In this document: one piece after another, positions 1 to 64,000 of the stretch
Numbering within the stretch: position 1 is the stretch's first letter
How the letters are laid out: each line of letters starts with the position of its first letter
From: Deltaproteobacteria bacterium
GTDB taxonomy: Bacteria > DRYD01
Direction of reading: 5' to 3'
Length of the DNA stretch: 64,000 bases
Assembly: GCA_028276365.1 (NCBI GenBank)
Contig: JAPYWL010000003.1
Coordinates: 4,272-68,271, forward strand
The notes under the pieces: generated by a model
What the model was told of the DNA's origin: nothing
What the model saw: the letters and a program-made list of their open reading frames with translations, nothing else
The model's database searches: none
Position numbers and translations under genes: made by a program

Positions 1-66
1 TATACTCTATTTTAAAAAAATCACTCATTTTTTAAATCCTTATTTACTACTTTTTTATTTACTATT

Positions 67-2694
67 TTATTTACTATATTTTTTATAAAGCTTAAGAAAA
101 TAATTAGAGTAATAAGGATTATAATAAATAAACTTTTTAACATTATAAATCTGAGCTAATACAGAATACATTTCAGTTTTAATAACATTAAAATCTTCTT
201 CATCCTTTTTCGTTTTTACAATATAATAAGCTATATTATAAGCAGAATTAAGATCATCCAAATATAATAAAGACATAACAGTATAATAAACAGAAATAAC
301 ATCAAATTTATCACTTTTACTAAATAAATTTATTGATTGCCTAAAATAAAATTGATTACTTACATTTTTTATTTTTAAATAATACTTCCCCAAAATATAA
401 CTAATAATACCCCCCTTTATATAAATAGTTTTATTATCAACAACAGATAAATCATATAAAACTAAAGGTTTATATAATATTTCAAAAACTCTTTTGCAAT
501 TATAAATATTGTTTCTATTATTTTCAATAAGTAAACATTTATTAAAATCTGGTTCTATATAATAACTATAAGCTTCTAAAATAACACCATAGAAATTAGG
601 TTTTCTCACATCCATCAGATATGATAACTCATTTAATGGATAAATATTTTCAAAAATATTTTTAAATAATCTTAAAGAATATAATTCTTTCTCATTTAAT
701 AATTGTTCATAATAATAAGTTTTAGCAATTAATAGATAAATATCAGGATAATTATATTTATCGTAAAGCAATGCTTTTTTAAGAATAAATCTAGTATTAT
801 TAAGCAAATCCAACATTTGCTTTTTATTTTTTTGTAATTCTAATTTAAAATTTTTATCATTTTTCACAGAATTATATAAATTATATTTAATCTCAAATTC
901 CTGAAGATAAGAATAAGCTAAAGAAAGATAAGCATTGATATTATATTTTGAAATTTTCAAAGCCATTTTATTATAAATTTCAGAATTAACATAATCCCCT
1001 TTAGCTCTATAAAACTCTGCCAAAGTAATATACTTAGAAGAAGATTTAAATGAGAAATTTATAATTTTATGGTAATATAAAATCGCTTGATCTAAATTAG
1101 AAGAATCATTAGCTAATCTATCCAAATAATAAGCTTTTAATTCTTTATAAGAAAATATAAGAGAAAAAATAAGTCCAACTAAACTTAAAATAAAAAATAA
1201 AATCCTAAGTAAATTATTCATTTCATAAGAAAAATTAGCTTTAACATTAATTTCATTATTAATAAAATCAATACTACCCAAATTAATTGCAAATAATACA
1301 AAAAAAGTAATTAAAATAAACGCAAACTTAAAATCAACATCAAAAGCAATATGAATCATAGACTGTACTAAACCTATAGAAATCCCTGAACTTAAAATAA
1401 TTACATTTAAATTTCTTAAATCTCTAAAATTTTCTTTTATATCTTTATCATTAGAATTAACATCTTCTTGAGATATATAATCTATTAACTTATCAATTTT
1501 TTCTTTTATAAGCTTAAAATCTAAATTACTAACAAACTTACTATAATAAAAAGCAACTCTAAAAATAAAAAATAAAAAAATAAAAATTAAATAAATGACC
1601 CCTAAAAATCCAACTTCAGATAATATTTTTAAATAATAATTATGAGGATCTTTAGAATAAAAATAGAAAGCAGATTGATAAAGTGGATAAGTTTTAGAAA
1701 AATTATATAAACCACACCCAAAAGGAAATTCCTTAGCAATAGAAAAAGAAGCTAAATAAAAATCAATTCTAGCTAAGACAGTATTGGATAACATAGATAG
1801 AACATTTTTAAAAGATAAAACTAAATTTTTTACAAAATTTTTATCTAATATAAATTGTAAAATCAAAATAAAAATAACAAAACTAACACTAATAGAAATA
1901 AAAATAATAGTCCTTCTTTCTAATTTTATATCCTTTAAGTTAATATAAATTTTCCTAAATATTTTAAAAATTCCAAAATAAAGAGGTAAAGAGACTAAGA
2001 AAGATAAAATAGCAGCTTTAGATCCCGAAAACAATAAAGCAACTATAGCAAATAAAAAAGCTAAAAAAAATAATACCGCCTTATAATATTCCCTATAAAC
2101 CAAAGATAAAATAGTCAAAGAAAATGGGATAGGTAATAAAATTAAAAGATAACCAGCAAAAGCATTCTTTTGATAAAAAAAAGACATCCAAGAACTATTA
2201 GGCGGCATCCCTAAATTCACAAATATCGCTATAAATATCAGTAAAATCAACAATATAACCAAAAATAAATTAAAATTATAGAAAAATCCATCCTTATCCT
2301 CTATAAAATTAAAAATATTATAGCCAAATATCATAAATAACAAAATTAAAAAAATTATAATAAATTCTCTAATACTATCAAATACTTCAATAGAGAAAAA
2401 GAAAGTAGATATAAAACTTACAAAAAGTAACCCTAAAAAACCTAAAATCTCTATATTAATTCTTAACTTATTTCCAGAAAAAACTAAAAAAAATAGAACA
2501 GGTAAAGCAAGGAAAGAAATAATAAAAATATACAGATATTGCTCATAAGAATACAAACCAGCAGCTATAAAAAAATCTTGAAAAAATTTAATCCCAAAAA
2601 ACTTAAATAAATCCAAAAACCACAAAATATATCCTAAACTTAATAAAATAATTAAACTCCAAATACCACTTTTTAATAATTTATCTTTTATCAT
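67..2694 (-). CDS. Polytopic membrane protein with O-antigen ligase/polymerase-like (Wzy_C-type) region and C-terminal TPR-like repeats
   Basis: 875-aa ORF with many hydrophobic segments. The motif KDPHNYYLKILSEVGFLG resembles the conserved loop of the O-antigen ligase family. The C-terminal third is made of Y/K/N-rich helical repeats. Confidence 0.55.
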   Translation of the reverse strand: MIKDKLLKSGIWSLIILLSLGYILWFLDLFKFFGIKFFQDFFIAAGLYSYEQYLYIFIISFLALPVLFFLVFSGNKLRINIEILGFLGLLFVSFISTFFFSIEVFDSIREFIIIFLILLFMIFGYNIFNFIEDKDGFFYNFNLFLVILLILLIFIAIFVNLGMPPNSSWMSFFYQKNAFAGYLLILLPIPFSLTILSLVYREYYKAVLFFLAFLFAIVALLFSGSKAAILSFLVSLPLYFGIFKIFRKIYINLKDIKLERRTIIFISISVSFVIFILILQFILDKNFVKNLVLSFKNVLSMLSNTVLARIDFYLASFSIAKEFPFGCGLYNFSKTYPLYQSAFYFYSKDPHNYYLKILSEVGFLGVIYLIFIFLFFIFRVAFYYSKFVSNLDFKLIKEKIDKLIDYISQEDVNSNDKDIKENFRDLRNLNVIILSSGISIGLVQSMIHIAFDVDFKFAFILITFFVLFAINLGSIDFINNEINVKANFSYEMNNLLRILFFILSLVGLIFSLIFSYKELKAYYLDRLANDSSNLDQAILYYHKIINFSFKSSSKYITLAEFYRAKGDYVNSEIYNKMALKISKYNINAYLSLAYSYLQEFEIKYNLYNSVKNDKNFKLELQKNKKQMLDLLNNTRFILKKALLYDKYNYPDIYLLIAKTYYYEQLLNEKELYSLRLFKNIFENIYPLNELSYLMDVRKPNFYGVILEAYSYYIEPDFNKCLLIENNRNNIYNCKRVFEILYKPLVLYDLSVVDNKTIYIKGGIISYILGKYYLKIKNVSNQFYFRQSINLFSKSDKFDVISVYYTVMSLLYLDDLNSAYNIAYYIVKTKKDEEDFNVIKTEMYSVLAQIYNVKKFIYYNPYYSNYFLKLYKKYSK

Positions 2695-2700
2695 TAAAAC

Positions 2701-2862
2701 TTACCCTTTAGCTTGCTTAATTATTTTATCAGCCTCTTTTATTAATTCTTTTATCTGAATAACTTCCTCATCTTCTTCTTGATCAAAAACATATAAAACA
2801 AAACCAACTAAGGAAATAACTATACCAACTAACATTAAAGTTTTTCCTATTTTTTCCTTCAT
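2701..2862 (-). CDS. Small single-TM protein (53 aa), hypothetical
   Basis: Hand translation gives MKEKIGKTLMLVGIVISLVGFVLYVFDQEEDEEVIQIKELIKEADKIIKQAKG. An AGAGGTG SD lies about 7 nt upstream of the ATG. The ORF is below the ORF-track size cutoff and fills an otherwise empty 240-nt gap. Confidence 0.4.
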   Translation of the reverse strand: MKEKIGKTLMLVGIVISLVGFVLYVFDQEEDEEVIQIKELIKEADKIIKQAKG

Positions 2863-2934
2863 ATTTTCACCTCTTACTAAAATACTTAAAAATTACTAAA
2901 TATAAAAACTTCTTTGAAATTAGGATATCAATTT

Positions 2935-4251
2935 TTAAGAAAAACTAGATCTATGTTGCATCTCTTGAATTATTTCTTCATAAATCTTTTCTTTATTTTT
3001 TCTTCGTAGATCTCTCTTAGAAGGATAATCAAGATTAACTTTAGAATTATTACCTTCCCAAAGTAAAGCAGCAACTCCATCTAACTGATCCTTCATTTCC
3101 TGACAATATGGACAAGTTCTATAATCATGCGGAGAATCAGAATGCTTAGGTTCAGGATACATAAATATTTTACCTTCATAATTCCTTAAAATTACTCTAC
3201 TATCAGACATAGAAATAACATAATTAGGCATAACAGGAATCTTACCCCCCCCACCAGGAGCATCCACTACAAAATAAGGATTAGCTAATCCCGAAGTATG
3301 ACCTCTTAAAAACTCCATTATTTCTATTCCTTTAGAAACCCTAGTTCTAAAATGCTCTAAGCCCTCAGTTAAATCACATTGATAGATATAGTAAGGCCTA
3401 CATCTATTTTTTAATAATAATTGAAATAATTTTTTCATAACAAATGGACAATCATTAACACCTCTTAATAAAACAGTCTGATTCCCCAAAACTACTCCCG
3501 CATCAGCTAGCATATTTAAAGCTCTAGAGGAATATTTAGTTATCTCTTTAGGATGATTAAAGTGAGTATTTAAATAAATAGGATGATATTTTTTAAGAAT
3601 ATTAACTAATTTTTCCGTAATTCTCATAGGATTAGTTACAGGCATCCTAGAACCTAATCTTATAATTTCTACATGCTCAATAGATCTTAAACCTTGTAAA
3701 ATTTTTTCAATTTTCTCATCACTTAAAGAAAGTGAATCCCCTCCCGAAACAACTATATCCCTTATTTCTTTATGTTTTTTTATATATTCCAACCCCATTT
3801 CTATTTGAGACCAAGGTGTAGGTCTATAACTTACCATTCTACTCCTTGTACAATGCCTACAATAAACAGAACATCTATCAGTAACTAAAAATAATACTCT
3901 ATCAGGATATCTATGAACTACTCCAGGAACAGGCATATCTACATCTTCTGCTAAAGGATCTTCCAAATCAAATGTAGACTTCTCTAATTCATAAATAATA
4001 GGAACTGCTTGTCTTCTTATAGGATCGTTAATATCATTAGGATCCATTAGTAATGCATAATACGGTGTAATTCCCATTGTAAAAATTTCACCTAATCCCT
4101 CTTTAATAGCTCTTTCTTCTTCATTAGTAACATTAATTATTTTTTTAAGCTTTTCTAAAGTAGTTATTCTATTTTGAGTTTGCCAATGAAAATCTTCAAA
4201 TTGCTCTTGAGTAACATCTTTCCACATTTCTATTTCTGTCCAATGTCTCAT
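2935..4251 (-). CDS. kamA: Lysine 2,3-aminomutase (KamA-family radical SAM enzyme)
   Basis: Radical-SAM motif CSVYCRHCTRS, the PGGGGKIP motif typical of the KamA family, and a length of 438 aa. Confidence 0.85.
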   Translation of the reverse strand: MRHWTEIEMWKDVTQEQFEDFHWQTQNRITTLEKLKKIINVTNEEERAIKEGLGEIFTMGITPYYALLMDPNDINDPIRRQAVPIIYELEKSTFDLEDPLAEDVDMPVPGVVHRYPDRVLFLVTDRCSVYCRHCTRSRMVSYRPTPWSQIEMGLEYIKKHKEIRDIVVSGGDSLSLSDEKIEKILQGLRSIEHVEIIRLGSRMPVTNPMRITEKLVNILKKYHPIYLNTHFNHPKEITKYSSRALNMLADAGVVLGNQTVLLRGVNDCPFVMKKLFQLLLKNRCRPYYIYQCDLTEGLEHFRTRVSKGIEIMEFLRGHTSGLANPYFVVDAPGGGGKIPVMPNYVISMSDSRVILRNYEGKIFMYPEPKHSDSPHDYRTCPYCQEMKDQLDGVAALLWEGNNSKVNLDYPSKRDLRRKNKEKIYEEIIQEMQHRSSFS

Positions 4252-4266
4252 TTCCTTTTACCTCCT

Positions 4267-5850
4267 TTACTTAACTAATTCTCTTATTTGATTATAATTA
4301 AAATCAAAATCTAAATCTAAATTATAAATAACTTTATTTAAAATTTTATAATTAATTAAAGCTAAATCATGTAAAACTAAATTAGGTTCAAAAAATATAC
4401 TATTCTCAATAATTTTCAATGCTCTATCATACTCCCCTATCAAAACACTAGCAGCATAAAAATATAATCTACTTTCAGTAAACCCTGGATTTGAGCTAAC
4501 CGAGCCTCTAAAATAATTATAAGCTAAATCAAAGCGCTTAATAACAAAATAATACAACCCTGCTAAAAACCAATAAAAACCATTATTAGGATCATTATCT
4601 ATTAATTTATTTATTCTATTTATACTATCTTCAAAATTCATTTGATTATCATCAACTAACAAATTCTTATACTTAATATAATCCAAAAAATTAATAATAA
4701 CTTTACTTAAAGGAATAAATCCCAAAGTTTTAATAAAATTCTCATAACTTTTATCTCCAAAACTCCATAAAATTACTTTATATAAAACATTTTTAGAATA
4801 AATTAAATCACAAATTTTAAAAACGTTATACTCATTAAATTCTTTATATTCATTTACTTCAAAATCTTTAGAAAAGAAATTTAATATTTTTTCATATAAT
4901 AAATCAATCTCATTTTTAATAATCTCAAATAAATTTAGTCTATAATTTCTTATAGCAATTAATAACTGTAAAACATAGTGCAAATATTCCTTATTATTTT
5001 CTATAATTATATCAGCAATAGAAATAATTCTCGGTAAAAAATCCAATATAAAATAATTTTCCTTAGAATTAAAAACTAAAGACAAAGCTAAAATCAATAA
5101 AACAATAGAAAACTTTGGTAAAAATTGATCTTCATAATTACTAAAAATCTTATCTAAACACTTAACAAAACTTTCATAATCATTTGAATAAAAACTAATA
5201 ATAAGTCCATCAAATAAGATAATTTTATATAAAACATCCAAATCTGAACCTATATTTTTAATTGATTCTTTAAAATCAATGCTATCTTTTTCAAAATTAG
5301 AAGGATCTAATAAATCAATTATTAAAAAAATATCTTCCTTAGCTTTATCTAAATTGTTTAATAAAAAAGCAAAAATAGATCTTAAATAATAAAACTCAAA
5401 ATCACTTATATTCTCTAATCTATCAAAATAATTTATTGCATTAATAAAATCATTATTGAACAATAAATCAAGTATTTTTAAGAAATCATCTGAGAATTTA
5501 ATAACATCAAAAATTCCATTTTCCCTTAAAATTGTCATATTATTACTATTATTATTAATATCATAATTAGAGCTAATAAATTTTTCATAAATAGCATCCA
5601 TAACCTTAGGAAAAAACCAAAAAAATAATAAAGGATTAATAAAAAAAACTGGAAAATAATACCTTACCTTTAAAGGTAAATAAATTTTAAAAACTTTATC
5701 AATATTTGTAACTTTTCTACAAATCCTACATTTACAATCTTTATTATGTTCAATATTATTAGCTATTTCTATTATTTTTTCAGATTCCACTTCTATAAGA
5801 TTAGCCTTTAAATTATCTAAAATTTTTAATCCATAAATTAAATTTCCCAT
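4267..5850 (-). CDS. Hypothetical protein with N-terminal Cys cluster and C-terminal TPR-like repeats
   Basis: 527-aa ORF with a CKCRICRK cluster near the N-terminus and a TPR-like segment (YWFLAGLYYFVIKRFDLAYNYF) near the C-terminus. I recognise no family. Confidence 0.35.
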   Translation of the reverse strand: MGNLIYGLKILDNLKANLIEVESEKIIEIANNIEHNKDCKCRICRKVTNIDKVFKIYLPLKVRYYFPVFFINPLLFFWFFPKVMDAIYEKFISSNYDINNNSNNMTILRENGIFDVIKFSDDFLKILDLLFNNDFINAINYFDRLENISDFEFYYLRSIFAFLLNNLDKAKEDIFLIIDLLDPSNFEKDSIDFKESIKNIGSDLDVLYKIILFDGLIISFYSNDYESFVKCLDKIFSNYEDQFLPKFSIVLLILALSLVFNSKENYFILDFLPRIISIADIIIENNKEYLHYVLQLLIAIRNYRLNLFEIIKNEIDLLYEKILNFFSKDFEVNEYKEFNEYNVFKICDLIYSKNVLYKVILWSFGDKSYENFIKTLGFIPLSKVIINFLDYIKYKNLLVDDNQMNFEDSINRINKLIDNDPNNGFYWFLAGLYYFVIKRFDLAYNYFRGSVSSNPGFTESRLYFYAASVLIGEYDRALKIIENSIFFEPNLVLHDLALINYKILNKVIYNLDLDFDFNYNQIRELVK

Positions 5851-5861
5851 AAATAGCCTCC

Positions 5862-7286
5862 TTAAATAATATAAACACTACTTTTATCTTCAACATTCAT
5901 AATATCCTTAACTTTTTCTTCCACAAAATTAGCATCAATTACGATAGTTTTATATCTATATTTATCAATATCAAAAGAGATATCTTCTATAACCTTTTCC
6001 ACAACAGCATGTAATCTCCTAGCTCCAATGTTTTCAGTATAAGTATTCAATTTTTCAGCAATCTCAGCTATCTTATAAATAGCATCATCCGTAAATTCTA
6101 AATTAATTTCATCAGATTTTAACAACATTACATATTGTCTTATTAAGCTACTTTCGGATTTCTTTAGAATATTATAAAAATCCTCTTTAGTTAAATTTTT
6201 TAACTTAACCCTAATAGGAAATCTACCTTGTAACTCAGGAATTAAATCAGTAGGTTTAGATATATGAAAAGCACCTGCAGCAATAAATAAAATATGATCA
6301 GTTTTAACAGGACCATACTTAGTTAATACAACACTACCTTCTATAATAGGTAATAAATCTCTTTGTACACCCTCTCGAGAAACATCAGGACCTCTTCCAA
6401 CTTCACCCTTTGATACAATTTTATCTATCTCATCTATAAATATAATTCCCAAATTCTCAGCCCTTAAAATAGCTTCCTTTTTAACTTCATCCAAATCTAT
6501 CAACTTTTTAGACTCCTCAAGTTTCAAAATTTCAATAGCTTCTTTTATTCTAACTTTCTTCTTCTTTAACTTCTTTGGACTTAACGAAGAAAATAATTCA
6601 TTCATATCTATCCCATATTGATCAAAAGTTTGATTAGTTCCAGGAATAAAATAAGCTTCAATAACAGGCTTAGATTCTACATCTATTTCAATCACCATAT
6701 TTTCATCTATCTCATTTCTTTTAAACTTTTCAATAAATTCTTTTCTTTTAGAATCTATTTCTAATTTTATATCTTCAGGTACACTTACATTTGAAGAAGA
6801 TATATTAAATAAATTAAACAAAGGATTATTATTAGAAGAAGAAGGATAAGGATAAATAATTTCACTTAATCTTTTAATAGCTTCTTCATAAGCTTTATCT
6901 TCAACTTTTTTCATTTTTTCTTCTTGAACATTCCTAAAAGCAACCTCTACTAAATCCCTAACCATACTTTCTACATCCCTACCAACATAACCAACCTCCG
7001 TATATTTAGTAGCTTCAACCTTAACAAAAGGGGCACCTATAATCTTTGCCACTCTCCTTGCTATCTCAGTTTTACCTACACCGGTAGGACCTATCATTAA
7101 AATATTCTTAGGTATAATTTCCTCTTGATACTCTTTAGGTACTTTTAAACGTCTATATCTATTCCTTATAGCAATAGCTATGCTCTTCTTAGCTTCTTCT
7201 TGACCTATTATATATTTATCTAATAACTCTACTATTTTTATAGGCTTTAAATCTAACATAAAACTCTCTAATAAATTTACATCCAT
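5862..7286 (-). CDS. hslU: ATP-dependent protease ATPase subunit HslU
   Basis: Motifs LDKYIIGQEEAKK, Walker A GPTGVGKTEIARR and IIFIDEIDKI, with a C-terminal GARRLHAVVEKV. Confidence 0.9.
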   Translation of the reverse strand: MDVNLLESFMLDLKPIKIVELLDKYIIGQEEAKKSIAIAIRNRYRRLKVPKEYQEEIIPKNILMIGPTGVGKTEIARRVAKIIGAPFVKVEATKYTEVGYVGRDVESMVRDLVEVAFRNVQEEKMKKVEDKAYEEAIKRLSEIIYPYPSSSNNNPLFNLFNISSSNVSVPEDIKLEIDSKRKEFIEKFKRNEIDENMVIEIDVESKPVIEAYFIPGTNQTFDQYGIDMNELFSSLSPKKLKKKKVRIKEAIEILKLEESKKLIDLDEVKKEAILRAENLGIIFIDEIDKIVSKGEVGRGPDVSREGVQRDLLPIIEGSVVLTKYGPVKTDHILFIAAGAFHISKPTDLIPELQGRFPIRVKLKNLTKEDFYNILKKSESSLIRQYVMLLKSDEINLEFTDDAIYKIAEIAEKLNTYTENIGARRLHAVVEKVIEDISFDIDKYRYKTIVIDANFVEEKVKDIMNVEDKSSVYII

Positions 7287-7322
7287 ATCCTAATAAAACC
7301 TAACCTCCTTCTTTAAAACACA

Positions 7323-8576
7323 TTAAAATAAATAACTTTCAAAAATTAAATTTAAAAAACTTTTTCCATCTATTAAATCTTTTAAATCATTTTCTAAATA
7401 GTTTTTAAAGTAATCAAAAATAGTTTTAGCTACATCACTAAAAGATTCTCTATAACCTAAATTAACTCCACTTTTAAATCTCTGATTTTTTGAATAAACA
7501 ATTAATGGAGTATGTTCCCTTGTATGATCAGTAGAATTATCAGTAGGATCATTTCCATGATCAGCTACTATAAACAAAATATCATCATAACTAATACTAT
7601 TAATCAATTTCATAATATTTTGATCAAACTCAATTAATGCATTAACCATTCCAACATAATCCTGTCTATGACCATATAAAGTATCAAAATCAACTAAATT
7701 ACTAAAAACTAATCCATTAAATTCTTCCTTAACTACTTCAATTGTTTTATTTAAAATACTTAAGTTACCAGATACTTTATATGATTTAGTAATAGATTTA
7801 TTAGCAAAAATATCAGCTACTTTACCAACAGCAACAACCTCTAAATTAGATTGATAAAAAATATCTAATAAAGTAGTCCTTGGTGGTAAAACAGAAAAAT
7901 CTTTTCTCTTATCATTTAATCTATAATAATTCCCATTATTCCCTGCAAATGGCCTAGCTATAACTCTAGCAGTTAAATAAATCCCACCTTTATAATTCTT
8001 AAGTAAATCAAATGCTATTTCACATATTTTATATAATTCTTCTAAACTAATTACATCAATATGGGCAGCTATTTGAAAAACACTATCTGCTGAAGTATAA
8101 ACTATAGGATAACCAGTTTTAACATGTAAATCTCCCAATTCCTTTATTATTTCAGTTCCCGACGCTACTTTATTACCTATAACTTTTCTAGCTATTCTAC
8201 TTTCAAATTCACTAATTAAATCTTGTGGGAATCCATTTGGGAAAGTAGGAAATCCTTTATTAGAAATAATTCCAGCTAATTCCCAATGACCAGTTATAGT
8301 ATCCTTAGCATTAGATTTTTCAGTTAGTACTCCATAAGAAGATATAATATCTATATCAACAAATCCCAATTCTTTAGAACTTATATTTTCTTTAAATTCA
8401 ATAATTTTTCCTAATCCTAATTTAGATAAATTATAAAAATAATAAATTCCATTAGTTTTTAGGTAATTTTTTAAAGAATTAACTAACGTATTACAAGTTT
8501 TAGGATCATTAAATAAATGAGAATCTTCTTGAGCTCCAATCCCTAAACCATCTAAAACTAAAATAATTGCTTTCAT
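7323..8576 (-). CDS. deoB: Phosphopentomutase
   Basis: N-terminus MKAIILVLDGLGIG, plus HWELAG, DHGNDPT and HTREHTP metal-site motifs. Confidence 0.85.
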   Translation of the reverse strand: MKAIILVLDGLGIGAQEDSHLFNDPKTCNTLVNSLKNYLKTNGIYYFYNLSKLGLGKIIEFKENISSKELGFVDIDIISSYGVLTEKSNAKDTITGHWELAGIISNKGFPTFPNGFPQDLISEFESRIARKVIGNKVASGTEIIKELGDLHVKTGYPIVYTSADSVFQIAAHIDVISLEELYKICEIAFDLLKNYKGGIYLTARVIARPFAGNNGNYYRLNDKRKDFSVLPPRTTLLDIFYQSNLEVVAVGKVADIFANKSITKSYKVSGNLSILNKTIEVVKEEFNGLVFSNLVDFDTLYGHRQDYVGMVNALIEFDQNIMKLINSISYDDILFIVADHGNDPTDNSTDHTREHTPLIVYSKNQRFKSGVNLGYRESFSDVAKTIFDYFKNYLENDLKDLIDGKSFLNLIFESYLF

Positions 8577-8578
8577 AC

Positions 8579-9637
8579 TTAAATTTTATTATTCATCTTT
8601 TTAATTTGATCAATAATAGCAGGTAAAATAACTTTATAATCCTCAACAATACCTATATGAGAATATTTAAAAATAGGAGCCTCTTTATCATTGTTAATAG
8701 CTACAATAACCTTAGATTTATTCATACCTGCTAAATGTTGAGTAGCTCCAGAAATTCCAACCGCAATATATAAATCAGGACTAACTGTTTTACCTGTTTG
8801 ACCTATTTGTAAACTTGGATCAATCCAACCAGCATCAACAACAGCCCTTGAAGCACCTACTGCTCCATTTAATAAATTTGCCAACTCCTTTAATAATTCA
8901 AAGCCATCTTTAGATCCTAATCCCCTACCTCCACTAACTATAACCCTTGCCTCCTCTAATTTAGGCCCCATCTTTTGAATCTTATTTATTTTATAAACAC
9001 TAATATCATTAAAAATAGCTTCATAATTTATATCTATTTCCTCAATAATAACTTCATTACTCACATCATTATTAACTAATTCAAAATTAACTAACTCAAA
9101 ATAAGTTGGTTTAAAAGTTAATAAAACCTTATCTCCTCTTAAAATAAAACTACTAATACTTTTAGAACCATATGAAAAAGTTTTAAATATTATATTACTA
9201 TTTATTAATTCAAAATCAAGCAAATTAGTTAAAATACCATAATTAAAATAAGAAGCAACATAAGGCGCAATTTCAGTATTAACTTCATTAGATTGCAAAG
9301 TTATAAAATTTAGTTCTTTATCTTTAGTAAATATAACTTTTAGTACCTGGATTATTAAATCCAATAAATTCTTTGGAAAATAAGATTCATTTAGATTTAA
9401 GCTTAGATTTAAAACATTAAAAAAGTAAATTTTATCAATATTTTTCGAATTTTCCAATAACTTCATTTTATAATCTTGAGAAATATTAACTAAATTAACA
9501 ATTCCTAAATAAGTTTTTTCAATTTTTAATTTATCCTTAGCTTTATTTAAAATCGATATATCACTTAAAAAATTAACTTTATTATCTATATTTAATACTA
9601 AACTTAACATATTCATATTTATATTATTTTTTTTCAA
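8579..9637 (-). CDS. etfA: Electron transfer flavoprotein alpha subunit
   Basis: The C-terminal FAD domain carries [13 protein letters not shown]...[11 protein letters not shown]...[29 protein letters not shown]. The N-terminal domain is divergent. Confidence 0.75.
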
Positions 9638-9741
9638 ATAAAATAATCCTTTTAAAAAAATAAATGAAAAATTACAAATTCAAAATATATTTACTACTTT
9701 AAAAAATATATTTAATACAACAAAATTCCTATTAAACTAAA

Positions 9742-10294
9742 CTAACTTTGGTTAGATTCTAAATTATCAGACATACGGAAAAAAGCAACCAAAGCTATTA
9801 CCCATCCAATAATAGCTAAAATCCCAAATAAAATACTTCCTCCTAATACCCCTAATCCAGCATATTTAAATAAATTATCATTAGTATATTCATAAAATAT
9901 ATCTAAGTATTTTTTAGAGAAAAAACCGGACAAAATAAAACTTAACCATAAAACAAATAAACCTACAAAAAACATAACCCCAAAAGCAGATTTTGCTCCA
10001 AATGAATGACCCCCGATAAAAATAGAAGCAATAGAACTAGCAGATAATATAACAAATAAAATCACACCAATAATAACAATTATAAAACTATAGATAAAAT
10101 TTTTAAATATATCTCCATTATTTAATTTCTTAGAAAAATTAAAAATCCCAATTATATATGCTACAGCCCCCCCCCAACGAAATAATAGCCCCAATTAAGG
10201 GTATAAAACCTCCCACCATAGACCCTAATAACCCAAAAGCACATAACTTCTTTTCTAAACTAATATCAACAACTTCTTGTAATTTGTTATCCAT
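9742..10294 (-). pseudogene. Multi-TM membrane protein gene interrupted by a frameshift in a G9 homopolymer (possibly DUF996-like)
   Basis: The ATG at 10294 is preceded by AAAGGAGGT. The reading frame stops at 10139 after a poly-G tract (plus-strand C9 at 10167-10175). The downstream 150-aa ORF (9742-10194) continues in the -1 frame, with only a TTG and no SD. Confidence 0.65.
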
Positions 10295-10435
10295 AATAAA
10301 ATTATACCTCCTTTGAAATTTCTAATTTAATTATTTTAAATCCAAAAAATAATTACTCTATAGGTATTAAATACTCTAAAAAAAAATCCTCTTTAAAAAT
10401 TAATTTAAAAAGAAAAAACATCTGAAAAAAATAAT

Positions 10436-10861
10436 TTACAAGGTATCTTTATTTTTTAGTTTTTTTAAAAATTCTTCTTGAATAATAAGCATTTCGTTTG
10501 ATTCAGAAAAACCACAAGAATGTAGCAAAGAATGAATTAACACTCTTAATAACTCTTCTTCATAACTAACTTTATATTTCCTTGAGTTATTATAAATAAC
10601 ATTTAAACAAATAAAAATAAAAATGGAATCATCATAAATAAGAGTAATTGTATCCGTAAAATTATCAATATTAAAATACATCTTTTTTAATTCTCTTATT
10701 TTTTTAATAGATAATGTTTGTATGTATATCTTTTTATCTTCTATTTTTTTAGCTAAATCATGATATTCACTCACAAAGTAACCCAAAATTTTATAAAATA
10801 AATTTAAAACTTTTAAATTGTTAGAATAAATAATATTACTTTTAGCTAATTTTTTATACAT
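10436..10861 (-). CDS. ybeY: rRNA maturation endoribonuclease YbeY
   Basis: H-x3-H-x5 style motif HSLLHSCGF, about 140 aa, and located directly downstream of a 7TM-HD (PgpH) gene as in many bacteria. Confidence 0.6.
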   Translation of the reverse strand: MYKKLAKSNIIYSNNLKVLNLFYKILGYFVSEYHDLAKKIEDKKIYIQTLSIKKIRELKKMYFNIDNFTDTITLIYDDSIFIFICLNVIYNNSRKYKVSYEEELLRVLIHSLLHSCGFSESNEMLIIQEEFLKKLKNKDTL

Positions 10862-10878
10862 AATTAAACTAAAGTATA

Positions 10879-13041
10879 CTAATTGTTTTTCTTAAAAGCG
10901 GGGTAAGAAATCCTTTTATGATAACTTATAAGCAAGTATTTAATTACTTCCTGCTTTATTATATTTATATCGTTAAGAGTAATATTAGAATCAGAAAATT
11001 GATCTTCATTAAGTAGTCTATTAATAATATTTTCTGTTAGTTTATAGATAGAATTAAAAGATATTTCATTTAAAGATCTAGAAGCAGCTTCAATACTATC
11101 ACAAATCATAAGGATAACCATCTCCTTAGTATAAGGTTTAGGACCATCATATTTATAATCGTTTATATCAATCTCATATTTCTTATTTTCCTTAGCTCTC
11201 TGTAAAGCTTTAGTATAAAAATACCATATAATAGTAGTACCATGATGAGTTCTAATAAAATCAATTAATTTTTTAGGTAATTTATATTTATTAGCAATCT
11301 CAACCCCTTTTTTAACGTGATTCTTAATAATAAGAGCACTTAAATGAGGTTCAATTTTATCATGGGGATTCTCTTGTCCCTCTTCTAAATTTTCCGCAAA
11401 ATAATTAGGTTTATCAATTTTCCCAATATCATGATATAATGCCCCTAATTTAACCAATAAAGGATTAGCATTAATAGCTTTAGCACAATTCTCACATAAC
11501 TCTGAAACCCTAACACTATGATTAAAAGTCCCCGGAGCTTTCTCCCTTAACATAGTTAATAATTCATTATTTAAATCTAATAATTCTCTTAGTTTATAAT
11601 AAGATATCCCTCCTAATCCTTTCCCTAAATAAATTATTATAAAATTACCTAAGCCAAAAACTAAAATAACCGAAATTACCCACCATAAAACATTAACAGG
11701 ATTATTAAAATTAAATAAAACAAAAACTATAATTGATAATAAGAAAAATACTAAAAACTGGTTAAATAAGCTATATGATAAGACATCCTCGTTATTATCA
11801 TTAGTAAAAATAATAAAAAATAAAATAGAACTAACAATAAAGGGAACTATAAAAGAAATATTTAACATCTCTTGATAATACAAATAATTTAACAACTCCA
11901 AAAGAACTAAAATAATTCCAAAATATACCCATGCAAATCTTATGCCAATAATATAATAAATTATAATACAAAACAATAAAAAAGGAAAAATAAAATAAAC
12001 AGAATCAAAATAAAATTTAATTACCACAACTGAATTGATAAAAATTAGAGTTATAATAAAAAATTTTAAATTCAAATCAAACAAATAATCATATTCTTCA
12101 TTCTTAGCAAAAAGTTTATTAAATAAAAACAATAATAAAATACTTAAAAGAAAAACAATAAAAGAATAAATAAATAAGTAATAAAATTGTATCTTATAAA
12201 ACTTTTGATCTAAGCCCATTTTTTTTATAATATTTAATAATTCAGGATTTATTAAAGTTTTTTTAGGTACAACTATTTCACCTTTCTTTATTTCAAAATG
12301 AGTAGGAATATTTTTTAAATATTCCCTCTGAGTTTCTAAAGTCTTTTGAATATCAAATATTTTATTAAAAATTATTAAATTAGATATTTTTTTTAATATA
12401 ATCTTTTTATAAGCATTTAAATTCTGAATTTCTTTAGGATCGTTTGATAATACAGAAATATCTAAAATACCATCAATTTCAGAAATCACTTTAGGAATAT
12501 CATTAAATTCTATCCCATTTTGTAATTTTAAAATTAAATAACCTTTAATTGAATTATAAAAATACTCAACATACTCAGACTTTATAGATAAAATTAAATT
12601 AATTTCAGCTTCATTAAAATATCTTTTTAGATTATTAACATCTTTTTTAATTTGAGGTAAAAAAAATTGATCAATATTATATATATTTTTTTGAGTTTTT
12701 TTTATATCAATATAATACTCTTTTATCTGAGATATTTTTTTCAGTTTCTCCAGAGTTTCATAAGTATAACCAGAAATAAATAAATCTTTATCAGCTATAA
12801 TATCAAATCTAACAACTTTCTTTATATCATAAACATTAAATAATAAAAAATAATTTAATAAAAATAAACCAAAACTTATAAAAAAAGTATAAGCTATATT
12901 CCGATATATTTCATTATTTTTTAAATTTTTTAAAAAATTTTTTAAGCTATAGAAAAAAGTAGGGACAAATTTAAATACTATATTAAGATAATTATGTAAA
13001 TTTTTATTATGAGAATCCTTAATAGAAAAATTAGAAAACAT
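10879..13041 (-). CDS. pgpH: 7TM receptor with intracellular HD hydrolase domain (PgpH/YqfF family)
   Basis: Extracellular N-terminal domain, a 7-TM block, and an HD domain (LGALYHDIGK, RTHHGT). Confidence 0.8.
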   Translation of the reverse strand: MFSNFSIKDSHNKNLHNYLNIVFKFVPTFFYSLKNFLKNLKNNEIYRNIAYTFFISFGLFLLNYFLLFNVYDIKKVVRFDIIADKDLFISGYTYETLEKLKKISQIKEYYIDIKKTQKNIYNIDQFFLPQIKKDVNNLKRYFNEAEINLILSIKSEYVEYFYNSIKGYLILKLQNGIEFNDIPKVISEIDGILDISVLSNDPKEIQNLNAYKKIILKKISNLIIFNKIFDIQKTLETQREYLKNIPTHFEIKKGEIVVPKKTLINPELLNIIKKMGLDQKFYKIQFYYLFIYSFIVFLLSILLLFLFNKLFAKNEEYDYLFDLNLKFFIITLIFINSVVVIKFYFDSVYFIFPFLLFCIIIYYIIGIRFAWVYFGIILVLLELLNYLYYQEMLNISFIVPFIVSSILFFIIFTNDNNEDVLSYSLFNQFLVFFLLSIIVFVLFNFNNPVNVLWWVISVILVFGLGNFIIIYLGKGLGGISYYKLRELLDLNNELLTMLREKAPGTFNHSVRVSELCENCAKAINANPLLVKLGALYHDIGKIDKPNYFAENLEEGQENPHDKIEPHLSALIIKNHVKKGVEIANKYKLPKKLIDFIRTHHGTTIIWYFYTKALQRAKENKKYEIDINDYKYDGPKPYTKEMVILMICDSIEAASRSLNEISFNSIYKLTENIINRLLNEDQFSDSNITLNDINIIKQEVIKYLLISYHKRISYPAFKKNN

Positions 13042-13061
13042 GATAAAAAAAATAAACTTAA

Positions 13062-13937
13062 TTATTTAAGAGCTTCAACACCAGCAACTATTTCTAATAA
13101 TTCCTTAGTAATAGATTCCTGTCGCTTCTTAAAGAAAAGTAATTTAAGATCCTTAATAAGATTCTCAGCATTTTCAGTTGCAGTATTCATTGCCATTAAT
13201 CTTGCACTAAACTCCGATAACTTACTATCTAATATCAACTGATAAATTAAAGAATTAACATAAATTTCGAATATCTCTTGTCCAATATCATCTAAAGAAG
13301 GCTCAAATATAAAGTGATCCACATTATCACTTTTCTCTTCCTTTATATCAATCAAACTTACATCAAAAGGTAAAAGCTTAATAGAAATAGGTAAAAACTT
13401 AGAAGGACTATAATACTTCGTATAAATTACCTCAATTCCTGAAACTCTTTCATGTAAATTAAAAATTTCATATCTTAATCGTTTAATAAAATCAAAAGAA
13501 GGGATATCTCCAACCTTATCAAAAGTAGCAAACAAATTATAACCCCTTCTAGAAAAATAGCTAACAGCTTTTTTACCCACTGGAATAATTATTAATTTTT
13601 CCTTTAAATTAAGATACTTTTTTTCAAAATAATTAAATATATTAGTGTTAAATGCTCCACATAAACCCTTATCCGACGTAGCAACAATTAAGCCAATTTT
13701 ATCTCCTTGTTTTTCTTTAAGAATATCTAAATTCCCTAAATTCAATCTAAAATCAGTATTTCTTAATAAAACAGAAACTATTTTCTGTAGATCCTTAATA
13801 TACTCTCTAAAAGGTAAAAAAGCCCTTTGAATTTTTTTTATTTTAACACTAGCAATTAACTTCATAGCTCTCGTTATTTGTTTTATATTATCTGCAGCCT
13901 TTATTCTATTCTTCAATTCTTTTAAAGCCATTGACAT
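13062..13937 (-). CDS. atpG: F-type ATP synthase gamma subunit
   Basis: N-terminus ALKELKNRIKAADNIKQITRAMKLIASVK, C-terminus RQESITKELLEIVAGVEAL, 291 aa. Confidence 0.85.
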   Translation of the reverse strand: MSMALKELKNRIKAADNIKQITRAMKLIASVKIKKIQRAFLPFREYIKDLQKIVSVLLRNTDFRLNLGNLDILKEKQGDKIGLIVATSDKGLCGAFNTNIFNYFEKKYLNLKEKLIIIPVGKKAVSYFSRRGYNLFATFDKVGDIPSFDFIKRLRYEIFNLHERVSGIEVIYTKYYSPSKFLPISIKLLPFDVSLIDIKEEKSDNVDHFIFEPSLDDIGQEIFEIYVNSLIYQLILDSKLSEFSARLMAMNTATENAENLIKDLKLLFFKKRQESITKELLEIVAGVEALK

Positions 13938-13964
13938 AAATTTTCACCTTCTCCTTCTCTATTT

Positions 13965-14534
13965 TTAATCCTTCTCTATTTTTATAGCTTTATCTAAAAT
14001 CAAAACCCCATTTAAATGATCATATTCATGCTGTATAACCCTAGCTTTAAAATCCTCATATTCCTTAATTACTTCATTTCCATTTAAATCAACATATTTT
14101 ATTTTTATCTTATTGCTTCTTCTAATTAAAGCAGAAACAAAAGGAACACTTAAACACCCCTCCCAATCCTCATTAAACTGCTTAGAATATTCTATTATCT
14201 CAGGATTAATAAAAACCTCTATATCATCAAGTGATTGTATCTCCTTTTTTTCTCTCTTTACTTCTTCTCTATTATCAATATCTCTTTTTATTATAAATAC
14301 TTTCATATCAAAACCAACCTGAATGGCAGATAAACCCACCCCATCATAGTAATCCATCGTCTTAGCTAAAGATAAAATAAAATTCAAAAACTCCTCCCTC
14401 TTTATTAAATTAAGATTAACTTTCTTTGATTTCTTTCTTAATATTTTATTAGGAACAGTAATTATATCAAAAATAATAGCTTTTTTGTTATTAATCACAT
14501 TATATTTTTTTTCTTGTCCCAAAAAAGAATCCAT
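13965..14534 (-). CDS. def: Peptide deformylase
   Basis: Motifs GVGLSAIQVG, EGCLSVP and HEYDHLNG. Confidence 0.9.
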   Translation of the reverse strand: MDSFLGQEKKYNVINNKKAIIFDIITVPNKILRKKSKKVNLNLIKREEFLNFILSLAKTMDYYDGVGLSAIQVGFDMKVFIIKRDIDNREEVKREKKEIQSLDDIEVFINPEIIEYSKQFNEDWEGCLSVPFVSALIRRSNKIKIKYVDLNGNEVIKEYEDFKARVIQHEYDHLNGVLILDKAIKIEKD

Positions 14535-14576
14535 CTAATTCTCCCTGCTATTTTAAAAACTTTTTATTTTAAATAT

Positions 14577-16007
14577 TTATAAAATTTTTTTCAGCAATCT
14601 TAGATGAATATTAGAAAATCCAAAAATATCAAGTTTAAAATCTACCTTTAAATTATTAAAAAATGGATTAGCAAAGGTAATTAAATTAATTTCCTTTACT
14701 CCCCTATCTCTTAATATATTAACAAATTCTATAAAATTAGAATCCTTATAAATAGGCAAATAAAATAAATTAACTACTTCTTTTATTTTATCTACATAAT
14801 TTCTATTTAAATTAATATTCCAATTATTCATATTAATATAACAAACTTCCCTTTTATTAATAAAATTCTTTATTTTATCCACAATTCCTATTTCTTCTAA
14901 ATATGAATTAAAAAACACAAAATTAACAGAACCATTATTAAAATTAAATTTGAATCTTTTTATATCACCTTCAATATTGATTTTAAAATTAAATTCATTA
15001 TAAAACCAGTTTTTCAGATCAATATAATCTCTATCTAAATCATTATTAAAATTTTCATTAATAAAATTAATAAAATTATTTACTTTATTATACTTATTTA
15101 ACAAAACTTTTAAAAAATGTTCATTTTTAAGAGCATAATCAGAAATAATATTAATAGCTTCTTCTTTTAACTCATCTTTCCCTAAAACCAGCAACACATC
15201 AACTCCAGCAATTAAAGAATTAATAAGAACATCTTTAAAATCAAAATTCTTTAAAGCCAACATATTTAAAGCATCACTAAAAACAATTCCTTTATAATCT
15301 TGTTTATTAATTAAATTTAAAATCTTCTTAGATAAAGTAGCAGGTAAATTATCAACATCTTTATAAACCACATGAGCTGTCATTACTGAATCTAAATTTT
15401 CTAAATTATTAATAAAAACATTTAATTCATTATAATCTAAATTAGTTTCAGGCAAAGAAAGATGACTATCAGCAAAAGTAGAACCATGCCCTGGAAAATG
15501 CTTACCACAATTATAAATCCCAACCTTTTTATATCCCTTAATAAAAAACTTAGATAACTCTAAAACTTTTTTATAGTCATTAGAAAAACTTCTAACCCCT
15601 ATTATTGGATTTTCTAAATTAGAATTAACATCCAAAACAGGAGAAAAATTCAAATTAAAACCAGCCATTTTTAAAATTAATCCATTAAAATAAGCCAACT
15701 TAAAAGCATCCTCTTTATTATTAATAACCCATTGACTACAAATAGCAGGATAATCTTCAAAATCAAACCTAAAAACTACCCCACCCTCTTGATCTATACT
15801 CCTTAACAAATTTAACCCAAATTTACTTTTATAAATCTCCTTATAATAATTATTTAAATCTTTAATTTCATCAAAATTTAGATTCTTTAAATCTTTATAA
15901 AATAAAATATATCCCGCAAAAGTATATTTAAAAACAAAATCTTTATTATCTATATCTATTAAAATTAATCTTGAAACTATATTACTTATTTCCTTTTTAC
16001 TTATCAT
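14577..16007 (-). CDS. nagZ: Glycoside hydrolase family 3 beta-N-acetylhexosaminidase (NagZ-like) with C-terminal extension
   Basis: IDQEGG and KHFPGHGSTFADSH motifs of GH3. Confidence 0.7.
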   Translation of the reverse strand: MISKKEISNIVSRLILIDIDNKDFVFKYTFAGYILFYKDLKNLNFDEIKDLNNYYKEIYKSKFGLNLLRSIDQEGGVVFRFDFEDYPAICSQWVINNKEDAFKLAYFNGLILKMAGFNLNFSPVLDVNSNLENPIIGVRSFSNDYKKVLELSKFFIKGYKKVGIYNCGKHFPGHGSTFADSHLSLPETNLDYNELNVFINNLENLDSVMTAHVVYKDVDNLPATLSKKILNLINKQDYKGIVFSDALNMLALKNFDFKDVLINSLIAGVDVLLVLGKDELKEEAINIISDYALKNEHFLKVLLNKYNKVNNFINFINENFNNDLDRDYIDLKNWFYNEFNFKINIEGDIKRFKFNFNNGSVNFVFFNSYLEEIGIVDKIKNFINKREVCYINMNNWNINLNRNYVDKIKEVVNLFYLPIYKDSNFIEFVNILRDRGVKEINLITFANPFFNNLKVDFKLDIFGFSNIHLRLLKKIL

Positions 16008-16031
16008 AACCTCTAATTTTTACACATCTTT

Positions 16032-16469
16032 TTATTTATTAATTTTATTTTTGATAGAATTTTTTATTATATTATTTCTTATTCTGTTTAAAATTAATTT
16101 GTAATAATTATAATATCCAATATTTTTTACAAATTCCTTATTAGTTCCCTTATTAATTATAAAATTAGCTTTAAATTCATTTAATCTATTTTTTTTAGGT
16201 ATATCATTTAAAATTATAATTTCTTTAATTAATTGATTAATTCCATTAGAAACTAAATAATTATTTAAATACTTTAATAATTTCTGTTTATTCTGAATTG
16301 CTAATAAATAAGAGGAATAATCATAAAAAATCAAAATTAGCTTGGAATCTCTAAAAGACTTTACCTTACAATTCTTAAAAAGTTTTGTATTTTTAAGTAA
16401 AAAAATAATCTTAAAAATATGATTATAATTATTGATTAAATTACTAAAAATATTCTTAATATTGTACAT
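16032..16469 (-). CDS. Hypothetical protein, possibly DUF721/DciA-like
   Basis: Start re-set to the ATG at 16469, just after the secD stop. The track start is a TTG inside secD. The pattern of the central region (KVKSFRDSKLILIFYDYSSYLLAIQ...LLKYLN) is reminiscent of DUF721, but the assignment is weak. Confidence 0.3.
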   Translation of the reverse strand: MYNIKNIFSNLINNYNHIFKIIFLLKNTKLFKNCKVKSFRDSKLILIFYDYSSYLLAIQNKQKLLKYLNNYLVSNGINQLIKEIIILNDIPKKNRLNEFKANFIINKGTNKEFVKNIGYYNYYKLILNRIRNNIIKNSIKNKINK

Positions 16470-16470
16470 A

Positions 16471-17733
16471 TCACTTAATCTCAATTAATTTAGGATTATA
16501 ATAAAAAGTTAAATACATAAAAGACTTAGTGATATAAATAGCAGTAAAGAAACTAATAACATTACCCCAAAGCAAAGCAAATCCAAATCCCTGAATAATA
16601 GAAGTTCCAAAAATCATAAGAATAAGAGCTGCAATTATAGTAGTTAAATGACTATCCAAAATAGTATCAAAAGAACGTTTAAAAGCCAAATCTATAGCAG
16701 TATTTAAAGGCTTATTATCTCTTATTTCTTCTTTCAATCTTTCAAAAATTATTATATTAGCATCAACAGCCATACCAATAGATAAAATAATTCCCGCAAT
16801 AGACCCTAAAGTTAAAACAGTATTACTAATAGAAATAATAGTTAAAAACAAAGCAGTATAACTAAGCAAAGCAAAATCAGCTAATAAACCAGGAACTCTA
16901 TAAAAAATAAGCATAAATATACAAACAATTAGTAATGCAATAACACCTGCTATTAAGCTTCTTTTTAAATGTTTCTCACCTAAAGATGGCCCAATAGTAT
17001 AAGCTTCTAATATCTTCGGCGGATACTGTAACTTCCCTGAATTTAAATAGATAGCTAAATCCTTTGCTTCCTTTAAAACACTTTCCTTATCTTTATTATA
17101 ACCTAATTCAATTATTCCACTACCACCCGTTATAACAGATCTAACAATAGGAGCAGAAATTTCTTTATCATCAAAATAAATATAAATAGGCTTATTTAAA
17201 TACTGTCTAGTAATTTCTTCAAAAATTTTAGCTCCTTTATTATCCAAACTAAAAGCTACATAAGGTTGCCCCGCATTATTAAACTCAACTCTCGCACTAA
17301 TAATACTATCCCCAGTTAATACAGTCTTTTTATAAACATTACCAGTATTAGGATCATATTCTTCCACTTTAAATTCTAATCTCCCAACTTTTGTCACCTT
17401 TTCTATAGCATCATTAGTATCCGATACTTCAGGAATCTCTATAATAATCCTATTATTACCTGCTTGTTGAATCACTACCTCCTGAGTACCCGTAGGATTT
17501 AATCTCTTTTCTAAAATATTAATTACTTGCTGGATCTCTGCATTTGAAATCTGTTTCAATTTAGGATCATAAATTTCTAACATTAAATGAATTCCATATC
17601 TTAAATCCAATCCCAATTTTATAGGGACCCCTCCTTTTTTTGATAAAACAGGAGAAAATAAATAATAAATCATAAATAATGTACCTAAAATTATTAAAAT
17701 ACTATAAATAATACTAATCTCTTTTTTTAGCAT
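16471..17733 (-). CDS. secD: Protein translocase subunit SecD
   Basis: Periplasmic domain followed by a 6-TM C-terminus (GIILSIGMAVDANIIIFERLKEE). Start re-set to the ATG at 17733, which is preceded by GGAGGGG. The track start was TTG. Confidence 0.8.
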   Translation of the reverse strand: MLKKEISIIYSILIILGTLFMIYYLFSPVLSKKGGVPIKLGLDLRYGIHLMLEIYDPKLKQISNAEIQQVINILEKRLNPTGTQEVVIQQAGNNRIIIEIPEVSDTNDAIEKVTKVGRLEFKVEEYDPNTGNVYKKTVLTGDSIISARVEFNNAGQPYVAFSLDNKGAKIFEEITRQYLNKPIYIYFDDKEISAPIVRSVITGGSGIIELGYNKDKESVLKEAKDLAIYLNSGKLQYPPKILEAYTIGPSLGEKHLKRSLIAGVIALLIVCIFMLIFYRVPGLLADFALLSYTALFLTIISISNTVLTLGSIAGIILSIGMAVDANIIIFERLKEEIRDNKPLNTAIDLAFKRSFDTILDSHLTTIIAALILMIFGTSIIQGFGFALLWGNVISFFTAIYITKSFMYLTFYYNPKLIEIK

Positions 17734-17746
17734 ATACCCCTCCAAA

Positions 17747-17803
17747 ATATCTTAAAATTATTTTTAGATATATCTTAAAATTATTTTTAGATATTAAAAT
17801 TAT
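17747..17803. repeat. Tandem direct repeat, two perfect 23-bp units plus a degenerate partial third
   Basis: 17747-17769 and 17770-17792 are identical (atatcttaaaattatttttagat). Each unit is an imperfect inverted repeat. The repeat ends about 4 nt before the secD SD on the minus strand. Confidence 0.85.
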
Positions 17804-17811
17804 CAGCTTAT

Positions 17812-18963
17812 TTAAAAATATTTTTCTTTAATTTCATTAACTGCTTGAGTCATATTAAATAATTTTTTAAACGCTATCTCCCAAGTTCTTGTCCTTAATC
17901 CACAATCTGGAGAAATATAAATTCTAGCAGGATCCTGAATTATATCTAAAGCATACAATATCCTGTCTTTTATAAGTTCCTTAGATTCTATAAAATCAGT
18001 ATGAACATCAATAACCCCTAATCCTACTATAAACTTAGAATTCTTAAAATATTTCAAAATTTCATATCCTTTCCTATTAATTTTACCCAATTCAATACTA
18101 TCCCTATTAGCATATTCAAAATGAAATTCATCTATTACCCCTTCTAATTCATATAAATTAGGAAATAATAAAGAATAATCAGAAAAACAAATATGAATGG
18201 AAAAGAATAAATCACTATTTTCATTTTTTAAATCTTGAACAGTTTTTTTAATAGCATCAACAAATAGATTTATTTCATTTCTCTTAGTAGTAGCAGCAGG
18301 CTCATCAATTTGAATATACTTAACCCCTAAATCTAATAATGATTTTATATTTTCTTTAATAATATAGGCCATATCATTTAAAAAATTAGCTCTATTATTA
18401 TAAGATACATTCTCAGCAATAGAAACATTTTTAAAATAATATTCATCAAAAGACCAATCAACTAAAGTATAAGGCCCCGTTAATGGAATCTTAACATCTT
18501 TTTTAGCAATAAATAAAATATTTTTAGCTTCATCAAGATGATAGTAGTTCTTTAGTTTAGGTTTATCAATAACAGCAGCCTTTTTATAATATTTATAATC
18601 AAAACTAACAACATTATCCTTAAATTCAAAACCATAAATATTTTTAATAGGATATTCATACATTTCCACTCTATGCTGCTCCCCATCATATACTAAATCC
18701 AACCCAGCTTTTTCTAATAATCTAATAGCATATAGAGAAGAATAATATATTATTCTTTCTTTCTCTTCATTAGAAAAATTAACTTTTTTAGAAAGTAAAT
18801 TAATTAATTCTGAAACATCCTGAATATCTAAAAAATTAGCCCATTCAATAGCTTGATTAATATCATCCTCTGTAATTGGTAAATTTCTAAAAGGCTTAAC
18901 TCTCCAAGAAGGCTTAGCTAAAGAACCTATCTCATGTGTTAATAATATTTTTCTATCTTTCAT
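17812..18963 (-). CDS. Cobalamin-independent methionine synthase catalytic-domain protein (short MetE-like, COG0620 type)
   Basis: HEIGSL N-terminus, HICFSDY, and the C-terminal YISPDCGLRTR zinc-ligand motif. At 383 aa it is single-domain. Confidence 0.65.
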   Translation of the reverse strand: MKDRKILLTHEIGSLAKPSWRVKPFRNLPITEDDINQAIEWANFLDIQDVSELINLLSKKVNFSNEEKERIIYYSSLYAIRLLEKAGLDLVYDGEQHRVEMYEYPIKNIYGFEFKDNVVSFDYKYYKKAAVIDKPKLKNYYHLDEAKNILFIAKKDVKIPLTGPYTLVDWSFDEYYFKNVSIAENVSYNNRANFLNDMAYIIKENIKSLLDLGVKYIQIDEPAATTKRNEINLFVDAIKKTVQDLKNENSDLFFSIHICFSDYSLLFPNLYELEGVIDEFHFEYANRDSIELGKINRKGYEILKYFKNSKFIVGLGVIDVHTDFIESKELIKDRILYALDIIQDPARIYISPDCGLRTRTWEIAFKKLFNMTQAVNEIKEKYF

Positions 18964-18981
18964 ATTACCCCCTGAGAATAA

Positions 18982-19422
18982 TTAAGCATTAATATAAGAT
19001 TTTAAAATCCATACCGCAGATAAACTATCTATTCTTTCTTTTAATCTTCTTTTAATTTTAGGTTTAACTTTTTCATTTTTTAAATTAATATAATTAATTA
19101 AATCACAAGCTAAAAAAGTAGAATACTCTTCATTAATATAGTTAATTTCAATTAAAATATTATTTTTTTTTAAAAAATTAAGTAAATTATTTGAAAAATT
19201 TTGGATTTCATTAAAAATAGGTGCTTCTTGATAAGTTTTAGTAAAAACTGGTTTACCTATAACTATTTTCCTTATATCATATTTTAAAATAATCTCTTGA
19301 ATTTTATATAATATCTGATGATTATTAGAGAAAACCCCAATAGGATTTATATTTTTAGAAATAGAATTAGCAATAGCTAATCCTATTTTTTTTTTACCCC
19401 AATCTATTCCTAAGATCCTCAT
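18982..19422 (-). CDS. ruvX: Putative pre-16S rRNA nuclease / Holliday-junction-resolvase-like YqgF
   Basis: MRILGIDWGKKKIGLAIA N-terminus typical of the YqgF family, 146 aa. Confidence 0.75.
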   Translation of the reverse strand: MRILGIDWGKKKIGLAIANSISKNINPIGVFSNNHQILYKIQEIILKYDIRKIVIGKPVFTKTYQEAPIFNEIQNFSNNLLNFLKKNNILIEINYINEEYSTFLACDLINYINLKNEKVKPKIKRRLKERIDSLSAVWILKSYINA

Positions 19423-19454
19423 AGATTACTATTTTTTATAGATTACTATTTTTT
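19421..19454. repeat. Perfect 17-bp tandem duplication spanning the rpsM stop and ruvX start
   Basis: atagattactatttttt occurs at 19421-19437 and again at 19438-19454. One copy contains the last two Lys codons and the stop of rpsM. The other abuts the ruvX ATG. Confidence 0.9.
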
Positions 19455-19817
19455 CTTAGTACCAATTCTATTAGGTCTAGGCCCTTTTCTAGTTCTAGCA
19501 TTGGTTCTAGTCCTTTGTCCCCTTACAGGTAATCCCTTTTGATGCCTAATACCCCTATAACATCTAATTTCAATTAATCTTCTTATATTTTGATTAATCT
19601 CTCTTCTTAAATCGCCTTCTACTACATAATTATTATCGATAAATTGCTGAATTTTAGAAACTTCTTCAGGTGTTAAATCCTTAGCTTTTTTATAAGGATC
19701 TATATTACATGCTTTTAATATTTCTTTAGCTCTTGTTTTCCCTATTCCATAGATATATCTTAATGCTATCCAAAGTTGTTTATTTTCAGGTATATTAACA
19801 CCAGATATACGAGGCAT
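19446..19817 (-). CDS. rpsM: 30S ribosomal protein S13
   Basis: [13 protein letters not shown]...ALRYIYGIG, with a basic C-terminus. Confidence 0.95.
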
Positions 19818-19833
19818 AATTCAATTTCCTCCT

Positions 19834-19947
19834 TTATCCTTGTACTTGCTTATGTTTTTTATTTTTACAAATAACTCTTACTTTCCCTTTCCTTTTTATA
19901 ACCTTACAATAAGCACAAATTTTTTTTACACTCGCCCTTACTTTCAT
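19834..19947 (-). CDS. rpmJ: 50S ribosomal protein L36 (zinc-binding form)
   Basis: Hand translation gives [37 protein letters not shown]. An AAGGAGGT SD lies upstream. The gene is absent from the ORF track because of its size. Confidence 0.9.
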
Positions 19948-20065
19948 AAAATAATCTACCTCCTTAATTAAACTTCCCTACCTTAATATTTTATATAACT
20001 TCCTAAAAAATAATCCCTGTAAAAATTATATAATAAAAAAATAAAAAAATAAAAGAAAATTAAAT

Positions 20066-20635
20066 TTATTTACCTTTAGCTCCCTTCTTACTTTCTTTTA
20101 AAATTAATTCCTCATCAGCATACCTAATACCCTTACCTTTATAAGAATCTGGTTTTCTATAATTTCTTATATCAGCTGCTACCTGACCAACCAATTCCTT
20201 ATCTATACCTTCTACAACTATTTTTTGATTACCTTCTACTTTTAAAGCAATACCTTCAGGAGGGTAATAAATAATAGAATGTGAATATCCTACTAATAAC
20301 TCAATTCCTTTATCTTTTTGATTAACTTTCCAACCTAAACCAACTACCAATAGTTCCTTCTTAAATCCTTCATTAACTCCCTTAACCATAGAATTAACAA
20401 TACTCCATACAGTACCTAACATTTTATTAGCAAATCTATCAATTTTTTTATTAGAAATATTTTCTAGTTTCTTAGAAATAAATATACTACCATCCTTAAC
20501 TTGGATATCAACATAAGTTAAATTTAATTTCTTAGATAATTTACCTTTAGGACCATTAACAATTACTTCATTTTCCTTTACTTCTAGAGTAGTATTTTTA
20601 GGTAAAATAATAGGTTTTTTAACAAGCTTTGACAT
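20066..20635 (-). CDS. rplF: 50S ribosomal protein L6
   Basis: MSKLVKKPIILPKN..., ...YKGKGIRYADE, and its position after rpsH. Confidence 0.95.
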   Translation of the reverse strand: MSKLVKKPIILPKNTTLEVKENEVIVNGPKGKLSKKLNLTYVDIQVKDGSIFISKKLENISNKKIDRFANKMLGTVWSIVNSMVKGVNEGFKKELLVVGLGWKVNQKDKGIELLVGYSHSIIYYPPEGIALKVEGNQKIVVEGIDKELVGQVAADIRNYRKPDSYKGKGIRYADEELILKESKKGAKGK

Positions 20636-20671
20636 AATTAATGCCCTCCTTGAAAAAATAGTATATTACTA

Positions 20672-21067
20672 TTAATAAACATAACCAATAACTTCTCCTC
20701 CAACTTTTTCTCTATAAGCTTGTTTATGAGATATAACACCCTTAGAAGTAGAAACAATAGTAATACCTATTCCTTTAAAAACAAGTGGTATATTATCATA
20801 AGAAGCATAAATTCTTCTACCTGGCTTACTTATTTTTATTAAATCATTTATAACAGATTTTCCCTTATAATATTTTAAATAAACAACAAAATCATATTTA
20901 TAATCATTAACAGGTTCTATTTTATAATCTAAAATATAACCCTCTTTCTTAAGAATATCTAATATTCTTTTTTTAAAGCTAGATCCCGGTATTCTAACAG
21001 TTTCCTTTTTTCTGGTTATAGCATTTTTAATTCTAGCAAACATATCAGCAATAGGATCAGTAATCAT
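20672..21067 (-). CDS. rpsH: 30S ribosomal protein S8
   Basis: Start re-set to the ATG at 21067, giving the canonical MITDPIADMFARIKNA. An AAGGAGG lies 9 nt upstream. Confidence 0.95.
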   Translation of the reverse strand: MITDPIADMFARIKNAITRKKETVRIPGSSFKKRILDILKKEGYILDYKIEPVNDYKYDFVVYLKYYKGKSVINDLIKISKPGRRIYASYDNIPLVFKGIGITIVSTSKGVISHKQAYREKVGGEVIGYVY

Positions 21068-21081
21068 AGTAAATAACCTCC

Positions 21082-21267
21082 TTACCAACTAGCTTTTCTA
21101 ACACCAGGTAATAAAGCATTATAAGCCATTTTCCTAAGACACATCCTACAAATTCCAAACATTCTAAAATAGCCTCTAGGTCTACCACAAACTTGACATC
21201 TATTTCTAAATCTTACTTTAAATTTAGGTTCTCTTTTCCATTTTTCTAATTGCCCTTTCCTTGGCAT
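21082..21267 (-). CDS. rpsN: 30S ribosomal protein S14, zinc-binding type Z (61 aa)
   Basis: [20 protein letters not shown] and the C-terminal PGVRKASW. Confidence 0.95.
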
Positions 21268-21315
21268 AAAAAACCCCCTTTTTAGTTCTTTTATTAAACT
21301 ATTTCTCTAATTAAT

Positions 21316-21867
21316 TCATTTTTGAAAAGGAAAACCTAACAATCTCAGTAATTCATAAGCTTCTTTATCAGTTTTAGCAGTAGTAACAATAGTTACATCC
21401 ATACCCCTAACTTTATCAATATCATCATACGATAACTCAGGAAAAATTAATTGTTCTTTAATTCCAAGAGTATAATTCCCTTTCCCATCAAATTTCTTAG
21501 ATATCCCTTTAAAGTCTCTTATACGAGGTAATACTATTGAAATTAATTTATCTAAGAAAGCCCACATCCTAGCTTTCCTTAAAGTAACCTTAAGACCTAT
21601 CTTCATCCCTTTCCTTAATTTAAAATTAGATATAGATTTTCTAGCAGAAATAACTAAAGGAGTCTGCCCCGTTATTATCTGTAATTGTTTTTGAACTTTC
21701 TTTATTATATCCTGATTTTGTGTTGCGTCACCTACTCCCATATTTACTACTACTTTCTCTATTTTAGGTATCTCCATAATATTCTTATAATTAAAAATAC
21801 TTTGTAATTCCTTAACTACCTCATCCTTATATTTCCTATATAATCTTAATTCACTTTGTTTAATCAT
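21316..21867 (-). CDS. rplE: 50S ribosomal protein L5
   Basis: Start re-set to the second ATG (21867), which is preceded by GGAGGAG. The [10 protein letters not shown] motif is present. Confidence 0.93.
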
Positions 21868-21890
21868 AAAAATCTCCTCCATTAGCTATA

Positions 21891-22235
21891 CTATTTTTCT
21901 TGCTTTTTAATTTCTTGATTACATTTTTTACAAATTCTTATCTTTTTTAATTTACCTTGATCCTGAATTAATTTAAATCCAACCCTCGTAGGTTTAGTAC
22001 AATTAGGACAAATAAGCATTACTTTAGAAACATCAATAGGTTTTTCTATTTTTATAATTTTAGGTTCCTTTTTAGGAGTATCTTCTAAAGTGGGAATTTT
22101 TACATGCTTTTTAACTATATTTATTCCTTGTAGTAAAACAGAATTATTTTTCCTAAATACTTTAATAACCTTAGAAACTTCTCCCTTATATTTACCTTTA
22201 ATAACTATAACCTTATCTCCTGTATAAATTTTCAT
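21891..22235 (-). CDS. rplX: 50S ribosomal protein L24 (with CxxC...CxxC in the C-terminal half)
   Basis: KOW motif GDKVIVIKGKYKG, with CPNC (residues 76-79) and CKKC (102-105). Confidence 0.9.
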   Translation of the reverse strand: MKIYTGDKVIVIKGKYKGEVSKVIKVFRKNNSVLLQGINIVKKHVKIPTLEDTPKKEPKIIKIEKPIDVSKVMLICPNCTKPTRVGFKLIQDQGKLKKIRICKKCNQEIKKQEK

Positions 22236-22250
22236 ATTTTCTCACCTACC

Positions 22251-22619
22251 CTATACTACTTCAGTAGCTAAAGACAAAATTTTAGCAAAACCCTTTTCTC
22301 TTAATTCCCTTGGAATAGGTCCAAAAATTCTAGTACCCTTTGGATTCCCTTGCTCATCAATTAAAACAACAGCATTATCATCAAACCTAACATAACTTCC
22401 ATCATCTCTTCTATACTTCTTTTTCATTCTAACAATAACAGCAGTAACTACATCTCCTTTTTCTACACTAGAATGAGGAATTGCATCTTTTACTGCTACT
22501 TTAACAATATCCCCAATATAAGCATATTTTCTATACCAATTATTATACATTCCAATCAATTGAACCACTTTAGCTCCTGAATTGTCTGCTACCACTAATT
22601 TAGCCATTCTTGGTAACAT
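22251..22619 (-). CDS. rplN: 50S ribosomal protein L14
   Basis: [10 protein letters not shown] and the C-terminal ILSLATEVV. Confidence 0.95.
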
Positions 22620-22654
22620 AAATTATTCCCCCTTTTATAATAAAATTTCTTCAC

Positions 22655-22912
22655 TTAAATTTTCTTTGCTTTTTCTAATATTTTTATAACAACCCATCTC
22701 TTTAATTTACTTAAAGGTCTACTTTCTAAAATCAAAACCCTATCTCCTTCTTCACACTCATTATTTTCATCATGAGCATAATACTTTTTATAAGTTTTAA
22801 CAACCTTTTTATAAATTGGATGTTTTTTCAAATATTCAACTTTCACAACTACAGTCTTATCCATTTTATTACTAATAACAACTCCCTCTAATTTTTTTTT
22901 ATTAGTTCTCAT
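22655..22912 (-). CDS. rpsQ: 30S ribosomal protein S17
   Basis: Start re-set to the ATG at 22912 ([23 protein letters not shown]). The track start is a GTG overlapping the rpmC stop. Confidence 0.9.
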
Positions 22913-22920
22913 AAATAGAA

Positions 22921-23136
22921 TCACTCCTTAATTTCTTTATTTTTTTTAACAGATAAAAAATACTTTATTCTAGCTATTTTTTTTCTTAATAAAGAAAGAA
23001 TATGGGGTTTAAAATCAGGAGAAATATTCATTTTTAATTTATTATCAAAATATTCTTTTTTAGTTTTTCTTAATTCATTAACTAAATCTTGATATTCTAA
23101 GGATCTAAGAAATTCCAATTCCTTCTTAGATTTCAT
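22921..23136 (-). CDS. rpmC: 50S ribosomal protein L29
   Basis: Start re-set to the ATG at 23136, after AAAGGAGGTG. The product is a small helical protein between rplP and rpsQ. Confidence 0.9.
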
Positions 23137-23159
23137 TAGAAAACTCACCTCCTTTTAAA

Positions 23160-23567
23160 TTATTCTTTTTCCACGATTTTCGTTTTAATAGGAAGTTTAT
23201 AAGACGCCTGAGTTAATACTTCATATGCATCCTCTTTTTTTAAGCCAGTTAATTCGAACATAACAACCCCAGGTCTAACAACTGCTACATATTTTTCTAC
23301 ATCAGCTTTACCTCCACCCATCCTAGATTCTGCAGGTTTCTTGGTAACTGGCTTATGAGGGAAGATTCTAATCCACAATTTTCCACCTTTTTTAAGATTC
23401 TTAGAAATAACAATTCTAGCAGCCTCTATCTGATTAGCAGTAATCCAACTAGGTTCTAATGCCATTAAACCATAATCTCCAAATGCTACATAATTACATT
23501 TAGTAGCTTTCCTTTTCATTCTCCCTCTTCTTTCTTTTCTAAATTTTCTTCTTTTTGGTGCTAACAT
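23160..23567 (-). CDS. rplP: 50S ribosomal protein L16
   Basis: Start re-set to the ATG at 23567, giving the canonical [11 protein letters not shown]. An AAAGGGGTG SD lies upstream. Confidence 0.95.
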
Positions 23568-23607
23568 ATCTATAACACCCCTTTTCAATTTTAATATAAA
23601 AAATAAA

Positions 23608-24375
23608 CTAAATCTCCTTTGGCATAGAAGCTAATTTTAATTTCTCTAGTACTTCAAATTGTTTCTTAGTTTCTTCATCTTTAAATGTCATACCTTTATA
23701 TATCCAAACTTTAACACCAATAACTCCCCATTTTGTCATAGCCTCATCTAAAGCATAATCAATATCAGCCATTAAAGTTTGTAAAGGTACCTTACCTAAA
23801 ATTATTCTTTCTCTTCTAGCTAATTCAGCACCATCTAATCTACCAGCAACTTCTATTCTAACTCCTTGTGCTCCTACTCTAATAACCCTAATAGCAGCAG
23901 CACGCATAGCTCTTCTAAAACTAACCCGCTGCTCTAACTGTCTTGCTATACTATGTGCAACTAATTTGGCACTCAAATCAGGATGCTCCACTTCTTTTAC
24001 TTCTATAACAGCTTCCTTACCAAACTCCTTAAATATAGCATTCTTTAAAGCTTCTATATCGCTTCCTCTCTTACCTATTATTATTGCAGGCTTAGATGTA
24101 TAAATAGTTATATGTAAATTATTAGATTTCCTACCTATAATTATCTTTTCAATAGAAGCAGGATTAGGATCCTTGAATTTAGCACTACCCTCCTTGACTT
24201 TTAACCCCATCTTTTTTATTATACTTTTTCTTATATAACTAAATATAAAATTCCTTATTTTATGATCTTCAATAACAGCAGCTTGATAATCCTTTTTCTT
24301 AGGGAAAAACCAAATACTATCCCAGTACTTATTTATCCCTAATCTTAAAGCCTTAGGATGTACTTTCTGACCCAA
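23608..24375 (-). CDS. rpsC: 30S ribosomal protein S3
   Basis: Start re-set to the TTG at 24375, giving the canonical (M)[19 protein letters not shown] lies immediately upstream. The protein has KH and S3-C domains. Confidence 0.93.
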
Positions 24376-24405
24376 AAAAAACACCTCCTTACTTTATTTT
24401 CTTAT

Positions 24406-24954
24406 TTATTTCCCAACTTTTACTTCCTTAGATTCCTTTACTTTTCTTTTTTTAATTTTAGTTCTTTCACCAACTTTTAAAGTAATATGAGAAGTATGTT
24501 TTAAAATCCTAGTTCCTGAGCCCCGAGCTTTAGTATCCCATCTTTTTATATATGGCCCCTTATTAACAAAAACTTCATAAACAAACAAATTGTTAATATC
24601 AACATCTTTATATTTATCAGATAAATATTCAGCATTGGCTTTAACAGAAAGCAATAATTTTTCAACCATTCTTGCAGCTTTCCTTGGAATGAAAGCTACT
24701 ATGTTAATAGCTTCATCTAAGGATTTTCCTCTAATTAAATCTAAAATAGGCTTTACTTTTTTATAAGAAGTCCTTAAATATCTAGCAAATCCATTAAAAG
24801 TAAAAGGAGTCACTTTAAAAGAATTCCATTTATTTTCCCAATATTTTTGATGAGCAATTCTTTTAGCTTCCTTTAAATCCTTTGCTTTAATTAATTCAAA
24901 TTTTTTATTATTATCAGCATCTTTATAAACTATTTTATAAGTATATAAATACAT
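24406..24954 (-). CDS. rplV: 50S ribosomal protein L22 with an approximately 55-aa N-terminal extension
   Basis: The core ARYLRTSYKKVKPILDLIRGKSLDEAINIV... is canonical L22. The ATG at 24954 has an AAAGGGGGC SD. No internal ATG lies before the core. Confidence 0.85.
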   Translation of the reverse strand: MYLYTYKIVYKDADNNKKFELIKAKDLKEAKRIAHQKYWENKWNSFKVTPFTFNGFARYLRTSYKKVKPILDLIRGKSLDEAINIVAFIPRKAARMVEKLLLSVKANAEYLSDKYKDVDINNLFVYEVFVNKGPYIKRWDTKARGSGTRILKHTSHITLKVGERTKIKKRKVKESKEVKVGK

Positions 24955-24989
24955 AATAAAAAGCCCCCTTTAATATTACTTTCTGTATT

Positions 24990-25271
24990 TTATTTTTTCT
25001 CTTTAGAAGCTCCTTTTTTCTCAGGATGTCCCTTAAAAGTTCTAGTAGGAGCAAACTCACCAAGCTTATGTCCAATCATTTGTTCAGTAACATAAACAGG
25101 AACATGCCCTTTACCATTATGTACCAAAAAAGTAAGTCCAACCATTTCAGGAACAATTGTACTTCGTCTTGACCAAGTTTTAATAGTTTTTTCACCTGTT
25201 TGAATTGCTTTTAATACTTTTTTATATAATTTTTCATCAACAAATGGTCCTTTCTTAGAGCTTCTACCCAT
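24990..25271 (-). CDS. rpsS: 30S ribosomal protein S19
   Basis: [12 protein letters not shown]...HNGK...[13 protein letters not shown]. Confidence 0.95.
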
Positions 25272-25288
25272 AAAATATTCCCCTCCTA

Positions 25289-26125
25289 CTACTTGTTCTT
25301 AGGTCTTCTACTTATTATAAACTTACTAGAGCTTTTCTTTTCTTTTCTTGTTTTATAACCTACAGTAGGTTTACCCCATGGAGTAACACTAGGCCTACCT
25401 GGATGAGTTCTACCTTCTCCTCCACCATGTGGATGATCCACAACATTCATACACGTACCTCTTACATGAGGTCGCCTATCAAGATACCTCATTCTGCCAG
25501 CTTTACCAATAACTAAATTATGATGCTCTTGATTAGAAACTCTACCAATAGTAGCCCTACATTTAGCATTAATCTTTCTAATTTCTCCAGATGGTAATCT
25601 AACAATAGCATAATCCTCTTCTTTTCCTATTAACTGAGCTACACTCCCTGCTGATCTTGCTAATTGTCCACCCTTACCTGGATATAATTCAACATTATGA
25701 ATAAAAGTACCAACAGGTATATTCCTTAAAGGTAAACAATTACCTACTTTTATTTCTACGTTTTCCCCAGATTCAATAACATCTCCAACTTTTAAACCTT
25801 CAGGAGTAATAATATATCTTTTTTCGCCATCCTCATACTCTACTAACGAAATCCAAGCACTTCTATTAGGATCATATTCTATAGTTTTAACAACAGCCTT
25901 AACATTATCTTTATTTCTCTTAAAATCTATTATTCTTACTCTTCTCTTATGACCTCCTCCTCTAAATCTAACCGTAACTTTACCTTGATTATTTCTTCCT
26001 CCCTTTTTCTTTTTTATAACAGTTAAAGGTTTATAAGGACTATCAGTAGTTAATTCGCTTTTAAAATCATAATAAACTACAAATCTTCTACCCGGAGAAG
26101 TAGGATTAACTTTTTTTAAAGCCAT
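25289..26125 (-). CDS. rplB: 50S ribosomal protein L2
   Basis: PTSPGRR and [12 protein letters not shown]. Confidence 0.97.
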
Positions 26126-26144
26126 ATTTTTTCCTCCTTATTTT

Positions 26145-26501
26145 TTATTTTTTCTCTAATAAATTCTCAATAAAATCTATTTTATATCCCTCTTTAAGAG
26201 TAATAATAGCTTTCTTATAACCCTTAGCTTTATGTTTATAATATATATTTCTATTTGATTGGAACTTATACCTACTTCTATAGTAAGTAGTTTTAGGAGG
26301 AATATTAACAATATTTATTTTATCAACCTTAACATTAAATAATTTTTGAACCGCATTTTTTACATCCACTTTAGTAGCTCTTTTATCTATTTCAAATACA
26401 TATTTTTTCTTACTACCTTGATTTAATAAATTTAATGCTTTCTCAGTTAATATTGGCTTTTTTAATACTTCATATAAATTAATCTCTGTTTTAGATTTCA
26501 T
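26145..26501 (-). CDS. rplW: 50S ribosomal protein L23
   Basis: LKKPILTEKA...YVFEIDKRATKVDVKNAVQKLFNVKV. Confidence 0.9.
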   Translation of the reverse strand: MKSKTEINLYEVLKKPILTEKALNLLNQGSKKKYVFEIDKRATKVDVKNAVQKLFNVKVDKINIVNIPPKTTYYRSRYKFQSNRNIYYKHKAKGYKKAIITLKEGYKIDFIENLLEKK

Positions 26502-26514
26502 AAAATTTACCTCC

Positions 26515-27195
26515 TTAGCTATTAACTTTATCTTTAATTAAATTATTATTAACATATTCAATAAATAATTCATTTAATCTCTCCCAAGCTTTTTTATCTA
26601 AGATAACTTTTTTAGCACTTAAAATATCTTCTACATTTAAATTATCAGCTTTTAGAACTTTCCTTGTAGATTCATGATTCCTAACACTTTTTATAAGATT
26701 TAAAACTTTTTCATCTTTTTCCCCATATAAATAAACTATTTTATCTAAATTTAAATTTAAAGCTTTAGCTAAATTTTCCACATTTTTAGTTTTAATTTCT
26801 TTAAAAGGATATTCTTCTAAAACTATAAAATCATCTATCTTTAAACCAATTAAAGAATATAAAGCTAATTTTCTTTGTTTCTTATTCATTTTAATAGAAA
26901 AATCACGAGGTTGAGGACCAAATACTACTCCACCTTTTCTCCAAATAGGAGACCTAATACTACCATGTCTAGCCCTACCAGTATGTTTTTGAGCCCATGG
27001 TTTTCTACCTCCTCCTCGAACCTCACCCCTTCTCTTTGTCTTAACAGTACCTAATCTTCTATTAGCCCATTGTCTTACTAAATGCATATGAACTAATTCC
27101 TTTATAAATTCTCTTTTAAAATCAACTTTTAATTCATAAATACCTTGATTATTGAAATTATCATCAATTTTATAAACCTTTATAACTTTTTCCAT
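26515..27195 (-). CDS. rplD: 50S ribosomal protein L4
   Basis: GGGRKPWAQKHTGRARHGSIRSPIWRKGGVVFGP. Confidence 0.95.
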   Translation of the reverse strand: MEKVIKVYKIDDNFNNQGIYELKVDFKREFIKELVHMHLVRQWANRRLGTVKTKRRGEVRGGGRKPWAQKHTGRARHGSIRSPIWRKGGVVFGPQPRDFSIKMNKKQRKLALYSLIGLKIDDFIVLEEYPFKEIKTKNVENLAKALNLNLDKIVYLYGEKDEKVLNLIKSVRNHESTRKVLKADNLNVEDILSAKKVILDKKAWERLNELFIEYVNNNLIKDKVNS

Positions 27196-27229
27196 AACTA
27201 TTATTCCTCCTTATTTTTAAAATTAATTA

Positions 27230-27856
27230 CTAATTAGATAATTTAATTATCTTTAATAAAGAATTATTAGCTCCAGGGACACTTCCTTTTATTAATAATA
27301 GATTTTTTTCTTTAATAACATCAACTATTTCAAGATTTCTAATAGTAACAGTTTCATCACCATATTTACCAGGTCTCCTTTTACCAGGTCTAGTAGGTCC
27401 AATCCTAGAAGTAGCATTACTACCAGCTTTTCTATGATGCTTACTACCATGAGACATAGGACCTCTACTAGCATTCCATCTTTTAATCATTCCACTAAAG
27501 CCTCTACCTTTTGTTTTTCCAGTAACCTTTATTAAATCTCCAGCTTTAAATAAATCTACATCTATAACATCTCCAACTTTATATTTTTTAGCTATTTCTT
27601 CATTAACTTTAATTTCTCCAATTATTTTATAATACTCATTTAATCCAGCTTTTTCAAATACTCCCTTAAGAGGTTTATCTAATTTAGAAGGATCTACTTG
27701 AACAAAAGCAAGCTTTAAAGAATAATAACCATCTTTATCTTTATTTTTTATTTGTATTACTTTACATGGCCCAGCTAAAACCACACTAACCGGAATTAAT
27801 TTATCCCCTTTATATATTTCCGTCATTCCCACCTTTAATCCAAATAATCCTAACAT
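27230..27856 (-). CDS. rplC: 50S ribosomal protein L3
   Basis: GLKVGMTEIY...TGKTKGRGFSGMIKRWN. Confidence 0.95.
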   Translation of the reverse strand: MLGLFGLKVGMTEIYKGDKLIPVSVVLAGPCKVIQIKNKDKDGYYSLKLAFVQVDPSKLDKPLKGVFEKAGLNEYYKIIGEIKVNEEIAKKYKVGDVIDVDLFKAGDLIKVTGKTKGRGFSGMIKRWNASRGPMSHGSKHHRKAGSNATSRIGPTRPGKRRPGKYGDETVTIRNLEIVDVIKEKNLLLIKGSVPGANNSLLKIIKLSN

Positions 27857-27887
27857 ATTATATACCTCCTTTTTCTAACACTATTCC

Positions 27888-29150
27888 TTAATTTATTTTA
27901 TAATAAAAAAAGGTAACTATAGAAAAACAAATAATAAATAAGGAAAAAATTTTATAAACAGTTAATAAATTAATAAAGTAGGCAATATTACCTAATACAA
28001 AAGCTCCTAAAAAACCTAAAGATACATTCAATAAAGAATATAACGAAACAACTTTAGCAATATAAGAAGAATCCGTTACAATCTGAACTCTATTATTAGA
28101 TACTCCAAAAATAACTGATTGCAAAAATCCAACAAAAGGAATAAAGTAATATATATAATTAGGAATAAAAGAAATAACAAGAAATAAAGTACCATATAAA
28201 AACATAATGACCTCTTCAGAAAAATTAACAACAAAACTGGGACTAAATGAAGCTACAAAAATAGCACCAATAATTGCTCCTATGCCTAACAAAGAAAGTA
28301 TCCAAGAAAAATTAGAAATACTTCCCTTTAAAACATTCTTAGTAAAAACTTGTAATAAAGATAATAAAGATAACCCTAAAAAATTAATTATAGCTATACT
28401 TATAAAACTTTTAAGTATTAATTTATTGTTATATATGTATTTTATAACCTCTTTTATTTCCTTAATTATAGTGTTTCTTAGGTCATTTTTATCATTTTTA
28501 TTATTATAATGGATTTCAGGTAAATTTTTAGAAAAAATTAATAATAAAATAAGAGGTAGAAAAGAAATAGTATTAAATAAAAATCCCATATATAATCCAA
28601 ATTTTTTAGCTAAGAATGCTGCAAAAATAGGGCCAATAACTCTTGATAAATTAAACGTCAATCCCTGTAAACTAAAAGCACTAGTTAAATCTTTTTCTTG
28701 GCTAATATTTTTTATTAAAGTACTTCTAGCAGGAAAATAAAAACTCATGGTAATCCCACTAATAAAACCTAATATTAACAAATAAATTCCATTTATTTTA
28801 TTAGTATAAACTAAATAAGTTATAAAACAAGCATTAAAAAAATCAACAAATTGAATAATAATTAAAACTTTTCTATACCCTAACCTATCTATAACAATTC
28901 CACTAACAAAAGAAAAAATAAGAGATGGTAAAAATCTAATTAAATTAAAATTACCAGTAAATTGAGAAGCTAAATTAGGGTTAGGGAAAATAATATTAAT
29001 TAACCATTGCCTTAAAGTATAATCAACCCAGTTACCTATTAGCGATATACCTTGAAAAAACCAAAAATAAAAATAAAACGGGTTTTTTAAAGCCCTAAAA
29101 GGATTTTCTATTGGAAAATTACTATCTTTGTTAGTTATATTTATACTCAT
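27888..29150 (-). CDS. MFS-type transporter (MFS_3 / EntS-like) embedded in the S10 operon
   Basis: 420 aa with about 12 hydrophobic segments. The N-terminal FRALKNPFYFYFWFFQGISLIGNW pattern is typical of the EntS-like MFS subfamily. The gene is co-directional with rpsJ and rplC, with 24-nt and 31-nt gaps to them. Confidence 0.7.
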   Translation of the reverse strand: MSINITNKDSNFPIENPFRALKNPFYFYFWFFQGISLIGNWVDYTLRQWLINIIFPNPNLASQFTGNFNLIRFLPSLIFSFVSGIVIDRLGYRKVLIIIQFVDFFNACFITYLVYTNKINGIYLLILGFISGITMSFYFPARSTLIKNISQEKDLTSAFSLQGLTFNLSRVIGPIFAAFLAKKFGLYMGFLFNTISFLPLILLLIFSKNLPEIHYNNKNDKNDLRNTIIKEIKEVIKYIYNNKLILKSFISIAIINFLGLSLLSLLQVFTKNVLKGSISNFSWILSLLGIGAIIGAIFVASFSPSFVVNFSEEVIMFLYGTLFLVISFIPNYIYYFIPFVGFLQSVIFGVSNNRVQIVTDSSYIAKVVSLYSLLNVSLGFLGAFVLGNIAYFINLLTVYKIFSLFIICFSIVTFFYYKIN

Positions 29151-29174
29151 ATTTTGATTTACTAATTTTTTATA

Positions 29175-29489
29175 CTAAATTGTTTTAATAACAACTTCAA
29201 CACCTTCTGGTAAATCTATTTTTTTAATTTCCTCAATAGTTTTAGGAGTGTAATCAGATATTTCAAGTAATCTTTTATGAATTTTTAATTCAAAATGTTC
29301 TCCTGATCTTTTATCAACGTGAGGAGAACGTGTAACACAAAAAAGTCTTCGTTTTACTGGTAAATAAACAGGTCCTATTACTTTAGCACCTGTTCCTAAT
29401 GCCATATCTATTATTTTATTAACAGATTTATCTAATAATTTATGATCCCAACTCATTAATTTTATTCTTATCTTAGGTAATTTACTCAT
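29175..29489 (-). CDS. rpsJ: 30S ribosomal protein S10
   Basis: IRIKLMSWDHKLLD...PLPVKRRLFCVTRSPHVDKRSGEHFE. Confidence 0.95.
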   Translation of the reverse strand: MSKLPKIRIKLMSWDHKLLDKSVNKIIDMALGTGAKVIGPVYLPVKRRLFCVTRSPHVDKRSGEHFELKIHKRLLEISDYTPKTIEEIKKIDLPEGVEVVIKTI

Positions 29490-29683
29490 ACTTTAAAAAC
29501 CTCCATCTATTATAAATATCTTTGTAATTATTTTATTCAATAAAAAATCTTTTTTTCCTTTTTATAATTAAATAAAATGAATTAATCTCTATTACAGGAA
29601 ATCAGTTTAAGTGAAAATAAAGGCTGAATTTTATTATCTTTCTTAGTTATTTTTTAAATTAATCCTAATACTTTTTTAAATTC

Positions 29684-31477
29684 CTAAACTAAAATGGAAT
29701 TATCGTTATTTTGGTCTTTACTAATAATCTTAGCATAATCTTGCATATCTTTAACTTTTTGCTCATTTATCTTTTCTATATAAGAATAAATTAAATTCAT
29801 TTTATTATTAAAAACAAAAATGCCCCCACCATAAATAGGGTAATCCTTAGATTTTACTTTAATAGATTTCGGATATCTATAAGTTAGTTCAATATTTATA
29901 CCTTCATTAAACCCTGGAACAATAAAAACAGAAATATCATCTATACTAAGATAATCAAAATCTAAAGAATAATCCTTTAATATTTTTAATATAACTTCTT
30001 TTAATTCCTTTTCAAATTCTTTGTCATCATTATTTTTTTTATTTAAAATAGAATACAAATTGGTAACTTTGGAATTTTTTGAATTATTTATTTCGTTTAA
30101 AATATCATTAATATTTAGATTTTCAAATATTTTATTTTCATTAGCAGATTTTAGTAAATAAGAAGTTAATTCAGAATTATTAAATAAAATATCAGCAATT
30201 ATAATCGATTTCATAAACTCAGGAATAGTAGTAGTAGCTGGATTAGAAATTTTAGTACCTTTTATAAATATATTATAAAACCTATCTGCTACCTCATTTA
30301 AACTATACTTATCCTTATTATCACTATAAAATTTTATAAATGCTTTATAAAAAGCATTTGATAAAGATTTTGATTGTAAATGAACTTCTTTTTCTTCTTT
30401 TTTTAAGTCAGAATATTTTTTATATTCAAAAGATTCAGATATATCCCTAATTGGTTTTTCATCTTTGATTTTTGATAATTCATCTGGTAACATATAAGGA
30501 TTATTATTTAATAGTTCTTTTGTTTGTTTTATATTGGTATAAATAGTTTTTCCAAAATACTCAGCTATTTGAGAAAGTATATTAGTTTTAGTTAAATCTA
30601 TTTTATTATCTTGGATATACTTTTGGATATTAGGATCAGAGGCAGCACTTAAAAAAGCATTAATATCTCCAAAAGCCTCATGAACAGCTCCTGATTCAAA
30701 GTGAAATTGATTATCAATATATCCTGGTCTTAAGTTATCTAACAATTTATGACCCAACTCATGAATTAGTACATCAGTATCGTTAGACGCATTAATTACT
30801 TCCTGAGTACTTAGATTAAAAACACTACCAAGAACTAATTTATTTGAAATAGGATCATAGTAAGCATTCTTTAAAAAATCCTTATTAGATTGTCCATAAA
30901 GATCTACTTTAAATGGTTTAATAAAATTCTCTTGAGCATAATTCTTTACTCTATTTATATCCTTTTCTATATTATAAACAGTAGATAAAACATCATACAT
31001 TATTGTTTTTGGCTTAAAAACTAATTTATTATCTATTTTATTTAAATCTCCCAGTTCTTGTTTAATCTTATCATACTGGGTTAAAACCATAGAAATATTA
31101 TCAGTTTTTATTATAAAAGCTTTCTGGGGTATACCTTTCATTATTTGTTTTACTATATTATTAATTTTATCTTGAGGTATATAATTTTTTTTCTCTTTAA
31201 TATCAATATTTTCTAAATTTATTACTTGCTTTTTAGTTTGGAATAAATTACTTTTAATTTTATCAAAAATTTTCTTTAAATCATTTTCAATATTTTTTTT
31301 AATTTCATCATTTAAAATAAATTCGCCAATAGTTAATTTAGTGGGCAAGACATCCTGATAATAATTATCAATATTTTGAGGATGATAATTTATAAGCACA
31401 TTATTTAACTCTTTTTTATTTTGACTATATTTTAACATTAAATAATTTAAATTAACTAATTTAGATAAATCAAACAT
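29684..31477 (-). CDS. Thermolysin-like (M4-type) zinc metallopeptidase domain protein
   Basis: HELGH followed by ESGAVHEAFGD, matching the M4 HExxH...ESGAxNEAxSD signature. No obvious signal peptide. 597 aa. Confidence 0.6.
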   Translation of the reverse strand: MFDLSKLVNLNYLMLKYSQNKKELNNVLINYHPQNIDNYYQDVLPTKLTIGEFILNDEIKKNIENDLKKIFDKIKSNLFQTKKQVINLENIDIKEKKNYIPQDKINNIVKQIMKGIPQKAFIIKTDNISMVLTQYDKIKQELGDLNKIDNKLVFKPKTIMYDVLSTVYNIEKDINRVKNYAQENFIKPFKVDLYGQSNKDFLKNAYYDPISNKLVLGSVFNLSTQEVINASNDTDVLIHELGHKLLDNLRPGYIDNQFHFESGAVHEAFGDINAFLSAASDPNIQKYIQDNKIDLTKTNILSQIAEYFGKTIYTNIKQTKELLNNNPYMLPDELSKIKDEKPIRDISESFEYKKYSDLKKEEKEVHLQSKSLSNAFYKAFIKFYSDNKDKYSLNEVADRFYNIFIKGTKISNPATTTIPEFMKSIIIADILFNNSELTSYLLKSANENKIFENLNINDILNEINNSKNSKVTNLYSILNKKNNDDKEFEKELKEVILKILKDYSLDFDYLSIDDISVFIVPGFNEGINIELTYRYPKSIKVKSKDYPIYGGGIFVFNNKMNLIYSYIEKINEQKVKDMQDYAKIISKDQNNDNSILV

Positions 31478-31549
31478 ATAAAGCCCCCTTTCTTTATATT
31501 TAATTATATTTTTTTATAAAAATCCTAATTATTTTTTCTATTCTCTTTA

Positions 31550-32416
31550 TTAATTATTTTTATTATCTAATTGAAACTCAATACTAACAGGTCTATGATC
31601 AGAAGCTATAGCAGTATCAGGTAGCTCCTGTTTTTCAAGAACATCAAAACTTCCCTGAACAACATATTTTTTTAAATTATCAGTTATTGTTATATAATCT
31701 ATTATAGACGGTTTTCCTTTTAATTCTTTATAATCATTAGGCATATCAAAGTCTTTATTATCTTTTTCTGGTAAATGATAAACAGTATAATGAGTAGGGG
31801 TATTAGTATCTTTTGAGAGTAAATCAATTTTTCTAACATCAGTAAATCCATTATTTTGGATTAAAGTTAAAGTTTTAGAAGGAGGTAAATCATTAAAATC
31901 ACCTGCTAATATAGTAGGTAAATTATCTTTTTTAGCTAACTCAATAGATCTTTTAGCTTCTTTTAATCTTTGTTCAACAGAATGAGGATCCATTTTAGCT
32001 TTAAAATGAACTCCCATTATTTTAACATTAAATCCTGAAGCTAATTCTACTATAGCTTCAACAGGGGGTCTATAAAATGTAGTCTCATTTTCATTGATAG
32101 TATATTTCTTTATAGGGAATTTTTTATCAATTAATAAAGCAACAGCAATTCCACGCCCATCACTTTTACCTACTATTATATTATACCTATCCTTTAAACC
32201 CGCTAAGTTTAAAACTTGTTCAACTATTTCTCTATTTTCTACTTCTTCTAAAACTAAAATATCAGAATCTAAAGTTTTTAATACATTAGCTAAAGCTTTT
32301 AATTCATTATCAGGTTTAGGAGGCCCATCATCTTTATTAGGATCATCAACTTTATCAAATAAATTTTCTACATTATATGTAGTTATTTTTATTTTATTTA
32401 CTCCATTTTCTATCAC
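31550..32416 (-). CDS. Endonuclease/exonuclease/phosphatase (EEP) family protein
   Basis: TYNVENLF N-terminal motif, LVLEEVEN, GDFND, and the C-terminal SDHRPV. GTG start preceded by TGAGGTGA. Confidence 0.75.
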   Translation of the reverse strand: MIENGVNKIKITTYNVENLFDKVDDPNKDDGPPKPDNELKALANVLKTLDSDILVLEEVENREIVEQVLNLAGLKDRYNIIVGKSDGRGIAVALLIDKKFPIKKYTINENETTFYRPPVEAIVELASGFNVKIMGVHFKAKMDPHSVEQRLKEAKRSIELAKKDNLPTILAGDFNDLPPSKTLTLIQNNGFTDVRKIDLLSKDTNTPTHYTVYHLPEKDNKDFDMPNDYKELKGKPSIIDYITITDNLKKYVVQGSFDVLEKQELPDTAIASDHRPVSIEFQLDNKNN

Positions 32417-32435
32417 AATTTCACCTCATTTCTAC

Positions 32436-32463
32436 TTTTCTAAATACATTTTTCTAAATACAT
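32436..32463. repeat. Perfect 14-bp tandem duplication in a divergent intergenic region
   Basis: ttttctaaatacat x2 (32436-32449 and 32450-32463), located 20 nt upstream of the EEP gene start on the minus strand. Confidence 0.85.
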
Positions 32464-32575
32464 TTTAAAATTACAATGAAAATTAAATTCATATTAAAAA
32501 AAATGTAAAAAATAAGTTAAAAAATTAATAGGAATATAAAAAGGGTTTCAAAACTCTATTTAAAATAATATTAAC

Positions 32576-34357
32576 ATGGAAAAAGAATTAGAAAATGAAA
32601 TCAATTTGCCAATTTGGTCCTTAAATGATATCTACCAATCTTTTAATGAATTTAACAAAGAACTACAAACTTTAGAAAATAAAATTGAAAAAATAAAAAA
32701 TGAAATAAATAACCAAGATTTAGTTAATAATTTCATAGCTAAATTTCTAAAGATTCTAAATTTATATACTGATATATTTGAAACAAACAGAAAATTAAAC
32801 GCTTATTTATATTGTATTTTAAGTTGTGATTCTACAAACGAAGAAGCTAATAAATATCAAGGGAAATTACTAACAATCAATTCTATTTTAAAAACAATTC
32901 AAACCCAATTGGAAAGTATAATTTTTCAAAATAAAGATTTAATTATATCAAACTTAAATGAAAATAAAGATTTAAAAGAATATGAATATTTTATAAAGAA
33001 ATCTTTAGAAAATTTTGAACATAAAATGACATTAAATGAAGAAGAGCTATATAACTTAATTAGTATATCCTCAAACTCAGAATGGAAATCATTATATGAT
33101 CTAATTATAAGCAATATAAAAATAACTCTAAAAGATCAAGTTTTATCAATAAGCCAACTAAGGAATTTATATCACAACAAAAATAGATCTCTTAGAGAAA
33201 TTGTTTATAAAACAGAACTAGAAGAATTAGAAAAATATCATCATATTTTTGCTAAAATACTGAACTCAATAAAATGGGATTCAATAATAATTTCTAAAAA
33301 AAGAAAATTTAACTCATTATTAGAAGCTACTTTATTTTATAATAGATTAGATTTAGAAACTTTTAATGTAATTTTAAATACTACATTTGAAAACCTAAAT
33401 ATAATAAGAAAATACTTTAAAATAAAGGCTAAATTGTTAAATTTAGAAAAATTAGAGTGGTATGATATATTTGCCCCAATTAACAATGAAGATAACCTAA
33501 ACAACGAATATAAAGAATTAACGTATAATCAAGCAAAAAGTTTAATAATAAATGCTTTTCAAAATTTTAGTGATAATTTAAGTAATTTAGCTAAGCAAGC
33601 ATTTGATAATAATTGGATAGATGCTAAACCAAGATTAGGTAAAAGTGACGGTGGATTTTGTATTTACGTCATACCCTTTAAATCCAGAATTTTAGTTAAT
33701 TATGATAATTCTATTAAGTCAGTTTTTACATTAGCTCACGAATTGGGTCATGCCTTTCATAATTATCTTTTATCTAATAATTTACCAATATACAGGAATT
33801 CTCCATTGATTTTAGCAGAAACAGCCTCATTATTAGCTGAAAATATCTTAAGAAATTATATAAATAACATATCAACCTCTAAAGAACTTAAAATTACAAT
33901 ATTAGATGGCTTCCTATTAACCGTTAGCCAAGTAGTAATAGATATACTTTCTAGATTCTTATTTGAAAAAAAATTAGTAGAAATTAGAAAAGAAAGAAGC
34001 TTAAGTGCTAATGATCTTATAAACCTAATGCTCGATTCACAACAAGAAGTATATTTAGATTCTATCAATTCTTTTCATAAGTATATGTGGATATTAAAAC
34101 CTCATTATTATCACTCTAATTTTTATAACTATCCTTACTTAATTGGATTACTAATAAGTTTAAGCTTATACCAATTATATTTAGAAAAACAAATAAATAT
34201 AAAAGATTATGAAGAAATATTAACTAATACAGGAAAAGAAAATCCTTACAATCTGTTAATTAAATATAATATAAATATAAAGCAAAAAAATTTTTGGGAA
34301 AAAGCATTTGAATTTATAAATAAGGAAATATTGGAATTTGAAAAATTAGCTAATTAA
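32576..34357 (+). CDS. pepF: Oligoendopeptidase F family (M3B) metallopeptidase
   Basis: HELGHAFH zinc motif, 593 aa, all-helical architecture. Confidence 0.8.
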   Translation: MEKELENEINLPIWSLNDIYQSFNEFNKELQTLENKIEKIKNEINNQDLVNNFIAKFLKILNLYTDIFETNRKLNAYLYCILSCDSTNEEANKYQGKLLTINSILKTIQTQLESIIFQNKDLIISNLNENKDLKEYEYFIKKSLENFEHKMTLNEEELYNLISISSNSEWKSLYDLIISNIKITLKDQVLSISQLRNLYHNKNRSLREIVYKTELEELEKYHHIFAKILNSIKWDSIIISKKRKFNSLLEATLFYNRLDLETFNVILNTTFENLNIIRKYFKIKAKLLNLEKLEWYDIFAPINNEDNLNNEYKELTYNQAKSLIINAFQNFSDNLSNLAKQAFDNNWIDAKPRLGKSDGGFCIYVIPFKSRILVNYDNSIKSVFTLAHELGHAFHNYLLSNNLPIYRNSPLILAETASLLAENILRNYINNISTSKELKITILDGFLLTVSQVVIDILSRFLFEKKLVEIRKERSLSANDLINLMLDSQQEVYLDSINSFHKYMWILKPHYYHSNFYNYPYLIGLLISLSLYQLYLEKQINIKDYEEILTNTGKENPYNLLIKYNINIKQKNFWEKAFEFINKEILEFEKLAN

Positions 34358-34369
34358 AAAACCAAAATT

Positions 34370-35740
34370 ATGAAAAATAAAATCAATCTTTTTGATGCTA
34401 TAAATATAGTAGTAGGCTCAATGATAGGATCAGGTATATTCTTAGTTCCATCAATTATAGCTAATTATTTACCTAATGGTTGGTATATGATAGCTTTATG
34501 GATAATAGCAGGTTTAATAACAATAGCAGGGGCATTAACATATGCAGAAATAGCTAACAAAATTCCCGCACAAGGGGGACAATATGTATACTTAAAAGAG
34601 CTTTATAATAGCTTTATTGGATTTTTATTTGCATGGACTTTATTTTTTGTTATCCAAAGTGGAACAATAGCAGCAGTTGCTATAGCTTTCTCTAAATATT
34701 TAGGTACTTTCTTTAATTTTATATCAGAAAACAACTACATAATAAACTACGGTTTTTTTAAACTAAATACTGCTCAAATCATAGCTATTATCTCAATTTG
34801 GATATTAACTTATATAAACATAAAAGGAATAAAATTAGGAGCACTGTTTCAAAATATATTTACTGTTTCTAAGGTTCTTGCTATAGTTATTTTGATAATA
34901 TTAGCTTTTAGCTATAAAGAAGGTAGTTTTAATAATTTAAATTCAATAAATATAGATAAAATCAATATAGACATAATGTTACTATTACCAGCAATAGCTT
35001 TAAGTTTTTCAAAGATTTTCTTTGCATATGATGCTTGGTATAGTGTAACTTACGTTTCTCAAGAAGTAGAAAAACCTCAAATAAATATCCCATTAAGTAT
35101 GGTAATAGGTACATTAATAGTAACATTTATATATGTTTTAACCAATTTAGCATATATATATGTTATACCAATTAACGAAATGGGAAAAATACCAGATAAT
35201 AGAATAGCACAAGAAGTAGCATCAAGAGTTCTACCTGATATTGGCCCAGTTTTAATAGCTATAGGAATTATAATATCAACATTAGGATGTAATAATGGAT
35301 TAATACTCTCAGGTCCAAGAGTTATTGCAGTATTAGCTCAAGATAAATTATTTAATCCTTATTTAGCAAAAGTACATTATACTTACCAAACCCCCTACAT
35401 AGCTCTTATTTTTCAAGCCATATGGACAACTATATTAATAGTCTTAGGTACATATAGCCAGTTACTAACGTATGTAACCTTTGCTTCCATATCATTTAAC
35501 GTATTAACAGTAATTGGAATATTTATATTAAGAAAAAAATATAAATACGAAAATCAGAATTATAAAACTTTTTTATATCCAATAACACCCATAGTCTATA
35601 TAATTTTTGGTATCTTATTTATAGCTTATCTAATTAAAGGGGATTTAATATCAACATTAGCGGGATTATTTATAATACTTAGTGGAACCCCAATATACTT
35701 ATATTACAAAAATAAAAATATAAAAAATTCAAAAAAATAA
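34370..35740 (+). CDS. APC-superfamily amino acid permease
   Basis: 12-TM pattern, N-terminal VVGSMIGSGIFLVPS motif, 456 aa. Confidence 0.8.
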   Translation: MKNKINLFDAINIVVGSMIGSGIFLVPSIIANYLPNGWYMIALWIIAGLITIAGALTYAEIANKIPAQGGQYVYLKELYNSFIGFLFAWTLFFVIQSGTIAAVAIAFSKYLGTFFNFISENNYIINYGFFKLNTAQIIAIISIWILTYINIKGIKLGALFQNIFTVSKVLAIVILIILAFSYKEGSFNNLNSINIDKINIDIMLLLPAIALSFSKIFFAYDAWYSVTYVSQEVEKPQINIPLSMVIGTLIVTFIYVLTNLAYIYVIPINEMGKIPDNRIAQEVASRVLPDIGPVLIAIGIIISTLGCNNGLILSGPRVIAVLAQDKLFNPYLAKVHYTYQTPYIALIFQAIWTTILIVLGTYSQLLTYVTFASISFNVLTVIGIFILRKKYKYENQNYKTFLYPITPIVYIIFGILFIAYLIKGDLISTLAGLFIILSGTPIYLYYKNKNIKNSKK

Positions 35741-35765
35741 AGTAAAGTTATCTATTATTAAAAAA

Positions 35766-37016
35766 TTAATCTTCTACTTCTTGATTACTTATAGATAATA
35801 GTACCTTGGATATTTTTGATTTTTTAATTTCTAAAATTTTTATCTGTATATTTTTATAATTTATTATTTCATCTTGTTTTGGTATTCTACCTAATTTGCT
35901 ATAAATAAATCCACTTAAAGTAGTATAATCATAATTTTCAGATTCTAAATTAATTCCAATAATTTCTTGTAAAGTATAGATATCTATTTTAGGATTTACA
36001 ACAAACTCAGTATCACTAATTTTTTTTATTTCAATATCTTCTTCCTCTTTGTCATGTTCATCTTTAATAGGCCCGAATATTTCCTTAAAAATGTCTTCAA
36101 TAGTAACTAAACCACTAGTTCCCCCATATTCATCTACAACAATAGCAACCGAAGCTCTATTTATTTGCATTATCCTTAATAACTCATTTATAGGCTTATT
36201 TTCAGGTACTAACATAGGTAATTTAACAATATCTCTTAATCTCAAGTGCTCCTGGTTATAGGCTAAATATCTTAAAATATCTTTTATAAATACAATACCT
36301 ATAATATTATCAATAGTATCTTCATAAACTGGATACTTAGAATACCCTTTTCTTATTACTGTAGAAATAACTTCAGAGATGGTTTTATTAGCTTCTAAAG
36401 CAGTTAACTCTACACGTGGCACCATTATCTCTTTTACTAAAGTTTCATTTAAACTTATTATTTTTTCTATAATTTCTTTCTGATCATCACTTAAATTTGG
36501 ATTATTAATACTAACTACCAAATCACTGTAATATTTATTAGATATATTAACTGTATCATCAGAAAATAATCTAATAAACGGATTCATCAAATCATTAATA
36601 AAACCTCCAAGATAACTAAAAAGATGATTAAACTTAAATGCTAATTCACTAAACTTCAAAAATTTTAAATAATTTACAAAAATATAGTTTCTTAAAATGA
36701 ATTCAATAAAAAAAATAAGTAAAAATAAAACTAAAAGAAATACAATAAAAATAAGTTCTCCTTTAAAATAAAAAAAACTAAAAACTAAAAAAAATAAAGT
36801 AAATAAAAAAGTAAAAAATTTATTTCCTAAAACATATCTTTCACGATTATTAAGATATTCATCTTTTATCTTAAATAAATGCTGATAGTCTTTTACAATA
36901 TAATTAATAGAAAAAAGCATAAGAAAATAAGAAATCCTTAAAAGGAGAATGAATATTATAAATAATAAAAAAATGAAAATTTTAATAAGTAAGCTCGCGT
37001 TCTCTATTTCTCCCAT
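35766..37016 (-). CDS. Membrane protein with CBS pair and CorC/HlyC C-terminal domain (CNNM/TlyC-like, divergent N-terminus)
   Basis: VKEIMVPRVE...VVDEYGGTSGLVTIEDI plus a CorC_HlyC-like tail. The hydrophobic N-terminus is atypical of DUF21. Confidence 0.65.
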   Translation of the reverse strand: MGEIENASLLIKIFIFLLFIIFILLLRISYFLMLFSINYIVKDYQHLFKIKDEYLNNRERYVLGNKFFTFLFTLFFLVFSFFYFKGELIFIVFLLVLFLLIFFIEFILRNYIFVNYLKFLKFSELAFKFNHLFSYLGGFINDLMNPFIRLFSDDTVNISNKYYSDLVVSINNPNLSDDQKEIIEKIISLNETLVKEIMVPRVELTALEANKTISEVISTVIRKGYSKYPVYEDTIDNIIGIVFIKDILRYLAYNQEHLRLRDIVKLPMLVPENKPINELLRIMQINRASVAIVVDEYGGTSGLVTIEDIFKEIFGPIKDEHDKEEEDIEIKKISDTEFVVNPKIDIYTLQEIIGINLESENYDYTTLSGFIYSKLGRIPKQDEIINYKNIQIKILEIKKSKISKVLLSISNQEVED

Positions 37017-37064
37017 ATTTGCTATAACAGATACTGTATTCTTTTTTTTAATTTTAAACTTTAA

Positions 37065-38369
37065 CTATTTATATATTTTGATATATTTAATAGAATTTCC
37101 TTTTACGTCTAATAATCTAATTTTTAAATTTCCAATTTTTAATATTTCATTATTTTTAGGTTTTTTGCCTGCTAACAGATCATAAACTAAATTAGTAACT
37201 AATATATTACTTTTATAAATATTATTTTGTATTAAAATATCTTTTATTTCTTGGGGCAATTCATCTACATTTAAATTAGTATTAATAATATATCCATCAT
37301 AAGTTTTAAAGAAATCCAGTTTTTGTAAATCAAACTCATCCAAGATAGTCCCAATAACTATACTTAAAATATCATCAAAAGTAATAATCCCCTTAGTTCC
37401 CCCAAATTCATCTACAACAATAGCCATTAAATTCTGAGTTTTTTGCATTTCCTGTAAAACATTAAATAAATTCCCATTCTCAGGAACATATAAAACTTTT
37501 CTATTAACTAATTCTACTAAATCTTTTAAATAAAAAACTTTCTTTTTTATAGCTACAAAGAAATCTTTAATATGAAATATCCCAACAATATTATCAATAT
37601 CATCCTTATAAACAGGATACCTACTATGTAAATTATTTACTATTACATCTATAACATTTTCTATTCTCATTTCCTGATTTAAAGCTACTATGTTTGTTCT
37701 ATGAATCATAACATCCTTAACTTTTTTTTCATTTAATTTCAAAACCCCATTAATAATATCACTTAACTTTTCATTAATTACTCCTTTATTTGATAATTCA
37801 AATAATATTTCTTTTATCTCATCAATAGAATATTTTAAATTATGCCCTTCAGAAATATCTAAGCCCAAATAACTAGCTATTTTATTTTGAGTTACCTTAA
37901 CTAATAAAGTTAAAGGTAAAAACATATAATTAAAAAATTCTAAAAAAGGAGAAAAAATAATAATTATACGTTCTGGTTTATAAACTGCAAATAACTTAGG
38001 GACCTGCTCCCCCAATACCAAATGAAGGAAAGTAACAAATATAAAAGATAAAACTATACTAACTGAATGGATGTTAGAAAAATGAATACCAAAAATATTA
38101 AATATTTTTTCAATAATAAAAGAAAAAGTAGGTTCAGCTAACCACCCTAAAATTAAACTTGCTAATGTTATCCCAACCTGACACGTAGCTAAATAGTGAT
38201 CTAAATTCTTATATTGTTTATAAGGTAAATTAAATTTTATTTTTTTCAATTTCAATTCATTAGAAGCTACTAATGAGAATTCAGCTAATACAAAAAAAGC
38301 ATTAAAAGCTATTAATAAAAATAATAAAAATAATTTTTGATATAAACCTAAATTTTCCAAAACTTCCAT
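37065..38369 (-). CDS. CNNM-family (DUF21-CBS-CorC) putative Mg2+/Co2+ efflux protein
   Basis: DUF21 N-terminus (FFVLAEFSLVAS) and CBS pair (VVDEFGGTKGIITFDDI). Confidence 0.75.
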   Translation of the reverse strand: MEVLENLGLYQKLFLLFLLIAFNAFFVLAEFSLVASNELKLKKIKFNLPYKQYKNLDHYLATCQVGITLASLILGWLAEPTFSFIIEKIFNIFGIHFSNIHSVSIVLSFIFVTFLHLVLGEQVPKLFAVYKPERIIIIFSPFLEFFNYMFLPLTLLVKVTQNKIASYLGLDISEGHNLKYSIDEIKEILFELSNKGVINEKLSDIINGVLKLNEKKVKDVMIHRTNIVALNQEMRIENVIDVIVNNLHSRYPVYKDDIDNIVGIFHIKDFFVAIKKKVFYLKDLVELVNRKVLYVPENGNLFNVLQEMQKTQNLMAIVVDEFGGTKGIITFDDILSIVIGTILDEFDLQKLDFFKTYDGYIINTNLNVDELPQEIKDILIQNNIYKSNILVTNLVYDLLAGKKPKNNEILKIGNLKIRLLDVKGNSIKYIKIYK

Positions 38370-38396
38370 AAAAATTAAATTACCAAAATCAAAAAA

Positions 38397-39143
38397 TTAA
38401 ATTTTAAATAAATCCATTACTTTAAGTATAATCAAAGTAATAATTATTCCAAATAAGGTACCGTTAATTAACTCAGCTAAAGTATGGATTTTAGCTTCAT
38501 ATCTACTTTGAATAACCAATAAAGCTAAAGTTATTGTCATAAGAATCATATACGGTTGATTCCAACTATGAATTATTATAAAAGTAGCAGTAGAAGACGC
38601 TAAAGCAGCATGCACGCTTATTAACCCCCCTTGAACATTCACCTTCTTATTAATCAATCTCATATACAAAACCTTTATTAACATACTTAATAATAAAACC
38701 AATACAAATACAAAAATAAACATATACTCAGGTATATTCGATAATTTTTCTATTAAAATTGGAGTATTTTCTTTAAATTTTTTTGTCATTATAATATAAG
38801 CAATAATAACAGATAATACGGAAACTACTAAAACACTAGAAGAGGAAATATCCTTTATCACTTTTATTTGCTCATCATATTCTTCTGATATTTTATCACT
38901 TATAAGTTCTATTGAAGTATTTATAGCTTCTAATGAAAATACTAACCCTATACAAAATAGAATAACTATTAACTCTAAATAACTTAAATTCAAAAAAAAT
39001 ATTAATATTAAAACAGAGATAGCAACTATTAAATGAATTCTCATATTTCTCTCTTGATAAAAAATTTCCATTAGCCCATTAACAGCATTAGAAAAACTCT
39101 CTATTATACTTTTACTTTTCTTTTCTCTTTTAAACTTACTCAT
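38397..39143 (-). CDS. dgkA: Diacylglycerol/undecaprenol kinase (DgkA) fused to a PAP2-like membrane phosphatase domain
   Basis: N-terminal half has ERNMRIHL and SLEAINTSIELISD (DgkA motifs). C-terminal half has SVHAALASS and SRYEAKIHTLAELING, which resemble PAP2 motifs C2/C3. Confidence 0.6.
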   Translation of the reverse strand: MSKFKREKKSKSIIESFSNAVNGLMEIFYQERNMRIHLIVAISVLILIFFLNLSYLELIVILFCIGLVFSLEAINTSIELISDKISEEYDEQIKVIKDISSSSVLVVSVLSVIIAYIIMTKKFKENTPILIEKLSNIPEYMFIFVFVLVLLLSMLIKVLYMRLINKKVNVQGGLISVHAALASSTATFIIIHSWNQPYMILMTITLALLVIQSRYEAKIHTLAELINGTLFGIIITLIILKVMDLFKI

Positions 39144-39225
39144 AAATACTATACCAATTCTTTATAATAAAAAATAAATTTTCTTTAATTATTTGGTTTA
39201 ATTAGATAATATAAAATAATTAAAA

Positions 39226-40188
39226 TTAAACTTTATTTTTGTAAAAATTAGCTATAATCTGTTTAGCAATAATATAAGCATTATAAGCAGCACCCCTTAA
39301 TAGGTTATCACTAACACTCCAAAATCCTAACAAATTACTTTCTAATTTCCTTATTCTAGCTATATGAACTTCATTAGTGTTAGAAACATTATAAGGAACA
39401 GGTAAATTAGAATTATTTAGCCAAATCTTAAGAGCTTTTGTAATATCCCCAAATTCAATTAACTCATCAATTAATTTATTATAATTAAAATCTCTTTTAG
39501 TTTTAACATAAACCACTTGACTATGAGCTCTAATAACGGGAACCCTAACAGTAAAAGGGAAAACCTTAAAATTAGAGTTAAGTATCTTATTAGATTCAAG
39601 AATAATCTTTTTCTCTTCAGTACAAATAATATTTTCTAAGTTAGAATCATCAAAAGATCCTATAACAGGAAACAAATTATAAGCTATAGGATAAGGTAAA
39701 TTTTTAGCAGTAAAATCGTTATTTTTAATTTGATACTTAAATTCTTCTAAAGCTTTTTTACCTGCCCCAGAAACAGATTGATAAGTAGCAACATAAACCT
39801 CTTCTATACCATAGTTATCTAAAATAGGCTTTAGTGGAATAACAAGCTGTATAGTAGAACAATTAGGATTAGCTATTACCTTTTTATCAGGCTTTATTTT
39901 ATTTAAATATTGATTATCTAACTCGGGTACAACTAAATTAACATCAGGATCTAATCTAAAAAAAGAACTATTATCAATAACAAAGGTATCAGCATATATT
40001 TTAGGAGCTATATATGCACTAACTTCATTATCAACACATAAAAAAACTATATCCTGACTCCTTAATTTATCAAAATCAATATTATCATTAGAACCTATAG
40101 GGTAAATTTCCCAATCTTCATTATTTTGAATTAATTTAGCTAATTCACTACCAACTAACCCATTTATTCCTACTATAGATACTCTCAT
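39226..40188 (-). CDS. asd: Aspartate-semialdehyde dehydrogenase
   Basis: MRVSIVGINGLVGSEL, NPNCSTIQL (active-site Cys) and SVSGAGKKA. Confidence 0.9.
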   Translation of the reverse strand: MRVSIVGINGLVGSELAKLIQNNEDWEIYPIGSNDNIDFDKLRSQDIVFLCVDNEVSAYIAPKIYADTFVIDNSSFFRLDPDVNLVVPELDNQYLNKIKPDKKVIANPNCSTIQLVIPLKPILDNYGIEEVYVATYQSVSGAGKKALEEFKYQIKNNDFTAKNLPYPIAYNLFPVIGSFDDSNLENIICTEEKKIILESNKILNSNFKVFPFTVRVPVIRAHSQVVYVKTKRDFNYNKLIDELIEFGDITKALKIWLNNSNLPVPYNVSNTNEVHIARIRKLESNLLGFWSVSDNLLRGAAYNAYIIAKQIIANFYKNKV

Positions 40189-40200
40189 AAAAAATAATAA

Positions 40201-40265
40201 GCTGGAGTATTTGTATTCCGCCCTACTTCAAAAATTTTAATATTTTAAACTACCCAGCAGGCGGT
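40201..40265 (-). promoter_or_regulatory. GC-rich pseudoknot-type structured element, copy 1 (with 28-nt insertion), between murG and asd
   Basis: The minus strand reads ACCGCC-T-GCTGGGTA-[28 nt AT-rich]-GGCGG-AATACAAA-TACTCCAGC, followed by TTATTATTTTTT and the ATG. It shares its core with the elements at 46171 and 47519. Confidence 0.5.
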
Positions 40266-40303
40266 CTTTTTAATAAAGCTAATCTCTCTTTATAACTTAC
40301 ATA

Positions 40304-41527
40304 TCAATTTATTATATTAGTATTTGCTTTAATATAAGATTTACCTTTATTATAGATTAGTTCCTCAAATTTTTTAAAATCAAAACTGAAATCTTTATTA
40401 ATATTATTATTTTTATTTATTTTATTTATATTTTCTTTGATTTTTGAGATAAATAGATTAAAATCAATTTCTTTATTTTTTTCCTCTTTAATAACATCAA
40501 TATTAGGATTATATTTAGAAACAGTTATTGCATTATAATATTGATGATCATCAGCTGCATAAGGATAAGGTATCAATATAGCATTTTTATTTAAGTATAA
40601 TATTTCAGTAGTAGCAATTCCCCCTGCCCTACTTATTACTATATCACTACTTAAATAAAAATCTATTATCTCATTAACATATTCCAAAATAATTATTTCA
40701 ATATCATTATTACCGTATTTTACCTTAAAAATCATTTTATTATTATCCAAAAACTTATCATGATTTAAATTCCTTTTATTATTTGGTACTAATTTAATTA
40801 GATCATTTTTTACATCATTAAAATTTTTCTTTCCACAAATTATAGATATTTTTTTTATACTTTGTAATTCATTACTAAACTCATTATTATTGGATAATAA
40901 AAAATCAATAAATTTAATTGCTAAATTACTAATAGATTTAGCTCCTAAACTACCACCTATAAAAAGTAAATTAATCCCCCCCTTATCTAAATTACTAGTA
41001 TTACTATCTATTAAATAAAACTCTTTTCTTAATGGATTAGGAAAAATATAACATTTATTATGATAAATTTTATTAATATAATTTAAAGACTCTTTAAAAG
41101 GGAGTATAATAATATCAGCAATATTAGCTAACAATTTATTAGCCTTACCTACTAAAACATTTTGTTCCATAATAATTAATTTTTTATTTTTTAACTTAGC
41201 AGCAAAACCCGCAGGAATGCTATTAGAACTACCTAAAGTTATTACTACATCTATTGATAATTTATCTATCAAATTAGCTATAAATAAAACATCACTAAAA
41301 AACACTGAAATATTACTAAAGAAATTTTTTAAATAAAAATGATAAAACGGTTTTATATAAAAAGAAGTTACATTATATTTAGCTTCTAATTCAGAAACTT
41401 GAGAAACATTAACAGAATTAATAGGTAAAATCAAAAAGTACTTATTATTATTAAGATTTTGGATAATAGAATAAGCAGGATAAAAGTGTCCCCCTGTACT
41501 TCCAGCACTAAATAAAATATTTCTCAT
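40304..41527 (-). CDS. murG: MurG-like glycosyltransferase (UDP-GlcNAc:lipid I transferase family) with C-terminal extension
   Basis: FSAGSTGGHFYPAYSI N-terminal motif, GGSLGA, and RAGGIATTEI. Confidence 0.7.
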   Translation of the reverse strand: MRNILFSAGSTGGHFYPAYSIIQNLNNNKYFLILPINSVNVSQVSELEAKYNVTSFYIKPFYHFYLKNFFSNISVFFSDVLFIANLIDKLSIDVVITLGSSNSIPAGFAAKLKNKKLIIMEQNVLVGKANKLLANIADIIILPFKESLNYINKIYHNKCYIFPNPLRKEFYLIDSNTSNLDKGGINLLFIGGSLGAKSISNLAIKFIDFLLSNNNEFSNELQSIKKISIICGKKNFNDVKNDLIKLVPNNKRNLNHDKFLDNNKMIFKVKYGNNDIEIIILEYVNEIIDFYLSSDIVISRAGGIATTEILYLNKNAILIPYPYAADDHQYYNAITVSKYNPNIDVIKEEKNKEIDFNLFISKIKENINKINKNNNINKDFSFDFKKFEELIYNKGKSYIKANTNIIN

Positions 41528-41544
41528 TTATACCAAAAACTTTC

Positions 41545-42606
41545 TTAATATTCTATTATATATTTTCCTAATTTTATCAATAAATCCTTTTTCACCTGAT
41601 TTAAATTTAGTTTTCCTTCATTATTATTCATTAACTTTTCATTAGTAATTTGTATATTAATTTTATAAAAACCATCTAAAAAATAAGTATAAAAAAGCAA
41701 AGCATTACTATCAAAAACATAATAATTCAAAATAGGATCATATAAAAAATTAGATAAATCTATATCTTCTAAATTCAATTTTTCCTTTGAAATAGAAATT
41801 TTTATTTCTAATTTAAAATTATCTTTATAATCTTTAAAATTATCTTTATAATCATCTTCTGATTCATTTTTTTGTATATCATTTTTGTATAGAATATCTT
41901 GAGTTTTAATTAAATTTATAATGATTTCATTATCATCAATTTTAACTATCTTAATTGAATAATATGATAATAAATCTTGATTATATTTTTCCTGTTTTAG
42001 ATTTGATAATATCAATTCCTTTAATTGTATATTTTGGATATTTTTTAGCTTACTTTTGTAAAACTTATTAAATAAGTATAATATTTTTTCATTACCTTTA
42101 GATAAATCAATAGGAGATAAATTAGAAATATTAGTAATATAAGGAGAAGCCCCCTTTGATAGTAAATAATTAGTAATAATTAAGTTCTGGTTCATAACTG
42201 AATAATGTAAAGGAGTATTACCAAAAATATCCTTAGCGTTTATATCATAAAAATTTAATAATATCTTTAAAGCAGAAAAATTATTTAATTTACAAGCCCA
42301 ATGCAAAGGTGTTAAATTATTATCATCTTTTAAATTTAGTGAAATAAAATAATTACTCATAAATTTTAGAACATCTATTTTATTATACATTATAGCCCAA
42401 ATAACTGGATTATATCCATTATAATCTTTTCTTACTAAAATAAAGTTATCTTCTTCTAAAATTTTTCTAATACCTTTTATATCATTTTTTATTATTAATT
42501 CTTTAAAATTTTTTAAATATTCATCCTCATAATATCCAAAAGCAAAGCCACTAAACATTATTATTAAAAAGCAATAAAACAAAAATAAAGTTAATTTTTT
42601 AAACAT
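41545..42606 (-). CDS. Secreted ankyrin-repeat protein
   Basis: Signal-peptide-like N-terminus and at least 3 ANK repeats (TPLHWACKLNN..., GNTPLHYSVMNQN...). Confidence 0.75.
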   Translation of the reverse strand: MFKKLTLFLFYCFLIIMFSGFAFGYYEDEYLKNFKELIIKNDIKGIRKILEEDNFILVRKDYNGYNPVIWAIMYNKIDVLKFMSNYFISLNLKDDNNLTPLHWACKLNNFSALKILLNFYDINAKDIFGNTPLHYSVMNQNLIITNYLLSKGASPYITNISNLSPIDLSKGNEKILYLFNKFYKSKLKNIQNIQLKELILSNLKQEKYNQDLLSYYSIKIVKIDDNEIIINLIKTQDILYKNDIQKNESEDDYKDNFKDYKDNFKLEIKISISKEKLNLEDIDLSNFLYDPILNYYVFDSNALLFYTYFLDGFYKINIQITNEKLMNNNEGKLNLNQVKKDLLIKLGKYIIEY

Positions 42607-42618
42607 AACTCCCCCTCC

Positions 42619-43032
42619 TTACTTACTAAATTTAAAAAAGATAGTAAAGATAAAAAAAGAAAAGGTTATAAAATACTCAATAATAGACCCCGTTTTTAAT
42701 AATTTTAAAGAAATACGGGGATAATAAGAAAAAAATAAGGGAATCCCGTTTATAGTTAGTAAATCTGCTAATAGATGAGAAAAATACCCTATACTTATTG
42801 GCAATAATATAAAGCCTAAATTCTCATAAAACACAGCTAAAAATAATAAAAAAAGAGGAATAATAAAATGATGAGTAAATCCTCTATGAGAAAACCAAAA
42901 ATTATTTTTTAAATACCTTCCCCATATTATATCTACATCAGGTATTAATGAACCAACTATAGATAATAATGGATTAACATTAAAAAGCAATCCAAAACTA
43001 AAACCTATAAGTATATGTGATTTCTTTGTCAT
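42619..43032 (-). CDS. Membrane-bound metal-dependent hydrolase (YdjM/DUF457 family)
   Basis: SHILIG, IPDVDI and HRGFTHH motifs. 137 aa with 4 TM segments. Confidence 0.65.
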   Translation of the reverse strand: MTKKSHILIGFSFGLLFNVNPLLSIVGSLIPDVDIIWGRYLKNNFWFSHRGFTHHFIIPLFLLFLAVFYENLGFILLPISIGYFSHLLADLLTINGIPLFFSYYPRISLKLLKTGSIIEYFITFSFFIFTIFFKFSK

Positions 43033-43037
43033 ATTAT

Positions 43038-44957
43038 TTAATCTACTTCTATGAATTCTACAATGTCCTTAACAAATACTTGATTCTTTAATCCCTTAGA
43101 ATTAATAGCATCTTCAAACATCATTAAACAATATGGACAAGAAGTAGAAACTATTTTAGCCTTTACCTTTAAGACTTCCTCCAATCTTTCATGATTTATT
43201 TTTTTAGTGGTTTTATCTTCTTTAAAATACATTCCCCCACCTGCTCCACAACAAAAAGAATTCGATCTATTCCTATATAACTCTCTATAATCTGAGATAT
43301 TTTTAACAATAATCCTTGGTTCATCATATATATCATTATGCCTACCTAAATAACAAGCATCATGATAAGTAATTAAATCTTTCTCTTTTTTTAACTTTAT
43401 TTTTCCTTGTTTCAATAAACTACTTAATAAAACCGAATGATGAATAACTTCATAATTAAAATTATTATCAAGTTGAGGATATTCATTTTTAAAAGTATTA
43501 AAACAGTGAGCACAATTAACTAAAATTTTTGAGAACTTATATTTCTTAAAGTTTTCAATATTATTATTAGCTTGTAATTGAAATAGGTATTCATTACCAG
43601 TTCTTCTAGCAATATCTCCACTACAAGTCTCATTTAAAGAAATAGCAAAATTAATATTTAATTTTTTTAAAATTTTTATTAAATTAATAGCAATATTTTG
43701 AGCTCTTTCATTATATATAGTAGCACAACCTAAGAAATATAAATATTCAGTTTCTTTTACATCCTCTATAAAATTTATATCTAATTCTTGTTTAAGTTTA
43801 TTAAGAAATTGTTTTTTAGCTATGTTAGTACCTCTAAAAGGATGATCCCTAACTTCAATAGAATTAAAAATTTCTTGAATATAATTAGGAATCTCAGATT
43901 TATCCATAACTAAATTTTGCCTAAATCTTATTATTTTACTTAGCGGATTAATAAAAACAGGACAAGCACTAACACAAGCTCCACATGTAGTACAACTCCA
44001 TATAGAATCAACTGATATAGAATTATTTATTATAGATTTATCTTTAAAATTTTGATAATGTTCTAATAAATTAACTATAATGGATTTAGGGGATAAAGGT
44101 TTATTAGTTAAGAAAGCAGGACAAGCATCCTGACACCTACCACACTCAGTACAACTAAACACTTCTAATAAATCCCTTGAATTTAAATCATTTATGTTAT
44201 CTATTCCAAATTTTTCAGTTTTTTCTAAATCAATAAATTCAATCTTATTACTAACTTTATGACCATAAGCGTCATCAGAAGTTAAAATAGAAATAGGAGC
44301 TAAAATCATATGTATCATCTTACTCTTACTTAAACTATAAATAAACCCAAAAACTAATAAATTATTTATTAACCATAAGAAATTATATAAAAATTGATAA
44401 ATGTTTCTATCATTAATGAAAAAAGTCAAAATAGAAAAAGATAAATTAGAAGTTAAATAAATATCGTTAATAAATTCATTATTAAACAAATAAAACTTAA
44501 TTCCTTGAATAAAAAACGAATTAATAGCTATTAAAAATAATAAAATTAAACTAATAAAATAATTATCTTTAATTGAATTTTTAATAATTCTTTCAACTTT
44601 TAATAAATATCTTCTAACTAAAGCTAAAAAAATCCCAATTAATAAAAGCAAAACAGATATATCTAACAACAAATTATAAAATTTAATATTAAAAAAAAGT
44701 AAAAAGATACTAAATAAAAAAATTAAAATCCCTAAAAAAGCACTTGAATGCATTAACTTAGTTCTAAAATTTGATATTCTACTTTGATAAATAATATTTA
44801 AAATTAAATTCTTAAAAAAATTTAAATACCCATATTTCTTAAACTTATAATCTTGTTCAAATATAATCTTAAATTTTTCCTTAGATTTAAAAAATAATAA
44901 ATAGAAAGCAGAAAATAAAACAATTATTATAAATAAAAACTTAATTAAAGTAATCAT
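43038..44957 (-). CDS. Membrane-anchored Fe-S oxidoreductase: multi-TM domain fused to a 2x[4Fe-4S] ferredoxin domain and two CCG domains (HdrD/DsrK/GlcF-like)
   Basis: CTECGRCQDACP and CTTCGACVSACP clusters, with a C-terminal CCGAGGG and a second Cys-rich (CCG-type) motif. The N-terminal 230 aa or so are hydrophobic. Confidence 0.7.
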   Translation of the reverse strand: MITLIKFLFIIIVLFSAFYLLFFKSKEKFKIIFEQDYKFKKYGYLNFFKNLILNIIYQSRISNFRTKLMHSSAFLGILIFLFSIFLLFFNIKFYNLLLDISVLLLLIGIFLALVRRYLLKVERIIKNSIKDNYFISLILLFLIAINSFFIQGIKFYLFNNEFINDIYLTSNLSFSILTFFINDRNIYQFLYNFLWLINNLLVFGFIYSLSKSKMIHMILAPISILTSDDAYGHKVSNKIEFIDLEKTEKFGIDNINDLNSRDLLEVFSCTECGRCQDACPAFLTNKPLSPKSIIVNLLEHYQNFKDKSIINNSISVDSIWSCTTCGACVSACPVFINPLSKIIRFRQNLVMDKSEIPNYIQEIFNSIEVRDHPFRGTNIAKKQFLNKLKQELDINFIEDVKETEYLYFLGCATIYNERAQNIAINLIKILKKLNINFAISLNETCSGDIARRTGNEYLFQLQANNNIENFKKYKFSKILVNCAHCFNTFKNEYPQLDNNFNYEVIHHSVLLSSLLKQGKIKLKKEKDLITYHDACYLGRHNDIYDEPRIIVKNISDYRELYRNRSNSFCCGAGGGMYFKEDKTTKKINHERLEEVLKVKAKIVSTSCPYCLMMFEDAINSKGLKNQVFVKDIVEFIEVD

Positions 44958-44969
44958 AAAATAATTTCA

Positions 44970-45806
44970 TTATAAATTAGCTTTATTAGAAGCAATTAGT
45001 TTATAATAAAACTCCAAATCTTGTTTTTTATCAATATTAAAAGCCAATTCAGCGTAATTAGTTAAAATAGCATGAGCTTTTACATTAAATAATTTATTAA
45101 TTCTTTCCTCTAATTCAATAATAGTTAAATTTTTAAGAATCAATTTAAACAATATATCATATCCAAAAATCTCAGCTAATTTTAATGGTTTCTTTCTATT
45201 TTTTAGTATATTTTCTAATAAATCTAAAAAATTCCTAATAATTTGACTCCTAATAATAAATAAAGAAGTATTACAAAAAGAATCATTTTTAAACCTAACA
45301 AATGTTCTTAATTTTGAAGCCCTATTAGAATATCTTACTTCATAAACTTCTTTACTAACAATAGGTAAAAATATATCACCCTCTATATAATCCAACCTAA
45401 AAATTATATCATTTATACTTTCATAAGTAATAAAAGGAGTATCAGTAGCAACAAATAATAAATAAATATCAAATTCTGTTTCTTTTAAATTTAAAATTCT
45501 ATTAATCACATTTTTTATAGTATCTAATAACTTTTCACCACTATTTATTACCTCATACTTTGGTAAATAATTTTTAATATTTTGTAAATTTTCATAATGG
45601 ATATTATTAAAATAATTTAAATAATTTTCAGGTAAAGTTATAAATCTTTTTAAAATCTTATTTTCATCATATTTAGAAAATATTTCAAATATCTTTTCCA
45701 AAATAGTTAAATTAGAATGTATTAAAAGAGATTTTAAGTTATTATTAAGTAATCCTCCACTAAGCAATATTAAGTAATACTTTTTAAGATATAAAGGTTC
45801 AAACAT
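44970..45806 (-). CDS. Putative nucleotidyltransferase (MobA-like NTP_transf_3 fold)
   Basis: LILLSGGL N-terminal glycine motif and a VATDTPFIT motif reminiscent of MobA/CofC-type enzymes. The assignment is weak. Confidence 0.35.
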   Translation of the reverse strand: MFEPLYLKKYYLILLSGGLLNNNLKSLLIHSNLTILEKIFEIFSKYDENKILKRFITLPENYLNYFNNIHYENLQNIKNYLPKYEVINSGEKLLDTIKNVINRILNLKETEFDIYLLFVATDTPFITYESINDIIFRLDYIEGDIFLPIVSKEVYEVRYSNRASKLRTFVRFKNDSFCNTSLFIIRSQIIRNFLDLLENILKNRKKPLKLAEIFGYDILFKLILKNLTIIELEERINKLFNVKAHAILTNYAELAFNIDKKQDLEFYYKLIASNKANL

Positions 45807-45810
45807 TGCT

Positions 45811-46152
45811 TTAAGTAGTAACCTCTACCATCCACTTAAGATAATCTAAATTACCTGCTTTAATATCAATTACAATTATCTCAGGAACAGTATAAGAATG
45901 ATATTTTTTAATAGTTTCTTCTAACTCTTCTAATTTTTCTTCAGTAGTTTTTATAATCAATAGAGCTTCTTCCTGAATTTCTACATTACCCTTCCAAGTA
46001 AATATAGATTTTAAATTATTAATAATATTAACACAAGCAGCAAGTCTATTATTAATTAATATCCTTGCGATATTTTCAGCTTCTATAATATTTGGGCAGG
46101 TTACAAATAAAACTTTAAAAGGAGAATTTTGTAAATTATCTAATTTCTTCAT
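45811..46152 (-). CDS. cutA: Divalent-cation tolerance protein CutA
   Basis: RLAACVNII...SIFTWKGNVE...LIIKT...HSYTVPEIIVIDI...YLKWM. Confidence 0.9.
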   Translation of the reverse strand: MKKLDNLQNSPFKVLFVTCPNIIEAENIARILINNRLAACVNIINNLKSIFTWKGNVEIQEEALLIIKTTEEKLEELEETIKKYHSYTVPEIIVIDIKAGNLDYLKWMVEVTT

Positions 46153-46170
46153 AATAAAAATATAAAATAA

Positions 46171-46207
46171 GCTGGGATATTTATATTCCGCCTACCCAGC
46201 AAGCGGT
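46171..46207 (-). promoter_or_regulatory. GC-rich pseudoknot-type structured element, copy 2 (minimal form), in the cutA leader
   Basis: The minus strand reads ACCGCT-T-GCTGGGTA-GGCGG-AATATAAA-TATCCCAGC, followed by an 18-nt T-rich tract and the ATG. Confidence 0.6.
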
Positions 46208-46236
46208 ATTACATTATTTTTAATTATTATATTATT

Positions 46237-46761
46237 TTATTTTAAATCTGTTAAATCCGGTAAATTTTGTATTAAAGTTTGTAATTTATTAGCCATTTCT
46301 ACTAATTCCTGTTTCATTATTCCCTTCATTTTATAATACTGATAAACTTTATTAGATAATTCAGATATGAAACTTAATACATTTAAAAAAGATTGTTCTT
46401 GAATATCATTCCAAACCTTTTTTAATTCACTCTTAGATAAAGATAATTCTAAATTAATATTTGATAACTTAGTTAAATAATTATCTATTTCATTTAATAA
46501 ATTTTCATCCTTAGTGTTTAGATATTCTTTTAATTTTAAAAGTATAGCATTAACCTGAACTTTGTACTCATTAAACTTAGGGTTTTCAATATTCATTTTT
46601 TTTATATCATAATCCAAAGCTAAAATATAATTAAGTATTAATTGATTTAAAGAATGAACATAAGAAGAAATTAAATTAAAATTTTTAGTTTTAACAGCAG
46701 TTTGTAGAGTACTTATAACTCGCTGAATTTCTTCATTTGCTTTATTTAATTCATTATCCAT
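46237..46761 (-). CDS. Hypothetical all-helical protein
   Basis: 174-aa ORF, tightly coupled downstream of the thioredoxin-fold gene. I recognise no motifs. Confidence 0.4.
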   Translation of the reverse strand: MDNELNKANEEIQRVISTLQTAVKTKNFNLISSYVHSLNQLILNYILALDYDIKKMNIENPKFNEYKVQVNAILLKLKEYLNTKDENLLNEIDNYLTKLSNINLELSLSKSELKKVWNDIQEQSFLNVLSFISELSNKVYQYYKMKGIMKQELVEMANKLQTLIQNLPDLTDLK

Positions 46762-46780
46762 AATTCCACTACTTAATAAA

Positions 46781-47500
46781 TTAATGTTTATGAAGTGGAT
46801 TCAATTGATGATCTACAAAATGTTTAATAAACTCAGCATATTTGTTTTCAGGTAAAGCTCCTTCTATATCATCTTCAAATACTTTTTGATCTTTTGTTAT
46901 TAGCTTTAAAACAGTTTTAGGAACACCCATTATATTATATTTAATAGCATAATCTTGAAATTCAGAAACTTCCACATTAATAGCTTTAATATTATCACTA
47001 ACAACCGAAAAAGCAGTGGAATTAATAGTCATAATAGGACAATATGGACAAGTAGGAGTAACAAATACCCATAATTCTAAAACTGCCCCATTACTCTTTA
47101 ACATATTATCTATTTCTTTTACAGTATTTATAGTTTTTTCACTTATAGGTAGTTGATCATTAGCTACCATAAGAATAGAATTTAATAACCAAGTGAACTC
47201 ATAACCAGCAGGAATCCCCAAAAACTTAAAATTATAATCCTTATTTGATCTTAATATTATAGCCGGTACTTCCTTTGAAATACCATACTTATTAGCTAAC
47301 TCCACATCAACTAAAGGATTATATAAAACTAATTTTAAATTATCTAAGATTTCAGTTAATTCTTTCAGTAATTGTTCCGTATCAGGACAATACTCACAAC
47401 CTATTTTTTGGGAAAATAATAGCACTTCAGTTAGTTTTGCTAAACTTCCTACTTGTCTTTTTATTTCCTGTCTATCTTGTTCAGTAATAAACATATTCAT
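46781..47500 (-). CDS. Protein disulfide oxidoreductase with two thioredoxin-fold units (glutaredoxin-like PDO type)
   Basis: Two CxxC sites (CEYC and CPYC) in two repeated Trx-like halves. 239 aa. Strong AAAGGAGGGA SD. Confidence 0.75.
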   Translation of the reverse strand: MNMFITEQDRQEIKRQVGSLAKLTEVLLFSQKIGCEYCPDTEQLLKELTEILDNLKLVLYNPLVDVELANKYGISKEVPAIILRSNKDYNFKFLGIPAGYEFTWLLNSILMVANDQLPISEKTINTVKEIDNMLKSNGAVLELWVFVTPTCPYCPIMTINSTAFSVVSDNIKAINVEVSEFQDYAIKYNIMGVPKTVLKLITKDQKVFEDDIEGALPENKYAEFIKHFVDHQLNPLHKH

Positions 47501-47518
47501 TCCCTCCTTTCTAGTAAT

Positions 47519-47557
47519 GCTGTAATCATTTATATTCCGCTATTACAGCTTAGCGGT
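47519..47557 (-). promoter_or_regulatory. GC-rich pseudoknot-type structured element, copy 3, between fabH and the PDO gene
   Basis: The minus strand reads ACCGCT-AA-GCTGTAAT-AGCGG-AATATAAATG-ATTACAGC, followed by ATTACTAGAAAGGAGGGA and the ATG. Confidence 0.55.
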
Positions 47558-47603
47558 AATTCCTTTTAATTTATATAATTTATAAAAAAAATTATAAAAA
47601 ATT

Positions 47604-48602
47604 TTATAATCTCCATAAAACATTAGCCCAAGTAAAACCAGCACCAAATGCAGAAAACAAAACTAAATCTCCCTCTTTAACTAGTCCATTTTGTAATGCT
47701 TCATAAAAAACAATAGGTACTGAAGCAGCCGAAGTATTACCATATTTATCTATATTATTATAAACCCTATTAGCTTCTATTCCTAAATTTTCCATAATTC
47801 CATTTATAATTCTTATATTAGCTTGATGAAAAATATATAATTTTATATCATTAGGTTTTAAATTATTTTTACTTAACAATTCCCTTATTTTATCAGGTAC
47901 TAATGTAATAGCTATTTTAAAAACCTCTCTACCTACCATCTTTAGATATCTATTATTTAGATTTTCACAATTAGGAGGCTCCTTAACTCCACCCACAGGA
48001 ATATATATTAAATCAAATTTAGTTCCATCACTACCTACATTAGCATCAATTAATCCCTTAGTACTATCTTCATCATAAGATAAAATAAAACTACCTGCTC
48101 CATCTCCTAATAATATACAAACAGTTCTATCTTTCCAATCAACTAATTTAGAAATAGTTTCTGAGCCAACCAAAAGTATATTTTTATATATCCCACTTTT
48201 AATTAATGAGCTAGCAGTAATTAATGCATAAACAAAAGCAGTACATCCAGAAAATACATCCATAGAACCAGTATTATCTGAAATTAAATTAGTCTTAGTT
48301 TTTAATTTTCCATGTAAAACAGAAGCAGTAGCAGGAACTATATAATCCGGAGAATTCGTAGCTAAAATAATTAAATCAATTTTATCTATATTATTTGTTT
48401 TTAAATTATTAATAGCATTCAAAGAAGCATTTAAAGCTAAATCAGAGGTAGATGAATCTTCATCAGAAATATATCTATATTTTATACCTGTTCTTTGAGT
48501 TATCCATTCGTCTGTAGTATCTACCATTTTCTCTAAATCATAATTAGATAATACTTTAGATGGTAAATATATTCCTATAGAAGATACTTTAACCCCAAAC
48601 AT
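47604..48602 (-). CDS. fabH: 3-oxoacyl-ACP synthase III
   Basis: Active-site SGCTAF, plus HQANIRII and GNTSAASVPI. Confidence 0.9.
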   Translation of the reverse strand: MFGVKVSSIGIYLPSKVLSNYDLEKMVDTTDEWITQRTGIKYRYISDEDSSTSDLALNASLNAINNLKTNNIDKIDLIILATNSPDYIVPATASVLHGKLKTKTNLISDNTGSMDVFSGCTAFVYALITASSLIKSGIYKNILLVGSETISKLVDWKDRTVCILLGDGAGSFILSYDEDSTKGLIDANVGSDGTKFDLIYIPVGGVKEPPNCENLNNRYLKMVGREVFKIAITLVPDKIRELLSKNNLKPNDIKLYIFHQANIRIINGIMENLGIEANRVYNNIDKYGNTSAASVPIVFYEALQNGLVKEGDLVLFSAFGAGFTWANVLWRL

Positions 48603-48619
48603 AACTTTTTTATCCTATT

Positions 48620-50029
48620 TTAAAAGAAATTTTTAAAAAAATCTGATATTTTCTCAATTATACCTTTAACTTTATTAGATTTAACTAAGTTAATTTCATA
48701 TTTATTACGTTTATAATCTTGATAGATTTTATCAACAAAAACTTCAACCATACCATATAAATTAGTTAACCTATAATCACCAAAATATTGTTTATTAATT
48801 TTAAAAGGAGTAGTTCTAATTTCAAAGATATTATATATTATTTTATCGATTCCTTTAATTTCAGCTCCTCCTCCAACAAGTAATATATTAGAAATTAAAG
48901 AATAACTAAAAGAATTAGCTAAAGCTGACTTAAGAAGTTTTGCTATTTCTTCAACCCTAGGAATAATAACAGTATCAATAAGTGAATGGATTTGAACTTT
49001 TTCTTTTTGAATTACATTAGAGTTAGAATAAAAAAATGGATTAATCTCCATATACTCATCATCTTTATAAATTTTAGAGATATTAATATTTAATAAGATA
49101 TTTTCAGCCTCTTCCAGTGTAACACCTAAAGCAAAAGAAATATCCTTTAAAATATTTTTTAACCCCCTTTTAATATAAACTTTAAGATAAGGAGCAGCTT
49201 CCAAAATTACAATAAGCTCTGTTATGCTATATCCCAAATCAATAATAGCTAAAGGAGGTAAATCCCTCAGTTTCTTAGAACTAAAACTACTATGACTTAT
49301 AGCTTTATTATAAGCCAATACATTTGGAATAAAAAACAAAGCATTCTTTGAATTTAGATTAATATTATCAGTTACTTCAAATCCTAATTTTTCAAAAGGT
49401 TTAGCAATATTTTTTTTATGGTCTCCTTTTATAGAAGAAATAAAAAGCTCTATCTCTATATTATTCTTAGCAGTTAATCCAATCGGATTATAAGTTTTAT
49501 CAACAGAATCAATAATAAATAATCTTGGTAGTATAGAGATAATATTTTCAAAATCTTCAGGTAAAGTAACTATATTATCAGCTTGAATTTTTCCTATCTT
49601 AGCTTTCTTAGATAAATAATCATCAAGAAAAGTGTGTGTTATTTCCTGATTATTAACATCTATTTTAAGATTACTAACAACAGAATATAAATTAGCTCCA
49701 CCTACTGATAAAAAAATAACATCTATATTTCTACCTGTTTCCTTTTTTATATCATTAATTAAAGAATTAATAAAATCTTCGTAAAGGGAATAATCTATAA
49801 CCCTTTGATAATTTATTCCTTCAGTATCAGCTAAACCTAATGCTAAGACTTCATAAAAATTATTTTTATCTTCATTTTTAAGTATTTCAGTAGTATTTTT
49901 TTCTATATTATTTTTTTCTATATTATTTTTTTCAAAAGGATTAAAACTTTTGAAACTACTATCAGATAGATATATAAGTGTATACTTTGTAAATCTACTT
50001 CCTATATCTAAAAATAGAACATTCGTCAT
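48620..50029 (-). CDS. Actin-fold ATPase, FtsA-like (or PilM-like)
   Basis: N-terminal FLDIGSRFTK, IIDLGYSITEL and LVGGGAEIKGI phosphate/adenosine motifs of the ASKHA fold. Confidence 0.5.
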   Translation of the reverse strand: MTNVLFLDIGSRFTKYTLIYLSDSSFKSFNPFEKNNIEKNNIEKNTTEILKNEDKNNFYEVLALGLADTEGINYQRVIDYSLYEDFINSLINDIKKETGRNIDVIFLSVGGANLYSVVSNLKIDVNNQEITHTFLDDYLSKKAKIGKIQADNIVTLPEDFENIISILPRLFIIDSVDKTYNPIGLTAKNNIEIELFISSIKGDHKKNIAKPFEKLGFEVTDNINLNSKNALFFIPNVLAYNKAISHSSFSSKKLRDLPPLAIIDLGYSITELIVILEAAPYLKVYIKRGLKNILKDISFALGVTLEEAENILLNINISKIYKDDEYMEINPFFYSNSNVIQKEKVQIHSLIDTVIIPRVEEIAKLLKSALANSFSYSLISNILLVGGGAEIKGIDKIIYNIFEIRTTPFKINKQYFGDYRLTNLYGMVEVFVDKIYQDYKRNKYEINLVKSNKVKGIIEKISDFFKNFF

Positions 50030-50106
50030 TTTTTTTAATAATTAAATTTTAAGTCACTATACTAATATAAATTTATACTTTTAATAAAAAATCTCCTTTT
50101 TTTTTA

Positions 50107-52659
50107 TTATACAGAAATATATTGAATAGGTTCATCTACAGTAGCTAATTCTATTAATTTTAATCCCTTAGAAACTAAGCCATTATGACTAGCAGAATCA
50201 TCAGGAAACGATACAATAGCCTGTAAAATAGTACCATAATCCATTAAATTATTATACAATCTATTAGCAACAATGATAGCTTTAGATTTTTCAGTATGAG
50301 GTAACATCAAAATAAATATTTTATTAGATTTATCAAAAGCAGCTAAATCCACTCCAAACCTTATATTTTTTTTTATATCATTCCCTAATTTAGAAACTAT
50401 ATTATTAACAATATCATTATCAACAGCTTGAGTTAATATAATAGCTTTTAAAAAAATTAAAGACATAGGTAAAGAATATCTTCTACATCTTTTAATCTCT
50501 TTTTCTAAGTCAAACATAAAATCGTTATAAGTATATAAATTAGTAATAGGATCTATTCTAGGCTCTCTAGATGAATCAACATTTTTAGTTTCAGATTTAA
50601 TTTCTGATTGATCAATAGTAGCGATAGTTACCCTATTTTTACCATTCTTTTTAGAAATATAAGCAGCCTCATCCGCTTTTTTAAATAAATCATTTTTTGT
50701 TTTAGCATGTATAGGATAAGTAGCTACCCCCAAAGAAGCTGTAATTACATAATTCTCAGGTAAGCCAGAATATTTATGAGAATTTATATTAACTCTAATT
50801 CTTTCAGCTATTTTATAAGCACTATCTACATCAGTAAAAGGTAAAACAATAACAAATTCCTCCCCTCCCCATCTAGCTGCTACATCTATACCATCCCTTA
50901 TATTATTTTTTATTATCTTAGCTGTTTCCCTTAAAACCTTATCGCCTACTAAATGCCCAAATGTATCATTAATTTTTTTAAAATTATCTAAATCACAGAC
51001 TATTAATGATAAAGGTTGAGAGTAACGTTCAGAACGCTTTAATTCATTTACAATAGTATTTTCAAAATATTTCCTATTATACAATGTGGTTGTTTCATCT
51101 AATATACTTGATTCATGAAATATAAAAGAATCAATATGATTAATTATTCTAGGAATTATTACTCCTACTTTTTGATTAATTTCTATTATCTTCAAAAAAT
51201 TAATAGAATGAGCAAATTTTAATAAGATAATTCCTTTTAAATTTCTTTTATCAATTACAGGTATAATATAATTAACTCCATTTTTTAAAACTCTTTCTAA
51301 TAAACTAGGGAACAATTCATTAAACATATTATACAATCTATTAGATAAACTTCTGATAGATATTAATTCAGTGGATATTAACTTTCTTTCTATTATTTCT
51401 TTAGAATCATAATTAACAAGAATTTGTATTTTCTTTAATTCATCTGGAACATTCCCATAATTAGAAATGGTGTATAAAGTATTAGAAGTAGAATTGTATA
51501 AAAGCAAAGATATAAACTCTGAATTAGGAATTACCTTTGATAAATTACCAACTAAAAGTGAGCATAAATATTCCAAATTATCTGCTTCTTCTGCAGCTTT
51601 ATCTATTTGCCTTTGCATTAATATTAATTCCCTTTGAGAATTATACAAATAAATCAATACAGAAAGTAAAGAAACAAAAAATAATATCAATAATAAAAAT
51701 ATTATTTTTAATAGAAAATCCCTTAACTCTTTTTTCATCTTTTCCTTAACTTTATATTCTAAAATCTCTAAGTTTTGATTATATTTTATTTTCTTAGCTA
51801 AATCTATATATTTTAAAGCATTCTTTAAATCATCTTGGATAAAGTAAATATTAGCTAAATAATAATATCCTTCAAATTTCGCATTATCATCAGGATTATT
51901 TATTAATTTTTGCTCAATTATTTTTTTAGCATTTTCAAAATCTTTTAATTTAACAAGTAATTCAACCAATCTAACATAATTTAAATATAAATTAGGTTGA
52001 AGTTTAATCATTTTTTCAAGTACTTCCTTCGCTTTTTCATATTGCTCAGCTTTATAATAAGCATTATATAACTGATAAAGATAATAACCAGAATTGGGCA
52101 ATAAATTAACTATCTCCTGATATTGTCTTATACCATCATTATATTTTCTTAAATCTACATAAATTTGAGCTAAAACTCTTCTAGCTATAACAAACGTAGG
52201 CTCTATTTTAACAGATTGTTCTAAATATTCTATTGCTTTATTATTATCCCCTAATGTAAAATATAAATTGCCTAAAATATAATAACTTATGTAATTTTCT
52301 TTATTTTTATTTATACTCATTTCCAAATACTTTTTAGCATTCTCCATATCTGAAATATTAAAATAACAATATCCTAATAACATATAATAATCAGAAATCA
52401 ATTTGTCATTTTTAGTAGATAAATAATATTCCTCAAATTCAATTAATTTTTCAATTGCTTGCTCATACTTTAACTTCAAAATTAATTCATTATAAATTTT
52501 AGTTAAAGTTATATCCTTATTTAAAAAATTTAAACCAACAAATTTAGCTTCGTAAGTACCAATTAACGGATAATTACCTGATATTATAGTTTCAAACGTA
52601 AAACCAAAAACATTACTAAGATTAATAAAAAAAAACAAAATTATAAAAATATTCAACAT
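50107..52659 (-). CDS. TPR-repeat, single-TM signalling protein with tandem GGDEF domains (first with intact GGEEF, second degenerate)
   Basis: Start re-set to the ATG at 52659 (signal-peptide-like MLNIFIILFFFINLSNVFG, AGAGGA SD). Contains TPR repeats, a TM segment, TTLYNRKYF...RWGGEEFVIVLP, and a second domain that lacks the motif. Confidence 0.8.
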   Translation of the reverse strand: MLNIFIILFFFINLSNVFGFTFETIISGNYPLIGTYEAKFVGLNFLNKDITLTKIYNELILKLKYEQAIEKLIEFEEYYLSTKNDKLISDYYMLLGYCYFNISDMENAKKYLEMSINKNKENYISYYILGNLYFTLGDNNKAIEYLEQSVKIEPTFVIARRVLAQIYVDLRKYNDGIRQYQEIVNLLPNSGYYLYQLYNAYYKAEQYEKAKEVLEKMIKLQPNLYLNYVRLVELLVKLKDFENAKKIIEQKLINNPDDNAKFEGYYYLANIYFIQDDLKNALKYIDLAKKIKYNQNLEILEYKVKEKMKKELRDFLLKIIFLLLILFFVSLLSVLIYLYNSQRELILMQRQIDKAAEEADNLEYLCSLLVGNLSKVIPNSEFISLLLYNSTSNTLYTISNYGNVPDELKKIQILVNYDSKEIIERKLISTELISIRSLSNRLYNMFNELFPSLLERVLKNGVNYIIPVIDKRNLKGIILLKFAHSINFLKIIEINQKVGVIIPRIINHIDSFIFHESSILDETTTLYNRKYFENTIVNELKRSERYSQPLSLIVCDLDNFKKINDTFGHLVGDKVLRETAKIIKNNIRDGIDVAARWGGEEFVIVLPFTDVDSAYKIAERIRVNINSHKYSGLPENYVITASLGVATYPIHAKTKNDLFKKADEAAYISKKNGKNRVTIATIDQSEIKSETKNVDSSREPRIDPITNLYTYNDFMFDLEKEIKRCRRYSLPMSLIFLKAIILTQAVDNDIVNNIVSKLGNDIKKNIRFGVDLAAFDKSNKIFILMLPHTEKSKAIIVANRLYNNLMDYGTILQAIVSFPDDSASHNGLVSKGLKLIELATVDEPIQYISV

Positions 52660-52693
52660 TAAGATTCCTCTAAAAATCTTAAAAATAAAATAT

Positions 52694-53443
52694 CTAAAAA
52701 ATATCATACTTTTTTAACATATCTCTTAATTTAATTAAATATTCATATTCCCTTATATTTATATTTTCCAAATCCTCTATGTTTTCATCTATATTTTCCA
52801 ATAAAGAATTATCTTCTTTAAATAACTCATAGAAAATTTCTAAAATATACTGTTTATTTTCATACTTGTTTAAATTATTTAATAAAATTTTTAAAATCTC
52901 CTTGTAATCCATATTATCTATTTCTTTCAAAAAATACAATTCTAATATAAAAATATTTTCATTTTTATGAAATATTGTTTTTAGTATATAAATTAAATTA
53001 AATAAAGAAAATCTATCAAAGTTATTGTAAAATGTTAGTAAAGCATATTCTAATAAAACAATATCATCTAAAATTTTGGAAACAATAGTAATAAATTTAT
53101 TTTGTGCTAATTCCTTATTTAATCTTAAAGCTTCGTTAATATCAATTAAAACCAAAATAATATTAGCTGGCTTTTTAAAGCCTTTAGAATAACTTAAATT
53201 AGCAAAATACCTTGCTCTCTCATAATTGCCTTTTCTAAACTCTATTATAGAATACAAAAATTCATATATACCTCTTAAACTCAGATTCCTATCTCTTAAA
53301 GCTAAATCACTATAGTTACTACATATTTTTTCCAATACTATATCAAATGTTTTATCATCCTTTAATAACATCTCCAATAAAAAATCTATATCATTTTGAT
53401 TAATAGCTTTTTCTATAGCTTTAGTTACTAATTGAATATCCAT
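52694..53443 (-). CDS. Hypothetical helical-repeat protein
   Basis: 249-aa ORF, upstream of and co-directional with the GGDEF gene. I recognise no motif. Confidence 0.35.
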   Translation of the reverse strand: MDIQLVTKAIEKAINQNDIDFLLEMLLKDDKTFDIVLEKICSNYSDLALRDRNLSLRGIYEFLYSIIEFRKGNYERARYFANLSYSKGFKKPANIILVLIDINEALRLNKELAQNKFITIVSKILDDIVLLEYALLTFYNNFDRFSLFNLIYILKTIFHKNENIFILELYFLKEIDNMDYKEILKILLNNLNKYENKQYILEIFYELFKEDNSLLENIDENIEDLENINIREYEYLIKLRDMLKKYDIF

Positions 53444-53601
53444 AATGAAAATCTCTAAAAAATAATTTTCTATATATTAGTTATATAAATTTTTTTTAAA
53501 ATCCTTCAAACTATTTAACCTTTTTATCCCAATTTAATACAATCTTACAGAATTATTCACATCCCTATTTACATACTTATTATGGATCATACAACAAGTT
53601 T

Positions 53602-54708
53602 TTAGTAATCTAATTTTACCCCCCTTCTAGAAGCTAAAAGATAATCTATATACTTTTTTACACCTTTATAAATTGAGGTAAATTTAAAATCAATATTATA
53701 TCTTTTAAAAATTTCAATTAATTTTTTATTATTAGCTTTGGTAAAAATTTGATATTTATTTTTAAGCTCTTTTGGAAATTCAATTTCTTTTATATATACA
53801 TTATCTTTATTTAATTTTTTTTGAATATAATTTTTAACAATATTAGCAGCCTCAAAAAAAGAAACAGATTTAGAAGTTCCACAATCATAAATTCCACTTA
53901 ATTCTTTCAAATTCTCGTTTTCAATTATAATTTTAAATAAAAAAATATTTACTTTAACTACATCATCTACAAAAATAAAATCCCTATAAAAATCCTTACT
54001 TCCCTCAAATATTTTTATAGTATTATCTTTTAGGATTTGATTAAAGAAATGAAAAATAACAGAAGCCATAAAACCCTTATGCTCTTCATAGAACCCATAT
54101 ACATTAAAATACCTTAACCCTATAACTACATTTTCTAAATCTTGATTAATTACATAATTATCAAATAAAAACTTAGATAAAGCATAATAATTAAGAGGAT
54201 TATAAAAATAATTATAAAATTTTTTAGATTTTTTCATAGTATTACCATAAACAGAAGCAGAAGAAGCATAAATCATCGGAATTAAATATTTTCTGGAAAA
54301 ATTTAGTAACTCCTTACTATATTCGAAATTATTTTTAATTAAATAATTTAAATCTTTCTCTAAGGTATTAGTACAAGCTCCTTGATGAAAAATAAACCGT
54401 ATTTTATCTAGATTATATTTAGTTAATAAATTTTCATTTTTAATCAATTCTAAAAAATTCTCTTTTTGAAAATAATTTATAAATTTTAATTTAGCTAATC
54501 TTTTAATTTTTATTTTATTTAAATTGTCATATTCATCTTTATTAAAGATATTATCAACTATTATTAAATTAGAAAATCCTAAGGAATTTAAAGCTAAAGC
54601 TAAATTAAATCCAATAAATCCCAATCCCCCAGTTAATAGTATATACTTTTCCTTATTAAATTTATTAATCAACTCTTTATTAAAATTAAAAATATCAATA
54701 TTTTTCAT
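53602..54708 (-). CDS. hldD: ADP-L-glycero-D-manno-heptose 6-epimerase
   Basis: TGGLGFIGFNL, FHQGACTNT, YASSASVYG and GLRYFNVYGFYEEHKGFMASVIFHF closely follow HldD/RfaD signatures. Confidence 0.8.
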   Translation of the reverse strand: MKNIDIFNFNKELINKFNKEKYILLTGGLGFIGFNLALALNSLGFSNLIIVDNIFNKDEYDNLNKIKIKRLAKLKFINYFQKENFLELIKNENLLTKYNLDKIRFIFHQGACTNTLEKDLNYLIKNNFEYSKELLNFSRKYLIPMIYASSASVYGNTMKKSKKFYNYFYNPLNYYALSKFLFDNYVINQDLENVVIGLRYFNVYGFYEEHKGFMASVIFHFFNQILKDNTIKIFEGSKDFYRDFIFVDDVVKVNIFLFKIIIENENLKELSGIYDCGTSKSVSFFEAANIVKNYIQKKLNKDNVYIKEIEFPKELKNKYQIFTKANNKKLIEIFKRYNIDFKFTSIYKGVKKYIDYLLASRRGVKLDY

Positions 54709-54727
54709 AAAAATTTATTTAAAAAAT

Positions 54728-56548
54728 TTATTTAGCAGTTTGAACAGCTATTATTTTTCTTATAACAGTAACTCTAATTAGGCCTGGATATTTTAAATTA
54801 TTTTCAATAGCTTTAGAAATATCTTTAGCCAATTTATATACGTCGTTATCTAGTACCATATCAGGTTTAACAAAAACAATAACTTCTTTACCTCCTTGTA
54901 AAACATAAGCCTTTTCAACACCAGCAAAAGACATAGCCAATTCTTCTAATTTCTGTAATCTTTGGATATATAACTGATAAGTTTCCCTTCTAGCTCCAGG
55001 TCTAGAAGCAGATATAGCATCAGCTATCTGTACTATTAAATCCTCTAAAGTTTCTTGAGGTACTTCATTATGATGACTTGCAATAGCTCGAACCACTTCA
55101 TCTTTTTCCCCGTATATTTTAGCAATTTTAGCACCCGCAATAGCATGAGGTTCTCCATTAGTTTCCTCTAAAACTTTACCTATATCATGTAATAAAGCTG
55201 CTCTTCTACATATTTCTACATCTGCTCCCAATTCTGTTGCTAATAATGTAGCTATCTGAGAAACTTGAATACTATGCTTTAGTAAATTTTGGCCATAACT
55301 TGCTCTATACTTCATCTTACCCAATAAATTAATCAAATCTGGATGTAAATCATAAACTTTAGATTGAATAGCAGCATTCTCGCCTTCCTCTTGGATTTTT
55401 AAATTTATTTCTTTTTCTATTTGATCATAAACTTCTTGAATAGCAATAGGATTTATTTTACCAATACTTATAAGCTTTTCTAAAGTTAATCTAGCTTTCT
55501 CCCTCCTTATAGGATCAAAAGAAGAAACTAAAACCACATCAGAATTATCATCTATAATTAAGTCAACACCCGTTATTTCTTCAAAAGCTTTTATATTTCT
55601 TCCTTCTTTTCCTATTATTCTACCTTTTAATTCCTCAGATGGCAAAACAATAGGGGAAGTAGTATTTTCAGAAACAGTATCAGCTGTAATTCTACTTAAA
55701 GTATTTAAAAGAATTCTTTTAGCTTTAAATTCAGCATTTCTTAGATATTCTTGCTCTATTTTTTGAGATACTATTAACAATTCAGTTTTTAAATTTTCTT
55801 CAGTTTTTTTTATTACTATTTCTTTAGCCGCTTCAGGAGTTAAATTAGATATTTTTAATAATTCTTCTTCTATTTTATTTTTCAATTGATTAACATACTC
55901 CATTTTTTGCTCTATCTCTTTTTCTTTAATTAGAATTTCTTCTTGCTTTTGTTGTAATTCTTCTTTTTTAATATCTATTTCTTTAAATTTAAGGGATAAT
56001 TGTTTTTCTTTTTCCCAAAGCTCAATTTTCATATTTTCAATTTTATCCCATTCTTTATTTATTAACTCAAATTTTTCTATAGCTTTTTTATTTATTTCTT
56101 CAGCTTCTTTTTTAGCTTTCTCTATTAATTTCTCATTATCCCAAATTATTTTTTCCTTTTCATCTTTAAGTTTTTGAATTTCCTTATTTAGATTACTAAT
56201 TTCATTATCTAGTTTTTGAAGCTCTTTTATTTTTAAATTTATATCATTTTCTAAAGAATTTAACTTTCTTTCTAACAATTCTTTCTTATTATTTAGTTCT
56301 TCAATATTAGTTTTTAAAGCTTTTTCCTGACTAATTAAATCATTGAGTTTTTGTTCTAAATTCTTAAATTCCTGTATTTCTTGGGAGTTAATAAAGTTTT
56401 GAGATAATTTCAAATTATCCTCTTTTTTATATTCTTCTTGTTTTAATTCTCTTTTTTCTAACTTAGATAATTTATAAAAAATAAATCCTAAAAAAATTAA
56501 AAGAATTACTATAAAAAATATTAATAACACAATTAAAAAATTACTCAT
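54728..56548 (-). CDS. rny: Ribonuclease Y
   Basis: N-terminal TM segment, a long coiled coil, a KH domain (GRIIGKEGRNIKAFE) and an HD domain (LLHDIGK). Confidence 0.9.
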   Translation of the reverse strand: MSNFLIVLLIFFIVILLIFLGFIFYKLSKLEKRELKQEEYKKEDNLKLSQNFINSQEIQEFKNLEQKLNDLISQEKALKTNIEELNNKKELLERKLNSLENDINLKIKELQKLDNEISNLNKEIQKLKDEKEKIIWDNEKLIEKAKKEAEEINKKAIEKFELINKEWDKIENMKIELWEKEKQLSLKFKEIDIKKEELQQKQEEILIKEKEIEQKMEYVNQLKNKIEEELLKISNLTPEAAKEIVIKKTEENLKTELLIVSQKIEQEYLRNAEFKAKRILLNTLSRITADTVSENTTSPIVLPSEELKGRIIGKEGRNIKAFEEITGVDLIIDDNSDVVLVSSFDPIRREKARLTLEKLISIGKINPIAIQEVYDQIEKEINLKIQEEGENAAIQSKVYDLHPDLINLLGKMKYRASYGQNLLKHSIQVSQIATLLATELGADVEICRRAALLHDIGKVLEETNGEPHAIAGAKIAKIYGEKDEVVRAIASHHNEVPQETLEDLIVQIADAISASRPGARRETYQLYIQRLQKLEELAMSFAGVEKAYVLQGGKEVIVFVKPDMVLDNDVYKLAKDISKAIENNLKYPGLIRVTVIRKIIAVQTAK

Positions 56549-56621
56549 AAATTTTAGCCCCCTTTTATAATTAAATAAAAACTTTTAAATTTTAAATTTA
56601 GTTTTTTATTTTTAATTTTTT

Positions 56622-57695
56622 TTATTTTTCTTTTTTGTTGAAAGAATCTATAATTTTTTGGATAATAGCTAAATCCTTAAAGTGCTTGGAGAATTCTTTA
56701 GGAGGATAGCCTGCATAAATTTTGTTAGGTTCCAAATTTTTAGTAGCAATAGTATTTCCCGCTAAAATAGTATTAGGTCCTACTTTAACTCCGTCTTTAA
56801 TACCACTCATAGCAGCTAATATACAGTTATCATATATTCTAGCACTACCTGCTATACCTACTTTGCTAACTATCCTACAATTTTTACCTACCTTAACATT
56901 ATGCCCTATCTGAACTTGATTATCTATTTTAGTATTTTGGTCTATAAAAGTATAGCCTATAGTAGCTCTATCTATACTAACATTAGCACCTATTTCTACA
57001 TTATCTTTTATCACTACACCTCCTATCTGATATATTTTCTCTAAATTATCAGTATATCCAAACCCATCAGATCCTATTGTGGTATTTGAATGTATAATAA
57101 CATTATCAGCTATATAAACATTATCATATATACTTACATTTGAATAAATCCTAACATTATTACCTATATACACATTATTTCCTATATAAACAAAAGGATA
57201 TATCCTGGTATTATCCCCAATAACTACATTATTCCCAATAAAATAGCCATTATTTAATAAAATATTTGTTGATTCCTTCTGTTTAAAATCTTTTTGTATA
57301 TCCTCATAGAAAACCTCTAATAGTTTAAAAAATAAATTTTCAAGATTAAAATCAGATAAAGTTATTATTTGCTTATTACTTATTTTTTGTTTAAATAGGT
57401 TAATCTTGGAAATCTTGTTAGTAAACCAATCGTAAATTTCATTACTCACAATAAATAAACTAGGAATAATATCATTTAATTCTAATAATTCATTATCTTC
57501 CAAAAAAACTCTCTTTTTAAAAATAATTGATAAAATCAAATTTTTAGAATTAAACAATTCATTTTTATTAAAAAAATAATTAGAATTTATCCCCTCAGGG
57601 GGAATTATAGTAAATTTTTCAAAGGAATTAAATAAATCAATAAATTCCTTAATATATTCTTTTAATATTTTTATATCTAAAAAATATAACTTCAT
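56622..57695 (-). CDS. lpxD: UDP-3-O-acylglucosamine N-acyltransferase
   Basis: Extended left-handed beta-helix hexapeptide repeats (IGNNVxI...), an LpxD-like N-terminal domain, and a position downstream of skp-like genes. Confidence 0.7.
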
Positions 57696-57745
57696 AAAAC
57701 ATTTTACTATATTATATTTTTTTAATTTCTTTAATTAAAAATTTA

Positions 57746-59068
57746 CTACTTATGCTTTTTAATTCTTTGAATAAGTGCATCAGTTAAATTTACAACATTA
57801 TTCTTATTATAACTAATATAATTAATAAATACATAATCCACATCATATAATTTAGCTATTTCGTCAATATAAGGTTCTATATTTTTTAAGATCTGATAAT
57901 TTAAATTATTTAATTTCTCATTTAAATTAGATATTTTATTATTTAAATTTATTAATTTTTGAGTATATAACAAGTTATATTTTTGAGCTAACTTTTGTTG
58001 ATATTGTCTAATTTTTTCGTTAGCTTTTTGAAACTCCTGGTTATAATTTGTATATAATTCTTTTAATGCTTCATTATTTTGAGATTTTATAATTTCCCTT
58101 AAATTTTTATTATATTCCTGTTCTAATTTACTAACATAATTATTATATTCATCTATTATTTGTTGCTTTTTAATATTGTAATCTTTATGATACTGATTAA
58201 GTATTTTTTTCACTTCTTGTTTATATTGCTGCTCATATTTATTAGCTATTTCTTTTTGTGTTTGATATAATTCTTTTTCTATCTCTTGAGACTTAGATTT
58301 ATATAATTCCTCTTGCCTTGATTTTATTAATTCTAATTTATTTAATAGCTCTTCTCTCTTAGGATCGTATATTGAAGTATTAGTTAGTTTTAAATTTATA
58401 TTAGTTATCTCATTTTTATAAATCTCATTTAGTGATACTTTATAATTATCTAATTCAGTTTTATACTTTTTATATAAATTATCTATTTCAGATTTTATTT
58501 TTTGATGATAATTTTGTTGAATATTATAAATGTTTTGATTCAATTGAGAATATAATTCTTTTTCATAATTATAAATAATATATTGAGTTTGTTTTCTTTT
58601 TTGTATTATATTTTTTTCAATTTTATTTTTTAATTCTATAATTTTATTTTTCAATTGTTGATCTATTTCCTTACTTTTTAGTAAATTTTCAGATAACTGT
58701 TTTTCTAACTTTTTTTGATTAGATAATATATTATTAGAATATATTTCCATTTCTTTTATAAATTGTAATTCCAAACTTTTATCCAAATTATATATTTCAT
58801 TATAGGAATTTTTAATTTCCTGTTTTGTTTGAATTAATGCTAAATATATATCCTCAAAAGAATAAATTACTTTTGAAATATCAATAACCCCATATTTATA
58901 ATCAATACTTAATTTTTGATTATTTTTATAAGCAAATATATATTTAGATAAAGATAAAACAAATAAAGTAAATAGAATTAAAAAAATAAAAATAATTAAA
59001 TAATCACTTAAATTCTTTTTTGGAGTTTTTAGTATGATACTTTTTAGAAATATATTTTTGAATTTCAT
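57746..59068 (-). CDS. Membrane-anchored, Q/K/E-rich coiled-coil protein (extended OmpH/Skp-like)
   Basis: N-terminal signal anchor, then about 350 aa of coiled coil. Lies between a Skp-like gene and lpxD. Confidence 0.45.
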   Translation of the reverse strand: MKFKNIFLKSIILKTPKKNLSDYLIIFIFLILFTLFVLSLSKYIFAYKNNQKLSIDYKYGVIDISKVIYSFEDIYLALIQTKQEIKNSYNEIYNLDKSLELQFIKEMEIYSNNILSNQKKLEKQLSENLLKSKEIDQQLKNKIIELKNKIEKNIIQKRKQTQYIIYNYEKELYSQLNQNIYNIQQNYHQKIKSEIDNLYKKYKTELDNYKVSLNEIYKNEITNINLKLTNTSIYDPKREELLNKLELIKSRQEELYKSKSQEIEKELYQTQKEIANKYEQQYKQEVKKILNQYHKDYNIKKQQIIDEYNNYVSKLEQEYNKNLREIIKSQNNEALKELYTNYNQEFQKANEKIRQYQQKLAQKYNLLYTQKLINLNNKISNLNEKLNNLNYQILKNIEPYIDEIAKLYDVDYVFINYISYNKNNVVNLTDALIQRIKKHK

Positions 59069-59741
59069 AAGTTAAATCAATACCTCCTAATAATACATTG
59101 GATTTATCAAAAATAATTAAGATATCATTTTGTTTATCTTTATACAATTTTTGAAAATCTATATCCTTTAAATTTAAATTATTTTTGATATTAGACAAAT
59201 CAACATAAGCTATATTAAAAGAGTAATTCAAATTTGAAGTTAAATCCAAATTCTTATTTGAATCTAAGGTTTGAATTACCTCATTAGTAAGATCTTTATA
59301 ACCATATACAATACTATCACTAGTTAGAATAATACCAATATTCTCTTTATTAGCAGTAGTTATTACAGCTCTTTCTAAATTTTTGTAGAATTCACTTAAA
59401 TATTCCTGTTTTTTATTTTCTAAAATAACAGATAACTTATTAGCTGTTTCTTTTAACTCTTTCTCATTTTTAGTTAATGAAATTTTATTTAATTGATCCT
59501 TATATTCTAGTTCCAAATTATAAATTTTATCCTGAATTTGTTTATAATATTTACTATCTCTTATCTTTGTTAAATCCACCCTTCCAATTAATACCTTAGA
59601 ATTCTCATTTTTTAATTGATTTGATTTATTACAACTATTTAATACAAAAGAAAAAGAAAGAAAATATAAAATAAAAAAAATAAAACTTATATTCCTAGTT
59701 ATATTTTTGTTTTTTTCTACTTTCAAACCTAATTTAATCAT
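59004..59741 (-). CDS. skp: OmpH/Skp-like periplasmic chaperone (lipoprotein-type signal)
   Basis: Signal peptide ending in LNSC, a helical K/E-rich body, and the conserved skp-lpxD neighbourhood. Confidence 0.5.
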   Translation of the reverse strand: MIKLGLKVEKNKNITRNISFIFFILYFLSFSFVLNSCNKSNQLKNENSKVLIGRVDLTKIRDSKYYKQIQDKIYNLELEYKDQLNKISLTKNEKELKETANKLSVILENKKQEYLSEFYKNLERAVITTANKENIGIILTSDSIVYGYKDLTNEVIQTLDSNKNLDLTSNLNYSFNIAYVDLSNIKNNLNLKDIDFQKLYKDKQNDILIIFDKSNVLLGGIDLTYEIQKYISKKYHTKNSKKEFK

Positions 59742-59851
59742 AACTACTGATTTCTAATATAATATTTCTGCAATTAAAATATAATTACCTTTTATAAATT
59801 TTATCTGTTAAATATAAAGGATTTTAAGAATAGATTAATAATTTAAATAAT

Positions 59852-60661
59852 ATGATAGGATTAATTTTATTAGGCTATGGAAAATCAGAACGTTTCTTAA
59901 AATCAATATCAAATAATGATTTAATAAATAATCCCTCATTAATCAATACAAAATTATACAATTATATTTTAAATTCTTTAAAAAATAACTTTAATAAAAT
60001 TTTTCTTAATATAACAGAGAAAAAAAGTATAGCAGATTTTTCTATTGATGTATTTTCTAAAATCAGCGATTTAATAAAAAGTGTAGTTTTTGTATGTGAC
60101 TTAAATTTAGATATAAAAAAATATGAAAATATTTTTAATGAAGTTTTAATAACAGAAGGCGGTAATCTAAGACAAATTAGTTCATACAAAGGGCTCCAAA
60201 AATTAAAAGAATCGAAATATTTTAATGAAATAGAATATATAATTATTCACGACTTAGCTAGGCCCTTAATAACTCTAAAAATGCTTAATGATTTAATAGA
60301 TAATATAAAAGACTATGATGGATGTACTTTATATATAAATCCAATGGATTCCGTAGCATTTGAATTTGATAAAAATTTAAGCTATATTAATAGGGAAAAA
60401 ATCTTATTAATACAAACTCCACAAATATTTAAAAAAGAAGCAATAATAAATGCTCATGAACTAGCTAAATCTGAAAAAGATACCTTTAGTGATGATTTAT
60501 CTATATTAGAATTTTATACCACTTTTAAAATAAATTACATACTTGGTCATAAATTTAATATTAAAATAACTGATATTAATGATTACTTTATTGTATTTAA
60601 TCTACTAAATTTTTTAATTAACAATAATTTATATAACGATTACTTAGCAGGAAAAATATAA
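59852..60661 (+). CDS. ispD: 2-C-methyl-D-erythritol 4-phosphate cytidylyltransferase-like
   Basis: LLGYGKSERF (compare AAGxGxRM), IIIHDLARPLIT and IQTPQIF. The sequence is divergent. Confidence 0.6.
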   Translation: MIGLILLGYGKSERFLKSISNNDLINNPSLINTKLYNYILNSLKNNFNKIFLNITEKKSIADFSIDVFSKISDLIKSVVFVCDLNLDIKKYENIFNEVLITEGGNLRQISSYKGLQKLKESKYFNEIEYIIIHDLARPLITLKMLNDLIDNIKDYDGCTLYINPMDSVAFEFDKNLSYINREKILLIQTPQIFKKEAIINAHELAKSEKDTFSDDLSILEFYTTFKINYILGHKFNIKITDINDYFIVFNLLNFLINNNLYNDYLAGKI

Positions 60662-60788
60662 AAAATTTAAAAATTAAAAAATTTTAATAAATTATTATCA
60701 TTTTTTTCATTTTTTAACAAATTTAAAATAAAAATTAAATAATTTTTTTATATTAGTAATAGCTACAAAAGTAGAAAGGAAGATAACT

Positions 60789-61733
60789 ATGAATTTGCTA
60801 TTTTTTATCCTAATTACACTAATTCTAGTTATAATAATATACATTTTGTTGAAAAATAAAAATAATAAGAAAATTGGAGAAAATTTAAAAACAAATAAAG
60901 AACCAGAAAAAATAGAATTAAAACAAATTAATGATAAACAAAAAAGAATAGGAAATTATATAGTTATAAAGTTTTTAGGAGAAGGGGCAACTAGTAAAGT
61001 TTTCTTAGTAAAAAAAGATAATTCCTTATTTGCTTTAAAACAACTAAATATAATAGACGATGAATTAAAAAAAAGATTTGATAGAGAAATAGCAATACTA
61101 AAAGAATTAAAACATAAAAATATAGTTAGCATAATAGACAGTGGGATATATGAAGAAAAACCTTTTATAGTCATAGACTATGTAGATGGAGATTCTTTAG
61201 ATAGGATAGCACCTAAATTAAATATCATCCAAAAATTAGATATTCTCATTTCAGCAGCTAATGGAATAGCATATCTACACTCTAAAGGTATAATCCATAG
61301 AGATATAAAACCTGAAAACATACTCGTTAGTAAAGATCTAAGTACAGTAAAAATAGCAGATTTAGGGATTTCAAAAGTAGTTTATTGGAAACCTATAACC
61401 CAGGAAGGTCAAATCTTAGGAACCCCCGCTTATATGGCTCCTGAGCTACTTGAAGGTAAATCAGATGACCCAAGAATCGATATCTACGCATTTGGAATAA
61501 CTATGTATGAAGTACTTACACATAATGTACCCTTTGATGGAAAACCTTCTGAAATTATCTTAAAACATATTAAAGAAGAACCTAAATTACCTTCATTGTT
61601 AAATCCTGAGATTCCGCAAGCTTTAGATAAAATTATAATGAAATGTCTAGAAAAAAAACCAGAACGTAGATATAAATCAATGCTAACACTTGTAGAAGAT
61701 CTTATAATGGTTAGAAAAAATCTAAAAATCTAA
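60789..61733 (+). CDS. Membrane-anchored Hanks-type Ser/Thr protein kinase
   Basis: N-terminal TM segment, GEGATSKV, HRDIKPENILV, DLGISK and GTPAYMAPE. Confidence 0.9.
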   Translation: MNLLFFILITLILVIIIYILLKNKNNKKIGENLKTNKEPEKIELKQINDKQKRIGNYIVIKFLGEGATSKVFLVKKDNSLFALKQLNIIDDELKKRFDREIAILKELKHKNIVSIIDSGIYEEKPFIVIDYVDGDSLDRIAPKLNIIQKLDILISAANGIAYLHSKGIIHRDIKPENILVSKDLSTVKIADLGISKVVYWKPITQEGQILGTPAYMAPELLEGKSDDPRIDIYAFGITMYEVLTHNVPFDGKPSEIILKHIKEEPKLPSLLNPEIPQALDKIIMKCLEKKPERRYKSMLTLVEDLIMVRKNLKI

Positions 61734-61778
61734 AAAACTTATAATCACAAAACAAAATCACTAAAATAAATATTAACT

Positions 61779-63008
61779 ATGAAAAATAAAATAAACAAAA
61801 AATCAAATTTAATTAAAATTATTTCTTTTTTAACCTTTTTTATTATTATCTTTAATTTAAAAAAAATATATTCCATAAATTATTCTCTAAATATTGAATA
61901 TGATATTTATCAAATAAATTATACAAAAATATATTATGTAAAAAGCAGTGATAATTTATTGAGCTCATTTAGTATATTAAACAATATAGGAGCATATTAT
62001 GATGAATTAAGTGGGCAGGCTCACTTATGTGAGCATATATTTTTCAAAAATAAATATAATAATACATATATAAAATATACTCCATCTAATTCTGGAGCTT
62101 ATTACAATGCAGCTACATTTAATGACTTCATCATTTTTTATTTCACTTCAAATAATAAATACATCTTAAAAAACATAGATACTTTCTTATATTCAGCTTT
62201 TAACCCATCTTTTAATGAAATTGATGTAAATACAGAAAAAAATGTAGTTATAACAGAATTAAATACAGGTTATCAAGATGAAAATATCTATAAAATTTTC
62301 TCAAAATATTATAAGCCAACAGGTGGAACCGTAAATGATATAAAAAAAATAGATTACAATATTTTATATAACTATTGGAAAAGTAACTATAAGCCAGAAA
62401 ATTTGACTATTATTATTTATTCTTCCCTGCCTTTTCATTACTTTGAGAATTCTATTACAAATTATTTTAAGGGAGAAATAAAATATATCAAAAAAGAAAA
62501 AATATATTTAAAAAATTACCAAGAAATAAAAAATAGCCTATATAATCCTGATAGCAATTTTTATAAAAATTTTATAAATTTTATAAATAAGGAAATAAAA
62601 GATTTTAATACCTTAGAAAATCAAGATTATTTCTATTTTTATATAGAAACTAAAAACAATATAATTTATTATGATCTATTAAGTGAAATAATTAACAAAA
62701 AATATGAAGATTCAAACATTATGAATAACGATAACTTAGAAATATCATCAAGTTTTATACCTACAAAATTAGCTAACTACTTCATTATTAAAATAAAAAA
62801 GACCCAACAAAAAGAGGCTAATTTCTATAAAAATTACCTTTTTAATATTATAAATAGTATTGATTATAAAGATTTAGAGTATGCTTACCTAAAATCTTAT
62901 AGCGATTATTTATACTTTTTTTCCAGTAATTTTGATTTTATTCAGTTTTTCTCTTTTTTAGTTGGATTAAATATATTAGGAGAAATAAAAAAATTTCTAA
63001 ACCCTTAA
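61779..63008 (+). CDS. M16 (pitrilysin)-family peptidase-like protein
   Basis: Inverted zinc motif HLCEH (HxxEH) and a signal-anchor N-terminus. Confidence 0.6.
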   Translation: MKNKINKKSNLIKIISFLTFFIIIFNLKKIYSINYSLNIEYDIYQINYTKIYYVKSSDNLLSSFSILNNIGAYYDELSGQAHLCEHIFFKNKYNNTYIKYTPSNSGAYYNAATFNDFIIFYFTSNNKYILKNIDTFLYSAFNPSFNEIDVNTEKNVVITELNTGYQDENIYKIFSKYYKPTGGTVNDIKKIDYNILYNYWKSNYKPENLTIIIYSSLPFHYFENSITNYFKGEIKYIKKEKIYLKNYQEIKNSLYNPDSNFYKNFINFINKEIKDFNTLENQDYFYFYIETKNNIIYYDLLSEIINKKYEDSNIMNNDNLEISSSFIPTKLANYFIIKIKKTQQKEANFYKNYLFNIINSIDYKDLEYAYLKSYSDYLYFFSSNFDFIQFFSFLVGLNILGEIKKFLNP

Positions 63009-63036
63009 AAATACTTATCAATTAACATCACATTGT

Positions 63037-63801
63037 TTAATCTATTATCTTATTGAATCCACTAGACAATTTTTTTTCAAAATATAATCTCTGTAAAACT
63101 AAATTAATAATGTTATTAAATTCGTTAAAAATTTCAGAACTATTTTGAGTATTAGGTTTTATTAATTTTGAAATAGAAGATATATTTAATATAAAATCCA
63201 AATTATTTATAGAATATTTATAAATATTATTTTTTATTCTATTGATTATTTTTATTGATTTTTCTTTATCAACATCAATTAAACACAAAACAAATATATC
63301 TTGATAAAATCTCCCCACTATATCTATATTACTTCTTATAGAAGAAGAAATTATATTTCCTATCTTCTTAGTAATAAATAAAACTTCATTATAATCCAAA
63401 TTTCTTATCAAATTATAAAAATTATCTATTTCAATTAATGAAAATATAAGGTTTTTCTTAATTCTATAAAAATAAGAATAAATTTGTTCAAATTTAAGAT
63501 AAAACCCATTTATATTTAATAACCCCGTTTCATTATCCGTATACCCCTCAGTTTTTAGTGATAAAATCAAAACTAAAAAATCATTTATTTCTATTGTTTT
63601 TATTTGATAAATTTTGTTATCTAATATACAATTATCTTTATATAATAAATCAGCAAAATCTACTTTGATTTTTTTTAGTAAGCTTTCTACCACAACATTA
63701 TAGTATAAATATTCCTTCGTTTTTTTATCAAGTATTACAACTAAATCACTTAAATTATTTAATATTTCTTTATATAAATCATCTAATTTTAAAACACTCA
63801 T
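63037..63801 (-). CDS. Degenerate GGDEF-domain protein with N-terminal PAS-like region
   Basis: DNETGLLNINGFYLKFE...VGRFYQDIFVLCL has GGDEF-domain topology, but the GG(D/E)EF motif is replaced by RFYQDIF. Confidence 0.5.
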   Translation of the reverse strand: MSVLKLDDLYKEILNNLSDLVVILDKKTKEYLYYNVVVESLLKKIKVDFADLLYKDNCILDNKIYQIKTIEINDFLVLILSLKTEGYTDNETGLLNINGFYLKFEQIYSYFYRIKKNLIFSLIEIDNFYNLIRNLDYNEVLFITKKIGNIISSSIRSNIDIVGRFYQDIFVLCLIDVDKEKSIKIINRIKNNIYKYSINNLDFILNISSISKLIKPNTQNSSEIFNEFNNIINLVLQRLYFEKKLSSGFNKIID

Positions 63802-63804
63802 TTT

Positions 63805-64000
63805 TTACGATTTCCCATTACTTGATTTTTCATTTAATATAAGAAAAGCTAAATTGATATCGTTAATAGTTTTAATTTTATCTAGTAAATTTTTAAACTG
63901 TGATTCTTCTTCAACCTGTTCTTCTAAGAACCAGCTTAGAAATTGAGCAGTTAAGTAATCTTTTTTTTGTAAAGATAAATCATATATATATGAAATCCTT
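63805..64000 (-). CDS. Ferritin-like protein, C-terminal fragment (gene runs off the window)
   Basis: Hand translation gives ...DYLTAQFLSWFLEEQVEEESQFKNLLDKIK..., matching the ferritin motif FLxWFxxEQxEEE. The stop at 63805-63807 is 3 nt before the next ATG. Confidence 0.6.
   Translation of the reverse strand, partial: RISYIYDLSLQKKDYLTAQFLSWFLEEQVEEESQFKNLLDKIKTINDINLAFLILNEKSSNGKS

Follow-up and report, generated by a model that had tools for sequence, protein, structure and literature searches.

Phase variation driven by homopolymeric tracts is textbook biology of Campylobacter, Neisseria, Haemophilus and Helicobacter. To our knowledge, few cases are on record for bacteria that are free-living or extremophile, and almost none derive purely from metagenomes. 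For Campylobacter jejuni/coli, where the 'phasome' has been catalogued, phase-variable genes are called at a cut-off of at least seven consecutive G/C (PhasomeIt criteria), and variability between the members of a homology group is taken as indicative (PMC6321876). In Neisseria meningitidis, poly-G tracts lie within the reading frames of hmbR and hpuAB (PMC3786947), hmbR being switched at the level of translation, and a further poly-G tract lies in the promoter of porA (PMC3639595). Vibrio cholerae O1 carries poly-A tracts in the LPS genes wbeL and manA, and single-base slippage in these coding homopolymers of the O-antigen phage-receptor genes turns off an envelope component and permits escape from phage, with selection demonstrated (PMC3441752).

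The window analysed here, a 64-kb stretch of DNA, contains on its minus strand a gene for a DUF996 membrane protein that is probably a translational, homopolymer-driven, poly-G phase-variable gene of this kind, captured in the OFF state, since its allele has nine G. The similarity to the Campylobacter jejuni/coli phasome (PMC6321876) includes the AT-rich genome, a tract of 7-10 G within the 5' portion of the ORF, frameshifts that give ON and OFF states, length differences between strains or homologues and envelope-associated products; the G9 of the window exceeds the cut-off of at least seven G/C used in that work. The host, in contrast, is an uncultured free-living hot-spring bacterium and not a host-adapted pathogen, and the product is a DUF996 inner-membrane protein and not a glycosyltransferase, flagellar or capsule gene. 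The translational switch of meningococcal hmbR (PMC3786947) is mechanistically the same as that proposed here, but hmbR/hpuAB and porA have no protein homology to DUF996. The tracts of Vibrio cholerae O1 (PMC3441752) likewise turn off an envelope component by single-base slippage, and phage escape would also be the selective scenario suggested for the tract described here, which is poly-G.

The whole DUF996 gene occupies positions 9742..10294 (minus strand), with 183 codons when the run has eight or eleven G, and in the window it is split by the G9. Direct reading places a Shine-Dalgarno sequence, AAAGGAGGT, at 10306..10314 (minus strand), separated by 11 nt from the ATG that it precedes (AAAGGAGGT-N11-ATG; ATG at 10294-10292), and the form A(A/G)GGAGGT is retained in nearly all aligned orthologues. 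Forty sense codons after the ATG, the frame enters TTG GGG GGG GGC, which contains the poly-G tract G9 (tract 1; 10167..10175, minus strand; C9 on the plus strand), the surrounding minus-strand sequence being ...ATTATTTCGTT GGGGGGGGG CTGTAGC... Tract 1 spans codons 40-43 of 183; it codes for Gly41 and Gly42, extends into the first base(s) of codon 43 and lies inside a predicted helix (residues 34-56). The 5' reading frame of the OFF state (10139..10294, minus strand) ends at a TAA stop at 10139-10141, and its 51-aa product comprises the N-terminus, helix 1 and part of helix 2, followed by nine out-of-frame codons. The 3' part of the gene (9742..10166, minus strand) is open throughout in the adjacent frame and has neither a Shine-Dalgarno sequence nor an ATG of its own; the 150-aa ORF at 9742-10194, within the translation of which the DUF996 match is found (P0006), has a mechanical TTG start only. 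In-silico editing of the run gives a single 183-aa ORF with G8 or G11, and truncation at 43-51 aa with G7, G9 or G10. A preliminary description of the window had pointed to the ATG at 10294 with its strong Shine-Dalgarno sequence, to the 5' frame that runs into G9 and stops at 10139, to the 150-aa ORF in the adjacent frame without start signals and to the fusion of the two by loss of one G or gain of two; all of this was recovered here. Internal re-initiation at the 150-aa ORF was considered and rejected, as the ORF offers just a TTG and no Shine-Dalgarno sequence.

Two further tracts accompany tract 1. Tract 2 (ATC GGG GGT; 10010..10014, minus strand), a G5 that is in frame in the window, falls in a hypervariable loop between helices 3 and 4. 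A T9 tract (10378..10386, minus strand) is located between ybeY and the DUF996 gene, approximately 85 nt upstream of the ATG, is T8 or T9 in orthologues and may lie within the promoter region; a promoter and terminator scan of positions 9500-10600 returned six promoter-like sites, against 8.0 expected from shuffles, and zero terminators; the scan was no richer than shuffled sequence, and the T9 tract is not proposed as a promoter. Rfam and ARAGORN searches over the 64 kb found no RNA genes, and thus no RNA-based explanation is offered. The neighbours of the gene in the window are ybeY (10436-10861) on one side and an EtfA-like gene (8579-9637) on the other; the order of the block is HD-domain 7TM receptor, ybeY, DUF996, etfA, phosphopentomutase and hslU.

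In the proposed switch, slipped-strand mispairing at tract 1 would add or remove single G's during replication. With the flanking bases of the window, G8 or G11 would join the start preceded by the Shine-Dalgarno sequence to the rest of the gene and yield a six-helix DUF996 inner-membrane protein of 183 aa; with G7, G9 or G10, translation would end after about 43-51 residues, and the downstream part, lacking its own start signals, would be left untranslated. The shorter tract 2, in the central loop, would provide a second way to break the gene. Switching would be frequent and reversible within the population, and its adaptive, 'contingency' part would consist in bet-hedging for a dispensable envelope protein, a phage or another agent targeting the exposed loop being the most plausible pressure.

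The G9 is the sole G/C run of at least nine in the window, the G+C content of which is 23.4%. The other G/C runs of at least seven are just a G8 (3245-3252) in a lysine-2,3-aminomutase-like ORF and a G7 (40976-40982) in a MurG-like ORF, both ORFs being intact and in frame. The pattern GGGGGGGG has three matches (overlapping matches counted) against 0.14 expected, and three were reached in none of 100 dinucleotide-preserving shuffles. This census agrees with the preliminary description, where the G9 was regarded as the longest G/C run, the only frame-breaking one and unexpected in DNA so rich in AT. GGG accounts for 10 of the 22 glycine codons of the DUF996 gene, compared with 19% in 59 other ORFs of the window (Fisher p = 0.005), and G runs of at least seven across 24 fetched loci are all located either inside a DUF996 gene or ~110 nt upstream of a 203-aa DUF996 paralogue; the G tracts are consequently a property of the DUF996 family here, and they endure despite a genomic base composition that should wear them down.

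The frame-restored protein matches Pfam PF06195 (DUF996) with an E-value of 4.8e-17 (62.9 bits, cut-off 31.3), over model positions 2-136 of 138, and thus belongs to this family of uncharacterised archaeal and bacterial membrane proteins by a near-full match that clearly exceeds the gathering threshold. Homologues of full length (182-186 aa) show 72-91% identity. AlphaFold 2 modelling of the 183-aa protein (26 homologues) predicted six helices (12-30, 34-56, 60-93, 98-137, 140-154 and 160-173), with a pLDDT of 84.7 and a pTM of 0.79, and this predicted multi-helix integral membrane architecture is that expected of DUF996. The clade of the window differs from the wider PF06195 family in an added conserved N-terminal DISLEKKL segment. 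The more distant members P0027-P0038 have extra zinc-ribbon-type domains (PF13240 and related Pfam families) and the consensus of distant members has a CxxC...CxxC motif at the C-terminus, both absent in the window protein; P0026, also more distant, has the DUF996 match alone. The searches with the frame-restored protein revealed no NCBIfam family and no PADLOC family, all PHROGs matches had E-values above 0.08, and Foldseek with the AlphaFold 2 model found no significant neighbour (best E-value 0.75 in PDB and 0.41 in BFVD). A tblastn search revealed no DUF996 paralogues in the 64-kb window, and the literature searched contained no mention of DUF996.

The DNA of 12 distinct alleles, all syntenic (ybeY-DUF996-etfA) and derived from independent hot-spring metagenomes, was fetched and aligned; the sources of the relatives include Yellowstone hot springs at 55-65 °C (IMG 3300006065, 3300006068; PMC5498146) and the 60 °C site of Great Boiling Spring, Nevada (IMG 3300020153; PMC6624737). 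Tract 1 was delimited by the fixed flanks ATTATTTCNTT and GTAGCATAT. It is out of frame in the window (G9 + CT), in L001/L002 and L013/L014 (G7 + CT), in L010 (GGAGGGGGG + CT, 9 nt) and in L015 (G8 + T, one base short), and in frame in L003/L004 (G8 + TT), the third tandem copy of L024 (G8), L021 (G7 + TTT), L005-L008 (T + G6 + ATT) and L012, L016, L018 and L020, where it is interrupted (GGGTGG(N)). The out-of-frame alleles are shifted in both directions, +1 and -1, and G7 can be in frame or out, depending on the flanking bases. Tract 2 ranges from five to seven G in orthologues: it is in frame with G7 in L003, L021 and the first tandem copy of L024 and with G6 in L013, and out of frame with G6 in L016/L017 and with G5 in L018/L019 and L010. 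The proteins P0021, P0022 and P0024 are truncated exactly at tract 2. The tract-2 OFF alleles of L016-L019 originate from MDA-amplified mini-metagenomes sequenced on NextSeq (PMC5498146), a weaker data type; the tract-2 break of P0024, from NCBI, is identical to theirs.

Of the ten frameshifts in the aligned alleles, eight are located in the two G tracts, although these account for ~3% of the gene; of the other two, one is in a T tract and one in non-repetitive sequence. Across the 589 nt of the gene region with its upstream leader, L002 shares 98.1% identity with the window, and there are seven substitutions in the 552 nt of coding sequence, yet the two are two steps apart at tract 1, G9 against G7; OFF lengths on both sides of the ON length in alleles 98% identical imply repeated steps through or around G8. 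A single tract correction restores six of the seven OFF alleles, giving stop-free ORFs of 182-188 aa, and L010 needs three. Within the haplotype of the window (TCGTT-Gn-CTGTAG), a G8 ON allele was not seen, and its four alleles (G9, G7, G7 and GGAGGGGGG) are all OFF. Long pure tracts were OFF in four cases and ON in three, against one OFF and seven ON for short or interrupted tracts (Fisher p ~0.1); the numbers are too small for this difference to be counted as evidence. The comparison of tract length and frame among relatives had been set beforehand as a test of the phase-variable interpretation, which is supported by the alignment: lengths vary, ON and OFF states are both present in syntenic relatives, and the opposite pattern, a uniform G9 with truncated orthologues, was not seen in the 12 alleles. 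At the sequence level, the locus shows all the features of an SSR translational phase-variable locus, namely an uninterrupted G/C homopolymer of at least seven within the ORF (G9, codons 40-43), toggling between full-length and truncated products by steps of one base (+/-1) in silico, strain-to-strain length differences with ON and OFF states (G6, G7, G8, G9 and interrupted) and OFF alleles that are otherwise intact in six of seven cases, with the exception of L010.

A similar picture is given by the protein databases, where a search yielded the 25 closest homologue clusters, 22 of them classifiable. Twelve clusters are full length (171-212 aa), four begin, like the window ORF, in an alternative frame immediately ahead of tract 1 (P0006, P0007, P0012, P0020), three end in a shifted frame at tract 2 (P0021, P0022, P0024) and three have a common C-terminal truncation (P0014, P0015, P0017); the remaining three are odd or partial and were left unclassified (P0011, P0018, P0025). 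The downstream fragments of relatives are called by the database gene callers from alternative-frame ATGs, e.g., P0007, which starts MCFWVIR... Gene callers routinely split or mis-start such genes, and the fragments stand as separate 'proteins' in the databases (e.g., P0006, P0007, P0012 and P0020-P0022). A scan of 185,579 GTDB species representatives with the exact flank pattern and a peptide pattern from the family alignment found no relative, nor any member of the DUF996 clade. The HslU protein of the window is 75% identical to that of MAGs labelled Candidatus Calescibacterium sp. and 91-96% identical to those of other metagenome bins, and this one protein is the sole basis for the suggested placement of the organism near Calescibacterium.

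The number of DUF996 copies at the locus varies: the window has one and lacks the 203-aa paralogue, L005/L006 have two, L018 and L022 have two, of which the 203-aa paralogue is flanked by the HD gene and ybeY, and L023/L024 have four, three in tandem plus the 203-aa paralogue. The G7 tract ~110 nt upstream of this paralogue, found in L022 and L024, recalls the promoter poly-G of meningococcal porA (PMC3639595), and a promoter role for it can be conjectured by analogy. At comparable dS, the dN/dS ratios are 0.4-1.6 in the DUF996 gene and 0.11-0.31 in ybeY, etfA and the HD gene. The DUF996 ratio is as high in ON-ON pairs as in pairs with OFF alleles, so that it is attributable to the family rather than to decay. 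The variability is concentrated in residues 66-112, among them the hypervariable loop with tract 2 (residues ~94-103), and the family combines a hypervariable central hairpin with the motifs DISLEKKL, FSKKLNNGDIFKNF and SKKYLDIFYEYT, which do not vary even among paralogues of just 50-57% identity; this argues that the protein is under selection. Judged from these sequences, the raised dN/dS, the copy-number variation and the hypervariable loop would be hallmarks of a variable envelope family.

The same data can be read as the recurrent and essentially irreversible loss of a dispensable DUF996 gene, in which the G tracts are merely the weakest points and the window contains a young pseudogene. 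A dN/dS of 0.4-1.6, far above that of the neighbours, is also expected of a dispensable, weakly constrained gene; around ten of the 22 classifiable clusters among the 25 closest are broken or truncated, all four alleles of the window haplotype are OFF, L012, P0014, P0015 and P0017 have in common a 1-nt deletion outside any homopolymer, and in L012 an insertion has in addition destroyed the Shine-Dalgarno sequence. L010, with its interrupted tract and two further indels, resembles a decaying pseudogene and is likely a dead copy, locked OFF because the tract is interrupted. Yet six of the seven OFF alleles have a single lesion in an otherwise open, full-length frame, G7 and G9, both OFF, flank the ON length in nearly identical alleles, and the high dN/dS is shared by the ON-ON pairs, while the motifs stay invariant across the divergent paralogues. 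Long uninterrupted G tracts persist despite 23% G+C and a GGG codon share of 19%, and the family is undergoing duplication and not just loss. On balance, irreversible loss appears unlikely. A decayed pseudogene in the stricter sense, with several disabling lesions and lost constraint, was rejected for the window allele, which has one lesion; L010 alone has this character.

Homopolymers are also the classic place for indel errors, and the ninth G could be a miscall in the contig of an organism that truly has G8 and an intact gene; a look-up of the window's own product, P0006, retrieved no record, and in at least one related assembly, that of sample 3300066320, housekeeping genes are indeed split, namely hslU (L022) and the HD gene (L023). 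These split neighbours are, however, confined to those two extra loci, and the loci of the aligned alleles carry intact versions of ybeY, the HD gene, etfA and phosphopentomutase in every case where the gene is present. In the window, 42 of 57 long homopolymers (A/T of at least eight, G/C of at least seven) lie within intact ORFs, including the in-frame G8 and G7, and the DUF996 gene is the sole broken gene among about 60, so that there is no sign of the generic homopolymer assembly error which the preliminary description had named as an outcome against the switch. Off-length tracts reappear across several independent samples and under two assemblers, the JGI and Logan assemblies of the same samples being in agreement; the in-frame G8 of the aminomutase keeps its length in L022, as GGTGGTGGGGGT, interrupted by a synonymous change; and L010, an independent assembly, repeats the 9-nt length with an internal A, owing to which it is not a run-length miscall. 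An artefact is thus quite improbable. Still less credit is due to the proposal that G9 is the normal state and that the full-length protein is made by programmed +1 frameshifting or by slippage of RNA polymerase on the G run. Long homopolymers are able to cause transcriptional slippage, as A-runs do in endosymbiont genes and in Thermus dnaX, and for this reason some leaky expression from G9 is plausible. Most of the known slippage-prone runs, however, consist of A or T, the G run is not directly followed by a stop or a rare codon, and a conserved stimulatory element was not observed; moreover, programmed sites conserve length and frame, and the orthologues here are in frame, +1 or -1. A recoding site was rejected because the orthologues are not fixed in one frame, and it would be very surprising to find one here.

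Under the preferred reading, poly-G phase variation, the mechanism is already known, and it is the organism, a free-living hot-spring bacterium, and the product, DUF996, that set the case apart; ON and OFF states are already visible in natural alleles from Yellowstone and Nevada hot springs. If the switching is real, contingency-locus biology would reach geothermal communities at 55-65 °C, and DUF996 would be a dispensable envelope protein, probably under pressure from phages or antagonists. A broader suggestion can be made only tentatively: the DUF996 genes at this locus may constitute a small 'phasome' in a Calescibacterium-related bacterium that is free-living and moderately thermophilic (55-65 °C), with one to four copies individually switched by poly-G (perhaps with a promoter tract too), diversifying selection on one exposed loop and stochastic escape from hot-spring phages or an envelope-targeting agent. 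Were this so, geothermal communities would make use of contingency loci too, which are usually ascribed to adaptation in host-associated pathogens, and DUF996 would gain its first functional handle.

The ybeY–etfA interval, in which the DUF996 membrane-protein gene lies, varies among the hot-spring metagenome relatives of the window locus: depending on the strain, it contains a single DUF996 gene or a tandem array of two or three (e.g., L023/L024 4082–6519 and L005/L006 1877–3561). The encoded proteins have a central hairpin of two alternative types, ...IFIGGHSFGAKSA... versus ...YMSRNFHSLS(ELS)DQAKIA... The allele of locus L012 carries two lesions: an insertion of about 85 bp (approximately 230–315), which separates the conserved upstream region from the DUF996 start codon, replaces the Shine–Dalgarno sequence (AAAGGAGGTG -> TTTTTCGGTG) and may represent a small mobile element, and a 1-nt deletion leading to a truncated C-terminus, a truncation common to the database homologue clusters P0014, P0015 and P0017.

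Some relatives possess a further DUF996 paralogue of 203 aa, located with the HD-receptor gene on one side and ybeY on the other; the window does not contain this paralogue, since its HD gene and ybeY are separated by just 17 nt. About 110 nt upstream of the paralogue there is a G7 tract (L022 7026–7032, L023 1179–1185, L024 1180–1186), and the homologous site of L018, near 147–151, has G5 followed by TTT in place of G7. The tract is immediately preceded by the hairpin ATGTAAA-TGTTAC-TTTACAT and adjoined by TTTACA, a −35-like hexamer; the G7 could be a poly-G switch acting in a promoter spacer. Alleles from the assembly of sample 3300066320, the source of L022 and L023, need to be treated with caution, because hslU of L022 is split by a 1-nt insertion in the 1.86-Mb contig (14353–14363, TTGAAGAT -> TTGAAGGAT) and the HD gene of L023 is split too.

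Two other G tracts of the window are in frame, both on the minus strand: a G8 at 3245–3252, within a gene for a lysine-2,3-aminomutase-like radical-SAM protein (ORF 2935–4251), and a G7 at 40976–40982, within a MurG-like glycosyltransferase gene (ORF 40304–41527). The G8 reads GGT GGG GGG GGT and encodes the motif PGGGGK, and the matching codons of L022 are GGT GGT GGG GGT, with the length unchanged; this tract can serve as an internal control, and it may also be a second site prone to mutation. Nearly all genes of the window (1–64000) are on the minus strand, and the GC skew is strongly negative along its whole length; no tRNA, rRNA or Rfam family at gathering score was found across these 64 kb. 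Two long minus-strand ORFs, 4267–5850 (527 aa) and 29684–31477 (597 aa), had no Pfam match at E <= 1e-5. Another minus-strand ORF, 57746–59068, overlaps the upstream ORF 59004–59741 by 65 nt and encodes a membrane-anchored, apparently coiled-coil protein of 440 aa; K, N, E and Q are abundant in it, and the ORF has a single glycine codon.

The EtfA-like gene of the window (8579–9637) has no adjoining EtfB partner, and it is missing from L010 (6721–6977), where DUF996 is followed by the phosphopentomutase gene some 250 nt on. A comparison with the related loci L020 and L002 revealed mosaic strain relatedness across window positions 8579–13041: etfA of the window and that of L020 are the same at all synonymous sites, while their ybeY genes differ at a dS of 0.17, and ybeY of L002 and L020 shows a dS of 0 with one nonsynonymous difference. 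This mosaic pattern of sequence divergence indicates that recombination is frequent around the DUF996 locus.

What the first reader, a model, noticed from the sequence alone, without database searches (positions are those of the whole stretch)
40201..40265. Pseudoknot-motif copy with a 28-nt AT-rich insertion, placed between murG and an SD-less asd start
- This copy has the same core as the elements at 46171 and 47519, but P1 (CCGCC/GGCGG) encloses an extra 28-nt AT-rich segment (GTTTAAAATATTAAAATTTTTGAAGTAG). That segment could form its own weak hairpin, a variable-insertion site typical of structured RNAs.
- P2 here needs a G.U pair and a one-nt bulge (GCTGGGTA vs TACTCCAGC).
- The 3' arm of P2 is followed by TTATTATTTTTT and then directly by the asd ATG, with no Shine-Dalgarno sequence. 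The same is true of copy 2 and cutA. Almost every other gene in the window has a strong AAGGAGG-type SD.
- The element therefore either acts as an intrinsic terminator or attenuator for the cutA-to-murG string, or substitutes for an SD in asd expression.
Basis: partly seen in the sequence, partly recalled or inferred. Interest (0 to 1): 0.7.

Follow-up and report, generated by a model that had tools for sequence, protein, structure and literature searches.

The report
Orphaned transposon guide-RNA pseudoknot relic
The element upstream of asd is a shrunken leftover of the guide-RNA scaffold of an IS607/TnpB transposon that once inserted at the gene's ribosome-binding site. Selection has kept its pseudoknot core at about ten gene junctions in this hot-spring bacterium, so it probably now serves as a small structured RNA. 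It is not a terminator, and nothing shows that it replaces a Shine-Dalgarno sequence.

Summary
Window 40201-40264 (- strand) is CCGCC-U-GCUGGGUA-[28 nt]-GGCGG-AAUACAAA-UACUCCAGC. It shares its core with copies at 46171-46206 and 47519-47556, where chance predicts none.

A public-genome scan shows the same core inside the 3' end of an IS607-type transposon (serine TnpA plus a 480-590-aa TnpB). This transposon is multi-copy in thermophilic Firmicutes and Aquificota, with copies also in MAGs labelled Thermodesulfobacteriaceae, Deltaproteobacteria and Acidilobaceae. That position is where TnpB guide RNA (omega/reRNA) scaffolds lie. These transposons insert between a Shine-Dalgarno sequence and the start codon, which explains why each copy sits just upstream of an ATG.

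The 28-nt "insertion" is the vestige of a scaffold segment that pairs with upstream sequence in intact modules. In the asd copies it no longer pairs and is not conserved. A third species still has the scaffold's terminal hairpin at the same murG-asd spacer.

The core is under strong purifying selection. All its G/C positions survive in three species, whereas G/C at 4-fold sites almost never does. P2 covaries among paralogues.

The terminator reading fails: the T-tract is not conserved. The SD-substitute reading is unproven, and about half of the window's genes lack an SD anyway. The present function is inferred: most likely a cis-acting intercistronic RNA fold.

The parts
40201..40264 (-). Copy 1: orphan pseudoknot core with a vestigial 28-nt L2 segment, in the murG-asd spacer
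   Evidence: Sequence. A covariance model built only from transposon-linked modules of other phyla hits it at E = 2e-6. Orthologous copies are in L003, L044 and L138.
40260..40264 (-). P1/S1 5' arm, CCGCC
   Evidence: Invariant in the window, L003, L044 and L138 (A2).
40251..40258 (-). P2/S2 5' arm, GCUGGGUA
   Evidence: The GCUG base is invariant. The upper part covaries among copies.
40223..40250 (-). 28-nt AT-rich segment: vestige of the scaffold's L2 (3' strand of stem a plus linker)
   Evidence: Orthologues carry unrelated segments of 30 nt (L003) and 22 nt (L044). Pairing to upstream sequence is no better than shuffles. In intact modules the own-versus-cross duplex energy is -17.1 versus -6.4 kcal/mol.
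40218..40222 (-). P1/S1 3' arm, GGCGG
   Evidence: Invariant across the three species.
40210..40217 (-). A-rich L3, AAUACAAA
   Evidence: AAUAYAAAU is invariant in all copies and in all transposon modules.
40201..40209 (-). P2/S2 3' arm, UACUCCAGC (one G.U pair, 1-nt bulge)
46171..46206 (-). Copy 2: mini pseudoknot (no L2 segment), in the spacer upstream of cutA
   Evidence: Model R1 hit at E = 2e-7. Orthologues are in L098, L135, L138, L172 and L182.
47519..47556 (-). Copy 3: mini pseudoknot upstream of a thioredoxin-like ORF, followed by a real SD
   Evidence: Orthologues are in L098, L114, L135, L182, L186 and L203.
39226..40188 (-). asd (aspartate-semialdehyde dehydrogenase), downstream gene of copy 1
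   Evidence: Pfam PF01118 and PF02774. The start MRVSIVGINGLVG matches homologues.
40304..41527 (-). murG-like glycosyltransferase (GT28), upstream co-oriented gene
   Evidence: Pfam PF03033 and PF04101.
45811..46152 (-). cutA, downstream gene of copy 2
   Evidence: Pfam PF03091.
46781..47500 (-). Thioredoxin-like ORF, downstream gene of copy 3
   Evidence: Pfam PF13192 and PF00085.

Best explanation
The element is an orphan, miniaturised derivative of the guide-RNA scaffold (omega/reRNA) at the right end of an IS607-type transposon (serine-recombinase TnpA plus TnpB).

Origin (shown or strongly inferred):
- Transposons of this family insert at a GG inside a Shine-Dalgarno sequence, between the SD and the start codon and co-oriented with the gene. 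Their right end therefore lies a few nucleotides upstream of an ATG.
- In an ancestor of this very AT-rich lineage, which is related to Calescibacterium, such an element, or a ~115-bp protein-less derivative of it, landed in front of asd.
- The transposase and TnpB genes, stem a and the terminal hairpin have since decayed. The 28-nt 'insertion' is what remains of the L2 segment.

Selection (shown):
- The nested core survives. It consists of P1 CCGCC/GGCGG, P2 GCUG../..CAGC and the A-rich AAUAYAAAU strand.
- It is kept by purifying selection here and at about nine other intercistronic spacers between co-oriented genes.

Present role (inferred, not shown):
- The core is transcribed within the operon mRNA and folds into a compact H-type pseudoknot that works in cis.
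- The most likely role is a position-tolerant barrier that protects or delimits mRNA segments against exonucleases or processing.
- It is not an intrinsic terminator and is not required as an SD replacement.
For: Link to the transposon:
- A genome scan with the core pattern returned multi-copy elements, often at contig ends. They are in thermophilic Firmicutes and Aquificota, and in MAGs labelled Thermodesulfobacteriaceae, Deltaproteobacteria, Acidilobaceae and 'bacterium GBS-1'.
- In these the core lies just downstream of, or overlaps, a TnpB gene. TIGR01765 and TIGR01766 pass their cut-offs. tblastn finds TnpB upstream of the motif in 11 loci.
- In L014 an IS607-family TnpA is adjacent (NF033518, 132 bits).
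- Copy-to-copy identity ends sharply at ...ACCAGG.

Insertion site:
- L014 flanks read AGGAGG|IS|atatcattATG. L025 flanks read AGGCGG|IS|tgagagaTTG (rho).
- L049 shows matching GG junctions, and L082 and one L048 copy are read the same way.

Intact module:
- Stem a covaries: own versus cross duplex energy is -17.1 versus -6.4 kcal/mol, p < 5e-5. The terminal hairpin has a mean z-score of -4.3.

Homology to the window:
- A model built only from those modules gives window copies 2, 1 and 3 as its three best hits (E = 2e-7, 2e-6 and 1.4).
- The L044 orthologue of the murG-asd spacer keeps the terminal hairpin and the UUUAC tail.

Selection:
- All 16-17 G/C core positions are identical in the window, L003 and L044.
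- G/C at 4-fold sites of asd is retained in only 1/7, 1/7 and 0/10 cases, and GC at 4-fold sites is 8%.
- P2 covaries among 8 non-orthologous copies (p = 0.00025).
- P2 arm sequences are locus-specific across species, which shows inheritance rather than re-insertion.

Context:
- The 8 spacers checked lie between co-oriented ORFs. The motif starts 14-74 nt after the upstream stop and ends 12-26 nt before the ATG in most. The ninth locus, the Trm112-like variant in L019, was not resolved.
- The downstream genes are unrelated housekeeping genes: asd, cutA, trx-like, acpP, rpmF, recA, asnS, jag and Trm112-like.
Against: - No TnpB, TnpA or transposon end is present in the window or in 356 kb of related AT-rich DNA. 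The link to the transposon therefore rests on sequence and structure similarity and on the L044 intermediate.
- The relatives were retrieved with a pattern taken from the window motif, so identity at those 21 positions is partly by construction. The independent parts are the P2 3' arm, the AAAUA lead-in, the terminal hairpin in L044 and the coherent TnpB linkage.
- How at least 8 loci came to share the same minimal boundaries is not explained. Either a mobile mini-variant existed or selection trimmed each copy.
- The proposed present-day role has no direct evidence: there are no transcript ends and no expression data.
- The invariant nucleotides are the same ones that are invariant in TnpB-linked scaffolds. 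This would fit continued protein recognition equally well.
Confidence: 0.65

Rival explanations
1. It is still a working protein-binding scaffold. A TnpB, or a nuclease-dead TnpB-like regulator (TldR-type), encoded elsewhere in the genome binds the mini pseudoknot. The protein would either occlude the adjacent start region or use the 3' flank as a guide.
For: - The nucleotides invariant in the minis (CCGC/GCGG, GCUG/CAGC, AAUAYAAAU) are exactly those invariant in TnpB-linked modules across phyla.
- Published omega RNA descriptions place a nexus hairpin that pairs with the scaffold's 3' end next to the guide.
- Protein-less elements that encode omega RNAs acted on in trans are described in the literature (PMC10055086).
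Against: - No TnpB-like gene was found in the window or in 356 kb of lineage DNA.
- None of the 120 best TnpB homologues is recognisably from this lineage.
- The minis lack stem a and the guide-proximal hairpin, both strongly conserved in intact modules.
- Selfish maintenance by TnpB selects against loss of the whole element, not against point mutations in each scaffold.
Confidence: 0.15
2. It replaces the Shine-Dalgarno sequence. The pseudoknot recruits or positions the 30S subunit for the SD-less asd and cutA starts.
For: - 8 of 9 distinct motif-linked genes lack an SD, against about half of all ORFs in the window. One-sided binomial p is about 0.02.
- The motif ends 12-26 nt before the ATG in most copies.
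Against: - Both features follow from the parent transposon inserting between the SD and the ATG.
- SD-less genes without the motif are common, for example murG, 43038 and 48620.
- Spacing to the ATG is not constrained: 37 nt in the L044 asd copy and at least 45 nt in the L098 trx copy.
- The trx copy keeps a full AAGGAGG downstream.
Confidence: 0.12
3. It is an intrinsic terminator or attenuator for the upstream gene string. P2 is the hairpin and the U-run is the release signal.
For: Copies 1 and 2 are followed by U-rich tails. Viral contig L227 has a similar knot followed by eight U.
Against: - The terminator scan calls nothing at copies 1 or 2 on the - strand. The total of 2 calls in the region is within chance.
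- U-richness is the genome background (77% AT).
- The tail is not conserved in the asd orthologues or in copy 3, acpP, rpmF and asnS.
- The P2 loop is 13-41 nt and the downstream genes are essential operon members.
Confidence: 0.06
4. It is a neutral, decaying transposon scar with no function.
For: - The L2 segment, stem a and the terminal hairpin have decayed.
- P2 of the asd copies is the weakest in the family, at 4-6 Watson-Crick pairs.
Against: - All core G/C positions are retained across three species, while neutral G/C sites turn over almost completely.
- Compensatory P2 variation is seen among paralogues.
- At least 9 loci are conserved across several species.
Confidence: 0.08
5. It is a small-molecule riboswitch of the H-type pseudoknot kind, such as preQ1 or SAM-II.
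For: The topology matches: an H-type pseudoknot with an A-rich third strand, next to start codons.
Against: - No Rfam match appears at gathering score or at E <= 10.
- The downstream genes have no common pathway.
- The same core sits inside transposon guide RNAs.
Confidence: 0.02

Closest known systems
Omega/reRNA guide-RNA scaffolds of IS607-family TnpB nucleases (for example the RAGATH-18-derived reRNA of ISFba1, PMC11061315; IStron omega RNAs, bioRxiv 10.1101/2023.11.20.567912)
   Same: - The relatives of this motif lie at the right end of elements with a serine TnpA and a TnpB.
- The scaffold is pseudoknotted and ends at a GG transposon boundary.
- The insertion and target motif is SD-like: AGGAGG here, and a 5'-AGGAG TAM reported for ISFba1. 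A GG core dinucleotide is also reported.
   Different: - No RAGATH-18 or any other Rfam match.
- The associated TnpB is 480-590 aa and carries TIGR01765, against an average of 390 aa (330-433) for ISFba1-type TnpBs.
- The window copies have no TnpB, no transposon ends, no stem a and no terminal hairpin.
Protein-less non-autonomous IS200/IS605 derivatives (PATE-like) that still encode omega RNA (PMC10055086)
   Same: These are short elements that lack genes but keep the guide-RNA part. The ~115-bp solo modules in Aquificota and GBS-1 (L082, L048, L049) fit this description.
   Different: - The solo modules are IS607-type (GG junctions), not Y1-transposase elements with hairpin ends.
- The window copies are only 36-64 nt and have no recognisable ends, so they are not mobile units.
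TldR guide RNAs (domesticated, nuclease-dead TnpB transcription factors; PMC10705468)
   Same: This is a precedent for transposon guide-RNA parts taken over for host gene control.
   Different: TldR guide RNAs are full scaffolds encoded next to the tldR gene, with a guide to a distant promoter. No such gene or guide is seen here.
REP/BIME-type intercistronic stabiliser elements of enterobacteria
   Same: These are repeated, structured elements between co-transcribed genes. They have a mobile-element-related origin and act as barriers to mRNA decay. This comparison rests on my own knowledge of the family, not on a tool result.
   Different: - REPs are simple imperfect palindromes, not pseudoknots.
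- They are linked to a different transposase family (RAYT).
- The barrier function here is only inferred.
H-type pseudoknot riboswitches (preQ1-I/II, SAM-II)
   Same: The topology and size match, with an A-rich strand and a position near the start codon.
   Different: There is no sequence or model match, and the downstream genes are unrelated.

Membership tests
TnpB omega/reRNA scaffold (IS607-type, thermophile clade) | Sequence and structure match to the scaffold core | tested here: met
   Model R1 was built from 26 modules of other phyla. Window copies 2, 1 and 3 are its three best hits (E = 2e-7, 2e-6 and 1.4). Caveat: the training loci were retrieved with a pattern taken from the window motif.
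TnpB omega/reRNA scaffold (IS607-type, thermophile clade) | Lies at the 3' end of, or just downstream of, a tnpB gene inside a transposon right end | tested here: not met
   No TnpB or TnpA homologue in the window. The flanking genes are murG and asd. The feature is met in L012, L014, L025, L034, L078, L093 and L104.
TnpB omega/reRNA scaffold (IS607-type, thermophile clade) | Complete scaffold: stem a, pseudoknot core, terminal hairpin, and an end at ..CCAGG followed by a guide | tested here: not met
   Only the core is present. Stem a pairing is no better than shuffles. There is no terminal hairpin and no GG end. The L044 orthologue keeps the hairpin.
TnpB omega/reRNA scaffold (IS607-type, thermophile clade) | A cognate TnpB in the same genome binds it and uses the 3' flank as a guide | not testable with these tools
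   Only about 356 kb of redundant lineage DNA was available, with no TnpB hit.
RAGATH-18-derived reRNA (Rfam) | Match to the Rfam covariance model | tested here: not met
   No hit in the window or in 12 transposon loci at gathering score. No hit at E <= 10 in the window region or in L025:5000-5520.
Non-autonomous mini-IS607 (PATE/MITE-like) | Both element ends are present, with the GG crossover dinucleotide at each junction | tested here: not met
   No GG junctions flank copies 1 or 2. Copy 3 has AAAAGG|..|AGG, but its orthologues do not. L049 shows matching GG junctions, and L082 and L048 are read the same way.
Intrinsic (Rho-independent) terminator | GC-rich hairpin with a short loop, followed directly by a conserved U-tract | tested here: not met
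   No call at copies 1 or 2. The P2 loop is 13-41 nt. The U-tract is absent in orthologues and in most paralogues.
Riboswitch | Match to a known aptamer class, and downstream genes in one pathway | tested here: not met
   Rfam gives no match. The downstream genes are asd, cutA, trx-like, acpP, rpmF, recA, asnS and jag.
H-type RNA pseudoknot (structural class) | Two helices, each supported by covariation, with the 5' arm of helix 2 in the loop of helix 1 | tested here: met
   P2: own-versus-cross test p = 0.00025. P1: the fifth pair occurs as C-G and U-A in the bacterial copies and as G-C and A-U in the phage contigs; the other four pairs never vary. The structure has not been probed experimentally.

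The most novel reading that the evidence does not exclude
A family of roughly 38-nt pseudoknots, derived from the core of a transposon's guide-RNA scaffold, has been domesticated by a hot-spring lineage related to Calescibacterium. It now serves as a host cis-element at about ten operon junctions, ahead of asd, recA, acpP, rpmF, asnS, cutA and others. It would act either as an RNA-decay or processing barrier, or as a docking site for a TnpB-derived protein. This would be a case of guide-RNA exaptation without the nuclease gene alongside.
Probability: 0.4. Interest if true: 0.75.

Novelty: new variant of a known kind. Interest (0 to 1): 0.58.

Why it matters
TnpB guide RNAs are known as parts of selfish transposons, as precursors of Cas12 guide RNAs and, in TldR systems, as domesticated regulators together with their protein.

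Here only the pseudoknot core of such a scaffold survives, with no nuclease gene in the DNA examined. It is held by strong selection in front of housekeeping genes in a 23% GC thermophile. If the core works for the host, RNA parts of OMEGA systems can be exapted on their own.

The finding also gives a naturally minimised, presumably thermostable version of the fold, which could guide scaffold engineering.

Separately, the data suggest that this IS607 clade inserts precisely between a Shine-Dalgarno sequence and the start codon, and brings a surrogate AGG with it. That is a low-cost insertion strategy worth testing.

Tried and rejected
- Rfam at gathering score and at E <= 10, on the window and on transposon loci, gave nothing relevant.
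- Single-sequence folding of the three copies and of the inserts gave z-scores near zero. This is uninformative for short pseudoknots.
- The promoter scan found as many sites as in shuffles, so it is useless in 77% AT DNA.
  - An internal sigma-70 promoter (UUGCUG ... UAUAAA) was considered and rejected. The spacer is only 11 nt, and a promoter would not explain P2 covariation.
- A leaderless-mRNA reading (-10-like boxes just upstream of the ATGs) was considered. It cannot be separated from the AT-rich background.
- A DNA-level protein operator was rejected because the arms covary instead of being conserved.
- An antisense-strand RNA was rejected because several pairs are G.U only on the sense strand.
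- The strict structural scan of the window found only copy 3, because copies 1 and 2 have a bulge. It was replaced by anchor searches.
- MAFFT alignment of the minis (A1) and of the modules (A5) did not keep the helices in register. Covariation was therefore tested by own-versus-cross duplex energies instead of the count of structure pairs.
- The search for a TnpB from the AT-rich lineage was inconclusive.
  - The profile search returned 1986 hits. The top 120 are, where named, from Aquificota, thermophilic Firmicutes, Caldisericum and similar thermophiles.
  - tblastn on all lineage DNA in hand gave nothing.
- The asd leaders of the more distant Calescibacterium MAGs (L005, L006) lack the motif. 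L005 has a normal AAGGAGG SD.
Full report
**1. What is in the window**

The window is 23.4% G+C. Nearly all its genes, including all those around the finding, are on the - strand.

On that strand, 40264..40201 reads CCGCC-U-GCUGGGUA-[GUUUAAAAUAUUAAAAUUUUUGAAGUAG]-GGCGG-AAUACAAA-UACUCCAGC. It is followed by UUAUUAUUUUUU and the asd ATG at 40188.

- P1 is 5 bp.
- The same core without the 28-nt segment lies at 46171-46206, 18 nt before the cutA ATG.
- A third copy lies at 47519-47556, followed by AAGGAGGG and the ATG of a thioredoxin-like ORF.
- GCGGAATAYAAAT and the whole gapped pattern each occur three times, all on the - strand. No match appeared in 100 dinucleotide-preserving shuffles.
- No further copy was found by a GCGGAA anchor, by a listing of GC-rich islands, or by the covariance model.

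One supporting claim is wrong. By a simple test, about 30 of 61 ORFs in the window have no SD-like 4-6-mer at -18..-4. These include murG and most neighbours of the motif copies. A missing SD in front of asd and cutA is therefore not exceptional in this genome.

**2. Organism and orthologous copies**

- The closest named Asd homologues (65-70% identity) are from Candidatus Calescibacterium MAGs. Unnamed MAG and metagenome proteins reach 86-98%.
- L003 encodes an Asd that is 87% identical. Its murG-asd spacer has the same core, but an unrelated 30-nt AT-rich segment at the same place and no T-tract (ACTATTAAAAAACT before the ATG).
- A third species, L044, has CCGCC-U-GCUG-[22 nt]-GGCGG-AAUAUAAAUA-CGCAGC. 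This is followed by an extra hairpin, UCAGGGUAU-UAAU-UAUACCUUGA, and UUUACUAAUUAAAU-AUG.
- The alignment of these spacers is invariant only at A-CCGCCUGCUG, GGCGGAAUA.AAAUA and CAG. The inner segment and the flanks do not align (A2).
- More distant Calescibacterium MAGs (L005, L006) have a different upstream gene and no motif. L005 has an ordinary AAGGAGG SD.

**3. Where else the core occurs**

Rfam has no family for the motif.

Apart from scattered hits in GC-rich genomes that have no P2 complement, there are two coherent classes.

- **Class A, long modules.**
  - They are multi-copy in Fervidicola, Thermovorax, Thermovenabulum, Tepidanaerobacteraceae and many Aquificota.
  - Copies also occur in a Thermodesulfobacteriaceae MAG, 'bacterium GBS-1', a Deltaproteobacteria MAG and an Acidilobaceae archaeon MAG. 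They often lie at contig ends.
- **Class B, the mini form.** It occurs in very AT-rich MAGs (CAKZQG01, JBMFOW01 and others), each copy shortly upstream of an ATG.

**4. Class A is the right end of an IS607-type TnpB transposon**

- Copies within and between the Firmicutes genomes align for more than 300 nt upstream of the core. They stop aligning abruptly at ...GAUGACCAGG.
- The ORF upstream is a TnpB of about 490 aa. TIGR01765 scores 88 bits and TIGR01766 65 bits, both above their cut-offs. guided_TnpB scores below its cut-off.
- tblastn finds this TnpB upstream of the motif in 11 loci.
- In L014 an IS607-family serine transposase precedes it (NF033518, 132 bits against a cut-off of 110).
- A profile of five TnpBs finds 1986 homologues. 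The best are, where named, from thermophiles.

The core therefore sits where TnpB guide RNAs (omega/reRNA) are encoded. Published work describes these scaffolds as pseudoknotted. A 'nexus' hairpin pairs with the scaffold's 3' end, and for IS607 the boundary is a GG dinucleotide (bioRxiv 10.1101/2023.11.20.567912; PMC11061315). This clade is not the RAGATH-18 type, since Rfam gives no hit.

The intact 3' module has this order: stem a 5' strand, AAAUA, P1 5' arm, P2 5' arm, stem a 3' strand plus linker, P1 3' arm, AAUAYAAAUA, P2 3' arm, terminal hairpin, ..ACCAGG.

- Stem a covaries strongly. The own-versus-cross duplex energy is -17.1 versus -6.4 kcal/mol, and none of 20,000 permutations reached the observed value.
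- The terminal hairpin has a mean z-score of -4.3.

**5. Why the copies sit next to start codons**

The flanks of two elements reconstruct their targets.

- L014: tatttAGGAGG | IS | atatcattATG.
- L025: aaAGGCGG | IS | tgagagaTTG, where TTG is the rho start.

The element therefore goes in between an SD and the start codon. It is co-oriented with the gene, and its own end (CCAGG) leaves an AGG at SD distance. In 10 of 12 Firmicutes copies a start codon follows the right end within about 10 nt. ISFba1, another IS607 TnpB, is reported to use a 5'-AGGAG TAM.

Aquificota and GBS-1 also hold ~115-bp protein-less solo modules, consisting of stem a, the core and the terminal hairpin. L049 shows the same GATGAGG at both junctions, and the L082 and L048 junctions are read the same way. 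These are the IS607 counterpart of PATE-like elements that encode only the guide RNA (PMC10055086).

**6. Reading the finding**

The known forms make a reduction series.

1. Full IS.
2. The ~115-bp solo module.
3. The L044 asd copy, with stem a lost and the terminal hairpin kept.
4. The window and L003 asd copies, with only the core plus a 28-30-nt unconstrained L2 remnant.
5. The 36-38-nt minis.

In the asd copies, pairing between the remnant and the upstream sequence is no better than shuffles. The remnant's own hairpin is negligible.

A covariance model built only from class-A and solo modules of other phyla returns window copies 2, 1 and 3 as its three best hits (E = 2e-7, 2e-6 and 1.4). 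There is one caveat. Those modules were retrieved with a pattern derived from the window, so the 21 pattern positions are shared by construction. The P2 3' arm, the AAUA lead-in and the L044 hairpin are independent of the pattern.

**7. The core is selected, not just left over**

A metagenome scan for minis, together with anchor searches, gives at least nine distinct loci in this lineage.

- The downstream genes are asd, cutA, trx-like, acpP, rpmF, recA, asnS, jag and a Trm112-like ORF.
- Several loci are present in three to five species.
- P2 sequences are locus-specific. The trx copies all carry GCUGUAAUA, and the jag copies carry GCUGGUUA. The copies are therefore inherited, not re-inserted.
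- Among eight non-orthologous copies, each 5' arm pairs better with its own 3' arm than with the others (-11.6 versus -8.4 kcal/mol; permutation p = 0.00025).
- The fifth P1 pair occurs as C-G, U-A, G-C and A-U across the versions.
- G.U pairs occur on the sense strand, with no A.C at the well-paired anchored positions, so the gene-sense RNA is the folded strand.
- Four-fold degenerate sites of asd are 8% G+C. A G or C at such a site in one species is retained in another in 1/7, 1/7 and 0/10 cases. All 16-17 G/C positions of the asd core are identical in three species.

**8. What it does now (inference)**

- The eight loci whose spacers were checked lie in 62-137-nt spacers between co-oriented ORFs. 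The motif starts 14-74 nt after the upstream stop. In most copies it ends 12-26 nt before the ATG. It is therefore almost certainly transcribed inside operon mRNAs.
- It is not a terminator. The scan makes no call at copies 1 or 2, and the U-tract is not conserved.
- It is not a riboswitch. No model matches, and the regulated genes are unrelated.
- The SD-substitute idea cannot be excluded.
  - In its favour, 8 of 9 linked genes lack an SD, against about half of all ORFs.
  - Against it, this depletion and the proximity to the ATG both follow from the insertion mechanism.
  - The spacing to the ATG ranges from 12 to about 50 nt among orthologues.
  - The trx copy keeps a full SD.
- A position-tolerant cis role fits best. 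The likeliest is a compact, stable knot that protects or delimits mRNA segments against exonucleases or processing. I hold that at roughly 0.3.
- The main alternative is continued recognition by a TnpB-family protein, at about 0.15. The invariant nucleotides are the same as in TnpB-linked scaffolds, but no such gene was found in 356 kb of lineage DNA.
- It remains unexplained how at least eight loci reached the same minimal boundaries.

**9. Verdict**

The functional parts (terminator, SD substitute) are not supported.
- The 'insertion' is a vestige of the parent scaffold rather than an added domain.
- The element is a new variant of a known kind: an orphan, selected derivative of a TnpB guide-RNA scaffold.

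Noticed in passing
L014:760-2950 (- strand); L025:3740-5490: This IS607-type TnpA/TnpB family inserts exactly between a Shine-Dalgarno sequence and the start codon. The reconstructed targets are AGGAGG|atatcattATG, and AGGCGG|tgagagaTTG in front of rho. Its right end ..CCAGG leaves a surrogate AGG at SD distance.
   Followed up: partly
L082:100-215; L048:1536-1645 and 3067-3175; L049:6918-7022: Protein-less solo modules of about 115 bp (stem a, pseudoknot core, terminal hairpin), with GG junctions, sit directly upstream of host ATGs in Aquificota and 'bacterium GBS-1'. They look like non-autonomous mini-IS607 elements that carry only the guide-RNA part.
   Followed up: partly
L129:718-760, L145:748-790, L170:10582-10624, L184:6883-6925 (= IMG/VR UViG_3300028805_000039, 239 kb): Contigs with large tRNA arrays, one of which (L170) includes a suppressor tRNA(tta), carry a mini pseudoknot with the same P1, L3 and P2 layout. 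One of these contigs is listed in IMG/VR. The motif lies about 5-15 nt upstream of tRNA-Glu(ttc), and the fifth P1 pair covaries (A-U or G-C). Its relation to the TnpB scaffold is unknown.
   Followed up: partly
L227:2159-2215: A viral contig (31% GC) has CCGCAG-CUGGACCUA-CUGCGG-AAUAUAAAUUAA-UAGGUC followed by a run of eight U. The topology is the same, but here the tail is terminator-like.
   Followed up: no
L019:4150-4240: A variant upstream of a Trm112-like ORF has GCGGAAUAUAAAU and a P2 (AGCUAAG/CUUGGCU) but no CCGC 5' arm. Two tandem AGUACCUUUAAGGUACU-type hairpins take its place.
   Followed up: no
window 1-64000: About half of the 61 ORFs have no recognisable SD at -18..-4, while others have a perfect AAGGAGG. 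There is no Rfam hit of any kind in the 64 kb, not even a tRNA.
   Followed up: partly
window 3241-3261 and 10160-10180: Homopolymer C8-C9 tracts (G tracts on the coding strand) lie inside ORFs of a 23% GC genome. They could be slippage-prone sites.
   Followed up: no
L034:1275-2930, L078:275-1465, and proteins P0121-P0146: In Aquificota the TnpB reading frame, as called, runs through the pseudoknot core (C-termini ...KAEYKYPSPKC). In Firmicutes it stops about 50 nt before the core. The guide-RNA core overlaps coding sequence in one clade only.
   Followed up: no
window 41545-42606: An ankyrin-repeat protein of 353 aa is encoded between a YdjM-like membrane protein and murG.
   Followed up: no

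Follow-up and report, generated by a model that had tools for sequence, protein, structure and literature searches.

Three GC-rich islands in an AT-rich stretch of bacterial DNA (64,000 nt, hereafter the window) were read in an original prediction, made from the letters of the stretch, as copies of one pseudoknotted RNA, a candidate new cis-acting family. The question raised by this locus is whether the islands are indeed copies of a single RNA family, whether that family is already known, and what it might do for the genes that follow it.

Copies of the motif in the window

The three islands proved to be true copies of one pseudoknot motif, and their minus-strand sequences match the earlier description exactly. 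Copy 2, read on that strand from 46207 to 46171, is ACCGCU-U-GCUGGGUA-GGCGG-AAUAUAAAU-AUCCCAGC; copy 3 (47557 to 47519) is ACCGCU-AA-GCUGUAAU-AGCGG-AAUAUAAAU-G-AUUACAGC; and copy 1 (40265 to 40201) is ACCGCC-U-GCUGGGUA-(28 nt)-GGCGG-AAUACAAAU-AC-UCCAGC. The core GCGGAATAYAAAT has three exact matches in the window, all on the minus strand, and a mean of 0.00 matches in 100 dinucleotide-preserving shuffles of the window. A covariance-model search of the whole window with filters off found only copies 1, 2 and 3.

All three copies are intergenic, in gaps of 84 to 115 nt that separate co-directional genes. They are single, 1.3 to 6 kb apart, and lie one each upstream of cutA, the protein disulfide oxidoreductase (PDO) gene and asd, at 18 nt, 18 (or 24) nt and 12 nt from the respective ATG (Table 1). 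The PDO leader has AGGAGG between copy 3 and the ATG, and the 12 nt from P2 to the ATG of asd are without a Shine-Dalgarno (SD) sequence. The insertion in copy 1 is retained at 28–33 nt in the relatives L100 and L101, and its predicted fold pairs UUUAAAA with UUUUGAA.

Table 1. Positions of the motif copies, their parts and the downstream genes (window coordinates).
Feature	Position	Strand	Evidence or remark
Copy 2 (cutA leader), minimal 37-nt pseudoknot	46171..46207	-	covariance model R1 40.4 bits, E = 2.7e-8; kept in L100, L101, L104, L106
Copy 2 P1 5' strand, CCGCU	46202..46206	-	partner GGCGG at 46188-46192
Copy 2 P2 5' strand, GCUGGG, inside P1 loop	46195..46200	-	complementary to 46171-46176
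Copy 2 P1 3' strand, GGCGG	46188..46192	-	sequence and family covariation
Copy 2 L3 linker, AAUAUAAAU plus AU	46177..46187	-	conserved linker AAUAYAAAU
Copy 2 P2 3' strand, CCCAGC	46171..46176	-	sequence, orthologues, family covariation
Copy 2-to-cutA ATG spacer, 18 nt, A/U-rich, without SD	46153..46170	-	
cutA, directly 3' of copy 2	45811..46152	-	NCBIfam CutA, E = 2.6e-30
Copy 3 (PDO leader)	47519..47557	-	R1 59.1 bits; orthologues in L100, L104, L106, L002, L266, L292
Copy 3 P1 5' strand	47552-47556	-	
Copy 3 L1	47550-47551	-	
Copy 3 P2 5' strand	47542-47549	-	
Copy 3 P1 3' strand	47537-47541	-	
Copy 3 L3	47527-47536	-	
Copy 3 P2 3' strand	47519-47526	-	
PDO, downstream of copy 3	46781..47500	-	NCBIfam TIGR02187, E = 8.8e-54
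Copy 1 (asd leader), carries insertion	40201..40265	-	orthologues in L100, L101
Copy 1 P1 5' strand	40260-40264	-	
Copy 1 L1	40259	-	
Copy 1 P2 5' strand	40253-40258	-	
Copy 1 L2 with 28-nt A/U-rich insertion (30 nt including UA)	40223..40252	-	weak own hairpin predicted
Copy 1 P1 3' strand	40218-40222	-	
Copy 1 L3	40207-40217	-	
Copy 1 P2 3' strand	40201-40206	-	
asd (aspartate-semialdehyde dehydrogenase), downstream of copy 1	39226..40188	-	NCBIfam PRK14874, E = 1.6e-70

Comparative evidence for the pseudoknot

The family consensus reads, from the 5' end, (A)CCGCY, L1 (1–3 nt), the P2 5' strand (5–10 nt of any sequence), L2 (0–5 nt, or an insert of 28–33 nt), RGCGG, AAUAYAAAU (plus 0–3 nt) and the P2 3' strand. 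P1 pairs CCGCY with RGCGG, and P2 pairs the P1 loop with the segment 3' of the A-rich linker. Judged from comparative sequence data, the element is a roughly 37-nt H-type RNA pseudoknot that is transcribed with the genes (from the minus strand here). All three window copies combine P1, L3, a P2 of at least 5 bp with a 0–3-nt offset, sense orientation and a position no more than 50 nt from a start codon.

Because MAFFT mis-registers P2, covariation was assessed on a covariance-model alignment and by a separate permutation test. The H-type fold proposed from the window copies is borne out by P2 covariation in relatives, where all nine modelled pairs show changes in both partners and pairing extends to 93.5% of cells. 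Among copies, P2 sequence differs almost everywhere and complementarity is kept. Overall, 95.6% of cells are paired, compared with 69% after shuffling and at most 52% after sliding. In the permutation test, which is independent of the alignment, the mean P2 helix length was 6.25 versus 3.44±0.19 in the permutations (z-score about 15). Additional copies, named beforehand as a possible source of refutation, keep the pairing.

The predicted covariation of the closing (fifth) pair of P1 was also recovered (UA 22, CG 15, UG 12, other 3). The CCGC/GCGG part is present in 59 of 59 family copies, including copies outside the search-pattern selection, and a scan with P1 left free found other P1 sequences at decoy level only. 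As four of the five pairs never vary, support for P1 rests on the fifth pair and on geometry. The many G·U pairs fit gene-sense RNA only, since on the opposite strand they are A·C mismatches. L3 (AAUAYAAAU) is nearly invariant, with natural variants at positions 1, 5 and 8 only. Because L1, L2 and the P1-P2 junction vary across the family while P1 and L3 are nearly constant, the conserved surface is the P1/L3 face and not a junction pocket. Note that the structural evidence is comparative, not energetic: nested minimum free energy (MFE) z-scores of single sequences (-0.8 to -2) are uninformative, and the MFE structure of copy 2 favours an extended P1 hairpin.

The pairing originally drawn for P2 of copy 2 stood in part. 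GCUGGG/CCCAGC (6 bp) is kept in orthologues, but the extra UA/UA pairs need a bulge and are lost in relatives (GGGUU). For this reason the compensatory change claimed between copies 2 and 3 is limited, in register, to GG/CC becoming UA/UA; two further pairs exist in copy 3 only. Within orthologues, P2 of copy 2 changes from U-A to U·G in L101 and from G-C to G·U in L205/L249, and one P2 pair of copy 1 interchanges between G·U and G-C in L100 and L101.

Distribution of the motif

Relatives with as little as 75% protein identity still have the motif at the orthologous sites, in spacer DNA that has otherwise diverged. It also precedes cutA in L101, L104, L106 and L180. In L108 and L109 (47–49% protein identity) synteny is lost, and no copy was found near the Fe-S gene. 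Roughly 40 more distinct copies came out of pattern scans of genome and metagenome collections. Their sources are uncultured low-GC MAGs (Ca. Calescibacterium and unclassified relatives), viral contigs, some contigs of higher GC content and a single CRISPR spacer; the bacterial lineage concerned is of hot-spring type. There were 36 distinct loop sequences among 42 low-GC matches. P1/L3 invariance outside the low-GC lineage should be considered partly a product of construction, because P1 and most of L3 were preset in the patterns used for scanning. A first viral scan gave borderline P2-helix enrichment (P about 0.015) with short loops, and the genome and metagenome scans were needed. BLAST with a motif-bearing viral contig matched no annotated phage, and genes that bear the motif in other genera had no match in the window by tblastn.

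Wherever the context is readable, a copy has sense orientation and a start codon no more than about 50 nt away; among these copies the motif did not occur in both orientations relative to genes, as anticipated for an RNA element. The ORF start lies 17–49 nt from the linker, and the element ends 10–26 nt from the start codon, or 37–49 nt where an extra hairpin intervenes. Many copies lie -1 to 40 nt past the stop codon of a same-strand gene. Behind the motif stand genes of many kinds, for the most part housekeeping ones (r-proteins, frr, tig, asnS, H+-PPase, PPDK); others are jag, PDO, cutA, asd, GH57, acetyl-CoA synthetase, HIT and phage ssb, and in viruses the motif precedes unrelated small ORFs. 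In a Bacilli MAG (L169), two tandem copies are flanked by a consensus promoter and a terminator, and this unit contains no ORF; rpsL follows the terminator, and no toxin ORF is present. This sRNA-like tandem is a single case from a different phylum and may be unrepresentative.

Relation to known RNAs

Consistent with the original prediction that the motif belongs to no known family, cmscan against Rfam 15 gave no match on it at gathering score, nor any at E ≤ 10 in the window or E ≤ 1 in seven other loci. A literature string search for the core sequences found no papers, keyword searches returned preQ1 and general ncRNA-discovery papers only, and a 50-genome ncRNA survey does not mention these genes. 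By these searches the motif is confirmed as a small RNA pseudoknot family absent from Rfam 15 and previously uncatalogued.

The closest known fold is that of the preQ1-I riboswitch (RF00522) and, more loosely, the SAM-II/SAM-V aptamers. Like the motif, these are minimal H-type pseudoknots (about 34–37 nt) of 5' leaders, placed shortly before the ribosome-binding region; a 5-bp P1 is accompanied by an A-rich L3 long enough for the P1 minor groove, and the P1 loop pairs with the 3' tail to give P2. Covariation supports these features of fold (H-type, 5-bp P1, A-rich L3), and the resemblance is one of fold only. The motif differs in its invariant P1, its long (5–10 bp), freely variable P2 without an SD sequence, its lack of conserved junction nucleotides and its occurrence in viruses. 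The RF00522 model, with its conserved L2 cytidine and AAAAAACUA-type tail, did not match in the Rfam 15 cmscan. Neither a link to queuosine or SAM genes nor overlap of the P2 3' strand with an SD or terminator was found; the genes are cutA, PDO, asd, r-proteins, frr, tig, asnS, hppA and others.

Other likenesses are more distant. Type III antitoxin RNAs (ToxI, CptI, TenpI) are also pseudoknotted units of about 36–49 nt with an A-rich AAAU-type segment, and their tandem copies after a promoter and before a terminator recall L169. However, the window copies are single and precede housekeeping genes, no ToxN/AbiQ-like ORF follows the L169 repeats, and tandem repeats directly upstream of a ToxN/AbiQ/CptN-type toxin gene were found neither in the window nor in L169. 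B. subtilis 5' stabilisers and viral exonuclease-resistant RNAs (xrRNAs), in which a hairpin loop pairs with a 3' segment, are likewise compact pseudoknots with conserved tertiary nucleotides on the 5' side of a protected cistron, often operon-internal; compared with flaviviral xrRNAs, the motif is much smaller and constrained in its distance from the start codon. As a functional analogy only, CsrA-binding leaders are short conserved RNAs by the ribosome-binding site of many unrelated genes, and their CsrB/RsmZ sponges are stand-alone RNAs of repeated copies, of which L169 provides at least one here. Those systems use a GGA hairpin loop rather than a pseudoknot, and the one sponge-like locus here is in a different phylum. 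REP/BIME repeats are also GC-rich, repeated and intergenic in an AT-rich genome, but the motif has one orientation, a start-proximal position, interleaved complementarity instead of a simple palindrome, and helices whose sequence varies between copies. The occurrence in both orientations and the near-identical copies of REP/MITE elements were not found.

Possible functions

Readings at the level of DNA or of transcription termination can largely be set aside. A CCGC...GCGG palindrome might bind a transcription factor, ACCGC and TAYAAAT might be the -35 and -10 boxes of a promoter, or the islands might be a REP/MITE-like repeat; CCGC-N-GCGG is palindromic, TAYAAAT is -10-box-like, and ACCGC lies 17–18 nt from TAYAAA in copies 2 and 3. 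We consider such a DNA-level role scarcely credible, as that spacing runs from 15 to 20 nt and up to 45–50 nt, the G·U pairs would be mismatched on the other strand, and the strictly sense, start-codon-proximal placement is unlike that of REPs. Neither a transcription factor site nor a promoter accounts for the complementarity of the spacer to a segment downstream of the "-10". Because P2 differs between copies, the motif is not a recently spread repeat, and the promoter reading was rejected on two grounds: relatives do not share the near-consensus sigma70 site found upstream of copy 2, and the distance from ACCGC to TAYAAA varies too much. It is also very improbable that the motif is an intrinsic terminator or attenuator of the upstream gene, with P2 as its hairpin and a U-rich tract behind it. 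The copies are intergenic, and UUAUUUUAU and UUAUUAUUUUUU come after the P2 hairpin of copies 1 and 2, but U-rich DNA is background in a 23% GC genome, and copy 3 and most family members are without a U-tract after P2 (e.g. AUUACUAGAAAGGAGG, UACCUAAAUAAACU, UACCUAGACCU, AUACCGUUUUAAACU). The inconsistent U-tract led us to reject this candidate. Furthermore, the P2 loop would be 13–45 nt long, a terminator scan found nothing on the minus strand at the three sites, and the conserved P1 and L3 would be left unexplained.

Two readings at the RNA level deserve more weight. Aptamer-like dimensions and layout (a core that does not vary, a peripheral helix that covaries freely), together with the position in a 5' leader and the tandem arrangement before a terminator in L169, would suit a riboswitch or a sensor of a global signal ((p)ppGpp, PPi/AMP, Mg2+, polyamine or temperature), a preQ1-I/SAM-II-like H-type pseudoknot with its ligand in the P1/L3 triplex. 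H+-PPase, PPDK, acetyl-CoA synthetase, AsnRS and HIT make or use PPi/AMP, and CNNM/CorC genes lie in the asd operon. A conserved P1/L3 face is present, but conservation does not extend to L1, L2 and the junction, the places where preQ1-I-type ligands bind, the gene set is functionally heterogeneous (r-proteins, frr, tig, jag, PDO, cutA, asd, GH57, phage ssb), viral copies stand ahead of unrelated small ORFs, and no SD, AUG or terminator overlap is visible to transduce binding, most copies being without a U-tract after P2. We regard a sensor as improbable, and the riboswitch analogy implied earlier was the weakest part of the original prediction, given these heterogeneous genes and the absence of a visible expression platform or conserved junction. 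The lack of a visible platform counts in favour of an mRNA stabiliser or processing barrier, in which a compact triple-helical pseudoknot blocks 5'-to-3' decay (RNase J type), or marks or limits RNase Y cleavage, in long co-directional transcripts, such that the downstream cistron outlives the upstream one as behind a bacterial xrRNA or 5' stabiliser. The many copies found -1 to 40 nt after a same-strand stop codon are therefore operon-internal, at functional boundaries; the genes behind the motif are typically abundant housekeeping or viral genes; and the lineage encodes RNase Y (an RNase_Y_N/KH/HD gene in L002/L100, the orthologue of window 54728-56548). Conserved tertiary nucleotides are typical of exonuclease-resistant RNAs too (viral xrRNAs), which we also count for this reading. 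A pure barrier, however, has no need to stay 10–26 nt from the ATG, and the stand-alone tandem pair of L169, with its own promoter and terminator, is left unexplained. We hold a stabiliser to be a serious but rather unlikely alternative.

The explanation that we favour, though short of an even chance, is that the motif is a new cis-acting leader pseudoknot that a partner in trans recognises and that acts on downstream translation, a function that we infer. Such a module would be constitutively folded, and its invariant face, the P1 helix with the AAUAYAAAU strand in its groove, would be recognised by a conserved macromolecule, for which the candidates are the 30S subunit, a ribosomal protein and a global RNA-binding protein. 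Through this contact the initiation of translation on the cistron directly 3' would be set, with P2 serving as a structural clamp only and the A/U-rich spacer after the pseudoknot as a ribosome landing zone. Concealment of the SD or AUG would not be part of this mechanism, and the motif probably senses no small metabolite. We count the position tightly tied to start codons for a translation-linked partner, and this reading appears to fit better than a metabolite riboswitch. A demanding tertiary fold needed for nuclease resistance, or a ligand pocket in the P1/L3 triplex, could account for the sequence conservation just as well. SD sequestration was rejected, since the P2 strands are not consistently SD- or anti-SD-like; because the P2 3' strands are not SD-like, nothing is sequestered. 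Nineteen of 24 motif-bearing genes are without an SD-like sequence, though they include r-proteins, tig, asnS and H+-PPase; the depletion is not significant (SD in 5/24 versus 20/62, P = 0.43). Use of the motif by viral and mobile contigs, and its targeting by a CRISPR spacer, are as expected of a host expression signal, and the L169 tandem pair resembles a decoy or sponge RNA.

As a rule, a leader motif is tied to the genes of one pathway. The present family, well supported by dozens of independent compensatory changes and drawn from lineages without cultured representatives (Ca. Calescibacteriota-like MAGs), stands ahead of genes for ribosomal proteins, translation factors and energy metabolism and ahead of viral genes, often in place of a recognisable SD sequence. 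If the ribosome or a global RNA-binding protein recognises it, bacteria would turn out to have a structured initiation signal or a new tier of post-transcriptional control; if it works as a nuclease barrier, viral xrRNAs would have an equivalent in bacteria. In either case its 37-nt size suits direct biochemical and structural study, and it could become a portable expression part for thermophiles. A bolder and unlikely proposal makes the pseudoknot a signal dedicated to the docking of the translation machinery or of a global RNA-binding protein, i.e. an SD-independent structured initiation or regulatory signal common to a candidate phylum, other hot-spring-type bacteria and their viruses, for which L169-like multi-copy RNAs would be sponges. 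One candidate docking factor is the RNA-binding protein Jag/KhpB, whose own gene bears the motif in two genera.

Elements in the window and their orthologues

The minus-strand sequences at the three sites (see table) are exactly those of the original prediction, which proposed a minus-strand H-type pseudoknot. Here, P1 is the CCGCY/RGCGG helix, P2 pairs the P1 loop with a segment past the A-rich linker (L3, AAUAYAAAU), and L1 and L2 are the other pseudoknot loops. The window has three occurrences of the 13-nt core GCGGAATAYAAAT, all on the minus strand, compared to a shuffle mean of 0.00 (100 shuffles). No fourth copy was detected in all 64 kb by a covariance-model search with filters off. Window G+C is ~23% and nearly all genes lie on the minus strand, so copy orientation within the window alone is no proof. 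Each copy occupies a short gap between co-directional genes and ends 18 nt before the ATG of cutA, 18 (or 24) nt before that of a protein disulfide oxidoreductase (PDO) gene and 12 nt before that of asd. A Shine-Dalgarno (SD) sequence is absent from the cutA and asd leaders; AGGAGG is present for PDO. The core GCGGAAUAC looks similar to GCGG(U)AAUAC of the 16S rRNA 530 loop (515F primer region), possibly by chance. The sigma70-type near-consensus site upstream of copy 2 is not kept in retrieved loci L100, L101, L104 or L106, and in DNA this AT-rich it may have arisen by chance.

Coordinates of features in the window and in retrieved loci (L numbers)
Feature	Location	Strand	Sequence or description
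Copy 2 (cutA leader)	46207→46171	minus	ACCGCU-U-GCUGGGUA-GGCGG-AAUAUAAAU-AUCCCAGC
Copy 3 (PDO leader)	47557→47519	minus	ACCGCU-AA-GCUGUAAU-AGCGG-AAUAUAAAU-G-AUUACAGC
Copy 1 (asd leader)	40265→40201	minus	ACCGCC-U-GCUGGGUA-[28 nt]-GGCGG-AAUACAAAU-AC-UCCAGC
Example of core GCGGAAUAC	40213-40221
sigma70-type site	46226-46254	minus	TTAACA-17-TATAAT (11/12), 18 nt upstream of copy 2
Tandem copies	L169, ~3371-3458	minus	two copies, 49 nt apart
CRISPR spacer	L268, 1264-1302		1 mismatch/39 nt to L232 copy
Targeted copy	L232, 722-760 (minus-strand view)
Second small hairpin	L119, 6597-6660
Second small hairpin	L135, 5730-5790
L3 gene	27230-27856
420-aa ORF	27888-29150		between L3 and S10 genes
S10 gene	29175-29489
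Ankyrin-repeat protein	41545-42606		between YdjM-like hydrolase and murG
Homopolymers	3241-3262; 10159-10181		8-9 C (G on gene strand)
Gaps without ORF ≥80 aa	2695-2934; 10195-10435; 19818-20065; 21089-21315; 22925-23159; 29490-29683		190-250 nt

Four metagenome contigs encode the exact CutA protein and carry near-identical motifs; in one of the four, the outer P2 pair of the PDO copy changes from G-C to G·U. Relatives were fetched using homologues of the neighbouring 639-aa Fe-S protein (95, 87, 76 and 75% identity). All retain the motif ahead of PDO and cutA, as well as ahead of asd where synteny holds, and the spacer around it has diverged in sequence and length. P2 of the cutA copy changes from U-A to U·G in L101, P2 of the asd copy exchanges G·U and G-C, and the inner P1 pair alternates among U·G, U-A and C-G. 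These are the substitutions expected for an RNA helix on the gene-sense strand. Conservation had been claimed for the whole ACCGC core; this holds for CCGC and fails for the first A, which is A, U or C in relatives. The asd insertion is kept at 28-33 nt.

Distribution of the family

The scan pattern ACCGCYN{7,12}RGCGGAATAYAAAT, in which P1 and the linker are fixed and P2 is unconstrained, matched 78 loci in a species-representative genome collection and at least 120 in a metagenome collection; an earlier, looser scan gave 95 loci on viral contigs. Uncultured MAGs of low GC (22-33%) account for about 25 of the genome matches, each genome having 1-4 copies that fit the pattern exactly. Where labelled, these MAGs are named Ca. 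Calescibacterium sp. SKYB82 or, in several studies, “MAG: bacterium” isolate. Pairing is kept in all ~25 of these additional copies: each carries a perfect 5-10-bp complement to part of the P1 loop, starting 0-3 nt past ...AAAU. The P2 sequence is different in nearly every one (GGCUGGUUAA/UUAACCAGCU, UUCUGGAAA/UUUCCAGAA, GGCAAGGAU/AUCCUUGCU, CCUAGGU/ACCUAGG, AGCCAAGU/ACUUGGCU, GUCAGGG/CCCUGGC and UUUGGGG/CCCCAAA).

CutA from the window shares 61% identity with its counterpart in MAG SKW172, whose Frr in turn is 86% identical to the Ca. Calescibacterium SKYB82 protein. On the basis of these identities the window organism is probably Calescibacteriota-related, and this relationship and the PDO gene suggest a thermophile. 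Several gut taxa, represented by Bacteroidales and Oscillospiraceae MAGs of 52-54% GC (L161/L141/L123/L267), share one identical motif-like sequence whose P2 is 8 bp long (UCUGCUCG/CGAGCAGG), located directly upstream of, or inside, an Upf1-like helicase ORF. It is probably on a mobile element, and its membership in the family is uncertain.

Statistical support for the structure

A covariance model built on P2 alone was used to align 61 matches (54 distinct). With the pseudoknot annotated, standard pairs fill 95.6% of cells in this fitted alignment, versus 69.0±1.2% after shuffling (0/500 reach the observed value) and 26-52% with partners slid by 1-3 columns. Two-sided changes occur in 9/9 pairs of P2. 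Four P1 pairs are invariant, and the fifth, the closing pair, varies with pairing kept, as had been proposed (UA 22, CG 15, UG 12, other 3).

Because the fitted alignment depends on the model, a separate alignment-free test was added. For 42 distinct pattern matches from low-GC loci, the longest helix anchored past the linker averages 6.25 versus 3.44±0.19 for permuted loops and tails, and helices of at least 5 bp form in 79% of real pairs versus 16% of permuted ones. A small but genuine excess is also seen for 126 matches at loci of ≥36% GC (3.27 versus 2.93±0.08), and about one tenth of these are genuine members. Together, P2 covariation and the permutation test support and greatly strengthen the H-type pseudoknot reading. 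Single-sequence folding was uninformative (nested MFE z-scores of -0.8 to -2), and the MFE of copy 2 favours an extended P1 hairpin.

A P1-free descriptor scan of 657 kb of low-GC loci gave 59 copies, including secondary copies and orthologues not picked by the scan pattern. CCGC/GCGG is present in 59/59; other P1 sequences occur at decoy level only (12 matches versus 16 decoy). L3 varies only at positions 1 (A→U), 5 (Y→G) and 8 (A→G). Outside the low-GC lineage, the search pattern itself accounts for part of the invariance of P1 and L3. The variable parts are L1 (1-3 nt), L2 (0-5 nt or a long insert) and the offset before P2.

Genomic context

Every copy with readable flanks is sense-oriented to the downstream ORF; occurrence in both orientations, the mark of a REP-like repeat, was not found among them. 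The ORF starts 17-49 nt past the linker, or 10-26 nt past P2, with the 37-49-nt distances belonging to leaders with an extra small hairpin. The distance from the end of the preceding ORF on the same strand is frequently just -1 to 40 nt, which places many copies inside operons; a few others, among them the H+-PPase leaders, have a divergent gene and a good promoter ahead of them. SD-like sequences occur in 5/24 motif leaders versus 20/62 window genes, a depletion that is not significant. The second small hairpin, between P2 and the RBS, was seen in L119, L135, L155/L128 (MAGs JAUQQQ01, JBCNVB01), L153, L187, L124, L223 and L289, and is itself repeated in JAUQQQ01 (CCCAAAAC...GGUUUUGG).

Downstream genes were identified by Pfam or NCBIfam. 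Those found in more than one lineage are cutA (several genera), AsnRS-type synthetase (3 lineages), H+-pyrophosphatase (3), frr (2), L31 (2), Jag/KhpB (2) and acetyl-CoA synthetase (2). PDO, asd, L27, S2, trigger factor, PPDK, GH57, a HIT protein, an enoyl-reductase-like SDR and several hypothetical proteins were each found once.

Mobile or viral copies precede ssb and small ORFs (L223, L240 group, L232, L060, L043=L226, L014). L232 carries two copies and looks like a CRISPR-targeted virus or plasmid, since a spacer in L268 (also in L300), from an array of 24 or more units with the 29-nt repeat CTTCTTAACCCACACGGTTCAGATGAAAC, matches one of them. In L169 (CANQBY010000034.1, uncultured Bacilli MAG), the tandem pair is flanked by a TTGACA-17-TATAGT promoter and an intrinsic terminator, contains no ORF and precedes rpsL-rpsG-fusA by ~230 nt. 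Its layout resembles that of a stand-alone small RNA of two pseudoknots.

Classification and possible mechanism

The element is an RNA on the gene-sense strand that forms an H-type pseudoknot, is under purifying selection and is placed just upstream of start codons. The candidate novel family is real. The element matches no Rfam 15 family in the window or at seven other motif loci, and core-string and keyword searches of the paper library found no description of it; it constitutes a new family among conserved cis-acting leader RNAs. Unusually, it is distributed across housekeeping genes of a candidate phylum, other contigs and viruses. Closest in fold is the preQ1-I riboswitch (mini H-type knot, 5-bp P1, A-rich L3), but the element lacks the family model match, the gene association and the SD-containing P2. 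A type III antitoxin was rejected because a toxin gene is absent, and a REP element because of the single orientation and interleaved helix; the element is no terminator either.

In an H-type pseudoknot an L3-type strand must run along P1, so the AAUAYAAAU strand would lie there and form, with the P1 helix, the conserved surface. P2 would serve only as a clamp, with the P1-P2 junction free to vary; preQ1-I-type ligands bind at the helix junction. Neither the SD nor the AUG has a pairing partner within the element and terminators are mostly missing, so no switch is visible; the simplest reading would be a constitutively folded signal. Use by unrelated housekeeping genes and viruses, a fixed short distance to the start codon, leaders that often lack an SD and the sponge-like tandem RNA in L169 argue for recognition by a macromolecule. 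The partner would be conserved and act on translation initiation, as a 30S/ribosomal component or a global RNA-binding protein. We tentatively prefer such a macromolecule-recognised constitutive leader signal, as one possibility.

Operon-internal positions and abundant downstream products would fit a nuclease barrier or processing site about equally well, but it accounts less well for the spacing to start codons and for the stand-alone tandem RNA, and we consider it unlikely. Still less probable is a riboswitch for a global signal: its pocket could sit within a P1/L3 triplex and several of the genes are PPi/AMP-linked, yet there is neither an expression platform nor a coherent regulon. Variable spacing, missing U-tracts, G·U pairs, strict orientation and P2 covariation leave almost no probability to either a terminator or a DNA-level reading.

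Other features of the window

Orthologues of the 420-aa ORF in L104 and L106 have MFS_1/MFS_3 domains, indicating a transporter gene inside the S10 ribosomal-protein operon, an arrangement kept in at least three relatives. The ankyrin-repeat protein is also kept in relatives and has weak matches to Legionella Dot/Icm Ank effectors. Four of the ORF-free gaps lie within the ribosomal-protein cluster; Rfam gave no match in the gaps at the gathering threshold. Small r-protein genes or leaders may be present there. The C homopolymers are in a genome of 23% GC.

Follow-up and report, generated by a model that had tools for sequence, protein, structure and literature searches.

A minimal pseudoknot upstream of pdo in a hot-spring bacterium is probably a retained remnant of a TnpB guide-RNA scaffold

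The compact RNA pseudoknot found upstream of the pdo gene is best explained overall as a remnant of a TnpB guide-RNA scaffold that is kept by selection and acts in cis, with no role as a ligand sensor, and this reading as a whole is considered rather probable. The analysed DNA, referred to below as the window, is a stretch of 64,000 nucleotides with a GC content of 20-28%. The source lineage is represented by hot-spring bacteria of 20-26% GC, in which miniaturised orphan copies of the pseudoknot occupy at least eight housekeeping loci. Three copies are located in the window, namely, copy A upstream of pdo, copy B upstream of cutA and copy C upstream of asd.

Copy A consists of 39 bases on the minus strand (47557..47519), read as ACCGCT-AA-GCTGTAAT-AGCGG-AATATAAATG-ATTACAGC, and lies in the spacer of 103 nt that separates fabH (47604-48602) from pdo. 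Stem A is formed by CCGCU/AGCGG, 5 bp with the closing pair U-A, and stem B by GCUGUAAU/AUUACAGC, in which 8 of 8 pairs are Watson-Crick. The strands of the two stems interleave, giving a predicted fold of the classical H-type, with two crossing stems, a short loop L1 (AA), no L2 and a longer, A-rich L3 (AAUAUAAAU); in the modelled fold, L3 would be placed for the minor groove of stem A. Copy A is almost certainly a real pseudoknot. A perfect 8-bp helix, called P2 and corresponding to stem B here, had been placed at 47519-47557 by the first-pass annotation; helix and coordinates are right, and the strand is the minus strand. The pdo gene contains ATG codons at 47500 and 47494, the latter being the likely start. 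The features of the locus and of the two sibling loci are as follows.

47519..47557, minus strand: copy A, minimal H-type pseudoknot in the fabH-pdo intercistronic spacer (sequence read and covariance-model match)
47557-47552, minus strand: 5' strand of stem A of copy A, ACCGCT, of which CCGCU pairs with AGCGG
47551-47550, minus strand: loop L1 of copy A, AA
47549-47542, minus strand: 5' strand of stem B of copy A, GCTGTAAT, complement of 47526-47519
47541-47537, minus strand: 3' strand of stem A of copy A, AGCGG
47536-47527, minus strand: loop L3 of copy A, AATATAAATG / AAUAUAAAUG
47526-47519, minus strand: 3' strand of stem B of copy A, ATTACAGC
47501..47510, minus strand: Shine-Dalgarno sequence of pdo, AAAGGAGGGA, with copy A 8 nt before it (sequence read)
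46781..47500, minus strand: pdo, two CxxC motifs and thioredoxin fold (Pfam Thioredoxin_3)
46171..46207, minus strand: copy B, ACCGCT-T-GCTGGG-TA-GGCGG-AATATAAATAT-CCCAGC, 18 nt upstream of cutA
45811..46152, minus strand: cutA (Pfam CutA1)
40201..40265, minus strand: copy C, intermediate form, 12 nt upstream of asd
39226..40188, minus strand: asd (Pfam Semialdhyde_dh)

The three sites were recovered by a covariance model trained on copies of the cutA, rpmF and acpP types only, with no copies of the PDO type in the training set and with filters off. Exactly three matches were found in the 64 kb (46209..46169, 47559..47517 and 40267..40199), in agreement with the earlier description of two sibling copies before cutA and asd. 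Under this model, copy B scored 63 bits, copy C 21.4 bits, and copy A, whose type was absent from the training, 25.6 bits with E=0.003. The chance expectation for the pattern ACCGCT-N(5-25)-AGCGG is 0.02 per window. In loop L2 of copy C an insert of about 30 nt was found, including TGAAGTAGG, which is homologous to the linker TGAAGTGG of the long form of the element described below.

An intrinsic terminator was considered and rejected, since no sense-strand terminator is present at any copy and copy A is followed by AUUACUAGAAAGGAGG. The sole terminator-like call at the locus lies on the opposite strand and concerns copy A only. Among the window copies, U-rich tails are restricted to those of cutA and asd, and copy A is followed by the Shine-Dalgarno sequence AAAGGAGGGA, so the view that the family is not simply a terminator holds. 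A promoter scan of the region before the element was uninformative at 23% GC (73 sites against 70 expected), and the best promoter-like site, 46254..46226, is not conserved in orthologs.

The distribution of the family was determined in two scans. An exact pattern run over GTDB representative genomes returned 52 loci, of which 48 are true copies, belonging to Aquificota, Thermodesulfobacteriota, Firmicutes of the Thermosediminibacterales and unclassified hot-spring MAGs; the other four (L020, L046, L049 and L051) are chance matches without the 3' strand of stem B. A scan of metagenomes, limited to copies with short L2, added about 30 copies on contigs of 20-29% GC, while most GC-rich metagenome matches were discarded as chance or coding sequences, also without the 3' strand of stem B.

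Segmentation of the copies was our own and covered 50 distinct sequences; pairs were counted on an alignment of 60 distinct sequences derived from the covariance model. A MAFFT alignment of the short forms was not used, because the variable length of L1 shifts stem B out of register. In the 60 sequences, standard pairs occupy 97.6% of cells, against 27-51% with slid partners, and the covariation score was reached by none of 500 shuffles. The four inner G-C pairs of stem A are invariant, and as its closing pair 36 sequences have C-G, 14 have U-A and 6 have U-G. At positions 5-7 of stem B the pairs G-C, A-U, U-A and G-U all occur, and the variants of the whole stem include GCUGGGG/CCCCAGC, GCUGGA/UCCAGC, GCUGUAAU/AUUACAGC, GCUGGUUA/UAACCAGY and CUGGAAA/UUUCCAG, as well as GCCAAG/CUUGGC at the locus of a trm112-like gene. 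Loop L3 is represented by AAUAYAAAU in nearly all members, and the consensus core is ACCGCY / GCUG.. / RGCGGAAUAYAAAU / ..CAGC. The covariation of the helix and the conservation of the core reported from the window alone are thus borne out by the family. In the short forms, stem A has 5 bp, stem B 6-8 bp, L1 1-3 nt, L2 0-6 nt and L3 10-12 nt, and L1 tends to 1 nt with a stem B of 6-7 bp and to 2-3 nt with one of 8 bp.

Most copies from the other phyla are larger. Their L2 strand pairs with the sequence directly 5' of stem A, forming a helix P1 of 7-14 bp for which more than 15 different complementary sequences were found, and a hairpin is present after stem B. No match to Rfam 15 was obtained for the window and 19 loci at gathering thresholds, and the best scores in a permissive search with each copy and with the full-length element were 13-21 bits against thresholds of 39-68 bits.

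Analysis of the long-form copies showed that the core is the inner domain of a structured RNA of about 150-300 nt carried by IS607-type insertion sequences of thermophiles. Many of the copies are present several times in a genome, with near-identical sequences, and are located at contig ends. In flank alignments the repeat extends at least 300 nt upstream into an open reading frame and stops sharply after (A/G)ACCAGG, beyond which the flanks differ. The open reading frame, of 487-540 aa, is located upstream of the core on the same strand, and in L003, L004, L008, L010, L027, L034 and L038 its 3' end is followed by the core after about 50 nt or overlaps with it; the frame ends about 50 nt before the core in Firmicutes and reads through the core in Aquificota. 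The predicted protein matches TIGR01765 and TIGR01766 ('IS200/IS605 family accessory protein TnpB-related protein'), as well as guided_TnpB and Cas12f below thresholds and Cas12f1 in PDB; RuvC-like motifs are present and a zinc finger is absent. At L004 and L010 the gene preceding tnpB encodes TnpA of the IS607 type (MerR HTH and Resolvase domains). The protein family has at least 2537 homologs and is very abundant in the co-occurring thermophiles, with 17 copies in Sulfurihydrogenibium azorense Az-Fu1.

A structured RNA that overlaps the 3' end of tnpB or comes after it, extending as far as the right end of the element, corresponds to an omega/reRNA scaffold, and the long form is interpreted accordingly. 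The loop of its conserved 5' hairpin (CUUGG, CCUGG or UCUGG) complements the terminal CCAGG, as judged by eye, with variation limited to G-U/G-C; this pairing would correspond to the canonical pseudoknot adjoining the guide. The A/B pseudoknot is an inner domain of the RNA. One covariance model recovers both the window copies and the tnpB-linked copies, and the invariant positions are common to both. The pseudoknot thus very likely derives from the TnpB guide-RNA (omega/reRNA) scaffold of an IS607-family right end, a link suggested by the homology of a core of 35-40 nt and by intermediates, with no remnant of tnpB or IS607 inside the window. In principle, the direction could be the reverse, the transposon having captured an older motif.

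Scaffolds of this kind are known for TnpB of ISDra2 from the IS200/IS605 family (PMC10097598) and for IS607 TnpB with an reRNA derived from RAGATH-18 (PMC11061315), and a pseudoknot is a regular feature of the scaffold in guide RNAs of TnpB and Cas12 (PMC10097598). [quoted passage not shown] Common with IS607 are TnpA of the MerR-resolvase type and the AGGAGG-like left flank, which matches the TAMs AGGAG and GAGGG (PMC11061315). The differences are the lack of similarity in sequence or in Rfam to RAGATH-18 or another curated family and the length of the protein, 490-540 aa and without a zinc finger, against about 390-410 aa in known TnpB. The window copies differ further, having no tnpB, no terminal hairpin and no CCAGG end, and thus no guide. 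Proximity to the 3' end of a tnpB gene of the same strand, and extension to the right-end boundary with a variable flank behind it, are features of the long forms and not of the window copies, which share with the tnpB-linked RNA the homology of the core.

The location of the copies before genes is explained by the choice of insertion site. On their left side, full elements are flanked by sequence ending in AGGAGG, AAGGAGG or AAGGCGG. An empty site was found in Fervidicola, ...gagtaaggaAGGAGGcgcaaaATG (AGGAGG-cgcaaaATG), and the site of the same gene in a Tepidanaerobacteraceae MAG is occupied, ...gatgaCCAGGcataaaATG (CCAGG-cataaaATG); this pair indicates that the element abuts the GG of a Shine-Dalgarno sequence. 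For IS607 TnpBs the published TAMs are AGGAG and GAGGG, AG-rich motifs adjoining the left end (PMC11061315). Targeting of Shine-Dalgarno-like sites by IS607 accounts for proximity to start codons, for co-orientation with the downstream gene and for the unrelated nature of these genes without any regulatory logic, and thereby removes the main argument for a riboswitch. The short copies of the lineage precede pdo, cutA, jag/khpB, rpmF, acpP, asnS and a trm112-like gene, in addition to asd, while the copies from other phyla precede aaRS genes, rho, ftsY, priA, ribH, purE and cas genes. The tabulation of downstream genes (pdo, cutA, asd, khpB, rpmF, acpP, asnS and others) agrees with the first-pass annotation, in which no shared pathway had been seen. 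The origin of the motif as the inner pseudoknot domain at the right end of an IS607-family TnpB element, together with the targeting of Shine-Dalgarno sequences, had been missed there. Loss of the Shine-Dalgarno sequence was considered as a signature of the element and rejected; a clear one is present in only about 28 of 61 window genes anyway.

The orphan copies form a series of increasing reduction. The asd copy of MAG KM4338-47 (L017) retains the long L2, the 3' hairpin and TTTAC; copy C in the window, at the same gene, retains the core and a remnant of L2 only, and copies A (pdo) and B (cutA) the core only, terminal hairpin and CCAGG being absent from all three window copies. Where the upstream gene was checked (pdo, cutA, asd, rpmF and asnS), it runs in the direction of the downstream gene, and the copy occupies the short spacer separating the two. 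Contigs totalling 1.2 Mb contain about five strict matches, and the family is therefore a low-copy one. A search of the window and of about 295 kb from the lineage detected no TnpB homolog, and among the 120 homologs listed, a tnpB of the AT-rich lineage is not distinguishable by amino-acid composition.

The following course of events is proposed. An IS607-family element carrying a gene of a zinc-finger-less TnpB-related nuclease recombined at the GG of AGGAGG-like sites and thus came to lie at Shine-Dalgarno sequences, in the orientation of the gene downstream. Deletions then took away both tnpA and tnpB and, from the RNA, its 5' part, helix P1 and the terminal hairpin, so that the pseudoknot alone was left between two co-directional genes. 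The minimal pseudoknot may then have been kept by purifying selection at the housekeeping loci. On the polycistronic mRNA it may act in cis as a very stable structural module, possibly as a thermostable barrier to exonucleolytic decay or as a processing boundary, protecting or insulating the downstream cistron.

Comparison of orthologs is consistent with such selection. In the ortholog sets of pdo, cutA, jag and rpmF, with 5-6 variants each, the core is a conserved island and the spacer is diverged and rich in indels. Between the window and its relative L036, protein identity is 70-89% and the 4-fold sites, compared for cutA only, are 70% identical; in the pdo copy of the same two sequences, not one of the 26 stem bases differs, nor does the 9-nt core of L3, the differences being confined to L1 (AA vs TTT), the tail of L3 and the first base. 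The pdo-copy ortholog in L036/L076 has identical stems and diverged flanks, and in the L060 ortholog of copy A the 3' end of stem B reads ...CAGT, giving a G-U pair. Within loci, the stem changes are from G-C to G-U or from U-G to U-A. An orphan long form linked to ribH shows, in two Thermodesulfobacteriota MAGs, a compensatory change from A-U to C-G in P1, while its spacer to the ATG is diverged between them. Stems are kept while flanks diverge, so the fold is apparently maintained by selection. These sequence comparisons, which span genus-level depth (about 85% protein identity), suggest that the minimal pseudoknot is under selection and hence functional, which we regard as likely.

Of the present functions considered for the orphan copies, a structural, processing or stability role is the most plausible. 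It is favoured by their intercistronic position, their nature as GC-rich islands in an RNA of 77% AU, the absence of an expression platform and the conservation specific to each locus. As a claim of its own, a cis-acting stability or processing role of the orphan copies is tentative, and we hold it to be somewhat improbable. Short structured elements of mobile-element origin between co-transcribed genes are known from other bacteria: REP/BIME in E. coli and Correia/NEMIS in Neisseria are simple hairpins, present in hundreds of copies, which can stabilise or process mRNA. The orphan copies resemble them in size, origin and position and differ in being pseudoknots with an invariant core, in numbering about 8 per genome and in being conserved each at its locus.

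According to another explanation, the orphan copies are neutral fossils, that is, decayed right ends of IS607/TnpB elements without function, conserved through the short time of divergence. In its favour, a series of decay intermediates exists, the position is fully accounted for by the choice of insertion site, the set of genes is random, and all short-form relatives lie within about 85% protein identity. At 23% GC, however, a GC-rich core should erode first, yet it is the conserved island; the 4-fold sites of cutA are 30% diverged between the window and L036, whereas no stem base of the pdo copy is changed. The stem changes seen are those from G-C to G-U or from U-G to U-A, and independent loci converged on the same minimal fold. 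A functionless fossil is for these reasons unlikely.

The main rival to a cis-acting structural role in the discussion of mechanism is continued recognition by a protein of the TnpB family, in which the orphan copies would be bound in trans by an active or domesticated member encoded elsewhere; the outcome would be titration of TnpB or an effect on the adjacent mRNAs, through post-transcriptional control or through processing. The elements CCGC/GCGG, GCUG/CAGC and AAUAYAAAU are invariant in the short forms and the transposon-borne scaffolds alike, and only the distal part of stem B, L1 and L2 vary. The invariance of stem A and L3 even among old paralogous copies equally fits protein binding, although it may instead reflect tertiary contacts inside the fold. 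The TnpB family is very abundant in the co-occurring thermophiles, with up to 17 copies per genome, and domesticated TnpBs (TldR) are known. However, the window and the roughly 295 kb of the lineage that were searched encode no homolog, and the orphan copies are not complete guide RNAs, the 5' hairpin loop (CUUGG), the terminal CCAGG and the right-end hairpin being absent. Such binding is accordingly judged quite unlikely. TldR is reportedly a domesticated TnpB that serves as an RNA-guided transcription factor, the protein and a complete guide RNA acting in trans on DNA. The orphan copies resemble that system in the retention of transposon guide-RNA machinery by the host after the loss of mobility; unlike TldR, only a scaffold fragment of 36-65 nt is kept here, beside unrelated genes and with no protein partner seen.

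A riboswitch, or a leader sensing a ligand or a condition such as redox or metal stress, is very improbable. A compact conserved pseudoknot with an invariant loop near start codons and with a topology like that of preQ1-I and SAM-II is what such a reading starts from, and pdo and cutA can be read as redox or metal genes. A covarying structured element is indeed present, but a coherent gene set is not: the downstream genes, for L32, ACP, AsnRS, KhpB, Asd, RibH, Rho, FtsY, aaRS and Cas proteins, are unrelated. Regarding an expression platform, no complementarity of the core to the Shine-Dalgarno sequence or the start codon was found that could give an alternative pairing, the spacers are AU-rich and not conserved, and there is no consistent terminator and none on the sense strand. 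Rfam similarity is absent, and the core belongs to a transposon guide RNA. The 'unusual ligand' and the redox or metal sensing considered in the first-pass annotation are therefore not retained, in the absence of a coherent regulon and of an alternative-pairing platform and with a core common to the transposon scaffold. The aptamers preQ1-I and SAM-II are small riboswitch aptamers folded as H-type pseudoknots. Like them, the short forms have two short stems, an L1 of 1-3 nt and an A-rich L3 near a start codon; they differ in the conserved nucleotides, do not sequester the Shine-Dalgarno sequence, are not associated with a coherent regulon and gave no permissive Rfam match.

A purely DNA-level signal, with the inverted repeats as sites of the IS607 serine recombinase and with no RNA structure, can likewise hardly be expected: the motif does lie near an IS607-type right end, the sites of serine transposases are subterminal and the stems are inverted repeats in DNA too, but the changes of the G-U type are confined to the sense orientation (G-C to G-T, T-G to T-A), pairing and not sequence is kept by compensatory changes, a crossing-helix arrangement is meaningless for duplex DNA, and orphan copies are conserved far from any transposase.

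It is possible, if doubtful, that exapted pieces of the scaffold serve the host, either as a cis-acting intercistronic element or as a docking site for a TnpB-derived regulator. If true, the cis element would represent a new class of elements that control essential mRNAs of an extremely AT-rich thermophile at the level of stability, processing or translation. In either role, this would be the first scaffold of a guide RNA to have been domesticated without its nuclease gene and its guide. Confirmation of the selection would add guide-RNA scaffolds to the parts of mobile elements that hosts have recruited as RNA elements. The case also carries a caution, since a covarying pseudoknot located before genes is here the footprint of a transposon and no riboswitch.

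No description of this omegaRNA was found in the Aquificales ncRNA survey or in papers on TnpB such as PMC10097598 and PMC11061315. TnpB guide RNAs, IS607 and TAMs of the AGGAG type are already known; apparently new are this omegaRNA family, absent from Rfam 15, the inner triple-crossing P1/A/B architecture and the orphan copies, reduced to a minimal pseudoknot, that are conserved at housekeeping loci. For a large thermophilic clade of zinc-finger-less IS607 TnpB, the long form would amount to an omegaRNA class not described before. It possibly represents a large uncurated family of guide RNAs, which may be of interest in the search for thermostable compact genome editors.

Comparison of an empty and an occupied site at one gene, among the loci from genome and metagenome pattern scans (L-numbers), located the insertion point of the IS607/TnpB transposon relative to the Shine–Dalgarno (SD) sequence; TnpB-related ORFs and a cluster of pseudoknot copies were found at other loci.

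L001 (about 90 nt upstream of the MQSGF.. ORF, reverse strand) and L013:45-140: empty/occupied site pair, tRNA-methyltransferase-like gene
L034:2471-4093 (minus strand) and L027:275-1465: TnpB-related ORFs, Aquificota
L018:800-5400: three pseudoknot copies within 8 kb, Aquificaceae MAG

At the tRNA-methyltransferase-like gene, the right end of IS607/TnpB abuts GG of the SD, 6 nt before ATG, and GGAGG is replaced by the element end CCAGG. In Aquificota, the TnpB-related ORF continues across the pseudoknot region (..KAEYKYPSPKC), whereas its Firmicutes counterpart ends 52 nt ahead of this region; the RNA core is therefore conserved whatever its coding status.

Two of the three copies in the Aquificaceae MAG are preceded by paralogous ORFs of 224–237 aa (FVIIKNPFTQEVT...), and the remaining one by an internally deleted tnpB, in which the N-terminal 58 aa are fused to the C-terminus. 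An identical 5' flank of at least 45 nt is common to L028 and L031, but their downstream genes are different. Together, these contexts and the shared flank suggest MITE-like deletion derivatives.

Further copies were found between cas genes, including one for a Cas7-like NPNGDP protein, and upstream of a Trm112/YcaR-like ORF.

L009:303-358, L030:550-605 and L030:1613-1668: pseudoknot copies between cas genes
L099:2080-2135 (plus strand), also L082, L089 and L088:4020-4110 (minus strand): short-lineage copy (miniaturised, without tnpB) with divergent stem B

L009 and L030 are AT-rich contigs of a MAG that is labelled Acidilobaceae archaeon UBA158. This leaves two explanations, a contaminated bin or occurrence of the element in archaea. 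Stem A and L3 of the copy at L030:550 are divergent (GCCGCC ... AGCGGGGTATAAAT). Stem B of the Trm112-associated copy, GCCAAG/CUUGGC, is entirely unlike that of other copies, and its L2 contains a self-contained hairpin, duplicated in L088. This copy escaped the search patterns, which were anchored on GCTG, and copy number is accordingly underestimated.

The recurrent GC-rich soil-metagenome sequence ..CCGCCCGGCTGNACNGCGGAATAYAAAT.. fitted the search pattern (L065, L071, L072, L074, L077, L079, L084, L085, L101, L102), but has no pseudoknot partner; it appears to be part of a conserved coding region that does not belong to the family.

In the window, a site on the strand opposite to the pseudoknot and two ORFs flanking cutA were also noted.

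47537-47556 (plus strand): terminator-like site, stem A and TAATTCCTTT
46237-46761 (minus strand): conserved ORF, 174 aa
44970-45806 (minus strand): conserved ORF, 278 aa

The terminator-like site has no plus-strand gene nearby and is not present at other pseudoknot copies. Across positions 1-64000, GC content is very low (19.5–28%) and GC skew negative, and the minus strand carries almost all genes. Strong GGAGG SDs characterize the ribosomal-protein cluster (about 19.4–29.5 kb), while about half of the genes outside it lack an SD. No tRNA or any other Rfam RNA was found in the 64 kb. Neither of the cutA-flanking ORFs has a recorded Pfam match; identity to the orthologs in L036, a close relative, is 79% for the 174-aa ORF and 70% for the 278-aa ORF.
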